The notes under the pieces were generated by a model that did not search any database, was not told the origin of the DNA, and saw only the letters and a list, made by a program, of their open reading frames with translations. From IMG/VR virus record IMGVR_UViG_3300020439_001829, positions 1 through 55,883 of that record: DNA of 55,883 nucleotides; one strand, written 5' to 3'. Positions 1 through 55,883 of this stretch are shown in pieces. The stretch comes from a virus (Duplodnaviria; Caudoviricetes). A program made the translations under genes and the position numbers. Each line of letters opens with the position of its first letter. Positions within the stretch are counted from its first letter, which is position 1.

Positions 1-675
1 TTTATATTGTGATAATAAGTATTCCAAAACTTTCTCAAAATGCAAGAAATTTTCTTCATTCCAAACATTATCGTTATGTGTTCCATTGATATGTGATGTA
101 AACATAAATGTGTTTCCATATAATTGTATGTTATCAGTTTGATGTATACCATCACGACCTTCAAAGAATTGACAACCCCAAGTTATACCATCATGTATTT
201 CATTGTGTCCTGCAACCCAATCAAAATAACTACTGATTGCATCTGCACTTTGTTGATTCACTCCCCATCCAGGTGGTCTGAATCCTCTTGGTCTATGTCC
301 ACAATGTTCCCATAAATTTAAACTCTCTTGTATTCTTTGAACCGCAGGACCATATTCTAATTCTAAAAATTCCATCTCACCAAGTTCCATCCAAACATCT
401 TCACCATCTGGTGATTTACCTTTGATTGCCTCACCCTCACACGCGTGAAAGTGTCCATGTGCATTTAGTTCAACCCAATCATATTGTTTCCAATAATCTA
501 CAAAATCTTTTGTGATTGGAAATTTATCATGGTAATTACTTGGTACGAAGAAATCAAATTTTACTCCGAACTTCTCATTGAGTTTCTTGAGATATTCTAT
601 TTGAACATCTCCCTCAACTCCCCATCCTTTTTCTGGATGTATATCATCTATTGCTACTACTAAATTATTTTTCAT
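1..675 (-). CDS. Polysaccharide deacetylase-like (NodB/DUF2334-type) protein, 3' end runs off the window
   Basis: Not in the ORF track. Manual translation from ATG at 675 gives MKNNLVVAIDDIHP...ELNAHGHFH...GFRPPGW, i.e. the DD, HGxxH and FRPPGW motifs of the CE4 fold. Frame stays open to position 1. Confidence 0.7.
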   Translation of the reverse strand, partial: MKNNLVVAIDDIHPEKGWGVEGDVQIEYLKKLNEKFGVKFDFFVPSNYHDKFPITKDFVDYWKQYDWVELNAHGHFHACEGEAIKGKSPDGEDVWMELGEMEFLELEYGPAVQRIQESLNLWEHCGHRPRGFRPPGWGVNQQSADAISSYFDWVAGHNEIHDGITWGCQFFEGRDGIHQTDNIQLYGNTFMFTSHINGTHNDNVWNEENFLHFEKVLEYLLSQYK

Positions 676-1065
676 CTACCATCCCTCTTCAAATGGATAC
701 TCCTTTGAATTTGGTTTACTATCTTTACTATTAACATAAATCCATTTCACATCAGGCAGTATTTCTTTTCGTATCTGTTTTCTCTGGTCTTTGTAAGGAC
801 AGATACTCGCGATTACTACATTCTTTCCTTGTATCCATAATACTCTTGCAATCCTTGCAAGTCTATCATTTTGTTTTCTTCTACTCTTTTCATCAAAACC
901 CAAATCATCCCAAACACTCTCTCTGAAATCATCTGCATCTAATACTATCTTATTAGGTACATCAAACTTTAGAGCTATGTTTGTCTTTCCACTTCCGCTG
1001 TTTCCATGAAACCACCACACTTGACCTGGTCTGTCATCAGGTATTACTCTGTGTATTGCTCCCAT
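676..1065 (-). CDS. cysC: Adenylyl-sulfate (APS) kinase-like P-loop kinase
   Basis: GNSGSGKT Walker A, LDADDFR, LGFDEKSR and ASICPY motifs. Start set at ATG 1065, which has AAGGAG upstream. Confidence 0.75.
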   Translation of the reverse strand: MGAIHRVIPDDRPGQVWWFHGNSGSGKTNIALKFDVPNKIVLDADDFRESVWDDLGFDEKSRRKQNDRLARIARVLWIQGKNVVIASICPYKDQRKQIRKEILPDVKWIYVNSKDSKPNSKEYPFEEGW

Positions 1066-2047
1066 TTTTAAACTCCTTAAATACATCTTCCCATGAATAT
1101 GTATATCCTTGTTCTGTTGTGTTGAATGCATTCTTTTGACTCATCTTATCTGCGTTTGGAAACCAGTATTGTTGTTTTCTCATTCTGGTCATATCTCCAT
1201 CAGAAAAATCTTGTCCTTTGATATACATTCTTTTGTTTGGTAACTTTCTATTATGTACTAATAGAATGTTCTTGATAATATATTGTGGTAACTGACCTCT
1301 AAAATGTATCAAACAATTATTCATGAACGCAGTATCCTCGTGTACAAAAAATACACTCTTTGGAATATTTGCACCACTCTTAATCACATCCGATGAAATC
1401 ACTAAACCACAACCATTAAATTTTAATTGTGTTGTACTTCTAATATCTAAATCTTCTGTTTTATTATTTATCTCATCCATTTCTTTTTGAGACATATTAT
1501 ATCTTAAACTCCACCAATTTTTTGTATCCATTTCTATAAATGGTTTGTCTGTAAAATCTGGATGTTCTAATATCTTCCAAGTATCATCCCACATTTTACA
1601 AGTACTGAAGAATCCAACATATTTGTGTACATTGTTATTAACTGATGCAGTATGTAAATTATCTAACACTTCCCATGTTTGTCTTGGTATCAATGCATCA
1701 CTTTCACCCCACATCAAAATATCAACCTCTTGACAATATCTGTCATTGAACTCTCTTCTGTAATCAGCTATAGTATAAATATCTCTATGATTTACTTTGA
1801 AAGTTGCCATTGGTAAATGTTTGTTTATCATATTACTCATCATACCAATTATATCTTTCATACCTATTTTTTTTCTATCTAACTCTTCTAATCCCTCGTT
1901 ACAGTTCAAACAAATATCAACCAAAACATTATCTTTATTTTCAACATTCTCTAAAGAATATTTTACACTCTTTAGATAATCTTCTATGATATCAATTTCA
2001 TAAAACTGAACTAAACAACCTATTGCAAATGTATTATTTAACTTCAT
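1037..2047 (-). CDS. GT-A-fold glycosyltransferase-like protein
   Basis: 336 aa; WGESDAL (DxD-like) and HEDTAF motifs; lies in the GT cluster. Confidence 0.5.
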   Translation of the reverse strand: MKLNNTFAIGCLVQFYEIDIIEDYLKSVKYSLENVENKDNVLVDICLNCNEGLEELDRKKIGMKDIIGMMSNMINKHLPMATFKVNHRDIYTIADYRREFNDRYCQEVDILMWGESDALIPRQTWEVLDNLHTASVNNNVHKYVGFFSTCKMWDDTWKILEHPDFTDKPFIEMDTKNWWSLRYNMSQKEMDEINNKTEDLDIRSTTQLKFNGCGLVISSDVIKSGANIPKSVFFVHEDTAFMNNCLIHFRGQLPQYIIKNILLVHNRKLPNKRMYIKGQDFSDGDMTRMRKQQYWFPNADKMSQKNAFNTTEQGYTYSWEDVFKEFKNGSNTQSNT

Positions 2048-2798
2048 AATTATCCTTAAATAAATCCCATACTTGTCTCATTAAATTATTTCTTTGTTCT
2101 TTATCAAACCCATTGAAATGCCAAACCCATCCTGCCTCTGCCATGAGTGGATTTAATATACCTCTAATATGTAATTGTTGTAGATTATATTTCTCACTCA
2201 AAAAATGAATAGGATGTTCACTTGCCCTTATCATATAGTTAATAGGTGTTTGGTCTGAACCTTTTTTAACAGTCTTGTGTTGTCTTGTTTTAAACTCAAG
2301 TTCATTTGCATAGTAAAAATCAGTAACACCTTTTGCCCATTCTTTATGTTTCTTATTCATCACTATGAATCCACAATTAAAGTATGTTGTCCAATCAAAT
2401 TTTACATCAGGCCAGAAATCTTGATATCCTTTAATACTATTGATTGTCCACTCTAAAAAGAATTTATCTTGTACACATCCAAACTCACCATTTGTCTCTT
2501 CAAAAAAATTAGGACAATCCCAATGTACCATCGTATCAATATCAACTAATGCCACATTATCTGCATCAATATCATTTGCTTCCAATACATCCCATACATG
2601 CCATCTCTGCCATGTTGGTTTCATACCAACACCATCGTTAAATACTCCACCACCTGAATCTCTTAGTTCATCTTCTAAGATTAATAATTCTACATCATGT
2701 TTATCACACCAATATTTCCATGTTTTAAAACACCACTCTTTGTAATCAAGAAAATCTGGTGCCTTCTCAAAACAAGTCATAAACACTACATTTTTCAT
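2034..2798 (-). CDS. Glycosyltransferase family 8-like
   Basis: LVDIDT (DxD), YFNCGF, DQTPIN and WHFNG motifs; ATGA overlap with the upstream gene at 2795-2798. Confidence 0.75.
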   Translation of the reverse strand: MKNVVFMTCFEKAPDFLDYKEWCFKTWKYWCDKHDVELLILEDELRDSGGGVFNDGVGMKPTWQRWHVWDVLEANDIDADNVALVDIDTMVHWDCPNFFEETNGEFGCVQDKFFLEWTINSIKGYQDFWPDVKFDWTTYFNCGFIVMNKKHKEWAKGVTDFYYANELEFKTRQHKTVKKGSDQTPINYMIRASEHPIHFLSEKYNLQQLHIRGILNPLMAEAGWVWHFNGFDKEQRNNLMRQVWDLFKDNYEVK

Positions 2799-3280
2799 AA
2801 ATGCCTCTCTTTTATCTCTAACCAATTGTTTTTAAATAGTTCATAGTTAATACCTAAATTATCTAATTCTTGTATAACATCATCATATAACTCTACATAA
2901 GATGGACCAAAATGTTGTCCTCTTGATAAATCATCAATGAATAAATCAACCTCAACACTACTCAAGATATCAATCTTATCTTTGGCCTCTCTTACTATAC
3001 CGATTGATGTATATGGAAACCCATGTTTATCTAACCAATCTTTTGTGATAAAGTATGCATCACCAAAGCCTCTGGCTGATAAAATATTTATGTCCCATTC
3101 TTTTGAAAACTCTTTCAATGTTTCAACTGCATTTGGAAGTGGTTCATCTTTCATTATCTCTTCTCTTGTAAATGCTCTTCTATCAATACCATTACCTGGA
3201 AAACTTGGTGTTGCCCACTTCTGTATCCTAACCCAATGATTATTTAATGTAGAATCTACATCAACCCATAACTGTTTCAT
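2795..3280 (-). CDS. HAD-family 5'(3')-deoxyribonucleotidase-like phosphatase
   Basis: VDVDSTL (HAD motif I), ILSAR, WLDKHG and LFIDD motifs. Confidence 0.75.
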   Translation of the reverse strand: MKQLWVDVDSTLNNHWVRIQKWATPSFPGNGIDRRAFTREEIMKDEPLPNAVETLKEFSKEWDINILSARGFGDAYFITKDWLDKHGFPYTSIGIVREAKDKIDILSSVEVDLFIDDLSRGQHFGPSYVELYDDVIQELDNLGINYELFKNNWLEIKERHL

Positions 3281-4136
3281 TTAAATCCTTTCCAAATTCT
3301 TCATACAACCTGTCATCATAACTATATGTAAATATCTGATAGTTCTTACTTTTCGTATGTAATCCGTATAAATCCCACTTCTCTGCAATCTCTATTGGAA
3401 TGTTTTCTTTTGGTATTGTTATTACTGGACAAGTACTCAACCCTATTATGTTTTCCTCTCCTATTGCATCAACTATAACCTTTGAATTCCTATCTATTCT
3501 ATCTCGTAACTCATGAATATCAAATCTTCTCAAAATAGTTAAAAAATGGTCATATATTTGTGTAGGTGTTGTTGTTGGTGTTTGGTTTATCAATCCATAT
3601 TCATAATATCTTCTGAGATTCAAGTAACTGAATTCATCTGAATCTTTCAATCGTGTCCAATAGTTTTTCTTTACACCAACTATTGCAAGACCTGGAAACC
3701 CACCTAATTGTTTATTAACACAAGTTACAAATATATTTGTGTTCTTTGGTATATCATAATATGGAAAAGAACTGATTGCATCAACTATTCCCTCGTCCTC
3801 GTAATAAGAACTATTAGAAGTTTCCAATTGACAATACAACTTCTCTCGATAGTATTTTGAAGAACCCTCTTTACCATGTGTTCTTATTAATTGTTCCCAT
3901 TTATTTTTAAAAATACCATCGTTACCTGTAATTCCTATCGGATTCATCAATGACCATACTACTGATTCTATTGCAGTGGTTCCACTACCACCCATGAATA
4001 TAATATCATAGTCTTTTAATTCAAACACTTCACTAAATAATAATTTTAAATCTTCGTAAGTATGTATAAACTCTCTATCTCTATGTGAATGTAAAACAAC
4101 ACTCTCTGTAGAAGTGGATGTATTAGGACCGAACAT
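3261..4136 (-). CDS. PLP-dependent class V aminotransferase (PhnW/SerC-like)
   Basis: N-terminal FGPN, GSGTTAIE, VDAISS, NKQLGGFPGL (PLP lysine) and QTPTT motifs. Confidence 0.75.
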   Translation of the reverse strand: MFGPNTSTSTESVVLHSHRDREFIHTYEDLKLLFSEVFELKDYDIIFMGGSGTTAIESVVWSLMNPIGITGNDGIFKNKWEQLIRTHGKEGSSKYYREKLYCQLETSNSSYYEDEGIVDAISSFPYYDIPKNTNIFVTCVNKQLGGFPGLAIVGVKKNYWTRLKDSDEFSYLNLRRYYEYGLINQTPTTTPTQIYDHFLTILRRFDIHELRDRIDRNSKVIVDAIGEENIIGLSTCPVITIPKENIPIEIAEKWDLYGLHTKSKNYQIFTYSYDDRLYEEFGKDLNETVMG

Positions 4137-5214
4137 ATTCTTTTAATTCCTTATACACTAAATCAAAATGATTATTTTTATCTAACCAATTATTATAATA
4201 CATTGGTATTTCTTTTTCTAAAACACTTTTGTTTTGTTGTAAGAACATAACAAGGTTTGGGTCACTTGGATTATAAAATGGTGGATGATAACCACACCAA
4301 CCAACTTGTGGATAACCAGATGCATATGTTGGTTGTACTTCAAGAAAACATAACTCTTTTGTATCTTCATCCATAACCACATCTACTCCTTGATGATTTA
4401 ATTTTAGTGAATGTACTGCCTTCACTATTTCTTCTTCTCTTTCTCTCATCAATTGTTCACATAATTTATTATAGTAAACCCAATTATCAATCTGTTCTGG
4501 TCTGAAACTACCTGCAGTTATTGCCAACCAATTATCTTTTGGAACCACTCTACCATAACCTGATATCACTTTGTTACCTGCAACATGGATTCTGTAAGAT
4601 ACATTTACATCTCTATCAATCGTGTTTACAAAATTTACACACATCATTCTTCTTTTGATTCCTACTTCATTTTTACCATGTATCATGATATCATGTAACG
4701 CAGGTTTTATTTCTTTTTGTTCTCTAATGATATGAGTTTCTTTTCCACCAACTGAATTATTTACTCTGATTAAAAATGGAAAATCAAATTCTGCAACACT
4801 TAATTTTTCATAAAACTCTTCTTCCGTATCGTAAACAAAAAAATCTGGACAATTAACTCCATGTTTTTTCCACTCTTGAAAACATACCTCTTTAGATTGT
4901 ACTGCCTCAAATCCTTGAACTGAATTTGTTAAGTATGGCATTGTTTTTAGATATCCCAACTCATTATTAATATATTCATTTTGTTTTATCATACCATTGT
5001 ATTCTTCTTCAGTACATGATTCTGGACAAGGATACCAACGAATATATTCTATAGTATCTTTATACTCTTTGAATGCATCATAAACACTATGTCCATCTTC
5101 ACCATTCACATCAAGAACTGGCCCAAAATGTTTTTCCATATTTTCTTTTTCAAAAATTCTCCAATTCTTTGGTGGTTTACTTGGACCTCTATTTGCTGCT
5201 ATAACTTTATACAT
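4123..5214 (-). CDS. ATP-grasp fold ligase
   Basis: FPFLIRVNNSVGG, SYRIHVAG and GVDVVMD...FLEVQ motifs. Confidence 0.7.
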   Translation of the reverse strand: MYKVIAANRGPSKPPKNWRIFEKENMEKHFGPVLDVNGEDGHSVYDAFKEYKDTIEYIRWYPCPESCTEEEYNGMIKQNEYINNELGYLKTMPYLTNSVQGFEAVQSKEVCFQEWKKHGVNCPDFFVYDTEEEFYEKLSVAEFDFPFLIRVNNSVGGKETHIIREQKEIKPALHDIMIHGKNEVGIKRRMMCVNFVNTIDRDVNVSYRIHVAGNKVISGYGRVVPKDNWLAITAGSFRPEQIDNWVYYNKLCEQLMREREEEIVKAVHSLKLNHQGVDVVMDEDTKELCFLEVQPTYASGYPQVGWCGYHPPFYNPSDPNLVMFLQQNKSVLEKEIPMYYNNWLDKNNHFDLVYKELKEYVRS

Positions 5215-5926
5215 CTACCCACTCCCCCACTAATTCTTCGAAACCGCGTTTAAATACTCGATTGTGAAAATCCTCTTGTGGTGTTTTTGCATACCTACTG
5301 CTTTTGAAATGTACAATGTGTGAACCCCAAAACTTTGCCTCTTCAAGATTACCATAGGCAGCGAGTAATCTCTCTTGTTCTATTCCGATTACATACTTAT
5401 CATTATTCAATACTAAATGATTCAACGATGGTGATTCTTTTGGTATATCTCTCCATTGATTCATAATGTAAATCCAATCATCAATAAACTCAATTCCTTT
5501 TTGTAAATTGTTTACTGCAAACCATGATGCAATATGTCTTGGTTCTTTATCTCTATGTACAACTTGTACATCACAATCTGATTTTAAATACTGATGGAAA
5601 TCACTTACAAAATATGAATCCAAATCAATCATCACTACAGGTGATTCTGAAACTGAACATACACTTCGAAGTAATCTTGTTTTTTGAGTAACACTTTCTA
5701 ACCAATCCTTATCATGTAATTGTGTGTTCTTTGTAATCTTACCTGAATTGATTAATTTAACTTTCTTAAATTGTTTTAGATACTCTTTATCTCTCTCATC
5801 AATACCAGTATCACCCACCCAAATTGTATCAATCTCATCAAGAGTTAAATTTTGATGTAGTGAATTAAAAAATATTCTACCGAAGTTACTATAACCTGAA
5901 TTCATTATTGTGAATATACTATACAT
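5207..5926 (-). CDS. Nucleotide-diphospho-sugar transferase (GT-A)
   Basis: VMIDLDS DxD motif and IVHFKS; cluster context. Confidence 0.6.
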   Translation of the reverse strand: MYSIFTIMNSGYSNFGRIFFNSLHQNLTLDEIDTIWVGDTGIDERDKEYLKQFKKVKLINSGKITKNTQLHDKDWLESVTQKTRLLRSVCSVSESPVVMIDLDSYFVSDFHQYLKSDCDVQVVHRDKEPRHIASWFAVNNLQKGIEFIDDWIYIMNQWRDIPKESPSLNHLVLNNDKYVIGIEQERLLAAYGNLEEAKFWGSHIVHFKSSRYAKTPQEDFHNRVFKRGFEELVGEWVDV

Positions 5927-6560
5927 TTATATTAAACACCCTTTTACCATCATGTTTCTTCGCCATCCATTCTCTACCAATATCTCTGAAGTTTGGTTTC
6001 ACTACATGATTCTCAACACTAAAAGATACATCTACATCATCTTTAAATAATGCAGTTCTCTCTGGATTATCATTATACTTTTTATATCCCGTCCTTTTCA
6101 TATTAGGTTGCATGATATTTTTTACTACATCCCAACTGAACACACCTGGATTAAAACTCATCTCTTTATTTCTCTCTACTAATTGTAGATAATCATAATC
6201 ACCTAATATATCAATTAATTTATCATTACCGATATATTCCCAATCATCTTCTAACCACAATACACCATATTTACTTTCTCTTCTTGTACACTCTTCAATT
6301 AGTTTTTTACCTGCGTTAAAGAAATCTATATTCTTTCCACCCTTATGTGATAACAAAACCTCGTAACTTTTATCTTGTGGAATTATCTTTTTTAACTCAT
6401 CAAATGCAGGCCAATGTCCACCCCAAACATTATTAAGATGAATCATCCAATGAAAATTACAACCCTCTAAAAAATCTAAATACTTTGAGAATGTGTATTT
6501 ATGTAACTCTGGTCTATCAACTGCAGTAGTACATATTATGATATCATTCTGCACATTCAT
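5919..6560 (-). CDS. GT2-like glycosyltransferase
   Basis: TTAVDRPELH, LWLEDDW, SFNPG and DIGREW motifs. Confidence 0.6.
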   Translation of the reverse strand: MNVQNDIIICTTAVDRPELHKYTFSKYLDFLEGCNFHWMIHLNNVWGGHWPAFDELKKIIPQDKSYEVLLSHKGGKNIDFFNAGKKLIEECTRRESKYGVLWLEDDWEYIGNDKLIDILGDYDYLQLVERNKEMSFNPGVFSWDVVKNIMQPNMKRTGYKKYNDNPERTALFKDDVDVSFSVENHVVKPNFRDIGREWMAKKHDGKRVFNINV

Positions 6561-7113
6561 ATAATATCATTCCCTCGTATGCTCGTAATGGTCTTCCATT
6601 TCTTAATTCTGTACCTTCCCACATTCCTATAGGAATACCATTCCAATAATCCGTCTCTCTTAATAACTCATCTACAAACTCTTTTACTGCAGGATTCTTT
6701 TCTGGTAATCCGTAATCATCAAACACAATATACTTTGGTTCTAAATCACATGCATTATTATAATCTTGTTTAACTGAATTATAATCATGTGCACAATCAA
6801 TAAACACTACATCATAATTAGGTAATTTAGTAACCCACTTATCATTATAAACATCTTGTTGTAAAAATTCTATATTCTTTCTTTCTTTACACACCTCTTT
6901 TGCAAACTCTATATTTTCTCTATTGATTTCCATAGTGGTTACCCAATCAAATAATTGACTCAAAATCAATGTAGAGTATCCTCTGTTTGTACCAATCTCA
7001 AGACAGGATGTTAATTGTTTACCATAAAAGAACTCAACTAAATCTTGTTTAAATTTATGTGATGTTGTATTTTTATCTGAGTTTTTATTTGGTGTTACTT
7101 TAACATCAATCAT
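6544..7113 (-). CDS. Class I SAM-dependent methyltransferase (Methyltransf_24-like)
   Basis: LEIGTNRGYST, FIDCAHDY and VFDDYG motifs. Confidence 0.85.
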   Translation of the reverse strand: MIDVKVTPNKNSDKNTTSHKFKQDLVEFFYGKQLTSCLEIGTNRGYSTLILSQLFDWVTTMEINRENIEFAKEVCKERKNIEFLQQDVYNDKWVTKLPNYDVVFIDCAHDYNSVKQDYNNACDLEPKYIVFDDYGLPEKNPAVKEFVDELLRETDYWNGIPIGMWEGTELRNGRPLRAYEGMILYECAE

Positions 7114-7841
7114 AACATTTTATATTCCTTAAATAATTCCATCAAACTATCTGGTATCAAACCCTCATCTTGAAAATAACTTATTCTCTCTTCATCTGGT
7201 TTGAATGCACCAACTCTCAATGGTTTTAAAAACACTCTCTCTAATCTATCTTTAAATCCAGTACACCCAACATTATATGTATAATCAATCTCACTTACTG
7301 CAGGTTGAAAATGTTGATGTACACATAGGTTAAAAATATTCTCATCACCATAAGTGTGAATGTTTGATTCGTTTTTATTTGCCTCCATTGTATTGTAAAT
7401 GTATTCCCAAATTGGAAGTGAACCCTTTTTTACAAATAACGAACCTGTGTTCCATTGTGGTAATGGATTATCAAAAATATATTTACAACCACCTATCTCA
7501 CCTGGAAAGTATGGAAACCCATCAAACTCACTCAATTGCCAATCATCAAAATCATGAAACCAAAAATCATCATCAATTAAATTATCTCTTAATATTTCAT
7601 AAATACCAAACACCTTGTTAAAATATTTGTTGTAATTACATAACAATTTAGTTCTAATAATGGTTACATCTCTGTACTCAAAATCTAAGTTAGTAACAAT
7701 ACAAATATCTTTTGGTTCCCACCCATGATTAATACTATTATCTATTTGGCACTTAAAATAATTAAATAACTCTTCTTGTTTCCATTGATGACCATAAGTT
7801 TTTTCATCAATAAAATCTTGGAATATCATTACATTTTTCAT
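7110..7841 (-). CDS. GT-A-fold glycosyltransferase-like protein
   Basis: WFHDFDD, WNTGSLF, GDE and YNVG motifs. Confidence 0.55.
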   Translation of the reverse strand: MKNVMIFQDFIDEKTYGHQWKQEELFNYFKCQIDNSINHGWEPKDICIVTNLDFEYRDVTIIRTKLLCNYNKYFNKVFGIYEILRDNLIDDDFWFHDFDDWQLSEFDGFPYFPGEIGGCKYIFDNPLPQWNTGSLFVKKGSLPIWEYIYNTMEANKNESNIHTYGDENIFNLCVHQHFQPAVSEIDYTYNVGCTGFKDRLERVFLKPLRVGAFKPDEERISYFQDEGLIPDSLMELFKEYKML

Positions 7842-8491
7842 GTTCTTGAATTTAACTCCCTACTAAAATTCTGATTGTAAAACATATTTTGTTGAGTTTG
7901 TTTCTCTATAGTTTTTGGATGATATAAACTCAACTCTTCATGTGGTGGTAAATGTGAATATGTTTTTGCACCTTTTATTAATTCATGAAGTGGTCTTTCC
8001 CATCTAATACTATCTGTACGACGAAATACTCTACTCTGATAATCTGGATAATTTACCCATCCTTGTTCAGATATTTTCCAACCCCATTTTTGTATGTCTT
8101 CTTCTGTCATACCCTCGACTGTATTTACTCTTGGTATCCACAGCAAATCAACTTCATTGATTTCTAATATCTGTTTTAATTGTTGTAATAATATAACATT
8201 TGGATATTCATCTGCATCAATATGAAAAATATAATCACCACTACATTGTTCTATTACAAAATTCTTTTGTGATGCAAAATCACCATCGAGTTTTCTTTGA
8301 AATACTCTGATTACTTTTTTATCTGAATATTGTTGAACCCAACTACCTATAACATCTTGAGTTTCTTTATTAGAAAAATCATCAACTATAACGATTTCAT
8401 CTTCTTGGTCTGTATTATGTATTAGTAATTCTAATAACTGATTTAATTCTTCGTGTTCATTATGAACAGTAATTCCGTAACTAAGTTTCAC
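7838..8491 (-). CDS. Glycosyltransferase family 2
   Basis: ITVHNE, IVDDFS, FHIDADE, PDYQSRVF and LHE motifs. Confidence 0.85.
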   Translation of the reverse strand: MKLSYGITVHNEHEELNQLLELLIHNTDQEDEIVIVDDFSNKETQDVIGSWVQQYSDKKVIRVFQRKLDGDFASQKNFVIEQCSGDYIFHIDADEYPNVILLQQLKQILEINEVDLLWIPRVNTVEGMTEEDIQKWGWKISEQGWVNYPDYQSRVFRRTDSIRWERPLHELIKGAKTYSHLPPHEELSLYHPKTIEKQTQQNMFYNQNFSRELNSRT

Positions 8492-8996
8492 TCTCCACCA
8501 ACCTCTGTAAATCTTTCATTTGCTCATCTTGGAATTCTGATAATAATTCCTTTGGTAATCTTTTGTAATCTAATTCAAGTATCACTCTTCTTTTCATACA
8601 CTCTCTTCTATCAAAGGTTCTATAGTTCTTAAATTGTTTAACAACTTTTTTTATTTTTCTGTAAACTTGTTTTGTTTCTGCTCGTGATAACTTATCTGGT
8701 AACTCTACTGAAACTGCTCCCTCTTCTATCTCTAAACCACTTTTACTTTTAGTAGGCATTAATCCTAATAACCTCTCTAACTTTGGTGTAGTGAGTGGTG
8801 CAGATATTGCAGTATCTAATTGTATCCCAACTACATATCTCTTGATTCTACCAGTAGATTTTTTTCGATATCTCCAATCTGGATTAATCAATAATACAGT
8901 TCTTTTGTATCCTCGTTTTTCATTTTTTGATTTATAAACGAATGATACAATTTGACCTGGTTCTACTCTTGCCCATGATGTATTACGAATTGCCAT
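8481..8996 (-). CDS. Hypothetical basic protein
   Basis: 171-aa ORF overlapping both neighbours; no motif recognised. Confidence 0.5.
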   Translation of the reverse strand: MAIRNTSWARVEPGQIVSFVYKSKNEKRGYKRTVLLINPDWRYRKKSTGRIKRYVVGIQLDTAISAPLTTPKLERLLGLMPTKSKSGLEIEEGAVSVELPDKLSRAETKQVYRKIKKVVKQFKNYRTFDRRECMKRRVILELDYKRLPKELLSEFQDEQMKDLQRLVESET

Positions 8997-9450
8997 CTAA
9001 ATCCTTAATGATACCCATATCTTTACATGCCTCTAAAAACTCATATTGTCCATATGTTTTTGCATCTTCAACATCTAATATACTATGATGACCTTCATAC
9101 TTAGAATCTTTCTTTTCCAACTCTGTAAGTTTCCTTACTTGAGCATATTTATACACCCAATTGTTTTTACTACCCTCAGGATATATCACTCCCAAATCAC
9201 CCATGTTTAATACGGTAGGAAACCACATTATCTCTCTTTCTTCATCGTAGAATGATACATCATTCATCAATTGTGTTGCACCCATCTGTGCCTGTTTCAG
9301 TTCTGGTGATTCCCACTTGTATGCTGAATTACTTGTGTATCCACATTTAAAACACATAAAAGAACTGAATGTTTTATCTGCTTGCTCTTGTACATCTTCA
9401 AAACATCTGTCATCACTAAAACATACAGGACAAGTTATCTTCTTTTCCAT
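8983..9450 (-). CDS. Zinc-ribbon hypothetical protein
   Basis: CPVC...CFKCG motif. Confidence 0.55.
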   Translation of the reverse strand: MEKKITCPVCFSDDRCFEDVQEQADKTFSSFMCFKCGYTSNSAYKWESPELKQAQMGATQLMNDVSFYDEEREIMWFPTVLNMGDLGVIYPEGSKNNWVYKYAQVRKLTELEKKDSKYEGHHSILDVEDAKTYGQYEFLEACKDMGIIKDLDGNS

Positions 9451-9451
9451 T

Positions 9452-10765
9452 TTACGCCTTTTTCAATTTTGGTAATTTAATTTCACTTGGTTTACTATCT
9501 TCTACTTTATTTAATTTAGGTAGTTTCAACTCAACTTGTTTTGGTACACTCTCTAATTGTTTTTCAATAATCTCTTCTAACTTAACTTTCATTGCCTCAA
9601 GTGAGAATTGTTTAGATGTTACTGCTGCCAATTGTTTACCTTTTAATAAATATTTAGAATAGTTACTTACCATATCTTTCATGATACTACTTGCAACATT
9701 ATAATTGACTGTGAACCACTTATTTTCAGGTGAATCAAAAATCACACCCTTTTGAAACGATTCTTTTGGTACCGTTGTTAAACTACCATTTAATAATATA
9801 GAATAGTTTGGATTCAAGAAATCTAATTGTCCACTCCAACCTGGAGCAACTACTGGTTTACCACTTTGTGCAGCCTCTAACAATGGTCTTCCAAATCCCT
9901 CACCATGTGTGAAACTGATATGTGCTTTTACTTTAGGATGATTATATAAATCATTCATTTCACTATCTGTAAAATCACCATGAATCACATAAACATTTGG
10001 AAGTTCACCTTGTATACTATCTGTAATGGTTCTAACTTTTTTCAAGATATCTTCTCTATCCAAGATACTAAAATCTGCACCACTTGTTTTTAAGATAAGT
10101 GCAGGTGGATTTTTTTGATTCTTGAATGTTTCACAAAATACCTTAACCAACATACCAGTATCTTTTCTATCCTGTCCAAGATTTCCTTGTAACCAATGTC
10201 CTACAAATAAGAAACCAAAATCTTCTTTCACATCATCAAACAAACTATTTACATCATCTGATATTTTTTTAGTTTGTTTATAGATATCTGTATCTACACC
10301 CTCAAATAGTATTGAAGAATCTCTTTTCATCTTTACTTCTTTTCCATTTTTATCTTGGAATGATGCATTCAGAAAAACATTTCTTGTAAAATCTGATACG
10401 AATATGGTTTCATCCATTTTATTACAACCATCAACCCATTGTGGTAATGGTATTGTAGTTTCGATACCTGCAGTTACACCGATATTCTTTTTTGCAATCG
10501 GTTGAAATTCATTTGGTATCACAATATGTAAATGTACATCTGGTTGTGTAGGTAACTTTGGTTCCATCAATATCCTTTTTGATATCTCATCATGTTTTGG
10601 ATTACCCTCTTCTAACGCAGTCATTGGTGTTGCACCCCATCTAACTGAATTAATATGAACATCATATTTATCCAACTCAATCAATGCAGTACATATATCT
10701 CTTGCATGGTTTCCATAACCACTTCTTGTTTTTACTGGTGCTGTAACTAATATACTTGGTTTCAT
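9452..10765 (-). CDS. Glycosyltransferase family 4 (GT-B)
   Basis: TRSGYG and THGEGFGRPLLEA motifs; start at MKPSILV, just after the upstream stop. Confidence 0.85.
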   Translation of the reverse strand: MKPSILVTAPVKTRSGYGNHARDICTALIELDKYDVHINSVRWGATPMTALEEGNPKHDEISKRILMEPKLPTQPDVHLHIVIPNEFQPIAKKNIGVTAGIETTIPLPQWVDGCNKMDETIFVSDFTRNVFLNASFQDKNGKEVKMKRDSSILFEGVDTDIYKQTKKISDDVNSLFDDVKEDFGFLFVGHWLQGNLGQDRKDTGMLVKVFCETFKNQKNPPALILKTSGADFSILDREDILKKVRTITDSIQGELPNVYVIHGDFTDSEMNDLYNHPKVKAHISFTHGEGFGRPLLEAAQSGKPVVAPGWSGQLDFLNPNYSILLNGSLTTVPKESFQKGVIFDSPENKWFTVNYNVASSIMKDMVSNYSKYLLKGKQLAAVTSKQFSLEAMKVKLEEIIEKQLESVPKQVELKLPKLNKVEDSKPSEIKLPKLKKA

Positions 10766-10766
10766 A

Positions 10767-12200
10767 TTATCCCTTATAAATGTTGAATTTTTTTCTTGGT
10801 TCAAACTTTTCAAATGCAGTTTCCATATGTTCATAGAATAACCTACACATATTTTTTGCACTCATATTTGAATCTGTACTCTTTACGAAATAGTGTCCTT
10901 TGATACCACACTTTCTTCTTTCATCTTTACCCATCTCATACCACTCTTTTAATTTATCTGCGGCATCTTCCCAATCACATCTGTCATCGAAAATATATGG
11001 TGTTGGAACTGAACCCATTAAAGAACGAGTCTTAGGCCAAACTGGTTTCACCCATTCACCCCAAGTTAGTTCTTCATTGTGTTCCCAATTTTTCCAATTA
11101 TGTAGTGATTTAATCGCACCATAATCTCTGTAGGTTAATAGTTTATCTCTTACTTTAAATCCACATTGGTCTTGCATACCACCTGTAACATTAACGATGA
11201 TTGGTGTTCCTGCCATCAATGATTCACAAGTTCCTAATCCAAATCCCTCATTACTTGCAAGATTCATAGTTACATCTGCAATGTTATATAGGTAATTCAT
11301 TTGTTTGGCTTCTAACTTCTGTTGTGAGAATACTACATTGACCTCTGGCATTAAGTGTTCAATTAGTTTAGGTAAATCTGTTCCGTTTTGGTCTACGGGT
11401 TGAGTGTGCATTACATAAGTAACTCTACTTCTTTTCTCTGGTGGTAATTGATTTACAAAGTGTTGAAATGCCAACAATGAATCACCAACCATTTTTCTTC
11501 TGATATTTCTGTTCACATATAGTAAAACAAAATCATTAGGTCTGTTACCAATTACTTGATTCTTAAATTTTCTCATTTCCAATAACTCTTCTTTTTCTGT
11601 TATTGGATAAAAATCTTTTTCATTAATACCATGTGGTACATATGTTGAATCCCATTCTGTTCTTGGTTTATTTGTACACACATCTTGTACAATTGCATGA
11701 GTTTGTTTTGAAATATTCATAATCAAATCACAACTCTCATAAAAGAATTCATTATACTTTGGTGCAGGCCAATCATCCCAAATATTATAATAGAAGATAG
11801 GAATCTCTTGTCTTAACTCATGTTCCATGTGATATAACCATCCCCAAAATCTTGGGTCTGTATAGTGTAGAATTGCATCTATATTTTCAATTCTCATAAC
11901 TTCTCTTAGTAAATCTGGATTACCATATCCACTCGTAGGATAGATTTTTAAATATGCATCAGTTACACCAGTCTCTTCAATCATGGTTTGATTCATATCT
12001 ATTGCCTTACCCTCTTCAGGATGTTTGATAGCACCAGCGATTTGTACCCAATCGTACTTATCGATAGTTCCCATTACGATTTCTTTTGACATCGTACCAA
12101 CACCAGATGACATTCTTAAATCATCTGATAATAGTAATATTTTTTTCTTCTTCGGTCTTGTTGAATCAACTGACTGTAACTTTGGTAATTTCATTGCCAT
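10767..12200 (-). CDS. Glycosyltransferase family 4 (GT-B)
   Basis: SSGVGT, VPHGI, NRNIRRK and SNEGFGLGTCESL motifs. Confidence 0.85.
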   Translation of the reverse strand: MAMKLPKLQSVDSTRPKKKKILLLSDDLRMSSGVGTMSKEIVMGTIDKYDWVQIAGAIKHPEEGKAIDMNQTMIEETGVTDAYLKIYPTSGYGNPDLLREVMRIENIDAILHYTDPRFWGWLYHMEHELRQEIPIFYYNIWDDWPAPKYNEFFYESCDLIMNISKQTHAIVQDVCTNKPRTEWDSTYVPHGINEKDFYPITEKEELLEMRKFKNQVIGNRPNDFVLLYVNRNIRRKMVGDSLLAFQHFVNQLPPEKRSRVTYVMHTQPVDQNGTDLPKLIEHLMPEVNVVFSQQKLEAKQMNYLYNIADVTMNLASNEGFGLGTCESLMAGTPIIVNVTGGMQDQCGFKVRDKLLTYRDYGAIKSLHNWKNWEHNEELTWGEWVKPVWPKTRSLMGSVPTPYIFDDRCDWEDAADKLKEWYEMGKDERRKCGIKGHYFVKSTDSNMSAKNMCRLFYEHMETAFEKFEPRKKFNIYKG

Positions 12201-12220
12201 TATAACCCTTATCGTTTATA

Positions 12221-12415
12221 TTAAAATTTACTTCCACTCTGATGAAGATTTTGGTGTTCTAATATTTCTTTCCGAAACTCCTCATCATGTACGAATCTAT
12301 CAAGTGTCCTATTCACTAATTTTTGTAGTGAGAACTCATTCTCGATGGTCTCGTTTTTAAATTTATTATATAACTCCGATATAACCTTGACCGAAGTTAA
12401 TTTAACTTCATTCAT
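12221..12415 (-). CDS. Small protein, possibly ribbon-helix-helix DNA-binding
   Basis: LTSVKV strand followed by helices (FSLQKLVNRTLD); GGAG RBS; first gene of the GT cluster. Confidence 0.45.
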   Translation of the reverse strand: MNEVKLTSVKVISELYNKFKNETIENEFSLQKLVNRTLDRFVHDEEFRKEILEHQNLHQSGSKF

Positions 12416-12460
12416 ATTCTAACTCCATATTGTATATATGTATATATAATAAGTATATAC

Positions 12461-12871
12461 TTAGTCGAAAATAATCGATTTTTTATTTATTTTTTCTGCA
12501 TATCTTAATGCAGATAAAGTTCCATTTGTTATTCGGTTTGAATCTGTAACAAATGCAACCACCTTATCACTATATTCGATTAAATCTTTGTTTCTTCTAT
12601 GATAATGTCCTACATTATATGGTTTACCATATCTAAATGATTCTTTTACACAATGTATATTATGTGGTTCATGGTATGCAGGAAACTCTGAATACCTTAT
12701 ATCAAACTCAAGTGAATATTGTTTTGCATATTTATCAGAACCTTGTTTTGCACCACCACTTACTATTTCTAATTCATCTCCAAGTTCTTCTTTGAGTTTA
12801 AAAACAAACTCTTTTATTTTTCTTTTGTTTGTATAACCTCTACTACCTATAATCGCTATCTTCGCCATCAT
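12461..12871 (-). CDS. SLOG/DprA-YspA family protein
   Basis: IAIIGSR, IVSGGAKQGSD, RRN and NGT motifs. Confidence 0.75.
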   Translation of the reverse strand: MMAKIAIIGSRGYTNKRKIKEFVFKLKEELGDELEIVSGGAKQGSDKYAKQYSLEFDIRYSEFPAYHEPHNIHCVKESFRYGKPYNVGHYHRRNKDLIEYSDKVVAFVTDSNRITNGTLSALRYAEKINKKSIIFD

Positions 12872-13286
12872 TCCTCTTTTGTTTTTTGACTGGTAATTGT
12901 TCACGATTAATAAAATCCCAAATACTTTTTGCCTCTTCTAATCCTTTGAGTATACCCTCTCTTGTACCATATCTCCATTGATACCTCCAATATGATACCA
13001 TATTACCCTCATATAAATGTAATAAACTCTTTGGTATAAAATCCCATGTTGTAAAATCTCTTGAGTTATCAAAAAAATAAGGTCTTATCGTTGTAGAAAA
13101 ATTTGAGTGTTCTGTAGATTGCCAATCATCTGTAAATTTTTTAACTTCTTTGGTTGATAACTCACCCTCACTATACCAAAAATAAATTTTAGATGGATTC
13201 ATGACATTAAGTTTTTGACTAATTTCTTCTATCTTATCTAACTTAATGATATCAGGTAAATAAAATTTATATGTTTGTCTTATCAT
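12843..13286 (-). CDS. Hypothetical protein
   Basis: 147-aa ORF coupled to its neighbours. Confidence 0.5.
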   Translation of the reverse strand: MIRQTYKFYLPDIIKLDKIEEISQKLNVMNPSKIYFWYSEGELSTKEVKKFTDDWQSTEHSNFSTTIRPYFFDNSRDFTTWDFIPKSLLHLYEGNMVSYWRYQWRYGTREGILKGLEEAKSIWDFINREQLPVKKQKRNDGEDSDYR

Positions 13287-14149
13287 GTTTGTATCCTATC
13301 ACATAGTTCTGGTTTATCTTTGAACTCACAATATCTACAATTTTTTGTTGATACATTTTTGAAATAATCTTTTTGTATCAACTGACCAGTATCATCAAAA
13401 CAATCAGTTATAAACTCATCTAATCTATTCATAACTTTATTCAAACTTGGTTTACCACTCGCAGGTGAAAACACTTGTAACCTTTTTTGTGGATATTGTA
13501 TATTCTCATACAATTTTCTCTTCAATATTAAATATTCAATATCTATTTTATCCTCTGGAATATCTCTCTGTTTTGAGAAGAATTTTTTATATAATAGTAA
13601 CTGATTAGTTTTGTTTTTATCTGCCTTCTGCCACTTGTTCCAACCCATTGTGGAAGTTTTAATATCTATGATTCTTATTCTACCTGTCTTTTTATTATGA
13701 ATAACAACATCCATAAATCCAACAAACTTCATCTCTTTAGGTAAATTAAAATCTATATCTAATTCAATACCTAATAATTCATGGTCTTTCTTTGGAAAGT
13801 AACTTCTCTTTCTTTTCAAGAATTCATTGATGATATTCAATCCATCATTATAAAATTCTTTCATTTCTTCAAGTGTTACATCGATAGGTTCTTCTGAGTT
13901 TTCTTTGGTTTGTTTGTAGTTCTCTTCCATTCTGTATTGAAGAATATCACCTAATGGTAATGAATCTGCAATTGCAACTGTCTTCTCGTAGTATGCAACT
14001 AAGTATGCCTGAATGGTTTCGTGTAATGCAGAACCAAAGATAGTATAAATGTTACCTCTGAATGTACCAAGTTTATCAAGGTAATTCAACTTCCACATTT
14101 GTGGGCATTTATCCCATTGTGAGAATTGACTGTAACTTATTTTGCCCAT
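13283..14149 (-). CDS. PD-(D/E)XK exonuclease (RecB/Cas4-like)
   Basis: ISYS...CP, GSALHE, GFMD, IIDIKT, QLLLY and CRYCEF...C motifs. Confidence 0.85.
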   Translation of the reverse strand: MGKISYSQFSQWDKCPQMWKLNYLDKLGTFRGNIYTIFGSALHETIQAYLVAYYEKTVAIADSLPLGDILQYRMEENYKQTKENSEEPIDVTLEEMKEFYNDGLNIINEFLKRKRSYFPKKDHELLGIELDIDFNLPKEMKFVGFMDVVIHNKKTGRIRIIDIKTSTMGWNKWQKADKNKTNQLLLYKKFFSKQRDIPEDKIDIEYLILKRKLYENIQYPQKRLQVFSPASGKPSLNKVMNRLDEFITDCFDDTGQLIQKDYFKNVSTKNCRYCEFKDKPELCDRIQT

Positions 14150-14544
14150 TTACCTCTCGCAACCACTTGTGCCATCACTCCGTAGTTTGAGATATCTGAA
14201 TAACTATCTACCAAACCTTCATTCTCTAAAGAACCATCATCACCTCTCATAATCAAAGTTTTGATTCTCTCTACTTTATCATTAATCCTAAACCAAATAC
14301 CCATCAAGGATAATCGTTTCTCTTCATCATTTTTTAGTTCCTGCCCTACTGCAATATTCTGTGGCCCATAATCATGTTGTTTGTGTAGGAATAATTCATA
14401 TTGTTCTCTTTGAATCTTCTTGAACTCTTCCGTCATTTGTGGATATTGTTCTTCCATATATTCAACAACATCTACAACATCAACTGATTCTTTATGTGCA
14501 TCTTCCATACTGAATGTAGGACTATCTTTTATAACCTCTTGCAT
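14137..14544 (-). CDS. DUF1599 / nucleotide-modification-associated domain protein
   Basis: KQHDYG, RINDKVER and DSYSDISNYG motifs; GGAG upstream of ATG 14544. Confidence 0.7.
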   Translation of the reverse strand: MQEVIKDSPTFSMEDAHKESVDVVDVVEYMEEQYPQMTEEFKKIQREQYELFLHKQHDYGPQNIAVGQELKNDEEKRLSLMGIWFRINDKVERIKTLIMRGDDGSLENEGLVDSYSDISNYGVMAQVVARGKWAK

Positions 14545-14569
14545 ATTTTTCTCCAATTTGATATGTTAG

Positions 14570-14599
14570 AATATAAGGCCAAAACCCTATATAAGTCAA
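14570..14599 (-). promoter_or_regulatory. Sigma70-like promoter
   Basis: TTGACT-N18-TATATT with an upstream A-tract; near-identical to the site at 42123-42152. Confidence 0.65.
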
Positions 14600-14607
14600 G
14601 TATTTTT

Positions 14608-15162
14608 TTATTTAATTTTATCGACAATACCATATTCAATACATTTCTCTGCACTTAAATATGTATCATTTCGTTGAGTTAGTTCCCAAAACCTTTCATC
14701 TTTTTCAGTAACTTCTGCCATGATTTTATTGATTTCTTTTTGTAACTCTTTTAGATGGTCAACACCTTTCATAACATCTGTAGTTTTACCTGCCTCAAAT
14801 GCTGAACCCTCGTGAACCATTACAGTTCCATGTGGTGAAATACTTCTCTCACCTGTACCACATGCCAACAATACTGAAGCAGCACTCATACAAGTTCCAA
14901 TACAATGTGTGTTTACTTTTACATCTAATCCTCTGATATAATCCACTAATCCTAACATTGCATACACATCACCACCATATGAAGCAATATTCAAATTGAT
15001 TGTTGTGTTTGGATTTGTTCTCTGTAAGTAATCCATTTTTACTATCGTAGAATACAGTGAATCTATATCAAATTCATAATTCATGTAAGTGGTATTTGTT
15101 AAAGAGTTCACACCCCACTCCATCTCTTTCATAAAAAATTGTTCTTCTTTTCTATAACTCAT
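14608..15162 (-). CDS. clpP: ClpP-like serine protease
   Basis: IASYGGDV, CMSAAS (catalytic Ser), MVHEG and YGIVD motifs. Confidence 0.85.
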   Translation of the reverse strand: MSYRKEEQFFMKEMEWGVNSLTNTTYMNYEFDIDSLYSTIVKMDYLQRTNPNTTINLNIASYGGDVYAMLGLVDYIRGLDVKVNTHCIGTCMSAASVLLACGTGERSISPHGTVMVHEGSAFEAGKTTDVMKGVDHLKELQKEINKIMAEVTEKDERFWELTQRNDTYLSAEKCIEYGIVDKIK

Positions 15163-15590
15163 TACTTACTCCATATTTTTTTTAATTGTTTATCTTCTAC
15201 CCCATATTTCATTATGATGGCAGTTACTTGTTCTTTAGTTAATAACTCTAAATGGTCTTCAACTTCTCTCGTACTACACTCAAAATAATCTGTTAAGTGT
15301 TCCATTGCCCATTTCTCAACTTTTGATTTCTTCTTCGATTTAACATACCGAAGAAATGTTCTACCTCTTGGAATTATATCGATATAAAACTGATATACAT
15401 TTTTAGGAGCCAACTCCCAATACTTTTGTATCTCATTCACAACTTGAATCCATTCTGATTTCATACTAAGAAAACGATGAACCATGTAATTACTCCATGT
15501 CTTTTTATCACCCTCTTCAAGTGAATCCCAATACAATGTATTTTGTACATTTGTTATTTGTTTTATGTGGTCGAATAAACTCTTAGACAT
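15162..15590 (-). CDS. Clamp loader small subunit (T4 gp62-like)
   Basis: SLFDHIKQI, YMVHRFLSM and YFECSTREV motifs. Confidence 0.7.
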   Translation of the reverse strand: MSKSLFDHIKQITNVQNTLYWDSLEEGDKKTWSNYMVHRFLSMKSEWIQVVNEIQKYWELAPKNVYQFYIDIIPRGRTFLRYVKSKKKSKVEKWAMEHLTDYFECSTREVEDHLELLTKEQVTAIIMKYGVEDKQLKKIWSK

Positions 15591-15614
15591 TTTAGAACCT
15601 TTAATATAAATAGG

Positions 15615-16223
15615 TTAGCAATCTCTGAAACCATCAAGAAATTTTTCTAACCATTCATTTTTTTTACAATCAATCGATAAGGTAATTCTATCTTCATCAC
15701 CCTCATTAAACATACTATGGTTTAACCTTACATTAAATGTATGTATGTGTGCAGGTGCCATTCTAAAGTTTTTAAATCGTGGTTTAAATTTTTTATTAAA
15801 GGTGTAAAGTGTATGAGAATTTTCTTCTGTATATTCCTCTTCCATTTCACAATCAGTTACCCCAAACCAACAACTCTCATTTGTTTTTATTGGTATCTGA
15901 AACCTAACTATATCATCACCCATATCTCTGTCATTATGAATACCATATGATGTTCCTGCCTTTCTTCTCAACAATCTAAATGATGTTACCTCTGTTTTGA
16001 AACTATCGTATATCTCTTTGAAATAAGGTGTTTTACTTATTATACCAGTGTATGGTAGATTATTATAATGGTCATTACCACTTTCAGGTAATGATATTGC
16101 ATGTCCAAATGCACCATCCTCATACTTACCATAAGTTTCTGCCATAAACAAATCGTTTTTTAATCTTATTAAATCGTACTCTGGCCCGATTTTCCAACCA
16201 GTACTCCATGCATGTCTACTCAT
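15615..16223 (-). CDS. Aspartyl/asparaginyl beta-hydroxylase-like 2OG-Fe(II) oxygenase
   Basis: HxD (HND), RFQIPIKTN and HSMFNEGDEDRITLSID motifs. Confidence 0.75.
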   Translation of the reverse strand: MSRHAWSTGWKIGPEYDLIRLKNDLFMAETYGKYEDGAFGHAISLPESGNDHYNNLPYTGIISKTPYFKEIYDSFKTEVTSFRLLRRKAGTSYGIHNDRDMGDDIVRFQIPIKTNESCWFGVTDCEMEEEYTEENSHTLYTFNKKFKPRFKNFRMAPAHIHTFNVRLNHSMFNEGDEDRITLSIDCKKNEWLEKFLDGFRDC

Positions 16224-16692
16224 CTTCTTTCCTACTTAAAATATCTATTATATCCTCATACCACAAAATTCTGTGATTAGGATGTTTCTTTACCAGCTCA
16301 GTCATTAAATCATTTGCCTCTTTGATTTCTCTTATAGATAATTTACTTACACCATGATTCCAAATACGAGCATCCTCTTTCTCAAGTATTGTATTTAATA
16401 ACTTACCATATGAATTTGCTTGTGCAGTTACATCTCTTCTTTTTAACAAGAATACCATATCTGCGTAATCTAAAATTTCATTTAAATAATCTTTACTCTT
16501 TACATAATCACACTTCATACTTTTCCATTTAGATTTTTCCATAAACTTTTCAAATCCCATTGAATCAATAGTGTTCTTATGTTTTTTAAAATTAGGTTCA
16601 TTCCAAAACTCTTGACCTGTAATTTGTTCTAAGGTTTTTTTAAAGTTAGTGGAACCAACTCTCCAATGTGATAATATTACTATGTTAGGCAT
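16216..16692 (-). CDS. Sulfotransferase-like (Stf0-type)
   Basis: ILSHWRVGST (PAPS-binding loop), NEP, LLKRRD and WYED motifs. Confidence 0.65.
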   Translation of the reverse strand: MPNIVILSHWRVGSTNFKKTLEQITGQEFWNEPNFKKHKNTIDSMGFEKFMEKSKWKSMKCDYVKSKDYLNEILDYADMVFLLKRRDVTAQANSYGKLLNTILEKEDARIWNHGVSKLSIREIKEANDLMTELVKKHPNHRILWYEDIIDILSRKEDE

Positions 16693-17249
16693 TTCATCTC
16701 CTTACATTGAAAACACTCACCACAAATTTCACTCTCTCTACACCACCAAACTTTTTCTTGTATTTCTTTTCCTAATAAATTCCAACACTCTTCTTTGGTG
16801 AATTTTTTCAATGGTGTTGTTAATTTTATTTGATGGTCTGTATAAACATCGTTTTCATTACAGGCATCAATCATTGTATATAAAGTTTTTAAATTTTTTG
16901 GTGAATCTTCATCAAATGAATCTGTTTTAGTAAACCCAACTGCAACTTCATCATATTCCTTTTGATAGGCAATTCTCATACCATCAACCAAACATATAAA
17001 TACATCACCAAGTACACTTGCATACTGAACTGAATTTGTAAACTTAAATGATTTTATTTTTTGTAATATTGGTTCAATACTTGTTACTGCCTCTTCCTGT
17101 CTTTTATTTAAATCTCCACGATTTAACAACTTTAAATAATGAGCATGAACCTCACAATTTGTTTGTTCTAAATGCCATTTTAAAAGTGCAGTAGAATCAA
17201 CTCCACCACTCCATAATATTAATACTTTATACAAAACAATCTCCCTCAA
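16680..17249 (-). CDS. QueC-like PP-loop ATPase
   Basis: WSGGVDST PP-loop and C-terminal WCR...CGECFQC zinc site. Confidence 0.75.
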   Translation of the reverse strand: MREIVLYKVLILWSGGVDSTALLKWHLEQTNCEVHAHYLKLLNRGDLNKRQEEAVTSIEPILQKIKSFKFTNSVQYASVLGDVFICLVDGMRIAYQKEYDEVAVGFTKTDSFDEDSPKNLKTLYTMIDACNENDVYTDHQIKLTTPLKKFTKEECWNLLGKEIQEKVWWCRESEICGECFQCKEMKCLT

Positions 17250-17769
17250 CTACAACAATTACAGTGTATCTATCAGATTTAGTAAATTGTTGAACATGAT
17301 GTGCAGCGAATGCAGGAAATAAAACAAGTCTACCCTTTTTAGATGGGATGGTATCCCTAAATATTGTTAATCCACCACCCTCATAATCATCGTTTAAAAA
17401 TATTATACCAGTTACTTTATGTGTAGTATCTGTAGTGTCAAAATCTGAATGAAAAATAGTACCTGATTCAAACTTATCTACATTATAATATAATCCTTTT
17501 ATGTATCTAACTCCATCTAATTTAAATTTCCAATATAAAGTATTTGCCAATTTAGTAGAAACCCAAGCTCTTTCTTCAATTTCTTTATCTGGTATAACAC
17601 ACTTTTTATTATCATAACTTTCTCCATGAAAATCATAAAATTCATTACCATCAAATCTTTTGTCTACACCATTTTCATCGATATACTTCATCATATCATC
17701 ACATTCTTTTTCCGATAAAAAATTATCTTTAACTACACTCCATCTAAAATTTGGATTTGGTTTAGACAA
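17227..17769 (-). CDS. 2OG-Fe(II) oxygenase
   Basis: HSD, LNDDYEGG, FPAF..HHV and R motifs. Confidence 0.85.
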   Translation of the reverse strand: MSKPNPNFRWSVVKDNFLSEKECDDMMKYIDENGVDKRFDGNEFYDFHGESYDNKKCVIPDKEIEERAWVSTKLANTLYWKFKLDGVRYIKGLYYNVDKFESGTIFHSDFDTTDTTHKVTGIIFLNDDYEGGGLTIFRDTIPSKKGRLVLFPAFAAHHVQQFTKSDRYTVIVVVEGDCFV

Positions 17770-18367
17770 AATTATCTCCTATATAAAACTCTTGTATTGA
17801 ATATCGTGGACCTCTTTGTACATGAGAAACTCTATGCGATAGAAATGATGGAAAAATAGTGATGGTTCCTTTTTTCTTTGGTACTGTTATCCATTTTTCA
17901 TTTTTATCTTTCATACCAAATTGTAAATCACCACCCAAATAATCATCGTTCAACATAATAATACCTGTAAGTTTTCTTGAATATAAATCTTCACCATCAG
18001 TATGGTTCGTATCTATGTGCCAAGTATAATGGTCACTGGTATCATATTGTATATATTTTAATTCACCCTCTGGTTTATCAATATGAAATTGAAATGATTT
18101 TTCATTAACAATTTTAACCATAGTGTACATCTTATCTTGTAACCAACTCCAATCTAATTTTGGATTACTTCTATAATCACCTGGTTGTTCTAACAAATAA
18201 CTTTCTTTTGTTTTTCTGATTGAATCAATCATATGATTATCTTTATCTTCTGCTGAATCATCAACCACACAACCACCAACAATATTTTCAAAAGCGTTCA
18301 CTTCATTAATAATACCTAAACATTGTCCCTCATCTAATAGTGGTATTTGAACATATAAATTTTTCAT
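17762..18367 (-). CDS. 2OG-Fe(II) oxygenase
   Basis: WHID, RKLT, DYLGG and FPSFLSHRV...RYS motifs. Confidence 0.85.
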   Translation of the reverse strand: MKNLYVQIPLLDEGQCLGIINEVNAFENIVGGCVVDDSAEDKDNHMIDSIRKTKESYLLEQPGDYRSNPKLDWSWLQDKMYTMVKIVNEKSFQFHIDKPEGELKYIQYDTSDHYTWHIDTNHTDGEDLYSRKLTGIIMLNDDYLGGDLQFGMKDKNEKWITVPKKKGTITIFPSFLSHRVSHVQRGPRYSIQEFYIGDNFV

Positions 18368-18960
18368 CGAAAAGTATTACCCTCCAACCAAGTTATAATT
18401 GAATATCGTTTACCTTTGGTTAATGGTGCAACTCTATGTGATAAGAATGATGGAAATACTAATAAACAACCTTTATCTCTATTACCTTTAAGTAACCCAC
18501 TACCCTCTGTATCAGTTAAACCAAACTCAAAATCTCCACCCTCATAATCATTACTATCTGATAACTGAATAATACCAGTAAGTTTTCTCATGGAACATTC
18601 ATGTCTACCATAATCGGTATGCCATTCATATCTACCACCAATTCCGTATTTCAAGAATCTAAGTTTATCTAAACCCTCTACATCGTAATTAAAATATTGT
18701 ATGTTTGCTATTTTTAAGGCAGATTCTATTTTGTTAAATAGTGCCTTGTCATCGAATGGTTTATTAATTCTATCAAAAATAATATCCTTGTTAAGTGTCT
18801 TCCTAACATTTTTATTAATAGTACCACCTTCATAATCACCTACTAATTCACCCTCTGTTAAATCTTCAGTGTCAAGTGATTTGATTATTTTATCACATTC
18901 TTCGTTACTTAGAAAGTTTTTTCGATATATAAGAAACTCAAACTTATCATTTTTTTTCAT
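18364..18960 (-). CDS. 2OG-Fe(II) oxygenase
   Basis: WHTD, RKLT, DYEGG and FPSFLSHRV...RYS motifs. Confidence 0.85.
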   Translation of the reverse strand: MKKNDKFEFLIYRKNFLSNEECDKIIKSLDTEDLTEGELVGDYEGGTINKNVRKTLNKDIIFDRINKPFDDKALFNKIESALKIANIQYFNYDVEGLDKLRFLKYGIGGRYEWHTDYGRHECSMRKLTGIIQLSDSNDYEGGDFEFGLTDTEGSGLLKGNRDKGCLLVFPSFLSHRVAPLTKGKRYSIITWLEGNTFR

Positions 18961-18968
18961 CTATCCTC

Positions 18969-20480
18969 TTAGTCTTTTCTTGGTAAATTATGAACCAATA
19001 TATCTGAACTGAAATATGTATCAATATCCTCTACATCTAATGAATAAAATGTGACAGGATTATCTACGAAAGTATCCTCTTTTGAAACAATTGTTATCTC
19101 ATTACCATCTTTATCAAATAACTTATCACCAGGTTGTAAATCCCAGCCAGGTCTGAAACGGTAATTATTACTACCAGAATCAAATACAAATGTTGATGCC
19201 AATTGATGTCTTTGATATTGTTGATTATTACTTCCACTAATTGTATAGTAGAAAGATGCTTCAGATTCATTTTTACCTACAACAACTGAACCACTAAAGA
19301 AACTACCATCTAAATCATCGGTATTCCAATTAGCAAAATTTAAATCTGTATTTGGCATTCCAATTGGTTGATATGATTTAACTACATCACCAACTTGAAT
19401 ATCTTGAATTTCTTTTGTAGAACCATCATACATACGAATTTCACTTCCACTTATTGAACTTGCACCTTGATATGAATGTAGTGGCCAAACAGCCCAACCA
19501 TCACTTCTATTGTCTGGTTCTATCAAATGTGATTTGTATGGATTATAAAAAGAAGCAAGTATTTGAGTATCTTCTGGTGTTAATAAAGTTATACACCTAC
19601 CCATACCGAGATATTTTTTACCACTACTCTCACTACCAGAACTAATTATAAATTTTTCGGATATCATACTTTTACCAGTTGCTGCAGAACCCTCTGAACC
19701 AGTAACATTTAACCAATTCCATACCATCGAACTTGATGGTTCTAAATCTGAACGATATGAATTTAAGAAAATACTACCACTCATCTTTACTGAAAATGAT
19801 GCATCAAATTGGGTTGTCTTACTAACATAATCTGGCCAATCACCAATTCCCTCACCTTGAGTTTTTGATGATGAAACATATACTGGGATTAAACTTGAAC
19901 TTACTGGTGAAGTATTTAAAAGTCTTCTAAATTCTCTTTTATCATATGAACTACTTGCGATTGAATATAAATTATCATTTACATTACCTGGTGAATCAAA
20001 AAATAAATGAAATGTATTAGCATGTTCATCCGTACCTCTCATATCCATGTATTGTCTTTCATTAATATCAGCAGTATTATTGAAAGAACAACTAATATTA
20101 TTTGCTGCAAAACTTGAAGATATATATGGTCTTTGAGTCATAGGTGGATTTTCACCAAATGGATGACGATTTGCATCTGAACCATATATCACCACATTAT
20201 CAAAACTTTGTGTTGCTGCATAATTTGATATATAAGTAAATAACTCTGGTTCTGTATCAGTTGTCTGTGCAGTAAATAAGTTAGTGTTATTTTCAAAGAA
20301 TTTTATTTCATCAGTACCATTCTCGATAGTAAAATCTATACCACCAATTATGGCTGCTCTACTTTTATTTGGCCAACCACCTGCACTACCTGTTATGTAA
20401 TTCCAAAATGATTTACTTCTTGATTCTACATCAGATTTTTGTTTATAGTTTTTAAATTGTTCTTTTGTAATTGTGGGCAT
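18969..20480 (-). CDS. Permuted ATP-grasp-like protein with C-terminal Hint (intein-like) domain
   Basis: N-terminal GIDF...IKFFENNTN. C-terminal ~158 aa (19460-18987) SSISGSEIRMYDGSTKEIQDIQVGDVV...YSLDVEDIDTYFSSDILVHN matches Hint blocks A, F and G. Confidence 0.7.
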   Translation of the reverse strand: MPTITKEQFKNYKQKSDVESRSKSFWNYITGSAGGWPNKSRAAIIGGIDFTIENGTDEIKFFENNTNLFTAQTTDTEPELFTYISNYAATQSFDNVVIYGSDANRHPFGENPPMTQRPYISSSFAANNISCSFNNTADINERQYMDMRGTDEHANTFHLFFDSPGNVNDNLYSIASSSYDKREFRRLLNTSPVSSSLIPVYVSSSKTQGEGIGDWPDYVSKTTQFDASFSVKMSGSIFLNSYRSDLEPSSSMVWNWLNVTGSEGSAATGKSMISEKFIISSGSESSGKKYLGMGRCITLLTPEDTQILASFYNPYKSHLIEPDNRSDGWAVWPLHSYQGASSISGSEIRMYDGSTKEIQDIQVGDVVKSYQPIGMPNTDLNFANWNTDDLDGSFFSGSVVVGKNESEASFYYTISGSNNQQYQRHQLASTFVFDSGSNNYRFRPGWDLQPGDKLFDKDGNEITIVSKEDTFVDNPVTFYSLDVEDIDTYFSSDILVHNLPRKD

Positions 20481-20513
20481 TTAAATCTCCATTTTATCAA
20501 TAATAAATATCAT

Positions 20514-21065
20514 TTATTGTAATAAATCTACAATATTTCCTTTCAATCCATTTTCTTTTAATGCATGTAATAAAGCTATTTTATTCCATATTTCAATATC
20601 AAATATCAGATGAGTATAACCTTGACCATACAAATATTTGAATCCTTGTTGAGAAATAGAATAATCATTTATACCACGATAATCCTTATCAATCCAAATA
20701 TTATAACCATACAATCTTTTATCACCAAATTGCATAACAAGTTCAGATTCAGAATAACTTGGTGTATTGTAAATAGGGCAACCATTTTTATCCCATGATT
20801 TAAATATTTTACTACCAGCCCACAACCAAGATATAATTCTCTCGCCATCAGTAATATACATAAACTTATCACCATTTTTAATTCTAAAATCAAAATCTGA
20901 TTCTGTCCACATACCATCATAATCATCAATGTCTTTATTAAATAACTCTAATTGTTTATTGAGATTATCTGGTTTACCAACTTTGAAATTAGGATTTAGT
21001 TTTACATTTCGTTGATGATAAAGATTACATTCAACTCGTATTAATTTTTCTTTACTACTTTCCAT
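20514..21065 (-). CDS. GNAT acetyltransferase-like
   Basis: YNIWIDKDYRG and WNKIAL...NG motifs. Confidence 0.6.
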   Translation of the reverse strand: MESSKEKLIRVECNLYHQRNVKLNPNFKVGKPDNLNKQLELFNKDIDDYDGMWTESDFDFRIKNGDKFMYITDGERIISWLWAGSKIFKSWDKNGCPIYNTPSYSESELVMQFGDKRLYGYNIWIDKDYRGINDYSISQQGFKYLYGQGYTHLIFDIEIWNKIALLHALKENGLKGNIVDLLQ

Positions 21066-21724
21066 CCACTCTTCTTCACTATATTATCACTTCTACCTGT
21101 CCAATAAAAGAACTCACCATCGAATCTAAATATATCGTTAGTATCATAATAATCTCCATCATAATTAGATAACATTGCATTCCCTCTTAAATGTAAAGTT
21201 TTATCCAACATAATATCCCAACCACTTAATCTTCTTAGACCAGTATGAACTTTATCACCTTTAGTAAAATCAGTTCCAAAAACAATTGGTACACACTCAG
21301 TAGAACCATATCCATGCATTACTTTTTGTACACCCAACTCTAACATAAACTCTATATCATCTATTGATGTTTCTTCAGCACCTATTAACATATGTTCTAT
21401 TCCACTTAAATCTGGTCGTAATCCACTTTCTTTTAACATTCTTACCATTGTAGGTATTAATATTAATTTTGTAGGTTTCTCTGATAACATCTCAACAAAA
21501 ACTTCTGGTGAGAATTTATTATCAAATACTTTACCACCAACTTGTTCTAATGGAACTGCCATAATGTAAACACCAATAGTATGTCTTGGTATAAAATTCA
21601 AAAGTACATCTGATTCTTTTAAATCAAATAACTTTATATTTCTATCAATAGCATCTTGTAAAGATTCTTTTGTATGTAATATATCCTTTGGTTCACCTGT
21701 AGAACCAGTGGTTTTAAACTTCAC
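21041..21724 (-). CDS. Short AMP-binding (acyl-CoA ligase-like) enzyme
   Basis: TTGSTGEPK, GYGSTE, YDTND and GRSDN motifs; probable GTG start at 21724; C-terminal subdomain missing. Confidence 0.8.
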   Translation of the reverse strand: MKFKTTGSTGEPKDILHTKESLQDAIDRNIKLFDLKESDVLLNFIPRHTIGVYIMAVPLEQVGGKVFDNKFSPEVFVEMLSEKPTKLILIPTMVRMLKESGLRPDLSGIEHMLIGAEETSIDDIEFMLELGVQKVMHGYGSTECVPIVFGTDFTKGDKVHTGLRRLSGWDIMLDKTLHLRGNAMLSNYDGDYYDTNDIFRFDGEFFYWTGRSDNIVKKSGWKVVKKN

Positions 21725-22124
21725 TTTTACCCCACTTGATAATATTCCAAACTCTTTCATGAACATAATGTGTAACAATAAATGCAATGTTACTATATAT
21801 TGTCCACTCTAAAGATGAACTATTATCTAATCCTAAGGCCTTTCCTATAAAGAATAGTACTATGAAAGAATAAACTCTCCAAGTAATTGTTTTAACAATA
21901 CTTCTTCGTTTGCTATCACTTTCATTTAATCTATCCCAATTAACACGATTCCAAATATATTCATGTATAAGATAACTTACAAACCCTATCGTATAACTTG
22001 CAACTACTAATTTCAATGCAAATCCACTACCATATCCTAACAGAGAAGATAGTAAAAATATCGAAAGTAATCCTGCAGTTCTATAACTTAAGGTTTTAAC
22101 TATTGTTCTGTAATTTTTATCCAT
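21714..22124 (-). CDS. DUF2061-like membrane protein (two repeats)
   Basis: Tandem RTIVKTLSYR...HEYIWN / RSIVKTITWR...HERVWN repeats with hydrophobic helices. Confidence 0.75.
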   Translation of the reverse strand: MDKNYRTIVKTLSYRTAGLLSIFLLSSLLGYGSGFALKLVVASYTIGFVSYLIHEYIWNRVNWDRLNESDSKRRSIVKTITWRVYSFIVLFFIGKALGLDNSSSLEWTIYSNIAFIVTHYVHERVWNIIKWGKSEV

Positions 22125-22361
22125 TTATGCTCCTTGTTGAATTTGACTCATCATATTTTTTGGTATTGAACCACAATTACCACACGCGAATACTTGTATT
22201 GGTACTATTGCCTCTTTACCTGTTGGACTCATTAATGCAGATATTCTCTTCAAAAAGAATGATTGTATGAAAGATGCGTTTCCACACTCCTCACATTGAA
22301 TCGTATCTGCTTTTGAAATATCTATTTCTTGTGGTGGTTCTTGGTATTTTCTATCACTCAT
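22125..22361 (-). CDS. Small zinc-ribbon phage protein
   Basis: CEECG...CGNCG motif. Confidence 0.6.
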   Translation of the reverse strand: MSDRKYQEPPQEIDISKADTIQCEECGNASFIQSFFLKRISALMSPTGKEAIVPIQVFACGNCGSIPKNMMSQIQQGA

Positions 22362-23284
22362 TTTATCTTCCCTATTATTTCTATGAACATTGCCATAATG
22401 TTAATTTCTTTATCAACAACTACCGCATCTGATTGTTGGTATTGTGCAAGTACTAATATACACTCTGCTACATGTCCTCTACCCCAGTCATCAACAGTGT
22501 CAAATAATAATCTGAACAAATCAGAAAAATCTGTCACTTTTGAATCTGCAAGTAATTGTCTTATATTTTTAAACGAATTCTTTTTATCTTGTGTTTTTAA
22601 GATTTCTAACACTTGGTTCTTGTAATCACTTTGGATACTCATTCCCTCATCAATAACTAACTTGTTATCAACCACCTGTCTTTGTGCAGCATTGATTACT
22701 CTTCTGATATCTGGATAACCACCATTCACTATTGTTACGATATCTTCTATCTCATTTGTAACATTCTCTTTAGTTAAGATATTACCCAAATGAACTGCAA
22801 CTTGTTTTCTATCTGGTGGTATAATCTGAAATGATTGACACCTTGATTGTATTGGGTCAATGATTCTCTCAACATAATTACAAGTTAAAATAAACCTACA
22901 ATGTTTTGAGAATGTTTCCATTAAGTTTCTCAATGCAGCCTGAGCATTTGGTGTAATGTAATCACACTCATCCAAGATAATAACTTTCATCTCTTGGAAT
23001 CCGAGTGTTGAGGCAAAGTTCTTAACCTTATCACGAACCACCTCTACACTATTTTCATCCGATGCATTGATATATAGATAATCACAATCTATATTATTAA
23101 CAAGTAATTTAGCGAGAGTGGTTTTACCTGTACCGGCTCTTCCAAACAATAGAAGATGTGGTAAATCTCCACTCTCAAGATACAACTTGACCTTACTCTT
23201 CAAGTGGTCGTTTCCGATGTAAGAATCAAGCGATGAAGGCCGATACTTTTCAACCCATAATGTATTTTTTATTTCTTTTTCCAT
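22358..23284 (-). CDS. Clamp loader large subunit (RFC / T4 gp44-like)
   Basis: WVEKYRP, GRAGTGKTT, INASD, LDECD and SRC motifs. Confidence 0.95.
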   Translation of the reverse strand: MEKEIKNTLWVEKYRPSSLDSYIGNDHLKSKVKLYLESGDLPHLLLFGRAGTGKTTLAKLLVNNIDCDYLYINASDENSVEVVRDKVKNFASTLGFQEMKVIILDECDYITPNAQAALRNLMETFSKHCRFILTCNYVERIIDPIQSRCQSFQIIPPDRKQVAVHLGNILTKENVTNEIEDIVTIVNGGYPDIRRVINAAQRQVVDNKLVIDEGMSIQSDYKNQVLEILKTQDKKNSFKNIRQLLADSKVTDFSDLFRLLFDTVDDWGRGHVAECILVLAQYQQSDAVVVDKEINIMAMFIEIIGKIK

Positions 23285-24483
23285 ATCCAAATTGGTTCTC
23301 CAAATGCTGTGTTTTGTGTTTCTTGTGTTTTTTCTTTTAGTTCTTCATTAAAATATTCACTCTTGGCATTTCCTGCACCACCACTATTGAATCGTTTAGT
23401 CATTTCCATTCCTATACAACCATAGTATTCCATACCTTGTGATTTCAAATAATCATTCATTGGATTACAGATTTCTAAATAACCCTTATCTGGTGCAGAA
23501 TATACATCTGAAATATTAACTGCAATTATACCATCTTTCTTTAAAGTAAATATCAACTTGCCAAGTGTAGAATGCAAAAAATCTTCATTCCATCTATCAA
23601 TATTTGTATATCGTTTATAACTTTGTGTATCCTCATCCGAATACTTTTCAATATTAAAATATGGTGGTGAAGTAAAAATTGTATCGAAGTAATTTTCATA
23701 CTTAGTATAATCTACATCTTCTGCAGGTGAACAAATCAATTCTACTTCTTTTGGTTCTTCAAAAAATGTTTGATGTTTTTTATAGAACTCAACTTGTTTC
23801 TGATAGTTTGGATGGTTGTTTGTGTTTGGGTCAATCCCAACGAATGATTTTGTTGTCTCTCCACAATAAAACCCAGCCAACCTATCACCCCAACCAGCAG
23901 AAAAATCGAGTACATTAACACTTTTAAAATAATCATAAAATCCTTTCGCGATACTTGGTTTGAATTGTGATGCCACATATTTTCTTAATGTGGTTGCCAT
24001 TCTAATACTTTGTAAATCAACCTTTGTTAATACTTGTTCTAATGTATAGAATGCCCTAACAATTGTTTTGATTCCTTTTACTGTCTGCCATGTTCTCCAA
24101 CCACTCGGTGTTCTCACCCAATCAACTTTCCATCTATTCTCTATATGAAATCCATTTGATGCATTGTTACCTGAATTATCTTTCTTGAAATATAAATCAG
24201 TTAGTGGATAATTATATTGATTTTCATTTCTTGGAAACCATTTACCCTCAACTAAAATATCATTAAACTGAACACCCTTTAATTTATTCAAACTCTTTAG
24301 TGTGTCCTCTTCTGATATCTCTGGTATTGGACATGGATATGTATGTAGACATTCTGATAACTCTTGTATCACATCATCTTTTTCATAAGTTTCCATAATC
24401 ATTTGCCACTCATCTTCAGGTATATAAAGATAAGGTTTCATATTATAAAACTTCTTAAAATATTCTTTTACACTTTTTTCCAT
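23269..24483 (-). CDS. Amino-type (N4C/N6A) DNA methyltransferase, paralog 2
   Basis: LDFSAGWGDRL (SAM-binding) and FTSPPYF (catalytic) motifs. Confidence 0.8.
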   Translation of the reverse strand: MEKSVKEYFKKFYNMKPYLYIPEDEWQMIMETYEKDDVIQELSECLHTYPCPIPEISEEDTLKSLNKLKGVQFNDILVEGKWFPRNENQYNYPLTDLYFKKDNSGNNASNGFHIENRWKVDWVRTPSGWRTWQTVKGIKTIVRAFYTLEQVLTKVDLQSIRMATTLRKYVASQFKPSIAKGFYDYFKSVNVLDFSAGWGDRLAGFYCGETTKSFVGIDPNTNNHPNYQKQVEFYKKHQTFFEEPKEVELICSPAEDVDYTKYENYFDTIFTSPPYFNIEKYSDEDTQSYKRYTNIDRWNEDFLHSTLGKLIFTLKKDGIIAVNISDVYSAPDKGYLEICNPMNDYLKSQGMEYYGCIGMEMTKRFNSGGAGNAKSEYFNEELKEKTQETQNTAFGEPIWIWKKK

Positions 24484-25706
24484 ATCCAAATAGGTTCACA
24501 AAATGTTTTATCTTTTGTTGTTTCAGCCAGTTCCCTCGTTTCATCTTTAAATCGTTCTTCTGCAGCAGTTCCTGCTCCACCACTATTTGGTCTCTTTGCC
24601 ATCTCCATACCAATACAACCTTGATACTCTGAATCACCAAATGTACTTATGAAATCATTCATAGGATTACAAATCTCTAACCATGTTTTTCCATTAGTAC
24701 CCATTCGTTTTATCTTGGCTCCACTACTTGCATAAACATCACTAATATTTACTAATAAATGTCCACCACTTTTTATTGAAGGCCAGATTTTTTCTATTGT
24801 TTTTTGTAAGAACTTTTCATTCCACTCATCAATAGTTTTATATCTAACCCAACTCTGAGTATCATCATAACTATATCTCTCAACACTAAAATAAGGTGGT
24901 GATGTGAAGACTGTATCATACATATTTTCTCTGTATTCAAAATCCTCTGCAGGTATTTCTACGAACATACTCTTTTTATCAACCTCAAACATAGTTCTAT
25001 GTTTTTCATAAAATTGTTTCTGTTCTTCATAGATAGGATGATTTTCTTTTCGTGGGTCTAACCCAATATAAAACTCTCCTGTCTCACTTGCATAGAATCC
25101 AGCCAATCTATCTCCCCATCCTGCTGAGAAATCTAATATACTTTTACTACCCAATTTATCATATAATACCTTGGCAACATTTGGTTTGAATTGAGAACAA
25201 ATATACTTTCTCAAACTCAACATGATTCTTAAGTTACCTGCATCAATCTTTGATAACTTAAGTGAATATGCAGAACCCATCAAACTTATCATATATTTTT
25301 CTGTTTCCCAAGTTCTCTTTGGGCCTGGGGCAATTGTACCATCAACACTCCATCTATTTTTTTGTTGGAAATAATTACTGGCAGCATTACCTGTATTATT
25401 TCTTCTGAAGTATTGTTGTTTACCTTCCCAAGTTAAATCATATTTGTATTCAGTTCCCTCTCGGGCAAACCATTCTCCCTCAATGAGAATCTCATTGTGT
25501 CTCATACCCTTTAATTTCCGAAGAGCCTTTAACGAATCTTCTTCAGAAATATCGGCGTAAGGAATGGGATAATCCATCGCAACTTTTGCCAAAGATTCTT
25601 TTACATCATCTTTATCGAAAGTTCTTTTGATGTATTCCCATTCCTCTTCACCAATAAAGAGATATGGTTCCATGTTTTTGAACTTGTCAAAATACTCTAA
25701 ATACAT
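24468..25706 (-). CDS. Amino-type (N4C/N6A) DNA methyltransferase, paralog 1
   Basis: LDFSAGWGDRL and FTSPPYF motifs; colinear with the neighbouring paralog. Confidence 0.8.
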   Translation of the reverse strand: MYLEYFDKFKNMEPYLFIGEEEWEYIKRTFDKDDVKESLAKVAMDYPIPYADISEEDSLKALRKLKGMRHNEILIEGEWFAREGTEYKYDLTWEGKQQYFRRNNTGNAASNYFQQKNRWSVDGTIAPGPKRTWETEKYMISLMGSAYSLKLSKIDAGNLRIMLSLRKYICSQFKPNVAKVLYDKLGSKSILDFSAGWGDRLAGFYASETGEFYIGLDPRKENHPIYEEQKQFYEKHRTMFEVDKKSMFVEIPAEDFEYRENMYDTVFTSPPYFSVERYSYDDTQSWVRYKTIDEWNEKFLQKTIEKIWPSIKSGGHLLVNISDVYASSGAKIKRMGTNGKTWLEICNPMNDFISTFGDSEYQGCIGMEMAKRPNSGGAGTAAEERFKDETRELAETTKDKTFCEPIWIWKKV

Positions 25707-26440
25707 TAATTAACTTGTTGTGTTGCTACTAAGTAGTACTCCGAATAGTAATCATCAATATTAAAACTGATAGTTGCAATACCTTGTGAACTCACTTTAA
25801 GAACTGCCTTTTGACATTCTTTATTTGCAGTTAAGATATTTGCAAACATTGTAGCATTAAATGATACAACATCTATATCACCAGTCTTCTTACCCGTAAC
25901 TGGAATTGTAACTCTGTTTGTTGCAACATTACTAAATCCAATAATCACTTCCACATTTTCACCATTTACAGCAATTGTAAAAGTATCTGTATCAGGTAGA
26001 GCACTTTTACCACCAATAAATGTATTGATGAATTGTGAATCAATATCGAGTTCTAAATCCCACTCACTCGGAAGATTTTTCAAATCTGGTGGTGTAGGTA
26101 TTACAGATAAATCACTCAACATATATTTTGATTTAGTTCCGTTACTATCTTTCATTTCAGCACTAACGAATTTATCACCCATTTGTGCGAAATCGACTTC
26201 AACATCTTCACCCAAAATTTTCATCAAAGAAACAAATTGACCAGTGTTATAAACACCGACTGTAGATGGGTCTATATCAGTAAAATTACTTAGTTTTACA
26301 GAACCAACTAATGATTTGTCTCCACTTATAAATCTCGTGGATAGAGAGTTTCCATCACTTGTCCACTTAACAGATTTGATTTCTCCGCCAAGTGTGTATT
26401 TTTCTATGAATCGCAATAATGCAGATTGTTTCATAACCAT
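25706..26440 (-). CDS. DNA polymerase sliding clamp (gp45-like)
   Basis: ~244 aa, C-terminal SEYYLVA, positioned between PolB and the clamp loader. Confidence 0.75.
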   Translation of the reverse strand: MVMKQSALLRFIEKYTLGGEIKSVKWTSDGNSLSTRFISGDKSLVGSVKLSNFTDIDPSTVGVYNTGQFVSLMKILGEDVEVDFAQMGDKFVSAEMKDSNGTKSKYMLSDLSVIPTPPDLKNLPSEWDLELDIDSQFINTFIGGKSALPDTDTFTIAVNGENVEVIIGFSNVATNRVTIPVTGKKTGDIDVVSFNATMFANILTANKECQKAVLKVSSQGIATISFNIDDYYSEYYLVATQQVN

Positions 26441-26476
26441 TTTCTCCTATTATTCATTATTTAATTATCTCTATAT

Positions 26477-26503
26477 ATACATATATACAAGAATTCCCAA
26501 AAT
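26477..26503 (-). promoter_or_regulatory. Phage-specific promoter motif (ATTTT-N15-TAYNTAT)
   Basis: ATTTT-N15-TATGTAT upstream of the clamp gene; one of six copies with identical spacing. Confidence 0.55.
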
Positions 26504-29007
26504 CAAAAAAATCTTTCAATACTTTGTTGTTTATCTACAACATCTGTCCAACCCATAGATTTGTAGAACATACCAATCTTTTTATCCATTGCCTGTTCAA
26601 ACATTCTATTATGGTCAATATATTTTTTGATAAAATCTAAAATTTGTGGTGGGTCTTCCCAACCTTTATAACCTATGGTATCAAATCCAAACTCGTTTTC
26701 TTTTAAATACACCCATTTAATTTTATTACCATTTCCAATCTTCTCATATTTTCTACCCTCAAACCAATATTCTAATAATGAGTTATAGTTTATTGCTGCC
26801 TTTACATGGACAGGTGCACCCTTTTTATATTTACTGAATGGTGAATCTTCATCATGTTCAATATACTTACCAATACCTTTTACACCGATTGGATTTGCCA
26901 TAACATCATAATGTAACATACTCATATTTCTTTTGAACTTACTGATTCTCTCATCGATTTGTTCTTTAGGAACATTGGCCAATATATCTTCCAACACATT
27001 ACTTAATAACTCTTTCATGGCAACTGCAAAATTACTTCTGACTGTATCCAAACCTTTAACATGAATCTTATCACACTTTCTACCTGCATCATTTATGATT
27101 CGTAATCCATATCGTTTCTTGGTAATGAATAATCCAGTCTTTGCAACTACCTCTTGTTTAATATCAAATACATGGTCATCAATATTCAAGAACTTCTTGG
27201 CAAAGTAATTGTAACTCTCATTCAGAAAATCTTGTACCTCACCACATATCTCCATAATTCTTTGTGTCATCATCACTTCTGATAACTTCTCATTTGGAAA
27301 TCTCTTTTCAATTAATGGAACGGCAGAGGCAAAAATAGAATCGGTATCTATGTATATAACATAATCATCTTTATCTCCAAGTTCTTTGTTATAAAAATGA
27401 TTGGTTATTTTCTTACTGAACTTAATTAAGGCTTGACCAGTAGATGTTGTTGCCTCTGCGTTATCCAAATCATAAAATCTAAATACAGGTAATCCCAATA
27501 CACCATACAAGGAATTCAATAGAATCTTCTGTAGGTATTGTCTTCTATCAAAGTATTCTTCTTTTTGTTTATCACCTTGTTCATGAAATTTCTTAACAAG
27601 TTTTCTCATCTCAACTCTTTCATTGAACCACTTAGTTAGAAGTGCAGGAATCAATCCTTGTTTATCTGTACGATACATAATACCATTCGATGATATACTT
27701 AATCCTGTCTCTTCTAAATACTTTCCAAAATCTTTATTACTAATTGTATCAATCTTTTTACCATCTCTATTTTTTAGTGTATAGGTTTTTACTAAATCTT
27801 TTTTCAAGAACTCTTCTGCATCCCACCCATCAACTTTACCAACCTTTGTTTCTGGTGAAATATTTAGAGAACGAATTACACTTGGATACATACTTGTGAT
27901 ATCCAAATCATAAACCCAATCGTGTCTACCTTGTTGTGGTGATTGAACATATGCACCTGCAAACTTATCATCATCACTTCTTTTATAAACATTCTTTGGT
28001 TTATTAGGTGCAACCACTCCAATCTTTTTCAGATAAACTAATATTGCACCCTCAAGATATCTTGAACTCATCATCACATCTTCATAAGGTACATGACCAA
28101 GATGTGCTATACCTCTTGCAATACCAATGTAATCTAACTTCTTATCTAACTCAATTAAGATTCGTACATCTCGAATATTGTAATCTATGAATGTCTGTAA
28201 ATCTTTTTCATATAAATCATTTAGTGTTCCCTCATACGAAACCTTTTTCATACCCACTTCTACTTCACCAATATAATCTAATCTATAACTTGATTGTTGG
28301 ATTGGTGAGAACTTACGATACAATGTAAGATAATCTAAACAACTAACACCTGCAATATTATGTTTCTTTTTGTATTCATTATAATATACATCACGAATTG
28401 GTGATAACATATCTGCAACTGGTTTACCTAATACATTTACGGTACGATTATATAAATAAGGAATATCGAAAAACTCTGAATTCCAACCACTCAAAATATG
28501 TGGTTGTATCTCTGCATACTTCTGATAAAACTTTGTTAGTAAGTCATGTTCACTTGTAAATAACTCAACTATCTCATCATCCTTTTCATAGTTCTGAATA
28601 GTTCTTTTTTCATCTAAGGTATAACAATAATACTTTTGTATCATTTCATCATAAAACGCAATCGAAGTTATTTTCTCATTGGCCTTCATAACATCAGGAA
28701 AACCATCCACTACCTCTACCTCGATATCAAAAAATAAAGTTCTGATTCCCTCACTTACATCATCGGAATCAGTATATTGGTCTACTAAAAATCTTGTTGT
28801 GATTGGAACATCACTTTCGAATAAATTGGGGTCATCATTATCCCATTGAGTTACTTTCTTTACTTTATCACCATCTAATGTATAATGTAAACCAGTAGAG
28901 TTTTTAACATAGGCATACTTTCTATATGGAACAATTAGATGTCCTTTTAAATCATCCCAAACATGGATTTTGTTTTTTCTCTTTTCGTAATGAATTGCCT
29001 GATACAA
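26503..29007 (-). CDS. Family B DNA polymerase (T4 gp43-like)
   Basis: FDIEV exonuclease motif, DITSMYPS, KILLNSLYG, YIDTDS and KKRY motifs; TTG start with GAGG RBS. Confidence 0.97.
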   Translation of the reverse strand: MYQAIHYEKRKNKIHVWDDLKGHLIVPYRKYAYVKNSTGLHYTLDGDKVKKVTQWDNDDPNLFESDVPITTRFLVDQYTDSDDVSEGIRTLFFDIEVEVVDGFPDVMKANEKITSIAFYDEMIQKYYCYTLDEKRTIQNYEKDDEIVELFTSEHDLLTKFYQKYAEIQPHILSGWNSEFFDIPYLYNRTVNVLGKPVADMLSPIRDVYYNEYKKKHNIAGVSCLDYLTLYRKFSPIQQSSYRLDYIGEVEVGMKKVSYEGTLNDLYEKDLQTFIDYNIRDVRILIELDKKLDYIGIARGIAHLGHVPYEDVMMSSRYLEGAILVYLKKIGVVAPNKPKNVYKRSDDDKFAGAYVQSPQQGRHDWVYDLDITSMYPSVIRSLNISPETKVGKVDGWDAEEFLKKDLVKTYTLKNRDGKKIDTISNKDFGKYLEETGLSISSNGIMYRTDKQGLIPALLTKWFNERVEMRKLVKKFHEQGDKQKEEYFDRRQYLQKILLNSLYGVLGLPVFRFYDLDNAEATTSTGQALIKFSKKITNHFYNKELGDKDDYVIYIDTDSIFASAVPLIEKRFPNEKLSEVMMTQRIMEICGEVQDFLNESYNYFAKKFLNIDDHVFDIKQEVVAKTGLFITKKRYGLRIINDAGRKCDKIHVKGLDTVRSNFAVAMKELLSNVLEDILANVPKEQIDERISKFKRNMSMLHYDVMANPIGVKGIGKYIEHDEDSPFSKYKKGAPVHVKAAINYNSLLEYWFEGRKYEKIGNGNKIKWVYLKENEFGFDTIGYKGWEDPPQILDFIKKYIDHNRMFEQAMDKKIGMFYKSMGWTDVVDKQQSIERFF

Positions 29008-29023
29008 ATAAAACCTCTTTAAT

Positions 29024-29050
29024 ATAAATAGATTAAAAAAATCTGAAAAC
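29024..29050 (-). promoter_or_regulatory. Phage-specific promoter motif
   Basis: GTTTT-N15-TATTTAT upstream of polB. Confidence 0.55.
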
Positions 29051-29063
29051 TTAAATTATTTTT

Positions 29064-29097
29064 GTAAGTGGGGGGAAATAAATCCCCCCATAATTAC
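29064..29097 (-). terminator. GC-rich hairpin after the TonB receptor gene (terminator or mRNA stabiliser)
   Basis: TGGGGGGA-N6-TCCCCCCA immediately after the stop; lacks a clear U-tract. Confidence 0.55.
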
Positions 29098-29099
29098 AA

Positions 29100-31850
29100 T
29101 TAGAAATTAACAGTAACTCCAATGTTTGCATATCTTGGTGTTCCTAAGAATACCTCAGCGTTATGTGGAGCGTGTACTTTATCACCCCAACCATTGTATT
29201 TACTATTATCAACTGCATCTTGTATAAAGATATCATCAAGAGCATTGAAGATATGACCTGTTAAGGCAATATCGTATCCCTTGATAGGTAATTTATATGA
29301 TGCATGTAAATCAAGTTTTGAGTAACCTGGAGCTTCCCAAACTTGTGCTCTATCGGCATCACCCTCAACCTCACGAGATTCAGGTGACCAATCAGCGTAG
29401 TTTCTATCATATGTTTTGTATAGTGCCTGTAATCTTAAACCTTTAATTGGTTTGTATGTCAAACCTAAGATATAAGATGTTTGTGGCATATCACCAACAT
29501 ATAATCCGTCAAGTGCATAAGAGTATTCTGTAGTAGTTACACCAATTACTTGGTTATTATCATTATACTCTTGTTCTTGGTAAGTACCATCTGCATCACC
29601 ATCGAACTTCCAATTACCATATGAGGCAATAAAATCAAGTTCAATTTTATCAGTAGGTTTCACTTTTGTTTCAAGTTCTAACCCTTGATGTTTTTGGTTA
29701 ACACCTGTTAGGAAGATAATATCAGTATCACCTGATGAACCTTGACCTGTTTGTACAGATTTAGTAAGGTTTCTATCTTTCCAATCAGTGTCGTATGCAC
29801 TTACTCTCACACCAACTTTTTCAGTACCCCAATTTACACCAACCTCATTATGTAAGAATTTCTCATTATCTGGGTCGGTTGCAACGGTACCATCATAGTA
29901 GATAACATTATCTAATATTGGAGCCTTTTGAACATATCCACTATTAACGAATAGTCCAAGATTCTCATTTACATTATATAATGCACCACCTTTAACTTGG
30001 TATGTTGAGATTGGGTCTGCTTTAACATGATTATCAATTTCATTACCATTTTCATCTACATTAACCGCGAAATGGTCTTCGTATGAATATGTAATACTTG
30101 ATATTCCTGCCATACCATATAGATTTAATTTATCAGCAGTGTAATTGAATTGACCAAATCCACCAATCCAATCTACTGTGGTTTCATTATGATATGCAAT
30201 GATATCTCCGAGTTTTACTACTTTACCCTCTTCAAAATTATCATCTGCATAATCAACATAATAATCACCACCTAATAAATCACGAACTTCACGAGCGTGT
30301 TCTATACGAGCAGTTCTCCAATCAATACCTGTTTGTAATTCTAACTCATCATTAACTTTGTAATTTAGTTTAGAAATCAAACCATATGTATTCTGTCTGT
30401 TGATAGAGTTTCTCAAAATACCTGTTGAACGATTTTCTGATACTGAGAAGTTCTCATCGATGTTATCAGAATTCTGAGCAATTTCAGCATTCCAATCCCA
30501 CATCCACGGTGAACTTGCATACCATCTTTCTCCCTCAACTGCTGGTGTTCTTGATACACTACCATATGTACCAGTACCACCACCTGAACCACCACTCCAA
30601 TATGCGACAGATGATATTCCAATCTTATCGTTAATTGTTAAAAAGTGATTTAGGTTCACTAATGGTTTATGGAAGAAGTTTTCTCTTTCGTTCAAGAAGT
30701 TTTTAGAGAATCTGTCTGTTGTTCTTGCACCATACATATACCAATATTGTTTACCTGTATATGATGGGTCAACTGGTGCCCAATTCTGATTGTAAAATCT
30801 ACCAGCTTCAGTTTCGAATTTGTTACCATCTGCAAATGCATCGGTATCATATCCATCAATACTACCAGCTAACTCTTGTGAGTATGTAGCAATATTCTGT
30901 TTGTATAGATTTTGACCATGTCTTTGTGGAGCACCGACTGCATAAAGCTCGAACCTTTGGTCTTCACTTACTGCATAACTACCACCAAAGTAGTATGCCC
31001 AAGCATCAGTCCAAGTTCCATCGATTATTCCATCACCAGTTTTACGAACTATCGTTCCACTCAAAGCCAACTTGTCTCCAATTAGACCTGTGTTGTAATT
31101 GAAAGTAGTTTTAAGAAAACCACCTCCACCTGCTTCTTGTTTGAACTTTCCACCTTTCTCAAAAGATGTTGGGTCGGTTATGATATTCATTGTTCCACCG
31201 ATTGATGGTGTTGCTAGGTTTACTGCTGATAGTCCTCTTTGAACCTGAATAGATGATGTAGCATCTCCTACTCCGTCCCAGTTAGACCAGTATACCCAAC
31301 CATTTTCCATATCATTTTGTGGAACTCCGTTTATCATCACTGCAACATTTCTTTGATTAAAACCACGAATGTTGATACGAGCATCACCCGCACCACCACC
31401 TTGTTGAGTTGCATATACACTTGGTGTTGTGTTAAGAATCATTGGAATATCTTGAGAACCAAGACGAATTTCCATTTCTTCTTTACTAACATTAGTGTAT
31501 GCAACAGGTGTTGTTTCAGATGCACGAGATGCTAACACCTCAACATCTGATAGTCCCAAGTAACTAAGTTCTAATACGAAGTTAACACTTGAAACTATAT
31601 CTTCAACAACTACTGATTTAGTTACTGAAGAAAACCCTATGAAAGAAGCAGTTACATCATATGTACCTGATGGAACATCGATTTTAAAAGCACCATCTTT
31701 ATCAGATACTCCTCCTAATTCAGTTCCTACAACTACGATATTAGCTCCCTCAAGTGGTTGTGAGTCAACATCAGTAATAACTCCAACTAAAGATTGTGCG
31801 AACAATCCCGTCATCATCAATACTGATGCAATAAGATTACGATATTTCAT
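29100..31850 (-). CDS. TonB-dependent outer membrane receptor with N-terminal carboxypeptidase-regulatory-like domain
   Basis: Signal peptide MKYRNLIASVLMMTGLFA, PLEGANI...FIGF domain, plug motifs INIRGF, INGVP, IQVQRG and GGTMNII, and C-terminal ...VTVNF. AAGGAG RBS before ATG 31850. Confidence 0.92.
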   Translation of the reverse strand: MKYRNLIASVLMMTGLFAQSLVGVITDVDSQPLEGANIVVVGTELGGVSDKDGAFKIDVPSGTYDVTASFIGFSSVTKSVVVEDIVSSVNFVLELSYLGLSDVEVLASRASETTPVAYTNVSKEEMEIRLGSQDIPMILNTTPSVYATQQGGGAGDARINIRGFNQRNVAVMINGVPQNDMENGWVYWSNWDGVGDATSSIQVQRGLSAVNLATPSIGGTMNIITDPTSFEKGGKFKQEAGGGGFLKTTFNYNTGLIGDKLALSGTIVRKTGDGIIDGTWTDAWAYYFGGSYAVSEDQRFELYAVGAPQRHGQNLYKQNIATYSQELAGSIDGYDTDAFADGNKFETEAGRFYNQNWAPVDPSYTGKQYWYMYGARTTDRFSKNFLNERENFFHKPLVNLNHFLTINDKIGISSVAYWSGGSGGGTGTYGSVSRTPAVEGERWYASSPWMWDWNAEIAQNSDNIDENFSVSENRSTGILRNSINRQNTYGLISKLNYKVNDELELQTGIDWRTARIEHAREVRDLLGGDYYVDYADDNFEEGKVVKLGDIIAYHNETTVDWIGGFGQFNYTADKLNLYGMAGISSITYSYEDHFAVNVDENGNEIDNHVKADPISTYQVKGGALYNVNENLGLFVNSGYVQKAPILDNVIYYDGTVATDPDNEKFLHNEVGVNWGTEKVGVRVSAYDTDWKDRNLTKSVQTGQGSSGDTDIIFLTGVNQKHQGLELETKVKPTDKIELDFIASYGNWKFDGDADGTYQEQEYNDNNQVIGVTTTEYSYALDGLYVGDMPQTSYILGLTYKPIKGLRLQALYKTYDRNYADWSPESREVEGDADRAQVWEAPGYSKLDLHASYKLPIKGYDIALTGHIFNALDDIFIQDAVDNSKYNGWGDKVHAPHNAEVFLGTPRYANIGVTVNF

Positions 31851-31879
31851 AATCATCTCCTTGTTGTTTACTTGTGAAT

Positions 31880-31913
31880 GACACATTTTTATCCTGGTGT
31901 GTCGCCTGCCAGG
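31880..31913 (-). promoter_or_regulatory. Candidate H-type RNA pseudoknot in the TonB receptor leader
   Basis: CCUGG-CAGGC-GACACA-CCAGG-AUAAAAA-UGUGUC gives two perfect interleaved stems (5 bp and 6 bp). Confidence 0.6.
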
Positions 31914-31927
31914 GTATGTGAAAGTCT

Positions 31928-33955
31928 TTAACCATTCGTATACTCTTGGTCATCGTTATCACCTGCGGTCGGTGTGATTTCTTCTATATCACAAAAATCA
32001 CCATCACAGAATTTCTCAACATTTGCCTCTTCTGCTTTGATTACACCGAATGATAACTTCCCAAGTTTTTTAATCTGTTTATTATATTCTTTCTCATCTA
32101 TTGCCTCATATGGCATTTGTGGATATGCACCCCAATCATGTCTTGGTAGTAGTGATATACCCTTTAGATGATATTGATAATAATTCAACACATTTGGTAT
32201 CTGTTCACCCTCTGTTTCAGGATTAAATGTAACCGTACAACTAACTTGGTTATCTGCCCAATGTCTTTGTAGGAAAGCAGCGAGTGAGAATTGTTCCCAT
32301 ATACTCAACTCTTCAGCAGTTCTGATTCCCTCACCTACATCAACTGGTATCTCAACAACTAATGTGGAATCTTCAGAACCAAAAGCAGGTTCGATTTTAT
32401 AACCTGCTTTTTTCAATGGTTCTACTAAATCCGAATTAATTGATAACCTAATTCTTCTAATATAAAATCTTGATTCTGGATAATGAAGACCAGGTGTTGC
32501 TCCAGCCAATAATGATACTGTACCACTTGGTTTGACTGATGTCGTTTTAATCGATTTTGGAACTGCAAACCAATCCGAATATATCTTATCCCACTCTTGG
32601 ATTGTATCATAACCACCTTCTAACCAATTTCTGAATTCGTGTAACCCACGATTAGTAATAAACTGAGCAACACCACTTACACTACAACCGATTCTACGAT
32701 TTCTTAACATCACTCTGTTTGTATCACTCCAATGTGTTCTACCAAGAGTTACTGTCTTAGCATAAAGGTATGCATATTTTAAGGTTCTTTGATAGTCTTC
32801 TAATGAATCATGGTTTGCTGGAAAGGTTTCTACTAAACAACATAATTCATATGATTCTAATGATTGTTCCAAACATGGATTACCACCCATTACTCTATGG
32901 TCTTTATCATCACCACCATTTTTCATTCTTGAATAGTGTCTCATATTATCTAACCATGCAAAACCTGGTTCACCATTATCAACAATTCTTTTTGCTGCCT
33001 CAGTATAATCCATACCAAGTTCTGCAAATATACTATTGTTTGATGTCCACCCATATTGTTCTCTATGTGGATTAACCTTATAGTTTTTTAAATCTAAATA
33101 TTCATCTGAATGTGGGTCTCCAAATACAATCTCAGCAGTTCTTCTAACATTACCTGCCACAACACATTTACCAATTAGATTCATAATATCTACAATGGTT
33201 GTGATTGTGATTGGATTACCACTATTACCATCTAATACTTTTCTAATATCTCCATGAACCTCTTCTAATGGTTCTGGTCCACTTGATACTCCACCAAAAC
33301 CTTTAATTGGTTCTCCTGCCAATCTGATTTTACTATAATCAAATTTAACTGGTGCCTGACCATGAAAATAACTTTCTAATAATAATCTTAGAGATTCTAC
33401 CCAACCCTCACGAGTATCTGGTATTTCATAAACTTGTTCTTCTCTATTTTCATCAACACCTTTAACAATTATTTCCCCCGCTCCTTTGGTATCAAATCCT
33501 ACTCCAACACCCAACATACTTGCATCCATAAGGAAACAGAAAGGTTTTGAATAATCTTCTTTGATTGTTTTAGTGGATACGAATGCACAATTGTTTAGTG
33601 CTGCATATAATCCTTTTTCTTCTGTGATTGGTGTTCCCATTGCCCACAAACCACGACCTGGTGGTAAGAATTTCATGTTAAAAATTCTATCATACATATC
33701 TTGAGCACTCTTTTGTGCCTGCCATGGATTCCAACCTAACTGATGTGATTCAATATGATTCATTTGCATAGAGTAAGTTCCCTCTACAACCCTTTGAACA
33801 GTCTCCCACCATCTCTCATTTTTTCCATCTTCTTTAATTCTTGAATAGGTTCTCATGTAAACCAATTCACCTAACCCATTGAAACCGAATGGTGCCTTTT
33901 TTCTTTTGTACTTCGATATGAAGTTTTCTGATAACTTAAATTTATGTTCTCCCAT
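31928..33955 (-). CDS. nrdJ: Class II (adenosylcobalamin-dependent) ribonucleoside-triphosphate reductase
   Basis: RTYSR, PPGRGLW, LNNC, GNVRRTAE, NPCLEQSLESYELCCL and VKPSGTVS motifs, plus C-terminal CDGDFC. Confidence 0.93.
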   Translation of the reverse strand: MGEHKFKLSENFISKYKRKKAPFGFNGLGELVYMRTYSRIKEDGKNERWWETVQRVVEGTYSMQMNHIESHQLGWNPWQAQKSAQDMYDRIFNMKFLPPGRGLWAMGTPITEEKGLYAALNNCAFVSTKTIKEDYSKPFCFLMDASMLGVGVGFDTKGAGEIIVKGVDENREEQVYEIPDTREGWVESLRLLLESYFHGQAPVKFDYSKIRLAGEPIKGFGGVSSGPEPLEEVHGDIRKVLDGNSGNPITITTIVDIMNLIGKCVVAGNVRRTAEIVFGDPHSDEYLDLKNYKVNPHREQYGWTSNNSIFAELGMDYTEAAKRIVDNGEPGFAWLDNMRHYSRMKNGGDDKDHRVMGGNPCLEQSLESYELCCLVETFPANHDSLEDYQRTLKYAYLYAKTVTLGRTHWSDTNRVMLRNRRIGCSVSGVAQFITNRGLHEFRNWLEGGYDTIQEWDKIYSDWFAVPKSIKTTSVKPSGTVSLLAGATPGLHYPESRFYIRRIRLSINSDLVEPLKKAGYKIEPAFGSEDSTLVVEIPVDVGEGIRTAEELSIWEQFSLAAFLQRHWADNQVSCTVTFNPETEGEQIPNVLNYYQYHLKGISLLPRHDWGAYPQMPYEAIDEKEYNKQIKKLGKLSFGVIKAEEANVEKFCDGDFCDIEEITPTAGDNDDQEYTNG

Positions 33956-34073
33956 TTTGAAACTAACTCCTTATGTTTGTATTTGCATTCCTATTATATG
34001 TATGATATATATAGTGGAATATTAACGAATATATATAATTTTTTAGAAGTTTAAAAAGATTTTCTTCGAAGTT

Positions 34074-35435
34074 TTATTCAAACCCCTCACCATCAAAATC
34101 TTTCTTCTTCTGTGCCAAGGTTTTTCTAATATATTCGTCTGCATTATTCATTTTACCTTGTACTTCTTTTCCGCCTTGAGTGTTGGTTTCATAAATCTGA
34201 ATGAAACCTGTATTGGTGTTTATGGTTGCTGGAAAGGTTATTCCATCTGGTCCAAATCTATTTTTGATAACATGAAAACGACCTGTGTTTGCTATTTTAT
34301 CTTCTACTTTTCTACTCATACTCATAACAAAATCTGCTGTCATCACTTTACTATAATCTTCACTAACCTTCTCCGCACCAATCACATCCTCTTCAAGAGC
34401 AGAACGATTTGCCTGAGATGCTGTCCATACTGGAACCTCAAACTCACCTGCCATACCTCTTAACTCCTCATAAATATGTCCTAACTGATGTCGTTTTTCG
34501 TTAAAGTGTTGAGTGGATTTCATAATATCTGCATAATCCACAATCACCATATCTGGTTTAATACCTCTCATCTCACATTGTTGTAAATGTGCTGCAATAG
34601 TATTTACACTCGCGGTTCTTGTTGGATAATATTTTATTATCAACTCACCCTTTAACTTTGAAATTTTTTGTTGTACTTCTTCTTTATAATATTGTAAGTT
34701 ACCTGTTGGTTGTCCACTTACTATTGTATCATATCTTAATCCTACATACTGAGCATTTAACTCTAATGTATAATGAACCACAGTCTTACCTGTCTTAACT
34801 GCATGGGCACCTAATGCCTGAAGTGTCCAAGATTTACCAATACCTGCTGGAGCAACTATAACTCCAAGTTCACCACCTGCCAATCCACCATCCATCAAAT
34901 CATTTACACTATCCCATTGTGTTGGTAAACATTCTCGTGTTTGTTTAGTTAATCTCTCTTCCAAACCTGTAATGTATTCGTGTCCTATATCAGTTTCTAC
35001 ACCTGCCTTCATCGCATCATCTATAATTGTTTTTATCTCATCATAATTTTGTTGTTCTAATAATTCAACTGATTGCATGATTGCATTCTTTACAACTTGA
35101 TTCTTACAAAACTCAAGAGATTTCTCTTTTACAAAATCTAAATCTGGTGATTCTCTATGTTGCCAGGCACCTCTTAAACTATCCACTATAGATGTTTTTA
35201 ATATATCATTATCTACCTCATCAACCATAACCTTTAAGGCTTCCATTGTTGGTGTGGTTTTATATTTTTTGAAATAATCCTTGATGGATTTTATTAAGAA
35301 TTTATTACTATCTGAATCGAAATAATTTATCTCTAAGATATCTAAAATTGTTTTGGTATACTTAACATCTGTAATCAAAGATGTAAGCATCTTACTCTGA
35401 AAATTTGTTCCGTATTGTGTTAAAGTTTCACTCAT
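34074..35435 (-). CDS. Replicative DnaB/gp41-like helicase
   Basis: APAGIGKS, TLE, VDYAD, WTASQANR and KNRFG motifs. Confidence 0.93.
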   Translation of the reverse strand: MSETLTQYGTNFQSKMLTSLITDVKYTKTILDILEINYFDSDSNKFLIKSIKDYFKKYKTTPTMEALKVMVDEVDNDILKTSIVDSLRGAWQHRESPDLDFVKEKSLEFCKNQVVKNAIMQSVELLEQQNYDEIKTIIDDAMKAGVETDIGHEYITGLEERLTKQTRECLPTQWDSVNDLMDGGLAGGELGVIVAPAGIGKSWTLQALGAHAVKTGKTVVHYTLELNAQYVGLRYDTIVSGQPTGNLQYYKEEVQQKISKLKGELIIKYYPTRTASVNTIAAHLQQCEMRGIKPDMVIVDYADIMKSTQHFNEKRHQLGHIYEELRGMAGEFEVPVWTASQANRSALEEDVIGAEKVSEDYSKVMTADFVMSMSRKVEDKIANTGRFHVIKNRFGPDGITFPATINTNTGFIQIYETNTQGGKEVQGKMNNADEYIRKTLAQKKKDFDGEGFE

Positions 35436-35447
35436 TATAACCTTATA

Positions 35448-35636
35448 TTAAGTATCAAGATTGCCATATAAATCTTGAATTTTTTTATCATAAAAATCAC
35501 TTTTTTTCTTATCACGATATCTCTGTCTTGCCTTTGCTCTTATCTCTTCAGCATTTCTTTTATAATGTTCCATTTGCCACTTTCGTTGAGCATCTCGTCT
35601 TTCTTTATCGGTGAAGTATTTTCTTTTTCTACCCAT
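35448..35636 (-). CDS. Small basic helical protein
   Basis: MGRKRKY..., R/K-rich; overlaps the rnh stop. Confidence 0.55.
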   Translation of the reverse strand: MGRKRKYFTDKERRDAQRKWQMEHYKRNAEEIRAKARQRYRDKKKSDFYDKKIQDLYGNLDT

Positions 35637-36696
35637 GAGATTTCTCCGCCATTTGGTTTAATCTGTTAAATGTTTGATGTAACCAACTATCAAGATTAGG
35701 TAGGGCAGTGTACATTTTATCTTCCAAGAACATTCGTTGAAACTTATGTTTAACCATTCTTTGTATTGGTTTCTCAACTAAATCTTGAATCTTTAATTTA
35801 CTACTACCTGATATATTTAAATCATCTAAATCCATTAGTTTTTTATTTAGGAATAATTTATCCTTATCATTTACTATTGTTTCACATAGTTTAAATTGTT
35901 TCTTTTTTGCATCTGAACTTTTCAATAAATCTTCTATTGAATGTTTGTGTGGTGAACCGAGCCAAGGAAATAATTTCAATAATGTTTTTTGTCCTGCACC
36001 CTTTACACCTGGAATCCCATCTGATTTATCACCATCTAATATTCTGTATAGTAAGAAATTAGCTGCGTTGATTCCATACTCATCTAATATTCTATCTTCA
36101 TCATACATTTTCTTTTTTGTTGGTGACCATACTTTGATTCTATCATCCACTAACTGAAGAAAATCTTTATCGGTTGACATGATAGTACAATTCTTTTTAA
36201 AGATATGTTTTGCACTATAACCAATAACATCATCGGCCTCAATGTTATCCATTGTGGTTATGGTTAATGGTAAACATTCAAGATACTCTATTACTCGATT
36301 CAACTGAGCAATCATCATCTTGTGTTCTTCTTCTCTTGTAAGAGAAATATCAGTATGACGATTTAGCCGTAATGACATTTTTCTTCCTGCCTTATATTCA
36401 GGAAATATTTTTCTACGGCGGTTAGACCCACCTTTACCATCAAATACAATAATGGTTCGAGTAGGTCTAACCATATTTATAGTGTAACCAATTGACCTTA
36501 AAAAACCTACTATTCCACCAATGTGAATACCATCCTCATTAGTAGTAGGTATCGCGGTGAACACTCTAATAAAAGTATTCAGTCCGTCTATTAATAAAAC
36601 CGAGTCGTTTGGTTCACCACTATCTATTTTACCGCCAGATTTCTTAATCTCTTCAAGTATAGATAAGTGTTTCTTGTTAATCACCGAGAACCTCAT
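35629..36696 (-). CDS. 5'-3' exonuclease / T4 RNase H-like flap nuclease
   Basis: LIDGLN, FDG, YKAGR, EADD, DKDFLQL and GDKSDGIPGVKG motifs. Confidence 0.93.
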   Translation of the reverse strand: MRFSVINKKHLSILEEIKKSGGKIDSGEPNDSVLLIDGLNTFIRVFTAIPTTNEDGIHIGGIVGFLRSIGYTINMVRPTRTIIVFDGKGGSNRRRKIFPEYKAGRKMSLRLNRHTDISLTREEEHKMMIAQLNRVIEYLECLPLTITTMDNIEADDVIGYSAKHIFKKNCTIMSTDKDFLQLVDDRIKVWSPTKKKMYDEDRILDEYGINAANFLLYRILDGDKSDGIPGVKGAGQKTLLKLFPWLGSPHKHSIEDLLKSSDAKKKQFKLCETIVNDKDKLFLNKKLMDLDDLNISGSSKLKIQDLVEKPIQRMVKHKFQRMFLEDKMYTALPNLDSWLHQTFNRLNQMAEKSHG

Positions 36697-37777
36697 CTGT
36701 GAATTCTACATCATCAATACCAAGTTTCTCTTTGTATTTTAATATAACCTTATCACAAATGATTTCATATACATACTCTCTTAACTCGTCATTTTCAGTA
36801 ATTAAATCTTCCCAATCTTTTGATAGGAACTTATGGTCTTTACCATTCTGGTCTGTAAGAGTGTACCATGCACCACCTGTCTTTACTAACTTGTGTTCTT
36901 TCAACACAGTCAACCATGCACCATAGTTATCAATACCTCTATCGAAGTACATATCATAATCTGCATGTCGTAAAGGTGGGCCTAAACGATTCTTAACAAT
37001 CTGTGCTCTACATTTCATACCCAATACATTTTTACCTGTATCTTTTATCTGTCCCATGTTCTTTAATCGAATACGAGTAGATGCGTGAAATGGTAATGCC
37101 TTTCCACCACTTGTTGTCCAAGGGTCTCCAAACATCACACCTAATTTTTGTCTTAACTGATTAGTAAACACTAATGCAACTTTTTGTCTACCAATCATTT
37201 GAGTAATCTTTCTCATTGCCTTTGATATAATGATTGCCTTTGCAGTTGCCCAACCATCTTTATCAAAATCAGCTTCTAACTCTACTTTCGTAGTAGCAGC
37301 AGCAAGTGAATCTACAAGAATAGTTACTAACCTATCTTTATCTGATTCTCTTACTTTAGTTACGATTTCTTCAATCGCTTCAAAGATATCTTCTACAGTC
37401 TCTAAATGTAGATACAACATCTTACTCATATCAATTCCAATCACATCCATGAACTCTTGAGAAACAGAAGTCTCAGTATCTATGTATACTGCAACTCCAC
37501 CTTTCTTTTGAGTTTCTGCAAGGATATGAGCACCAAGTAGAGATTTTCCACTTGATTCTAAACCATTGATTTCAGTAATTCTACCAACTGCAATACCACC
37601 ATTAGGTTTATTTGATATTGCCAAATCTAACATAGAACTACCTGTGGATATAAAATCCTTAATATCAGTAGGTGTTGAATCACTTCCGTCAAGAAAGTAT
37701 GCAACTTTTGTATCTTTGAACTTTTTATTTAAACTATCGGCCAGAGTATCGGCCAACACATCGTTTACTGATGCCAT
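36677..37777 (-). CDS. recA: RecA/UvsX recombinase
   Basis: GLESSGKS, IDTE, VDSLAA, NQLR and TTSGGKAL motifs. Confidence 0.93.
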   Translation of the reverse strand: MASVNDVLADTLADSLNKKFKDTKVAYFLDGSDSTPTDIKDFISTGSSMLDLAISNKPNGGIAVGRITEINGLESSGKSLLGAHILAETQKKGGVAVYIDTETSVSQEFMDVIGIDMSKMLYLHLETVEDIFEAIEEIVTKVRESDKDRLVTILVDSLAAATTKVELEADFDKDGWATAKAIIISKAMRKITQMIGRQKVALVFTNQLRQKLGVMFGDPWTTSGGKALPFHASTRIRLKNMGQIKDTGKNVLGMKCRAQIVKNRLGPPLRHADYDMYFDRGIDNYGAWLTVLKEHKLVKTGGAWYTLTDQNGKDHKFLSKDWEDLITENDELREYVYEIICDKVILKYKEKLGIDDVEFTDEVLGD

Positions 37778-37797
37778 CCTAATCTCCTAAGTTAATA

Positions 37798-37824
37798 ATG
37801 GGAGCCACAATATATGACTCCCAT
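37798..37824 (-). terminator. Hairpin terminator or stabiliser after the SSB gene
   Basis: AUGGGAGUCA-N7-UGGCUCCCAU followed by UAUU. Confidence 0.55.
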
Positions 37825-37838
37825 ATATTTGTTATTAT

Positions 37839-38594
37839 CTACGAATTGAATAATTCATCAAAGGCATCACCAGTATTACTTACTGATTTTGCACTTGAGA
37901 TTTCTGAAGCAGAAACACTTTCAGTTTCTTCCTCTTTAGATTCCTCTTCGTTTGGATTTAACCATTCATTCAGAACTTCTGTCAAGTCTTCATAAGATAG
38001 TTCTTGATAGATTTCCTTAATGTCTTGTTGAGTTTTAACTCTTTCAAGAACTTCAGGTTCATCTGAAATAGGTGTTTGATTAGGTTTTACACGAATGTTA
38101 GTTTTTGGAAAACTAGCACCACTTTCTTCAGCAGTGATAAATTCTACAACTACATCTCTTCCATTGACTGGGTCTGTGATATCACCATAGTCTGGGTCTG
38201 CGATAATTGATAATAGTTCTTGATAAACTGTTTTACCAAAGCCCCAAAACTTAACACCTTGAGATTCTTCTCCTCTAACTACTACTGGAGCAAAAGTTCT
38301 CATTTTTGCCTCAAGTTTTCTTGACAACTGATAATCTTCTTTACTACCTGAACCTTTTAGTTTTTGAGCAAACTCTTCGATAGGGTCTGGTCTACCAAAA
38401 GATATTGGTGATAAATAAGAACGGTTGTTCAAATTGTAGTGAAAGAATAATTCAATAAAAGGATTATCTTTATTGAAAGCGTAAGGAACGATTCGAATCT
38501 GAGTTTTACCTGGTTGTGGTTTCCAAAGACTGGAAGTACGATTGTTTGTGGTCTGTAACTGATTTAATCGTTTTTTAATTGCGTTTAAGTCCAT
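37839..38594 (-). CDS. Single-stranded DNA-binding protein (T4 gp32-like)
   Basis: WKP...IRIVP, FHY, FWGFGKTVY and DITDPVNGRD motifs; acidic tail ending AFDELFNS. Confidence 0.88.
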   Translation of the reverse strand: MDLNAIKKRLNQLQTTNNRTSSLWKPQPGKTQIRIVPYAFNKDNPFIELFFHYNLNNRSYLSPISFGRPDPIEEFAQKLKGSGSKEDYQLSRKLEAKMRTFAPVVVRGEESQGVKFWGFGKTVYQELLSIIADPDYGDITDPVNGRDVVVEFITAEESGASFPKTNIRVKPNQTPISDEPEVLERVKTQQDIKEIYQELSYEDLTEVLNEWLNPNEEESKEEETESVSASEISSAKSVSNTGDAFDELFNS

Positions 38595-38658
38595 TATTAA
38601 CTCCTCATTGTTTATGTTTATTTGTCATTTATTATTGGTATCATTTCTCGATACAGTA

Positions 38659-38685
38659 ATAAGTATAACCTTTGTTAGTAAAAAT
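38659..38685 (-). promoter_or_regulatory. Phage-specific promoter motif
   Basis: ATTTT-N15-TACTTAT upstream of ssb. Confidence 0.55.
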
Positions 38686-38712
38686 GTAATCTTTTTTCAT
38701 TATTTTAAAAAT

Positions 38713-38780
38713 AAAAAATGGCCATCTTGTTTTTAAGTTTGTAAGTATAGTGGAAACTAAAAATCGTGTGGCCATTTTTT
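38713..38780 (-). terminator. Long hairpin with U-tract downstream of the candidate ncRNA
   Basis: AAAAAATGGCCA...TGGCCATTTTTT outer stem plus inner TTTTTAGTTT/AAACTTAAAAA pairing, then ATTTTT. Confidence 0.6.
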
Positions 38781-38789
38781 AAATATTTA

Positions 38790-39203
38790 AATTGGAAATC
38801 TTGGGGATGTGAGATTAACGATTACTCACAACTTGAAGCTCTGATTTATTATACCTTGTACCTAACATCTTTCAGTTACGAAAGTGATTCTCAGAATGGT
38901 TAGTTCCATTGAATCGAGTACAACCTCTATGCCATTGCCTTAACTCTCAGAGTTTAGTTTAATTCAGCCATAAAGTGGGATTTCAGTTTTACCCTTACCC
39001 ACAACAAGGTCAACAGAATCGTTCTGTTATTTTTTCTTCAAGTACATTAGATTATTGATGTCTCAACTACCGAAATGATTTACACCTAAGTAGGTTCACC
39101 ACGAACTAATCATGGATTGCTTTATGGGCTTCCGAAGTGTACCCATTATTCAGCCAATCCCATACAGAGTTAATTACTCTCTGTACTTTCCGATTTCTCA
39201 ATT
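38790..39203 (-). ncRNA. Candidate large structured non-coding RNA (~414 nt), family unassigned
   Basis: No ORF of 60 aa or more on either strand. The ends pair, and there are more than 10 nested helices and repeated loop motifs. Promoter and boxA lie upstream, a terminator downstream. Confidence 0.75.
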
Positions 39204-39213
39204 GTCAAAGAAC
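39203..39213 (-). promoter_or_regulatory. boxA-like antitermination element
   Basis: GTTCTTTGACA between the promoter and the ncRNA 5' stem (cf. rrn boxA GCTCTTTAACA). Confidence 0.55.
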
Positions 39214-39227
39214 TTAATCTTACATAT

Positions 39228-39254
39228 ATATATATGTATATAAATTCCCAAAAT
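39228..39254 (-). promoter_or_regulatory. Phage-specific promoter motif
   Basis: ATTTT-N15-TATATAT upstream of the candidate ncRNA. Confidence 0.55.
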
Positions 39255-39264
39255 GTAATTTATT

Positions 39265-40923
39265 TTACATTTTTTTCATTTTTTTTGTTTGATTCTTCTT
39301 TGCTACTTCTTGAACTTTATTTTCATCAATTTGTAACTTTGAAAAATCAACACAAACGAATTCAGTATCGAACTCTTTATTCCATGCTTTGAATTCGTTG
39401 TTGACACTGTCTTTAAATCCACGAGCCACTACTACAATCCTATCGACTTTACCACCTCTATTCATGTAGTATCTAGCAACTTGTGAAATCACTGCAGTAT
39501 CTGCTATCTCATCTTTGATTTCTACTAATGCAACATAATTATCATCATCTTCATAAGTGAAATCAGGTATTGATGAAATATTTTGCTTTTCATGTGATTG
39601 GTTTTCTTCAATATCTTCTACTGAGATATCTTTACCATAAACCAACTTACGAAATGCATCACCTACAATATCATCGATTCTCATCTGTTCATCAAACGCA
39701 TCATGCCATTGTGTTTCCTTGACATCTGATGGTTCAAATCCCTTATGAGTTTCAACCCATGGCTTGATTTGTCTTTTCAACTCATCCTGCCATGCCTTAT
39801 CGAATCCATTCTTTGTAGTGTTTGTTGGAATAACATAATCTTTAGGTACATCTATCTCAACAAATAAACCATTGAGATGTGCCAATCCACCATCTCTCTC
39901 TGATTTCTTTAATTGAATAGTTCCTAACAAAATATCATTCTGATAAACATACAAAGTAGGTATTGCAGATGGTGCGTACTTTCTTGTAATCAGATTACGA
40001 TTTCCTAATGATGTAGTAATCTCTTGTTCAATTGCAGAAAGGTGTCTACCGAACTTTACATCAAAATCGGTAGTCTTTGGAACTAATTGATTATCATCAA
40101 GATAATCTTCATAACCCCACTTTGTTATAACATTCCAAGTGTTATTCTGAGTATCCTCATAACCAACACCAGGTTGTTTCCAAGAATCATCTTGGACATC
40201 TCTATTGTTTAAAAAGAATTCTGCTGGTTGCAATATTCTTTCTAAAGTTTTATTTGATTTGTGTAGTCTCCAAGTAATCTTTACTCTACCACTCTTTAAC
40301 AGACGATTATATCTTGCCTGCATTGAACGATACCAAGTATTCTTAGTAGGATTCCACCACTCTTTAACGAACTTGGATGTGTTTACATTTGTAATCTCAA
40401 CCATAGTTCCATGTGTTGAATTTACAGGTGATAACTCATATTGGAATTGTTCCTCTGTTAAATCAACATCTTCCATTCTTGGAACTTCTCCATCATTATA
40501 AACAACAGAAGATTCGAATCCATCATTTAATCCAATCTCATTGGTAACCACTCTACCTGGTTCACCAAGATAATTAGTAAACTGATTGTATCCTAATCCC
40601 CATCTTGAAGTTCCACCATTTACAATCTTAGTTTTAGAATCTACCGCAGTAGTTACATATAACTTAGTTGCAACAGTATCTTTACTCATACCGATACCAT
40701 TATCATATATCTTAATAGTATCTGGCATTGTAGTTCCATTAGGTGCAAAGAATTCAATCACTACCTCTCTGACATGGTCTTCAGGTAATCTTGGGTCATC
40801 TAATCCAATGAAACAATTATCGACAGCATCTTCAAGGGCATTATATGCAGCTCCATATCCTGCTCCTTTAAATGATTTATAGACATCTGATGTGATAACC
40901 AGATTCTTTTTGTTGATAGCCAT
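39265..40923 (-). CDS. GHKL (MORC-like) ATPase fused to a C-terminal PD-(D/E)XK endonuclease (NucS/Mrr-like)
   Basis: EDAVDN, IYDNGIGM, WGLG and HGTMVEI motifs; C-terminal IPDF...VEIK...QVARY; GGAGG RBS. Confidence 0.75.
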   Translation of the reverse strand: MAINKKNLVITSDVYKSFKGAGYGAAYNALEDAVDNCFIGLDDPRLPEDHVREVVIEFFAPNGTTMPDTIKIYDNGIGMSKDTVATKLYVTTAVDSKTKIVNGGTSRWGLGYNQFTNYLGEPGRVVTNEIGLNDGFESSVVYNDGEVPRMEDVDLTEEQFQYELSPVNSTHGTMVEITNVNTSKFVKEWWNPTKNTWYRSMQARYNRLLKSGRVKITWRLHKSNKTLERILQPAEFFLNNRDVQDDSWKQPGVGYEDTQNNTWNVITKWGYEDYLDDNQLVPKTTDFDVKFGRHLSAIEQEITTSLGNRNLITRKYAPSAIPTLYVYQNDILLGTIQLKKSERDGGLAHLNGLFVEIDVPKDYVIPTNTTKNGFDKAWQDELKRQIKPWVETHKGFEPSDVKETQWHDAFDEQMRIDDIVGDAFRKLVYGKDISVEDIEENQSHEKQNISSIPDFTYEDDDNYVALVEIKDEIADTAVISQVARYYMNRGGKVDRIVVVARGFKDSVNNEFKAWNKEFDTEFVCVDFSKLQIDENKVQEVAKKNQTKKMKKM

Positions 40924-40942
40924 TTGGCCTCCTATAGTTAAT

Positions 40943-41014
40943 TGTATTGAATATCATACATCAATACATTTGTTCAAATTAGATATTGTTGAATATCATA
41001 CATCAACCAATATC
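40943..41014 (-). repeat. Two tandem hairpins with identical 10-nt loops (18-bp direct repeat)
   Basis: TTGAATATCATACATCAA at 40947-40964 and 40989-41006, each inside a different longer stem. Confidence 0.75.
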
Positions 41015-41022
41015 ATATATAC

Positions 41023-41049
41023 ATATATATCAGATAAAAATCTGAAAAT
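41023..41049 (-). promoter_or_regulatory. Phage-specific promoter motif
   Basis: ATTTT-N15-TATATAT upstream of the GHKL gene. Confidence 0.55.
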
Positions 41050-41054
41050 GTAAT

Positions 41055-41549
41055 TTATTTTTCAATCGATGGTAATTTCTGCTCTACTTTTACATCATGA
41101 ATACCACGCGATTCACATCGTGTTTTAAATCTTTTGTACATTTGATTCAATGCCATCTTCTGTTTTTTACTCAACATACCATTGAACCTTAATTGTTTTT
41201 CAATTGAATCTAAAAATTCTGTACTCCTACCTACATAACCTGGTTGATAACCACAACCACTTAATAAAGTTCTGATAAGATTTAGTTTGTAAGTACCATC
41301 TTCAATATTTTCTAATTTCTTGTACTTATCTAACTTGTTCTCACTCTTCTGCCAATCTACATATTTTTGAATAATCTTATCCATAGAGATTTCCATCTTA
41401 GGTGTAATCTTTCTTTTACCGAATGCAGTATACATCGATATAGTAAATTCTCGTACACTATCTGGTTGATAGTATCTATGGTCATTTAAAATGTGGTTAA
41501 GTTGTCGTCTGGTTTTATTCAAACGATTTGGAAAGTCTACTCTACTCAT
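41055..41549 (-). CDS. Hypothetical protein
   Basis: 164 aa with a duplicated EF..S.......(I/L)(T/S).K....(M/L) unit. Confidence 0.55.
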   Translation of the reverse strand: MSRVDFPNRLNKTRRQLNHILNDHRYYQPDSVREFTISMYTAFGKRKITPKMEISMDKIIQKYVDWQKSENKLDKYKKLENIEDGTYKLNLIRTLLSGCGYQPGYVGRSTEFLDSIEKQLRFNGMLSKKQKMALNQMYKRFKTRCESRGIHDVKVEQKLPSIEK

Positions 41550-41740
41550 AGAATGGTATGTCCCCTCTTGTTAATCTTTTCTACTTTAATTAATAAATCT
41601 TGTACTAAATTTTGAGCCTCATCCATGTAGTATAAACCATCAGAGTTTGCCTGATATTCAGGTGTAGTATTATACGCGTTCGTACACGAATCGTGTATAT
41701 TTCTTAGTTTATCTACTATTTCTTGTAATGTTAATTTCAT
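41546..41740 (-). CDS. Hypothetical protein
   Basis: 64 aa; GGAG RBS; ATGA coupling to the next gene. Confidence 0.55.
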   Translation of the reverse strand: MKLTLQEIVDKLRNIHDSCTNAYNTTPEYQANSDGLYYMDEAQNLVQDLLIKVEKINKRGHTIL

Positions 41741-41868
41741 TATGCTACTCCAAAATTATTTGTTAATAAACAAGCCTCCATCATTGTAATATTTGGTTTT
41801 TCATTTATCACCCAATCTTCGATGAAATCAATCATCAATAATACTGTATCAGGTGATATATGATACAT
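41740..41868 (-). CDS. Small hypothetical protein (42 aa)
   Basis: Manual ORF MYHISPDTVLLMIDFIEDW...; TAATG overlap with the next gene. Confidence 0.4.
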   Translation of the reverse strand: MYHISPDTVLLMIDFIEDWVINEKPNITMMEACLLTNNFGVA

Positions 41869-41887
41869 TAAATCCCAATACGGGTCA

Positions 41888-42088
41888 TTAGAACTCGTCA
41901 TATATTCCATCCATCAAATCCTCGAACTCATCTACTGGATTACCACCAAACATATCATCCAAATTATCAAAATCTGAATTCTTCAAACCCATATCTTCAA
42001 GGGCCTTTACTTTTACCCCATACCCAACATCGGTTTTAGAAACTCGTTTCTTGTTAGTTTTTTTAACTACTTTGTTGTTTGTTTTCAC
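41888..42088 (-). CDS. Hypothetical early protein (basic N-terminus, acidic C-terminus)
   Basis: GTG start with AGGAG RBS, downstream of a sigma70-like promoter. Confidence 0.55.
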   Translation of the reverse strand: MKTNNKVVKKTNKKRVSKTDVGYGVKVKALEDMGLKNSDFDNLDDMFGGNPVDEFEDLMDGIYDEF

Positions 42089-42122
42089 GAAACACTCCTA
42101 TTCTTATTAAAAATCATATCTA

Positions 42123-42152
42123 AATATAAGGCCAAAATATAATACGAGTCAA
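42123..42152 (-). promoter_or_regulatory. Sigma70-like early promoter
   Basis: TTGACT-N18-TATATT. Confidence 0.65.
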
Positions 42153-42160
42153 GTACTTTT

Positions 42161-42265
42161 TTACTTTTTTTCCAACTTTATTATACATGGTATACACAAA
42201 TCTGGATAAAATATAGTTCCAACGAACTCTGTAGTTTTACAATGTGTACACATTTTCTTAGCCAC
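42161..42265 (-). CDS. Tiny zinc-finger protein (34 aa)
   Basis: Manual ORF (M)AKKMCTHCKTTEFVGTIFYPDLCIPCIIKLEKK with two CxxC motifs. Confidence 0.4.
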   Translation of the reverse strand: MAKKMCTHCKTTEFVGTIFYPDLCIPCIIKLEKK

Positions 42266-42482
42266 TTCTTTCTACTTTATCAATCATAACATCATTTACT
42301 GAATATGGTCTTTCAGAAAACTGAAAGTTCTTGTTGATAGCTTTTGGTATTTGTGAAGCCACCTCATTTGCAAACCATTCAGCATCTTTGTTTTCATTGT
42401 TTAGAGATTTTTCACCATAACCTTGGTCTGGTACATATATCTCAATACAAGCATTTACATAATATCTTACATCTTTAGCCAT
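42258..42482 (-). CDS. Hypothetical early protein
   Basis: 74 aa; AAGGAG RBS. Confidence 0.55.
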   Translation of the reverse strand: MAKDVRYYVNACIEIYVPDQGYGEKSLNNENKDAEWFANEVASQIPKAINKNFQFSERPYSVNDVMIDKVERSG

Positions 42483-42747
42483 TGTGTTTACTCCTTACAT
42501 ATAATACATAATTTTGTAGATTAAAATTGTGGTCATCACCTAATGTTCTTACCTCATCATAAGTTAAGTAATAACCCTCTACATTATCGTAGACTGTTTC
42601 TTCAGTAGGATTGTGTACAAACTCACCTACATTGTTCATATTTAAAAACCCAACTATACAACCTATCATATAGTTGTCAAAATTTCTCTGAGCTTCATTC
42701 ATCTCAGTTTGTTGTTGTTCCGTCATCATATAATCATAATATTCCAT
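42475..42747 (-). CDS. Hypothetical early protein
   Basis: 90 aa; AAGGA RBS; behind a promoter. Confidence 0.55.
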   Translation of the reverse strand: MEYYDYMMTEQQQTEMNEAQRNFDNYMIGCIVGFLNMNNVGEFVHNPTEETVYDNVEGYYLTYDEVRTLGDDHNFNLQNYVLYVRSKHNG

Positions 42748-42780
42748 AATTCATCCTTTTTATCAATTAACTTACACTAT

Positions 42781-42809
42781 AATATAACACTTTTTGAAAC
42801 CAATGTCAA
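42781..42809 (-). promoter_or_regulatory. Sigma70-like early promoter
   Basis: TTGACA-N17-TATATT with an upstream A-tract. Confidence 0.7.
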
Positions 42810-42827
42810 GTGTTTTTTTCATTTTTT

Positions 42828-43160
42828 TTAAATAATTGTGTTCTCCAATTCTGCCCACATTAATATAGAACTTAATAACTTCTCATCATGTTCTGTCCAA
42901 ATCTCTTTATTGTTTTCCCAATAAACTTCACCACTATTGTGGTCATAGATATAGTCAACATCTAAATCATGAGTTTCCCTATCGTAATGCCACACTATTG
43001 ATAAATCAGTAATACTATCAACTATATGAGTTTTCATCCATTCATTGAAAACATTACACTCTAACATTAAACCAATAAGTGTAGTTTCCCTAACACCAGG
43101 TCCAACTTCTTCAACACCTATTTTGTGATGTGCTGAGTAAATCGTTTCTTGTAAATTCAT
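42828..43160 (-). CDS. Hypothetical early protein
   Basis: 110 aa; AAGGA RBS; behind a promoter. Confidence 0.55.
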   Translation of the reverse strand: MNLQETIYSAHHKIGVEEVGPGVRETTLIGLMLECNVFNEWMKTHIVDSITDLSIVWHYDRETHDLDVDYIYDHNSGEVYWENNKEIWTEHDEKLLSSILMWAELENTII

Positions 43161-43186
43161 AATTTTTATCCTTTATCTTACCCCTA

Positions 43187-43216
43187 AAGATAAGTATAAA
43201 AGCCAATACGAGTCAA
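43187..43216 (-). promoter_or_regulatory. Sigma70-like early promoter
   Basis: TTGACT-N18-TATCTT with an upstream A-tract. Confidence 0.6.
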
Positions 43217-43482
43217 GGTTTTTTTTTATTTTTTTTCATTGATTTTCTGTAGTATAGATATTTCAGAATTTCGTACTTGGCCTCGGAACCACGAACTCCT
43301 GCTACAGGTGTGATTTGTTCTACTTCATAGTAGACATCAGTAACCTCTTGGATTTCTTCCCATTCATAATTATCCCAAAGATTGTCAAGGTCAAGAGACA
43401 AAGTATCCTCTACCTCTTGACCAGTCAATCTACTGAGTGAGAAGAGTAGGTAATTCAGATAAATAAAATGTCGTAGAATCAT
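43213..43482 (-). CDS. Small putatively exported protein after the pilin genes
   Basis: Likely start MILRHFIYLNYLLFSLS (hydrophobic), then an acidic stretch and VAGVRGSEA. Confidence 0.4.
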   Translation of the reverse strand: MILRHFIYLNYLLFSLSRLTGQEVEDTLSLDLDNLWDNYEWEEIQEVTDVYYEVEQITPVAGVRGSEAKYEILKYLYYRKSMKKNKKKP

Positions 43483-43870
43483 ATTCATAAAAATAGATGT
43501 CATCATTCTTTCTGTGATGATATATTCTTCCATTACCTGCATCATCATAATCAACCTGCCACTCATCATCCTCATCAGGTATACCATACTCTAAGTTTAT
43601 CTTTACATTACGGCTTCTACCAATAATAGTAAGTGGATGTGTTGGCCAACTTTCAATACCAGTTTCCAATAATCTTTCACTTGCCTCTTGTTCTAATCCT
43701 GCCCATATCATATCAACAAATGCCTTTTCTGCAGCGTTTTCTGCATTATCTAATGTATCGGCATATCTTGGTATTGCTACAGCTGCTAAGATTCCTAAGA
43801 TTATTGTTACCATCACTAACTCTATTAGTGTGAACCCTTTACTTGTTTTCTTCATCATTTTCCCTTTCAT
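43430..43870 (-). CDS. Type IV pilin/pseudopilin with prepilin cleavage-methylation motif
   Basis: KG|FTLIELVMVTIILGILAAVAIPRY. Confidence 0.9.
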   Translation of the reverse strand: MKGKMMKKTSKGFTLIELVMVTIILGILAAVAIPRYADTLDNAENAAEKAFVDMIWAGLEQEASERLLETGIESWPTHPLTIIGRSRNVKINLEYGIPDEDDEWQVDYDDAGNGRIYHHRKNDDIYFYEYDSTTFYLSELPTLLTQ

Positions 43871-43871
43871 G

Positions 43872-44498
43872 TTATGGTTGAAGTTTTTTATGTAAATCTT
43901 TTGGATTTTCTAAATCTGCCACATACAAGATTGGTGAATAGGAAGATGTTCCAGCTCCACCACCTGGTATTACTATGTAAATGTAATGACCGTCTTGAAA
44001 TGGTGATTTAATTGCGTTTCTACCAAATTGGTCTAAGAACTCTTCTGCTCCTACTGATACATCATAGTTATCATCAAAGTTATCATCTTCTGATGTAGAG
44101 ATATTATGTCCACTTGGTGCACCTGCCTGTGGATGATTAGTACTAAATACTGATACCCATTTAGCACCCTCAACATTATCATACGAACCAAATGATTGGA
44201 TACCACTTAATAATAATTCCTCTGTATCATATCCACCAACACCCAAATCATACTTTACTTGACCTGGAAATCTACCTCTACCCTCACGAACTACCATATC
44301 ATTATAGAAGTTCATAGCGGATTGAGTTATCTTATCGATATCGGCTTCTGTTTTTCTTTCTTTAGCTGCCTCACCAACTCCACTAAATTTTGGAGCAGCA
44401 GTAGCTGCTAAAGTTGCCATCATGGCTGTGGTTACTGCGAATTCAGCAAGTGAGTTTCCTCTCTTACTCTTTAGTTTTTTTAATAGTTTTTCAAACAT
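43872..44498 (-). CDS. Atypical pilin/pseudopilin-like protein
   Basis: Basic leader, then RG|NSLAEFAVTTAMMATLAATAAPKF (Gly-1, Glu+5, P22-like); AAGGAG RBS. Confidence 0.75.
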   Translation of the reverse strand: MFEKLLKKLKSKRGNSLAEFAVTTAMMATLAATAAPKFSGVGEAAKERKTEADIDKITQSAMNFYNDMVVREGRGRFPGQVKYDLGVGGYDTEELLLSGIQSFGSYDNVEGAKWVSVFSTNHPQAGAPSGHNISTSEDDNFDDNYDVSVGAEEFLDQFGRNAIKSPFQDGHYIYIVIPGGGAGTSSYSPILYVADLENPKDLHKKLQP

Positions 44499-44535
44499 TT
44501 TTCTTCTCCTTAAATGTTATTGTTACCTATATTGT

Positions 44536-44550
44536 ACAATAAGTGTACCA
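44536..44550 (-). promoter_or_regulatory. Sigma54-like -24/-12 promoter
   Basis: TGGTACACTTATTGT versus consensus TGGCACGN4TTGC, with exact spacing and a GT variant at -12. Confidence 0.5.
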
Positions 44551-44625
44551 AAGTGGCCCATTTTTGGAAAAAAAATTAAAAAAGTTTTAAGTGTTAATAT
44601 TACTTAATTTGGATGTGCATAAAAA

Positions 44626-44684
44626 ACTACTCATATGAGTAGTATTTTAAGTGTTGAATTTTGTTACAATTAATCTATGTAACA
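44626..44684. promoter_or_regulatory. Palindromic operator / enhancer-like sites
   Basis: Perfect 18-bp palindrome ACTACTCATATGAGTAGT (44626-44643) and inverted repeat TGTTACA-N9-TGTAACA (44662-44684). Confidence 0.5.
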
Positions 44685-44691
44685 GGTGTAA

Positions 44692-45099
44692 CTATTTGTT
44701 CCATTCTGTAACATCTACGATTTGATGTATCTTTGTAGGTACTACATTCAATCCTGCCTCATTTGTTAGTAGTAATGTGTTTTGGAACTCACTCCAATCA
44801 ACATTAAATCGTTTATCTAATACTCCATTGTTCTTACTTCTGATAACTTGATTCAATGCATTGATTGTATAAAGTGTATTTGATTGTTTTTTTCTATGTA
44901 GTGAGATTGTGTTCTCAATATTTTCTTCGTAGTTATCCACTAACTCAATATTATATGTACAGATTAATTGAGTTAAATCATCTTGATTTTGAAAGATATA
45001 AATTTTATCATATAGAATTTCATTACAAGATATAATGATATCTACGGTTTCATTTAGTCTTGATTGTCTTGTGAATGTACATAGTAATTGTGTTTTCAT
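44692..45099 (-). CDS. Phage hypothetical protein
   Basis: Start MKTQLLCTF just after the upstream stop; HRKKQSNTLYTINALN motif. Confidence 0.6.
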   Translation of the reverse strand: MKTQLLCTFTRQSRLNETVDIIISCNEILYDKIYIFQNQDDLTQLICTYNIELVDNYEENIENTISLHRKKQSNTLYTINALNQVIRSKNNGVLDKRFNVDWSEFQNTLLLTNEAGLNVVPTKIHQIVDVTEWNK

Positions 45100-45100
45100 A

Positions 45101-47137
45101 TTATACCTCGCACTTATATTTCTTATCGTATTGTTCGGCTTCTGGTACATCTCTACCGATTTTTTTGTTGGCACAATATAACTTTTCTTTCATATTATTA
45201 TGTAAATTCATTTCCAAATTGACCACAGGTTCATATCCCAATCCTCTCTGTCTTGGTGCAATAGTAGAAATAGGAACTACATCACCACCTACTTCTGCCT
45301 GAAATACTAATTGATATTCACCTTTATCATCTGGTCCTTGTACATTTAATTTTTCTTGAACTTTATCATAATCAGTAGTTCCAAATATTTCTTTCATAAC
45401 TTCTGGGTCTGCATTAACACCACCCAAAGACATTTTTTCTTCACCATCCATAAGAGATTTCAATGGAAACTTTTCTCTGATTGTACTCATTACACCAGAT
45501 TTGTATGGTTCTTTTACCATGTTCTCTACGAATGATTTGTTAAAATCTTTTCCTATTTGTAAATGTTTATCAAGGTCTCCTTTTGCAGATTCATCGTTAA
45601 TTGGTTCTCCACCTAAAGTTCTCATCATCATTACTGAAAATTTATCTTGATATTTACCTACAGTTTTCTTTGGATTGAATCCATTATCAATCATTGCTTG
45701 TCTTAATTCTTCTCTACTATATGGATGTTTTAAACTCTTCATAGTTTTAACTAACACTTTACAATAAGATTCTGATTGACCAGTAGTCTTTGAAAGTGAT
45801 GCAATATACTCTTCATCATTTTCATCTAATCCTTGTAACTTACTATGTTGTTCTTCAGATACATTTTCATAAAAGGTAGTGGCACTTTGTGTTGTTTTAT
45901 CATTCATTTTCTTTGGATTTGCTTCTTCAGGTATATTATCATTTGATTTCTGTAATATTTCTTTTTGTTTCTTAGTTAGTTCTTTGTACTCTTTACTTTT
46001 ATCTTTTCCTGCACTTTTCATTTCTTGTTTTTTTCTTACAATTTCATCATATTCTTTTTTCTCATCACCTACTAACCCCCACTCATCAACTGCATTTACT
46101 GATGGTTGTGATAAAAATATATCCAAGTTCTTTTTCAAACTAACTTCATCTAATACACTACCATCTGGTGTTTTAACTCTCAAATACATATCAGTAGAGA
46201 ATCCTTTGTTCTTTTGATAATCTGATAATCCCATTGCCTCTACATCACCTTTTAAATCCCATGCACCATTTTCAACTTCCCAATTACCCTCACCATATGT
46301 TGCATCTAATCTTGATTTTATACCACCACGAACACTTTCAACTGATTGTAACCAATCCTCTGATAATATAGGTTCACTACCTTTTTCATATCTTGGTGGT
46401 TTATACGAAACTAAAGTTCCATCTTTTAGTTTTCTCATTTGTTGTGGTAATTTTTCATTGTGTTTTCTGATTGTATCCATAAGATTTTTCATCTCATCAT
46501 CATTAAGTGTTGGACCAATCATAGATAATACCTCTGCAGCTTGTGCCTGTATTTTTCCTGCACCTGAGGCATCAATCATTGAAGTAATAGGTGGTGTAGT
46601 TTGATTTACATATCTTGAATTAATTAATCTTTCTACAAGTTTAATATATTTCTTTGGAACTTTAGATGGTGAACCAAATACATCATCTGGTAACTTTGTT
46701 GGACTCTCACCCTCTTTTAATTTTTGTTGTTCAGGTTTAGACTTTTCATATTCCTCATCACTTGGTTGTACATCTTTATTATAGTAATCTTCATCCACTT
46801 TAGATAATGATTTATCTTTTTCAACTGGTTTTTGTTTCTCTACATTACCTTTATCTGATTTATCTGTATCTGTACTTTTTTCTTTCTCTTTGGCATCTTG
46901 GGCCTTTTGTGATTTAGGATGTTTTTTGATATAATCGGCTTGTTGTTCTGGTGACATCTTTGTCCACCACTCCTCACTTTCAGTAAGATTTTTAATCAAC
47001 TCGACACGAGCTTCCACTGGCCATTGATGTTCTTTTAATACATCATATAACTTCATTAAATGTTGTTCATTAGTTAAATCAGGTATCCCATCACTAACTC
47101 TGAAACTTAACTCATTTAATATCTTTTTCCAACTCAT
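45101..47137 (-). CDS. Large hypothetical protein (possibly virion-associated)
   Basis: 678 aa; charged low-complexity linker after the WWTKMSPEQQADYIKKHPKS segment. Confidence 0.55.
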   Translation of the reverse strand: MSWKKILNELSFRVSDGIPDLTNEQHLMKLYDVLKEHQWPVEARVELIKNLTESEEWWTKMSPEQQADYIKKHPKSQKAQDAKEKEKSTDTDKSDKGNVEKQKPVEKDKSLSKVDEDYYNKDVQPSDEEYEKSKPEQQKLKEGESPTKLPDDVFGSPSKVPKKYIKLVERLINSRYVNQTTPPITSMIDASGAGKIQAQAAEVLSMIGPTLNDDEMKNLMDTIRKHNEKLPQQMRKLKDGTLVSYKPPRYEKGSEPILSEDWLQSVESVRGGIKSRLDATYGEGNWEVENGAWDLKGDVEAMGLSDYQKNKGFSTDMYLRVKTPDGSVLDEVSLKKNLDIFLSQPSVNAVDEWGLVGDEKKEYDEIVRKKQEMKSAGKDKSKEYKELTKKQKEILQKSNDNIPEEANPKKMNDKTTQSATTFYENVSEEQHSKLQGLDENDEEYIASLSKTTGQSESYCKVLVKTMKSLKHPYSREELRQAMIDNGFNPKKTVGKYQDKFSVMMMRTLGGEPINDESAKGDLDKHLQIGKDFNKSFVENMVKEPYKSGVMSTIREKFPLKSLMDGEEKMSLGGVNADPEVMKEIFGTTDYDKVQEKLNVQGPDDKGEYQLVFQAEVGGDVVPISTIAPRQRGLGYEPVVNLEMNLHNNMKEKLYCANKKIGRDVPEAEQYDKKYKCEV

Positions 47138-47619
47138 TGTATCTCCTTTTTAAAATCTACAATCTTTACAGGTAGGTTATAACCCATTGCGGTTCCCAAC
47201 ATTAACCTTGTGTTTCCCCCTAATAAATATAAGTTTTTCAATTTATCTCTCACTATCACCGGCGGTGGGAACTTCGTATTCTTTCTTAAACCATCTACAA
47301 TTGATTTCCAATCTTTATGGTATCCACTTGCAAGTTCTATTGCTCGTTTCATTCTACCCTCTGGTGGTAATCTTAATATATCACCAACATCTGAATTTTG
47401 TAAATTCTTTAACTCTTCTTCATTTGGAAACTTATATGGTGCAGTTTTAATTGCAGTTCGTGAATCTGCTTTCTTTTTCCACAACCCTTTTAATTTTTTC
47501 TTTGTATAATCATTATTATGAAACTCATCTACTTCATGTTCAATCTCATCATGAGAATATGGTCTCATATGACGGTAATTCTTTAATGATTCATACAATA
47601 TAGATTTTAAACTATACAC
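47134..47619 (-). CDS. ParB/Srx-like domain protein
   Basis: FPPPVIVR...YLLGGNTRL motif. Confidence 0.6.
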   Translation of the reverse strand: MYSLKSILYESLKNYRHMRPYSHDEIEHEVDEFHNNDYTKKKLKGLWKKKADSRTAIKTAPYKFPNEEELKNLQNSDVGDILRLPPEGRMKRAIELASGYHKDWKSIVDGLRKNTKFPPPVIVRDKLKNLYLLGGNTRLMLGTAMGYNLPVKIVDFKKEIQ

Positions 47620-48889
47620 TAAGTTTCTCCGTTATTTCTTTCATGCTATGGTAATTATCTCCCATGAATACTCTTGTTGGATACTTACCATCCCACTCTA
47701 ATATTTTTTTTACTTCTTTTAAATACTTCAATCCATCTTCCTTGTAATCAAAATCAAATAAAAACGCATCGTAATTGTAGAGAACCATCTTACTTTTAAA
47801 ATCTTTCATATCATGTAGTAACACATCTAATGTGTGTATGTTCTGTTCTGTCTCCATCAACTGAATCATATAATTAAATAATTTATTAGGATTCATATCA
47901 GGTAGATTTTCTCTACTTATTTCTCTATTATAAATATCAGAAACTATCTTTTTATCTCTTTTCCACATACTCCATAAGTGTTTTATATACTCATCTACTT
48001 GACTGAAAAATGGATTATCTTTTATCTCATTTGTGATACCACCATACAAATATTTAAATGTTAATTGTTTACCCTCATCGTAACTTAATCCATATGTATC
48101 TGCAAGGTGTTGGTGTACATTACCCTTTGGAAACTTATAATCTATTTTATTACCAATTAATCGTGGATGATATGCATCATAATCAAACTCCACTAATACA
48201 CCATTTTTAAATCTACTTACAAATTTCTTTCTACTACCATCTTTTTTATTTAGTGCTGCGAAGTTCAATCCACCAAAACGATTACTTGGTCTACCTGTAC
48301 TTGTGTATGGATTATATTCTGAATAAACTAAACCATCTGTAGTTTGGATTCCATTATCCTCTACCTTAGATAAAACTTCTAAGATTTCTTGGTCATAGTA
48401 ATCATGGTCTTCAACATAACTCATCAAATCATCTGCAACACTTGAAAGATACTCACCATGTTTCACCAATGGAATTACATCATTTATATTTTCTTTATCA
48501 TAATGTATTCTGTAATTGTGGTGGTGTGCATTTGTTAGGTGTTTATCGAAATCATATGGTTCATTTGTTTTCATGTAATGACACCAATTTAAATCTATCA
48601 ACCCAAATACCCTATCACATTTAATCATTGAGTTATGTATAAATGATTTCATATCACCTACACAAACTTTGCTATCATCAACATCAATAGTTTCTATTGT
48701 TCCAAACTTCTCATTGTGATTTACAGGTACGATAAATTTTTCGAATGGTGTTACGATAAGAAAACAAGACACACGATTCTCTTTAGGATGTTTGTGCACA
48801 TCCGATAACATCTGTAGATAAACGAAGTGTGTAGTTCTCATTACTTTTTGTAATGAACTCCACTTCTCTTTAGAGTTTACTATAACCAT
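47612..48889 (-). CDS. Compact family A DNA polymerase-like protein
   Basis: TSTGRPSN, motif A EFDYDAYHPRL, motif B KQLTFKYLYG and motif C LYNYDAFLFD. Confidence 0.8.
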   Translation of the reverse strand: MVIVNSKEKWSSLQKVMRTTHFVYLQMLSDVHKHPKENRVSCFLIVTPFEKFIVPVNHNEKFGTIETIDVDDSKVCVGDMKSFIHNSMIKCDRVFGLIDLNWCHYMKTNEPYDFDKHLTNAHHHNYRIHYDKENINDVIPLVKHGEYLSSVADDLMSYVEDHDYYDQEILEVLSKVEDNGIQTTDGLVYSEYNPYTSTGRPSNRFGGLNFAALNKKDGSRKKFVSRFKNGVLVEFDYDAYHPRLIGNKIDYKFPKGNVHQHLADTYGLSYDEGKQLTFKYLYGGITNEIKDNPFFSQVDEYIKHLWSMWKRDKKIVSDIYNREISRENLPDMNPNKLFNYMIQLMETEQNIHTLDVLLHDMKDFKSKMVLYNYDAFLFDFDYKEDGLKYLKEVKKILEWDGKYPTRVFMGDNYHSMKEITEKLSV

Positions 48890-49779
48890 TAACCTAATTT
48901 GTATTTTACATAAGTAACTATTTGTTCTGCAATATTGGTTTTACAAAACCTATCCATTCCCTCAAATCCAGGTGATGAATTAACCTCACATATACTATAA
49001 CTACCATTATTAAATAGTAAATCAACACCTGCAATATCCAAGTTTAATAATCTTGCACATTCACCACTTAAGAACTCAATCTCTTCTGTAATCTGATAAG
49101 GAATACCCTCACCACCTCTTGTGATGTTTGCCCTAAAATCATCATCTGTAGATTGTCTCATCATACAACCCACTACTTTACCATTCAAAACAAATACTCT
49201 TAAATCTTTTCCATATGAATCTTCAATGAACTCTTGGATAATAATATTATAACTTGGTTTTGTTATCTCGGCCATTCTCATCAATTGTCTTAATTGTTTT
49301 CTATCCTCAACCAAGAATACTCCAGCTCCAAATGAACCACTTAGAGTTTTAACAATAATTGGATAATTCAAACTCCTCTCTACAAACTCAACATCAATTG
49401 GATGTTTCACCAATAGTGTTTTAGGTACAGGTAGATTTGATTGTCCAAGTATTTGTTGTGAGTATAACTTATCTTTAACTGCATCAATAGATTCACTACC
49501 ATTAATAAGTATCACTCCCAACCTCTCTAAATGACGAATAATTGCTTTGATAAAGTATGTTGTTCCACTACCTGTTCTTGGTATTACAAAATCTGGTAAT
49601 GGTCTTGATTTACCACTAACTCTGATACTTTTTCTATCATCTCTATCAACATAGATATCCACATCTTGTGGATTAACCACACGAACTTTTATATCTTGTT
49701 TCTCAAACTCTTCAACTAATCTCTGAGTTTCATATGAATTTTCAATTTTTCTTTTATATAGTATCCAACCCGTCATCAA
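48889..49779 (-). CDS. rimK: RimK-family ATP-grasp peptide ligase
   Basis: KDKL, PKT, GSFGAGVF, QEFI, DLRVFV, FRANITRGG and GVDL...EVNSSPG motifs. Confidence 0.9.
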   Translation of the reverse strand: MMTGWILYKRKIENSYETQRLVEEFEKQDIKVRVVNPQDVDIYVDRDDRKSIRVSGKSRPLPDFVIPRTGSGTTYFIKAIIRHLERLGVILINGSESIDAVKDKLYSQQILGQSNLPVPKTLLVKHPIDVEFVERSLNYPIIVKTLSGSFGAGVFLVEDRKQLRQLMRMAEITKPSYNIIIQEFIEDSYGKDLRVFVLNGKVVGCMMRQSTDDDFRANITRGGEGIPYQITEEIEFLSGECARLLNLDIAGVDLLFNNGSYSICEVNSSPGFEGMDRFCKTNIAEQIVTYVKYKLG

Positions 49780-50471
49780 TCTAAGTATATCTCACTCCAT
49801 AATTTAGTGGTTTCTGGAAACACTTCCAACATAATTTCTTTCAACCCTCTTGCATAATCTTGTATCTCTACTTGTGATGTTGGTTCATCTCGTAGTTCAA
49901 TAAAGTTCATAATACTTTGAAATGATGCTGTCCACCAAACTTTTGTATAGACTGTAAGTGGTAAGATACTTCTTGCCTGTTCCTTTGCCATTCCTCTTTT
50001 TAACATCTCGTTATATGCTGAGATAGAATGTTGTTGTGCAACAGTCCATAATTGTCTTGTACTATCTTGTAATTCAATCAATCCATCACTTGCCTGTTTG
50101 TTATCTTCTGATTGTTTTCTAAATTCTGTTGGCATATAAAACTCATCATATGGAACATACCTACCACTAATCTCATTCCATGCATGGTCTTTAGTAGGAT
50201 GGTTACTTGTGGTTTCAATACCTACGACATGTTTATACCATTGTCTCATCACAAACTCTGGTGCCTTTATAATAAACATACAATGTTGATGTCTGAATGG
50301 TGAGAAGTGTTTATGTTTAATTAAGAACTTAGATAGTTTTCTATCTTTCTCTTCGAATGTTTCACTTCTACCACCAAATGATACTCTTGCAGCATTTACA
50401 GGTGTTAAATCATCACCAAGTGTATCCACTAATTCAATATATCCTTTATCTAATACATCAATTTTCATCAT
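49776..50471 (-). CDS. thyX: FAD-dependent thymidylate synthase
   Basis: VNAARVSF, HFSPF, RQWYKH, NEISGRY, EQARSILP and QVEI motifs. Confidence 0.92.
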   Translation of the reverse strand: MMKIDVLDKGYIELVDTLGDDLTPVNAARVSFGGRSETFEEKDRKLSKFLIKHKHFSPFRHQHCMFIIKAPEFVMRQWYKHVVGIETTSNHPTKDHAWNEISGRYVPYDEFYMPTEFRKQSEDNKQASDGLIELQDSTRQLWTVAQQHSISAYNEMLKRGMAKEQARSILPLTVYTKVWWTASFQSIMNFIELRDEPTSQVEIQDYARGLKEIMLEVFPETTKLWSEIYLD

Positions 50472-50635
50472 GCATCTCCTTTTTGTTTAATTATTTCTGT
50501 TAATTCTTTGGTTCGTTTTTCTTTATATTCTTTTGCATACTTTCTTCCTGCAGGTGTTATGTGCACAAAGATTTTCATGTATAAATATTTGAATATCGAA
50601 TTGACATTTATTAAGAACTTTTTTAATATAACCAT
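50468..50635 (-). CDS. Small basic hypothetical protein (55 aa)
   Basis: Manual ORF MVILKKFLINVNSIFKYLYMKIFVHITPAGRKY...; ATGA overlap with thyX. Confidence 0.35.
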   Translation of the reverse strand: MVILKKFLINVNSIFKYLYMKIFVHITPAGRKYAKEYKEKRTKELTEIIKQKGDA

Positions 50636-50640
50636 TTAAT

Positions 50641-50667
50641 ATAAGTATTGATTTATTTTCTCAAAAT
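50641..50667 (-). promoter_or_regulatory. Phage-specific promoter motif
   Basis: ATTTT-N15-TACTTAT at the boundary between the structural and metabolic modules. Confidence 0.55.
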
Positions 50668-50677
50668 AGAATATATT

Positions 50678-53188
50678 TTACTCATCGTTTGAACTTTGTT
50701 CTTGTTGTTCTGCAATCTCTCTGTTCTTTACAAATAAAATATCATCTACATCCGAACCTCTTTCACCATCAAATGCTTGAATCTCTTCAGTTTGGTTTAT
50801 CTCTCTTGAATATTCTTCTAAACCCTCCATATCAATTCTTAAATTACCTTGAATTTGAGTATCCCAACCTGATGTTGATAATGTATGATTTATAGAAGTA
50901 ACCATAAACATACCAAATCTTCTATATAACTCTGGTAAGTAATCTACTGCAAACACATCATACATCTTTATACCCGCAATTCCAGGCATTGTAAAACTAC
51001 ATTGTAATGGTGTTAATGGGTCTATACTTGTTTTTGAACCTGGTCCTTTATTTAAATACCACTGCATCCCCCTTACAAAACTTGATAGTAAAGAACCATT
51101 TCTATCATAAACTAATCCTTGTTTTTGTGGTTGGTCTATTTCATCATCTGTTAACCATCTTGCACCTGTATCATCTAATTTACTCTGTTCATTTGCTGCT
51201 TTATTTCTTTGGTCTACTTCATTCTGAAGAGTATCATAAAATTCATTATCTTCAGTAGATTCTCCCAATTCATATGTAATATTACCCTCTTCATCTTTAA
51301 TAGGTTTAACTGATAAACCTTTAATAAATGGAAAAAAGATTTCTTTTAATAATCCATCAGCTCCTACATCTCCCTCGTCTGGATTTGAAGATACCGATGT
51401 ATTATGTAGTTTTGCAAGTGCAACCACTCCTTTGTTTTCTGGTGCACCACTACCACCAAATCCATCTGTTTTAAAATTAGTGTTACCATGAAACATTGCC
51501 TGTGTTGCCATCGCACTTGACATATTTACATTAATACTAAAATCTTTAAATAAACCTCGATTGTTATATAGTGGGAACACAAATACTGTTTTTGCATCTG
51601 CCTTTGATGCATCTAAAGATTCATAAGTAGATTTTTTACCCTCTACTCTAAATGGATTTGTATCTTTGATTCTGAACTTAGTCATAAACCTATCCACAAC
51701 AGCGATTTTACCATTTTTAGTTTGTGATTGAAATACACCGAAATCCCAAAATCCACCATATCTTGCAGTAACATTAGACCAAAAACTTTGTAATCCACTT
51801 TCTATATCTCTGATTCCTTTAAATTGTTGAGCAAGGAAATCTGCACTGAAAACAAAATTTCTTATAACTCCATATTCCTCACCATCTACTCTAAAAGGTT
51901 TAAAATTTTGTTGTATATCACTAAAGGTTTGATATACATTAGTATATGCATTTCGTGTATCTTCATTATCAAAATCACTATTTTCTCCACCTGCATCTTT
52001 AATTGAAGTTAATCCAATTACCTTTTCAGGTATGATAATTTCTTTACCAATTGTAAAAAGATTTTTATGCCATCTACAAACATTATCACCTGAAACTGCT
52101 GTAAATGTAGGTTCATCAGAATCACTACCATTTTCCATTTCATAACTTTCATCTGTAGATTGTATGTATGTAAGTAATCCCTCGTATTTGGAAGTATCAA
52201 CATCGGGTTTTGATGCAACTGCAAAAAACTTATTTAAAACTTTATCTTCAAAATATCCCCAAGTACAATATGATTTATTATCAATTTCATTGTAGTAAAT
52301 TTTATCTTTATTATCTGTCGGATGTTTCTGTAAAGTATTTTTCAAAACATCATTAAAGTTATCTAATATCAAATCAAAAGTTTCACCTGATTTTCTAAAT
52401 GCCTCTGCCAATAACTGGTCATTCTTTTTCTTAGTTACTTCAGTTACATTACCACCTGGGTCTGTCGTTCCTTTGAACAAAGTATTACCCATACTTGTTA
52501 GTTCAGTAGTACAATCATATTCACCATTCGGACCAACATTCCAACTAAAACTTTTGATAGTACCTATTGCAGCATTATAATTTCCACCACCTTGTAATAT
52601 CTTTTCTTCAATTGCACTATAATAACTAAACATATCATTTACTTTTTTCAATGTATTGAATTCAATTCCAGGTACACTCCAACCAAACTCAACCAAGACT
52701 GTTCTACCATGTTTTAAAAATGATTTTTCATAAACCTCGAAATCATCTGGGTCATACATTTTCCAATTAATTGTTATGTTCTGTATTGAGTGGTTTTTAA
52801 ATGATGTTGTAACACCTGTAACACCAACTCCTGCTCTTAAATTTGATGCAGGTGTGTTATTTAATAAATTTGTTTTTGATGTAATTGGTCGATTGATTAA
52901 TTGACCGTTTTCGAAATCACTTCTTAATTGTAATGGTGTTTCCTCTACTATGTTAAGTGGTCTTATAAACTTACCATCCTCATCTTTTTCATATGTTGGT
53001 GTAGTACCACTAACACGAACCCAACAAGATTTAGTTAACATTTGTGAGTAAGGATTAGATTCTATCTCTTTACTAATTGTACTTAATGGATTTCTATCTG
53101 AATCAGTACGATTCATTGAATTTATTCTATCAAATAATTGTAATTGGATATTTGGTTTTATTTGATTACCTATTGGAAAACCACTCAT
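50678..53188 (-). CDS. Baseplate hub-like tail protein
   Basis: FLKHGRTVLVEFGWS, GEYDCTTEL and GIAGI...FMVTSINHTL...WDTQI motifs; follows the LysM-like gene. Confidence 0.6.
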   Translation of the reverse strand: MSGFPIGNQIKPNIQLQLFDRINSMNRTDSDRNPLSTISKEIESNPYSQMLTKSCWVRVSGTTPTYEKDEDGKFIRPLNIVEETPLQLRSDFENGQLINRPITSKTNLLNNTPASNLRAGVGVTGVTTSFKNHSIQNITINWKMYDPDDFEVYEKSFLKHGRTVLVEFGWSVPGIEFNTLKKVNDMFSYYSAIEEKILQGGGNYNAAIGTIKSFSWNVGPNGEYDCTTELTSMGNTLFKGTTDPGGNVTEVTKKKNDQLLAEAFRKSGETFDLILDNFNDVLKNTLQKHPTDNKDKIYYNEIDNKSYCTWGYFEDKVLNKFFAVASKPDVDTSKYEGLLTYIQSTDESYEMENGSDSDEPTFTAVSGDNVCRWHKNLFTIGKEIIIPEKVIGLTSIKDAGGENSDFDNEDTRNAYTNVYQTFSDIQQNFKPFRVDGEEYGVIRNFVFSADFLAQQFKGIRDIESGLQSFWSNVTARYGGFWDFGVFQSQTKNGKIAVVDRFMTKFRIKDTNPFRVEGKKSTYESLDASKADAKTVFVFPLYNNRGLFKDFSINVNMSSAMATQAMFHGNTNFKTDGFGGSGAPENKGVVALAKLHNTSVSSNPDEGDVGADGLLKEIFFPFIKGLSVKPIKDEEGNITYELGESTEDNEFYDTLQNEVDQRNKAANEQSKLDDTGARWLTDDEIDQPQKQGLVYDRNGSLLSSFVRGMQWYLNKGPGSKTSIDPLTPLQCSFTMPGIAGIKMYDVFAVDYLPELYRRFGMFMVTSINHTLSTSGWDTQIQGNLRIDMEGLEEYSREINQTEEIQAFDGERGSDVDDILFVKNREIAEQQEQSSNDE

Positions 53189-53192
53189 AATA

Positions 53193-53501
53193 TTACTCTG
53201 TAAATGTATTGATTCGTTCTAACTCTGATACAATATTTCCAGTATCCGTAGGAATTGCAAGTTTAGTTCCTATTGGTAAAGTAAATCCACCACTATATGA
53301 TTCTGGATTAGCCCTTGCAATAATCCACCATAAAGTAGTATCCCCATAAAACTTATATGCCATTGTATCCCATCTATCACCCTCTTTACTATAATATGTT
53401 TTATCACTATTCTTAGGTGTTATCTTAGGATAGTTTGTAACAGAACGAAATCTCGTTTTATTATTATCTTTTAAAATTTTTGTGTATCTATATCTATTCA
53501 T
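53193..53501 (-). CDS. LysM/tail X-like baseplate wedge protein
   Basis: EGDRWDTMAYKFYGDTTLWWIIARAN...LAIP. Confidence 0.8.
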   Translation of the reverse strand: MNRYRYTKILKDNNKTRFRSVTNYPKITPKNSDKTYYSKEGDRWDTMAYKFYGDTTLWWIIARANPESYSGGFTLPIGTKLAIPTDTGNIVSELERINTFTE

Positions 53502-55099
53502 TATTTAAGACCCTCTGACCATTTTGGTTCACCTTTCATTATTGGTCTTTTAGTGGAACCATCGGTAGGATTATTTTTTCCAAATGTACCAAAGGTATCA
53601 GTTTTAATACCTGAATCTTTTAAATGTGGTACTTCATAATGTTTAGATAATGAGTGTGGTAAGTACTTTCCAATGTAAACAAACTCTACACTTATATTCC
53701 AATATTGTGGTATTTGAAATCCATCATCAAGTTCCCATGTTGAAGTTTCTTCTATTGTACAAGTAATACTATTAAAGTAACCAGGTGTATTATTGAATAA
53801 ATCACCAATGGTTAAATAAATGTATGGTGCAACTGGTCTCATCTCACCATCACCACCATAATTTTTATAATGTGGATAACCCAATCCAATTAAGTAATTC
53901 ATTTTTTCTTGTATGATTGGTATCTCTTGTTTAGTGAATGCTGCTACTTTAAAATCAAATGAAACAGTACGATTTGTACCTGTATAAACATGAACTGCAT
54001 CAGGTCTACCAATATATCTTTCTTGTGAGTATTCTGGTGAAACTGTATCAGTTATGGTTCCAAGATGAGCAGGGAATACTAACCACTTACCATTTACTGC
54101 ATCTCTAATTCTAAATTTAATAAAATCTTTTGGTAATTTATCTGTATTAAGTTGTCCATAAGTACCACCATAAGGAACTTGTAATGCGTTAGAAATACCC
54201 TTTCCATAAATTGAGTTACCAATCATTCTTATTTTACCAGAACCCAAATCTTGTTCTGATGCTTTCACATCACCAGTAATGGTGAAGTTAGTTACATTTA
54301 CATTTCCAATACCATCATCTTTTTTATCTTCATTTTTAACATTTGTAGGATAGTTATCCTTTAATTGTTCAAAGGTTTTTGCACCTTTACTATTAACAAC
54401 ATTCGCAGGATTATCAAATGGATTTTCTGAATCACCTGTTAAGAAATTTCTCACGGTATCAAAAATACTACCACCAAACTCATCTGCATTACTTATACCA
54501 TCATTTAATCTAAGTAATCTATTTAATGGATTACCATCTGAATCAGTAGAAGTATCTCTAATATTTTTGATATTATCGGGGTCATCATATTTTGGTGGTT
54601 CATTAAAGAATTGAAATCCATCTGCATTTCTTGATTGATGTACGGTTGGTGCCGAAGATGCTATGGTTGAGAGTGGATTAAAATCTCTGTTTTCTTTTAT
54701 AGGATTTTGTCTTTGTAGTAATGCCTGTTTCAAATTCCATAATACACCTCTTGGTGTTAAAGTGAACTTACCCAATCTTACTACATCTTCTGCTGCTCTT
54801 ACTAATTGTAATGCCGCACCACCTCTTGCAATACCATCATCTAATCTCGCACTATCGTAACTATCTCCTATATCCTTTACAATAAATGGTTGGTCAAACC
54901 CAAGATTGTTCTCTCCTCTTAATGCCTTATTACCATTGTTTTCTTTATAGATTGCATCTACTTCATCTAATCTATCTTCTAATTTTTTATTTGCAGTAGA
55001 GTTTGCAGGAAGATTATCTTGGTTAGTTTTTCCACTATCACCAACTTTTTTCTTCCAATCAAATTGTGTTATATCTGTTGTTTTATCAAATAATGCCAT
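53501..55099 (-). CDS. Tail tube initiator/baseplate protein
   Basis: C-terminal YIGRPD..Y.GT.RTVSFDF and LTIGDL...PG tube-fold pattern; lies between the tape measure and LysM genes. Confidence 0.55.
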   Translation of the reverse strand: MALFDKTTDITQFDWKKKVGDSGKTNQDNLPANSTANKKLEDRLDEVDAIYKENNGNKALRGENNLGFDQPFIVKDIGDSYDSARLDDGIARGGAALQLVRAAEDVVRLGKFTLTPRGVLWNLKQALLQRQNPIKENRDFNPLSTIASSAPTVHQSRNADGFQFFNEPPKYDDPDNIKNIRDTSTDSDGNPLNRLLRLNDGISNADEFGGSIFDTVRNFLTGDSENPFDNPANVVNSKGAKTFEQLKDNYPTNVKNEDKKDDGIGNVNVTNFTITGDVKASEQDLGSGKIRMIGNSIYGKGISNALQVPYGGTYGQLNTDKLPKDFIKFRIRDAVNGKWLVFPAHLGTITDTVSPEYSQERYIGRPDAVHVYTGTNRTVSFDFKVAAFTKQEIPIIQEKMNYLIGLGYPHYKNYGGDGEMRPVAPYIYLTIGDLFNNTPGYFNSITCTIEETSTWELDDGFQIPQYWNISVEFVYIGKYLPHSLSKHYEVPHLKDSGIKTDTFGTFGKNNPTDGSTKRPIMKGEPKWSEGLK

Positions 55100-55103
55100 A
55101 ATC

Positions 55104-55883
55104 CTACTCTAATGTTAAATCTGATATTGCTTTTTTGTTTTCTTCTTGTTTTCTAATTAATGCATCTTCCTTAGCAATCAAGATATCTAATCTTTCTGCT
55201 ACATCATCCATTGCTCCACCACCAAAGAACTTATCATACTTATCAACAAATTGTTTCATTGCCTCTGGGCCTGCATTCATTGCTGCTGTAAGTTCTGCAT
55301 TTTGTTCTTTAGTTAAATTCGTTCTTTCTTCTTCAAGTTTTTTCAATGCATCTTCTTTTTCTTTTTGTTTCTGTTCTAAGGTTTCATTCTTCTCCAGTTT
55401 TTTACCTATGAACTCACCTGCCGCTTGTCCAATCATACTACCAAGAGCGATTCCTAATGGTCCTCCGAATGCTCCAATCGCACCACCAATTATTGCTCCA
55501 GCTCCACCACCAACTGCTCCTTTATCACCAGTCTTAACACCTTTGTAAATATCAGCTCCACCCATAGCAGCATTTACAACACCACCTGCACCTAACAATT
55601 TACCACCAACTGTTTTAAATCCTTGTTTACCAATTCCAACTTTTGCAAGATTCGATGCACGATTTGCTGCCTGTGTTGTTTTTACATTCTTTAGATACTC
55701 AGCTTTCTTAACTCCTTTAAATGCCATTCCACTCTTTTCATAAGGTAATGCTTTTGGTCCACCTCTCATGAAGTTTCCTGCCTTTGTCATTGCGTTAGCA
55801 CCTTTACCACCCTTACCGAAGAAATTCTTTAGTGCCTTAACACCTTGTACCGCAGTGTTTGCAATGACTGCTGCAGTTAATAA
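55104..55883 (-). CDS. Tape measure protein, C-terminal part (5' end outside the window)
   Basis: Frame open to the window edge; Gly/Ala-rich GGAIGAFGGPLG segments and coiled coil; upstream of baseplate genes. Confidence 0.65.
   Translation of the reverse strand, partial: LLTAAVIANTAVQGVKALKNFFGKGGKGANAMTKAGNFMRGGPKALPYEKSGMAFKGVKKAEYLKNVKTTQAANRASNLAKVGIGKQGFKTVGGKLLGAGGVVNAAMGGADIYKGVKTGDKGAVGGGAGAIIGGAIGAFGGPLGIALGSMIGQAAGEFIGKKLEKNETLEQKQKEKEDALKKLEEERTNLTKEQNAELTAAMNAGPEAMKQFVDKYDKFFGGGAMDDVAERLDILIAKEDALIRKQEENKKAISDLTLE

Follow-up and report, generated by a model that had tools for sequence, protein, structure and literature searches.

The manA RNA motif has remained an orphan riboswitch candidate since 2010. 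Rfam (RF01745) and the sections consulted of the paper by Weinberg et al. 2010 (Genome Biol 11:R31; PMC2864571) both class it as a cis-regulatory riboswitch candidate, and the counterpart of what we call here the closing stem was marked 'pseudoknot?' by those original authors. In the literature searched, as far as the consulted sections of these papers extend, the motif is discussed only in PMC2864571 and in PMC9964418, the latter placing the manA copy of S-CREM1 within an array of tRNAs and ncRNAs, and in the same sections neither a nested or tandem manA RNA, nor the ends of its transcript, nor its abundance is described. The motif named manA-II (PMC11109978) was considered as a relative and rejected, being unrelated.

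The DNA analysed here (the window) is a 55,883-b IMG/VR virus record with a completeness estimate of 27% and a G+C content of 32%, in which genes are tightly packed and lie on the minus strand nearly throughout, and in which a tRNA search found none. An earlier note on this DNA had drawn attention to a 670-b gap in front of a single-strand DNA-binding protein gene (ssb), and had proposed that it encodes a standalone non-coding RNA of about 414 nt, provided with its own promoter, boxA and terminator, and belonging either to a new class or to a compact relative of the large phage RNAs GOLLD and ROOL. Our analysis places this RNA in the manA family, which is already known; what is new is its nested double architecture, found in a new phage lineage.

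Results

Homologues and covariation at the gp32 locus

Positions given below are those of the window, and the gap, the two genes that border it and all RNA features and flanking elements lie on the minus strand. The gap (38595-39264) does indeed lack any ORF of 60 aa or more, the largest ORFs being of 31-45 aa. It separates a gp32-like single-strand DNA-binding protein gene (37839-38594; Pfam gp32, E = 9.2e-13, and PHROG ssDNA-binding families), which is the ssb of the earlier note, from an ORF of 552 aa (39265-40923) to which no Pfam or PHROG family could be assigned, the only match being a sub-threshold one to HATPase_c_3 (E = 0.045). A RecA/UvsX-like gene and a 5'-3' exonuclease gene, recognised through Pfam and PHROG, lie 3' of gp32. 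The best relatives of this gp32 are those of Microcystis phage Mel-JY01 (52%) and of Flavobacterium phages (44%), and the lineage differs from that of the known manA copies in that gp32 is not closest to T4-like cyanophages. A 925-b gap elsewhere in the window (41550-42474) was considered as the site of another RNA and rejected, as it contains small ORFs and gave no Rfam hit.

Relatives of the locus were collected from viral contigs with gp32 as the query, which returned at least 595 matches of which 80 were kept, and with a pattern for the central hairpin of the RNA, which added at least 119 stretches. Full-length copies of the RNA numbered 133, of which 90 were distinct, and 79 distinct rows were used for pair counts. 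At least 90 distinct IMG/VR homologues align over 700 nt, with 57-95% identity to the window, and among the matches listed gp32 is located downstream of the RNA, on the same strand, in 90 of 90 distinct homologues. With the gap as the query, blastn in distant mode matched none of 50,697 phage records. The central-hairpin pattern was also found in five contigs of MAGs, labelled Pelagibacter, Campylobacter (three contigs) and Firmicutes; we rejected these labels as evidence on the host, as the contigs read as mis-binned phage.

For the 465-nt stretch we obtained a minimum free energy of -113.7 kcal/mol (z = -2.76; one shuffle in 100 did as well), while the 385-nt core has a folding z of -2.05 (3 of 100 shuffles as good). 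Folding energy alone hence suggests a structure better than shuffles by a modest margin. It was covariation among homologues that proved decisive in judging the RNA to be real. On the 90-row alignment, RNAalifold returned 95 consensus pairs, compensatory double changes being seen in 64, and 98.0% of cells are paired, compared to 81.3% in shuffles (none of 500 reached the observed value) and 35.7-44.9% when the partners were slid. Double-change cells number 1372 versus 115-185 with slid partners, and the covariation score is 0.534 versus 0.080-0.105. The gap before ssb therefore encodes a real, conserved structured RNA of about 385-415 bases.

The complementary segments and the two repeated modules described in the earlier note are all in place, the repeats being UGGCUGAAU at 39156-39148 and 38970-38962, and GUGrGUAA...AAUCyCAC at 39002-38975 and 38829-38809. 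Eleven helices had been proposed, and homologue covariation supports eight of them but not the remaining three. The consensus fold contains UACAGAG/CUCUGUA, AUGGG/CCCAU, the long-range ACUUGAAG/CUUCAAGU, GAUUC/GAAUC, AAUGG/CCAUU and CUUUC/GAAAG; AACAGAA/UUCUGUU forms a hairpin in 79 of 79 distinct sequences, with stems that vary; and the stem joining the two ends is recovered as a flank duplex, as detailed below. In contrast, GGAUUG/CAAUCC is out of register and has 0 compensatory pairs, GGGAU pairing instead with AUCCC at 38808-38804, and AUGAUU/AAUCAU and CUUUAUG/CAUAGAG are paired in only 53.3% and 77.7% of cells, respectively. An additional RNAalifold helix (39021-39017 with 38846-38841) competes with the better-supported hairpin at 39028-39012, and may be a loop pseudoknot.

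Nested architecture of the manA-related RNA

When the whole window was searched with Rfam, manA (RF01745) was the sole family found at gathering score, through a match at 38804-39003 (58.8 bits, the gathering score being 55.2; E = 1.7e-12) that covers an inner core and the 3' hairpin. A second, sub-threshold manA match at 38972-39185 (39.1 bits; E = 2.9e-10 and 5.5e-9) covers an outer core, and takes the central hairpin as its own 3' hairpin. With E values up to 10 allowed over 38500-39400, only chance-level matches (E >= 0.37) appeared besides manA, and there was no match to GOLLD, ROOL, RNase P, tmRNA or introns. Twenty homologous loci were also compared with the manA model, and 14 of them pass at 55.3-73 bits, with six below the cut-off. 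The earlier proposal was hence right in seeing a discrete RNA that looks like a unit of its own, but not in its choice of relatives: a new class is contradicted by the assignment to manA, and a compact form of GOLLD or ROOL by the fact that Rfam yields only manA.

The core RNA is about 385 nt long (38802-39186), as delimited by covariation and by metatranscriptome contigs of four studies. It opens with a 5' hairpin (39186-39162), seen in the consensus fold, which is followed by the closing stem GGGAU/AUCCC (39161-39157 with 38808-38804), 100% paired, with compensatory replacement of G:C by A:U in 10 of the 79 distinct rows, and enclosing both cores. Next come module A (39156-39119), present in the consensus fold and covarying, and junction A (39112-39049), with its near-invariant GUGGUG loop. 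A long-range penultimate stem follows (39043-39036 with 38838-38831), in which six of eight pairs show double changes, and which aligns to the 5' strand of the penultimate stem of the manA model; at its tip is a local hairpin (39028-39012), where the model aligns its own inner hairpin. Within the penultimate stem, the consensus fold then places an inner closing stem (39009-39005 with 38858-38854), the central hairpin (39002-38975), module B (38970-38937), and junction B (38934-38863) with a GUUGUA loop, and, past the stem, the 3' hairpin (38829-38809). The outer unit consists of the 5' hairpin, closing stem, module A, junction A and 3' hairpin, and the inner core, located inside the penultimate stem, of the inner closing stem, central hairpin, module B and junction B. 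Covariation shows the two manA units to be nested and not side by side, and it is this internal duplication of the manA core that accounts for the repeated modules. The RNA, in other words, is a single manA fold whose penultimate stem has received a second, manA-like core.

With canonical manA this RNA shares the 5' hairpin, the closing stem, the three-stem junction with its GUGGUG loop, the penultimate hairpin, the 3' hairpin GUGRGUA...AAUCYCAC, and the internal-loop module CUGAAUAA...UAAGG, here present twice, as well as being marine and phage-borne. It differs in that the penultimate stem houses a second core, so that one closing stem spans both, and in its length of about 385 nt versus about 190-215 nt; it thereby departs from the single-core architecture with a simple penultimate hairpin. 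The flanks also differ: in place of tRNAs or an ORF there are a promoter-like motif and a boxA-like box, together with a leader-trailer stem and a hairpin.

Flanking signals

The elements that the earlier note had placed around the RNA, namely a promoter-like motif, a boxA-like box, a U-tailed hairpin and a further promoter-like motif ahead of ssb, are all found in the sequence. The first promoter-like motif (P1; 39222-39260) is composed of ATTACATTTT, about 13 nt and an A/T-rich TATA box, and lies directly after the stop of the 552-aa ORF. It recurs on the coding strand at 38688, before gp32, and at 41052, before the 552-aa ORF; in degenerate form it has five copies in the window (shuffles: mean 1.35, maximum 7), and it is conserved in homologues. 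P1 is thus a putative promoter. A promoter pattern with fixed spacing was tried and set aside in favour of the degenerate motif, as it showed no enrichment (12 matches versus 8.65 expected), and a consensus promoter scan found sigma-70 sites at chance level only.

Downstream of P1, a hairpin of at least 5 bp precedes the boxA-like box in 79 of 90 sequences and covaries, and the box itself (GUUCUUUGACA; 39203-39213) is invariant or nearly so in the 90 sequences. In the window it agrees with 10 of the 11 positions of the boxA consensus GYTCTTTAANA, and in most homologues with 9 of 11, this being a gamma-proteobacterial consensus that may not be that of the host. According to the sections consulted of PMC5725501, from which this consensus was taken, the deviation from the E. 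coli-type box falls at a position whose double mutant abolishes function there. The 16S leaders of the genus Pelagibacter have a similar, non-identical box (11 of 15 positions, ungapped), and the boxA-like pattern in a Pelagibacter-labelled MAG gave six matches versus six in a reversed control.

The end stem proposed earlier is predicted to form between a leader strand (AAUUGAGAAAUC; 39192-39203) and a trailer strand (GAUUUCCAAUU; 38790-38800) at -9.6 kcal/mol, and this outermost duplex has z < -2 in 67 of 90 homologues, from differing sequences. The leader strand lies outside the abundant RNA contigs reported below, and the trailer strand lies beyond their 3' end. Further on, a long terminator-like hairpin (38707-38780) combines a stem (38780-38770 with 38723-38713), a conserved interior and a U run. 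A perfect stem of at least 5 bp, an interior of 38-55 nt and at least five T are seen in 83 of 90 sequences, with 23 distinct stem sequences, and the interior motif is found in 66 of 90. This element has the pattern of an intrinsic terminator and is predicted to be one, its interior of 38-55 nt being atypical; since the loop limit of the consensus scan is 8, that scan finds no terminator. In one homologous locus (L169) the terminator hairpin is absent. The second promoter-like motif (P2), along with a hairpin at 38654-38638, occupies 38638-38693 and precedes the ribosome-binding site of gp32.

Representation in metatranscriptomes

Expression was assessed on Logan contigs, from which transcript starts, ends and levels are not provable. 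Fourteen RNA runs from five studies share 0.49-0.77 of the sampled words of 38700-39300, and runs that hold words of the RNA include some of only 4 million letters. Contigs of four runs, from four studies, were mapped onto 37600-40400. The RNA contigs of the four studies span no more than about 38800-39184, and they are 50-100x as deep as those of the neighbouring genes: the RNA is abundant and sharply bounded in these contigs. Stretches that lack contigs, namely everything past 39685 and most of the flanks in runs X3, X5 and X11, were left out of this evidence. In one run (X1), for example, depth reaches 1235.6 in the RNA contig at 38805-39001 and 930.6 in that at 39070-39184, and the contigs of gp32 and of the upstream ORF (39160-39685) have depths of 12.2 and 18.8, respectively. 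A depth gap of at least 50-fold to adjacent genes cannot be explained by DNA carry-over.

Contig ends are in keeping with this picture. A 384-nt contig of run X11 is exactly 38800-39183, and contigs of X3 (38798-39169) and X5 (38802-39144) continue at 38798 and 38802 into further letters, which we take to be Illumina adapter sequence. With the last letters of the adapter allowed for, the X3 and X5 inserts start at 38802/38803. The 5' boundary of the RNA contigs carries no adapter. Unitigs may be interrupted at points of strain divergence, and the boundary of such divergence coincides with the edges of the core. The abundant RNA appears to begin at about the same place as the 5' hairpin and to reach ...AUCCCC(A), which gives about 383-385 nt (39184/39186-38802/38803), and it excludes the trailer strand and the downstream hairpin. 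The 414-nt unit proposed earlier was thus correct as to a discrete, abundant RNA, but the contigs show about 383-385 nt, without the end stem.

Distribution of the RNA and canonical manA loci

A profile of the 90-row alignment was searched across the gp32 loci that had enough upstream DNA. The RNA was found in every locus whose gp32 is at least 81% identical, with the exception of L015, and, among loci with gp32 70-75% identical, only in L069 and L071. In L015 (gp32 87% identical) P1 is immediately followed by the hairpin and then by P2, so that exactly the RNA is absent. More distant relatives have one promoter-like motif directly before gp32, and neither the RNA nor the hairpin. Because of L015 and of these relatives with a single promoter-like motif, the RNA, the hairpin and the duplicated promoter together look like an inserted unit.

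Canonical manA copies were gathered for comparison. In S-CREM1 (OP535465), manA scores 96.6 bits over 215 nt, starts 1 nt after a tRNA-Leu, and is followed by a tRNA-Asn 4 nt past the closing stem; a blastn search with this copy against the 50,697 phage records found itself only. In viral contigs, 81 distinct loci have the canonical core motif with enough flank, some of them being chance hits in high-GC contigs. A stricter manA filter retained 36 of the 81 and lost many that are flanked by tRNAs, and the counts given here use all 81. In 44 of them, a same-strand tRNA ends 73-79 nt before the motif, that is 1-3 nt before the 5' hairpin; a tRNA lies within 160 nt downstream in 21, and tRNAs are found on both sides in 20. 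In other canonical loci, a TTGACA/TATAAT-like promoter ends just before the 5' hairpin, and some copies directly precede ORFs (L360, for example). A search of viral contigs with the pattern TGTGRGTAN{5,9}AATCYCACC returned 119 stretches, of which five passed a manA-like filter and four looked true. The ends predicted for canonical manA agree with those suggested for the present RNA, which fits a released, free-standing RNA, although contexts resembling a 5' UTR also exist.

Discussion

Taken together, we believe that this locus probably produces a free-standing, abundant and end-processed phage RNA of the manA family, whose fold is duplicated inside itself and which acts in trans. As for how such an RNA could be made, transcription would start at the promoter-like motif P1, after which the leader hairpin and the boxA-like box might load Nus-type factors, as in rRNA operons, and with these factors about 0.5 kb of untranslated RNA would be shielded from Rho. 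The leader would then pair with the trailer and bring the ends together, and nucleases would trim the RNA back to the closing stem; what is left, reaching from the 5' hairpin to ...AUCCCC(A), would be the core of about 385 nt. The unit would end at the long U-tailed hairpin, with gp32 read mainly from its own P2. The mature RNA, finally, would act in trans as a particle with two manA cores, a covalent pseudo-dimer that could bind a factor of host or phage, or else a small molecule; its molecular function is what we infer here. The RNA is always found upstream of gp32 and on the same strand, in 90 of 90 among the matches listed. Given this constant position and the L169 locus without a terminator hairpin, read-through and a role in cis are possible.

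Such a role in cis would be that of a nested, tandem-aptamer manA riboswitch, in which the two cores would sense a metabolite and control read-through of the hairpin and U-tract into gp32, with a sharper response. This would be in line with the class of cis-regulatory candidate given to manA by Rfam and, in its consulted sections, by Weinberg et al. 2010 (PMC2864571), with the fixed position of the RNA before gp32, with the hairpin and U run that follow it in 83 of 90 sequences, with the canonical copies that directly precede ORFs, and with the doubled aptamers of other classes. However, gp32 has its own promoter-like motif past the hairpin, and L015 retains the hairpin and both promoters without the RNA, while inspection of the spacer, which is variable, revealed no conserved alternative pairing between the 3' part of the RNA and the hairpin. 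Furthermore, the end of the abundant RNA, at about 38802, is separated by some 20 nt from the start of the hairpin and by about 85 nt from the U run, which means that this RNA is not a terminated leader, and canonical manA copies often have a tRNA neighbour on one side or on both. We consequently regard a riboswitch as unlikely.

It could also be argued that the structure acts in cis, serving the processing or the stability of a long transcript of replication genes that runs from the 552-aa gene into gp32, and that the released RNA is functionless. The low-depth contig at 39160-39685 (18.8), which joins the upstream ORF to the 5' hairpin, would be expected from such a transcript, as would the lack of a terminator in L169 and a leader-trailer stem suggestive of nuclease processing. 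A structure of about 385 nt with near-invariant loops and two copies of the fold, however, exceeds the needs of a processing site, and the manA fold is conserved in distant cyanophages; moreover, the released piece accumulates but its flanks do not, and canonical copies sit in tRNA arrays without adjoining mRNAs, which makes this explanation quite improbable. Last, an origin transcript that primes DNA synthesis through an R-loop would have in its favour only the location within a replication and recombination block (gp32, the RecA/UvsX-like gene and the 5'-3' exonuclease), and is very hard to reconcile with covariation, since selection has acted on RNA base pairs (64 compensatory) and not on DNA sequence, with the accumulation of the RNA as a free species, and with the occurrence of the family in tRNA arrays.

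The reading of a free-standing, trans-acting RNA might, tentatively, be extended to manA as a whole. RNAs of this class could perhaps be abundant, end-processed, free-standing phage RNAs and not cis riboswitches, and the doubling seen here would imply that they work in trans, as a dimer or particle, on a factor of the host or the phage; cyanomyovirus copies would either be freed from tRNA arrays or be transcribed from a consensus promoter of their own, and the copy studied here, from an uncultured marine lineage, would come from a miniature unit resembling an rRNA operon. For an orphan candidate, the natural nested doubling suggests that two manA cores work together, and genomic context and metatranscriptomes point to a discrete, very abundant RNA with ends at the closing stem. 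The 90-sequence alignment supplies covariation for this very stem, which the original authors had questioned, and the span of 383-385 nt provides a well-defined construct for probing, ligand screens and cryo-EM. The rRNA-like leader, if confirmed, would be a compact phage example of boxA-type protection combined with a leader-trailer helix for a long non-coding RNA.

The apparent likeness to rRNA operon leaders lies in the order of elements: a hairpin is followed by a boxA-like box and then by a leader strand, whose pairing with a trailer spans the whole RNA. In rrn leaders the order is boxB-boxA-boxC with a leader-trailer helix, according to the consulted sections of PMC10250234 and PMC5725501. 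The contig ends (38798-38805 and 39144-39184) fall inside the leader-trailer helix, although contigs cannot prove ends, and the two systems differ in that the stem here is only 11-12 bp and the boxA match 9-10 of 11. Tandem riboswitch aptamers, such as those for glycine cited in the consulted part of PMC2864571, also have two homologous folds per RNA. The cores described here, however, lie one within the other, no expression platform could be recognised, and the abundant RNA excludes the terminator hairpin. GOLLD and ROOL are likewise big, intricately folded, phage-borne and apparently highly expressed, but the RNA of this phage is smaller, and neither family reached its Rfam gathering score anywhere in the window. 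Like canonical manA, GOLLD and ROOL are often found near tRNAs. The tRNA cluster of phage T4, in turn, includes stable RNAs of unknown function that are co-located with tRNAs and released by tRNA processing, and the canonical manA of S-CREM1 would resemble these T4 RNAs both in its co-location with tRNAs and in its release by processing.

Sequences flanking the RNA

A promoter-like motif of about 13 nt with a TATA-rich box, ATTACATTTT, is common to three minus-strand sites in the window, and precedes the RNA (39257), gp32 (38688) and the 552-aa ORF (41052). In the window and in loci L076, L073, L064 and L040, a hairpin of the GUAUC...GAUAC type is often found 3' of this motif. Relatives without the RNA carry a single copy, and the motif looks to have been duplicated around the RNA module.

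On its 3' side, the RNA is followed by a terminator-like hairpin (38707-38780, minus strand) that combines a covarying base with a conserved interior of 38-55 nt, which could form a second stem by self-pairing and in which the motif TTTWAGTWTCCM is present in 66 of the 90 distinct IMG/VR homologues. This hairpin is kept upstream of gp32 in L015, a relative that lacks exactly the RNA, where it lies immediately 3' of the first promoter-like motif; a tiny transcript would result there. The region after the RNA is divergent in a few homologues: L169 is devoid of the terminator-like hairpin, so that the RNA is directly followed by a promoter-like motif and gp32; L181, L095 and L161 have an additional small ORF 3' of the RNA.

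Within the RNA itself, CGAUU (39017-39021, minus strand), which comprises loop bases of a conserved hairpin and the start of its stem, can pair with the near-invariant AAAUCnG further 3' (38841-38846), and at one position of this pairing C:G is replaced by U:A in 21 of the 79 distinct alignment rows. A pseudoknot in competition with the local hairpin is possible.

Genomic context and comparison with canonical manA

At default thresholds, neither Pfam nor PHROG assigns a family to the 552-aa ORF upstream of the RNA (39265-40923, minus strand), labeled a GHKL gene in the earlier note; the sole match is a sub-threshold one to HATPase_c_3 (E = 0.045; 14.2 bits vs. a cut-off of 25). Another long interval that lacks ORFs of at least 90 aa (41550-42474) is occupied by a run of small minus-strand ORFs of 64, 56, 66 and 74 aa, and no Rfam match was found in it.

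Five contigs carrying the RNA (L201-L205) were binned under Candidatus Pelagibacter, Campylobacter (three contigs) and Firmicutes MAGs; they probably represent low-GC phage DNA that was wrongly assigned to bacterial bins.

Canonical cyanophage manA, as in S-CREM1 (L200; OP535465, 10132-10643) and viral-contig loci L222-L451, often adjoins tRNAs: of 81 viral-contig loci with the core motif, some of which are chance matches, 44 have a tRNA at a fixed distance 5' of the RNA, and 20 have tRNAs on both sides. Other canonical copies in viral contigs begin directly after a near-consensus TTGACA/TATAAT promoter. Both contexts sit uneasily with the "Cis-reg" typing of manA in Rfam.
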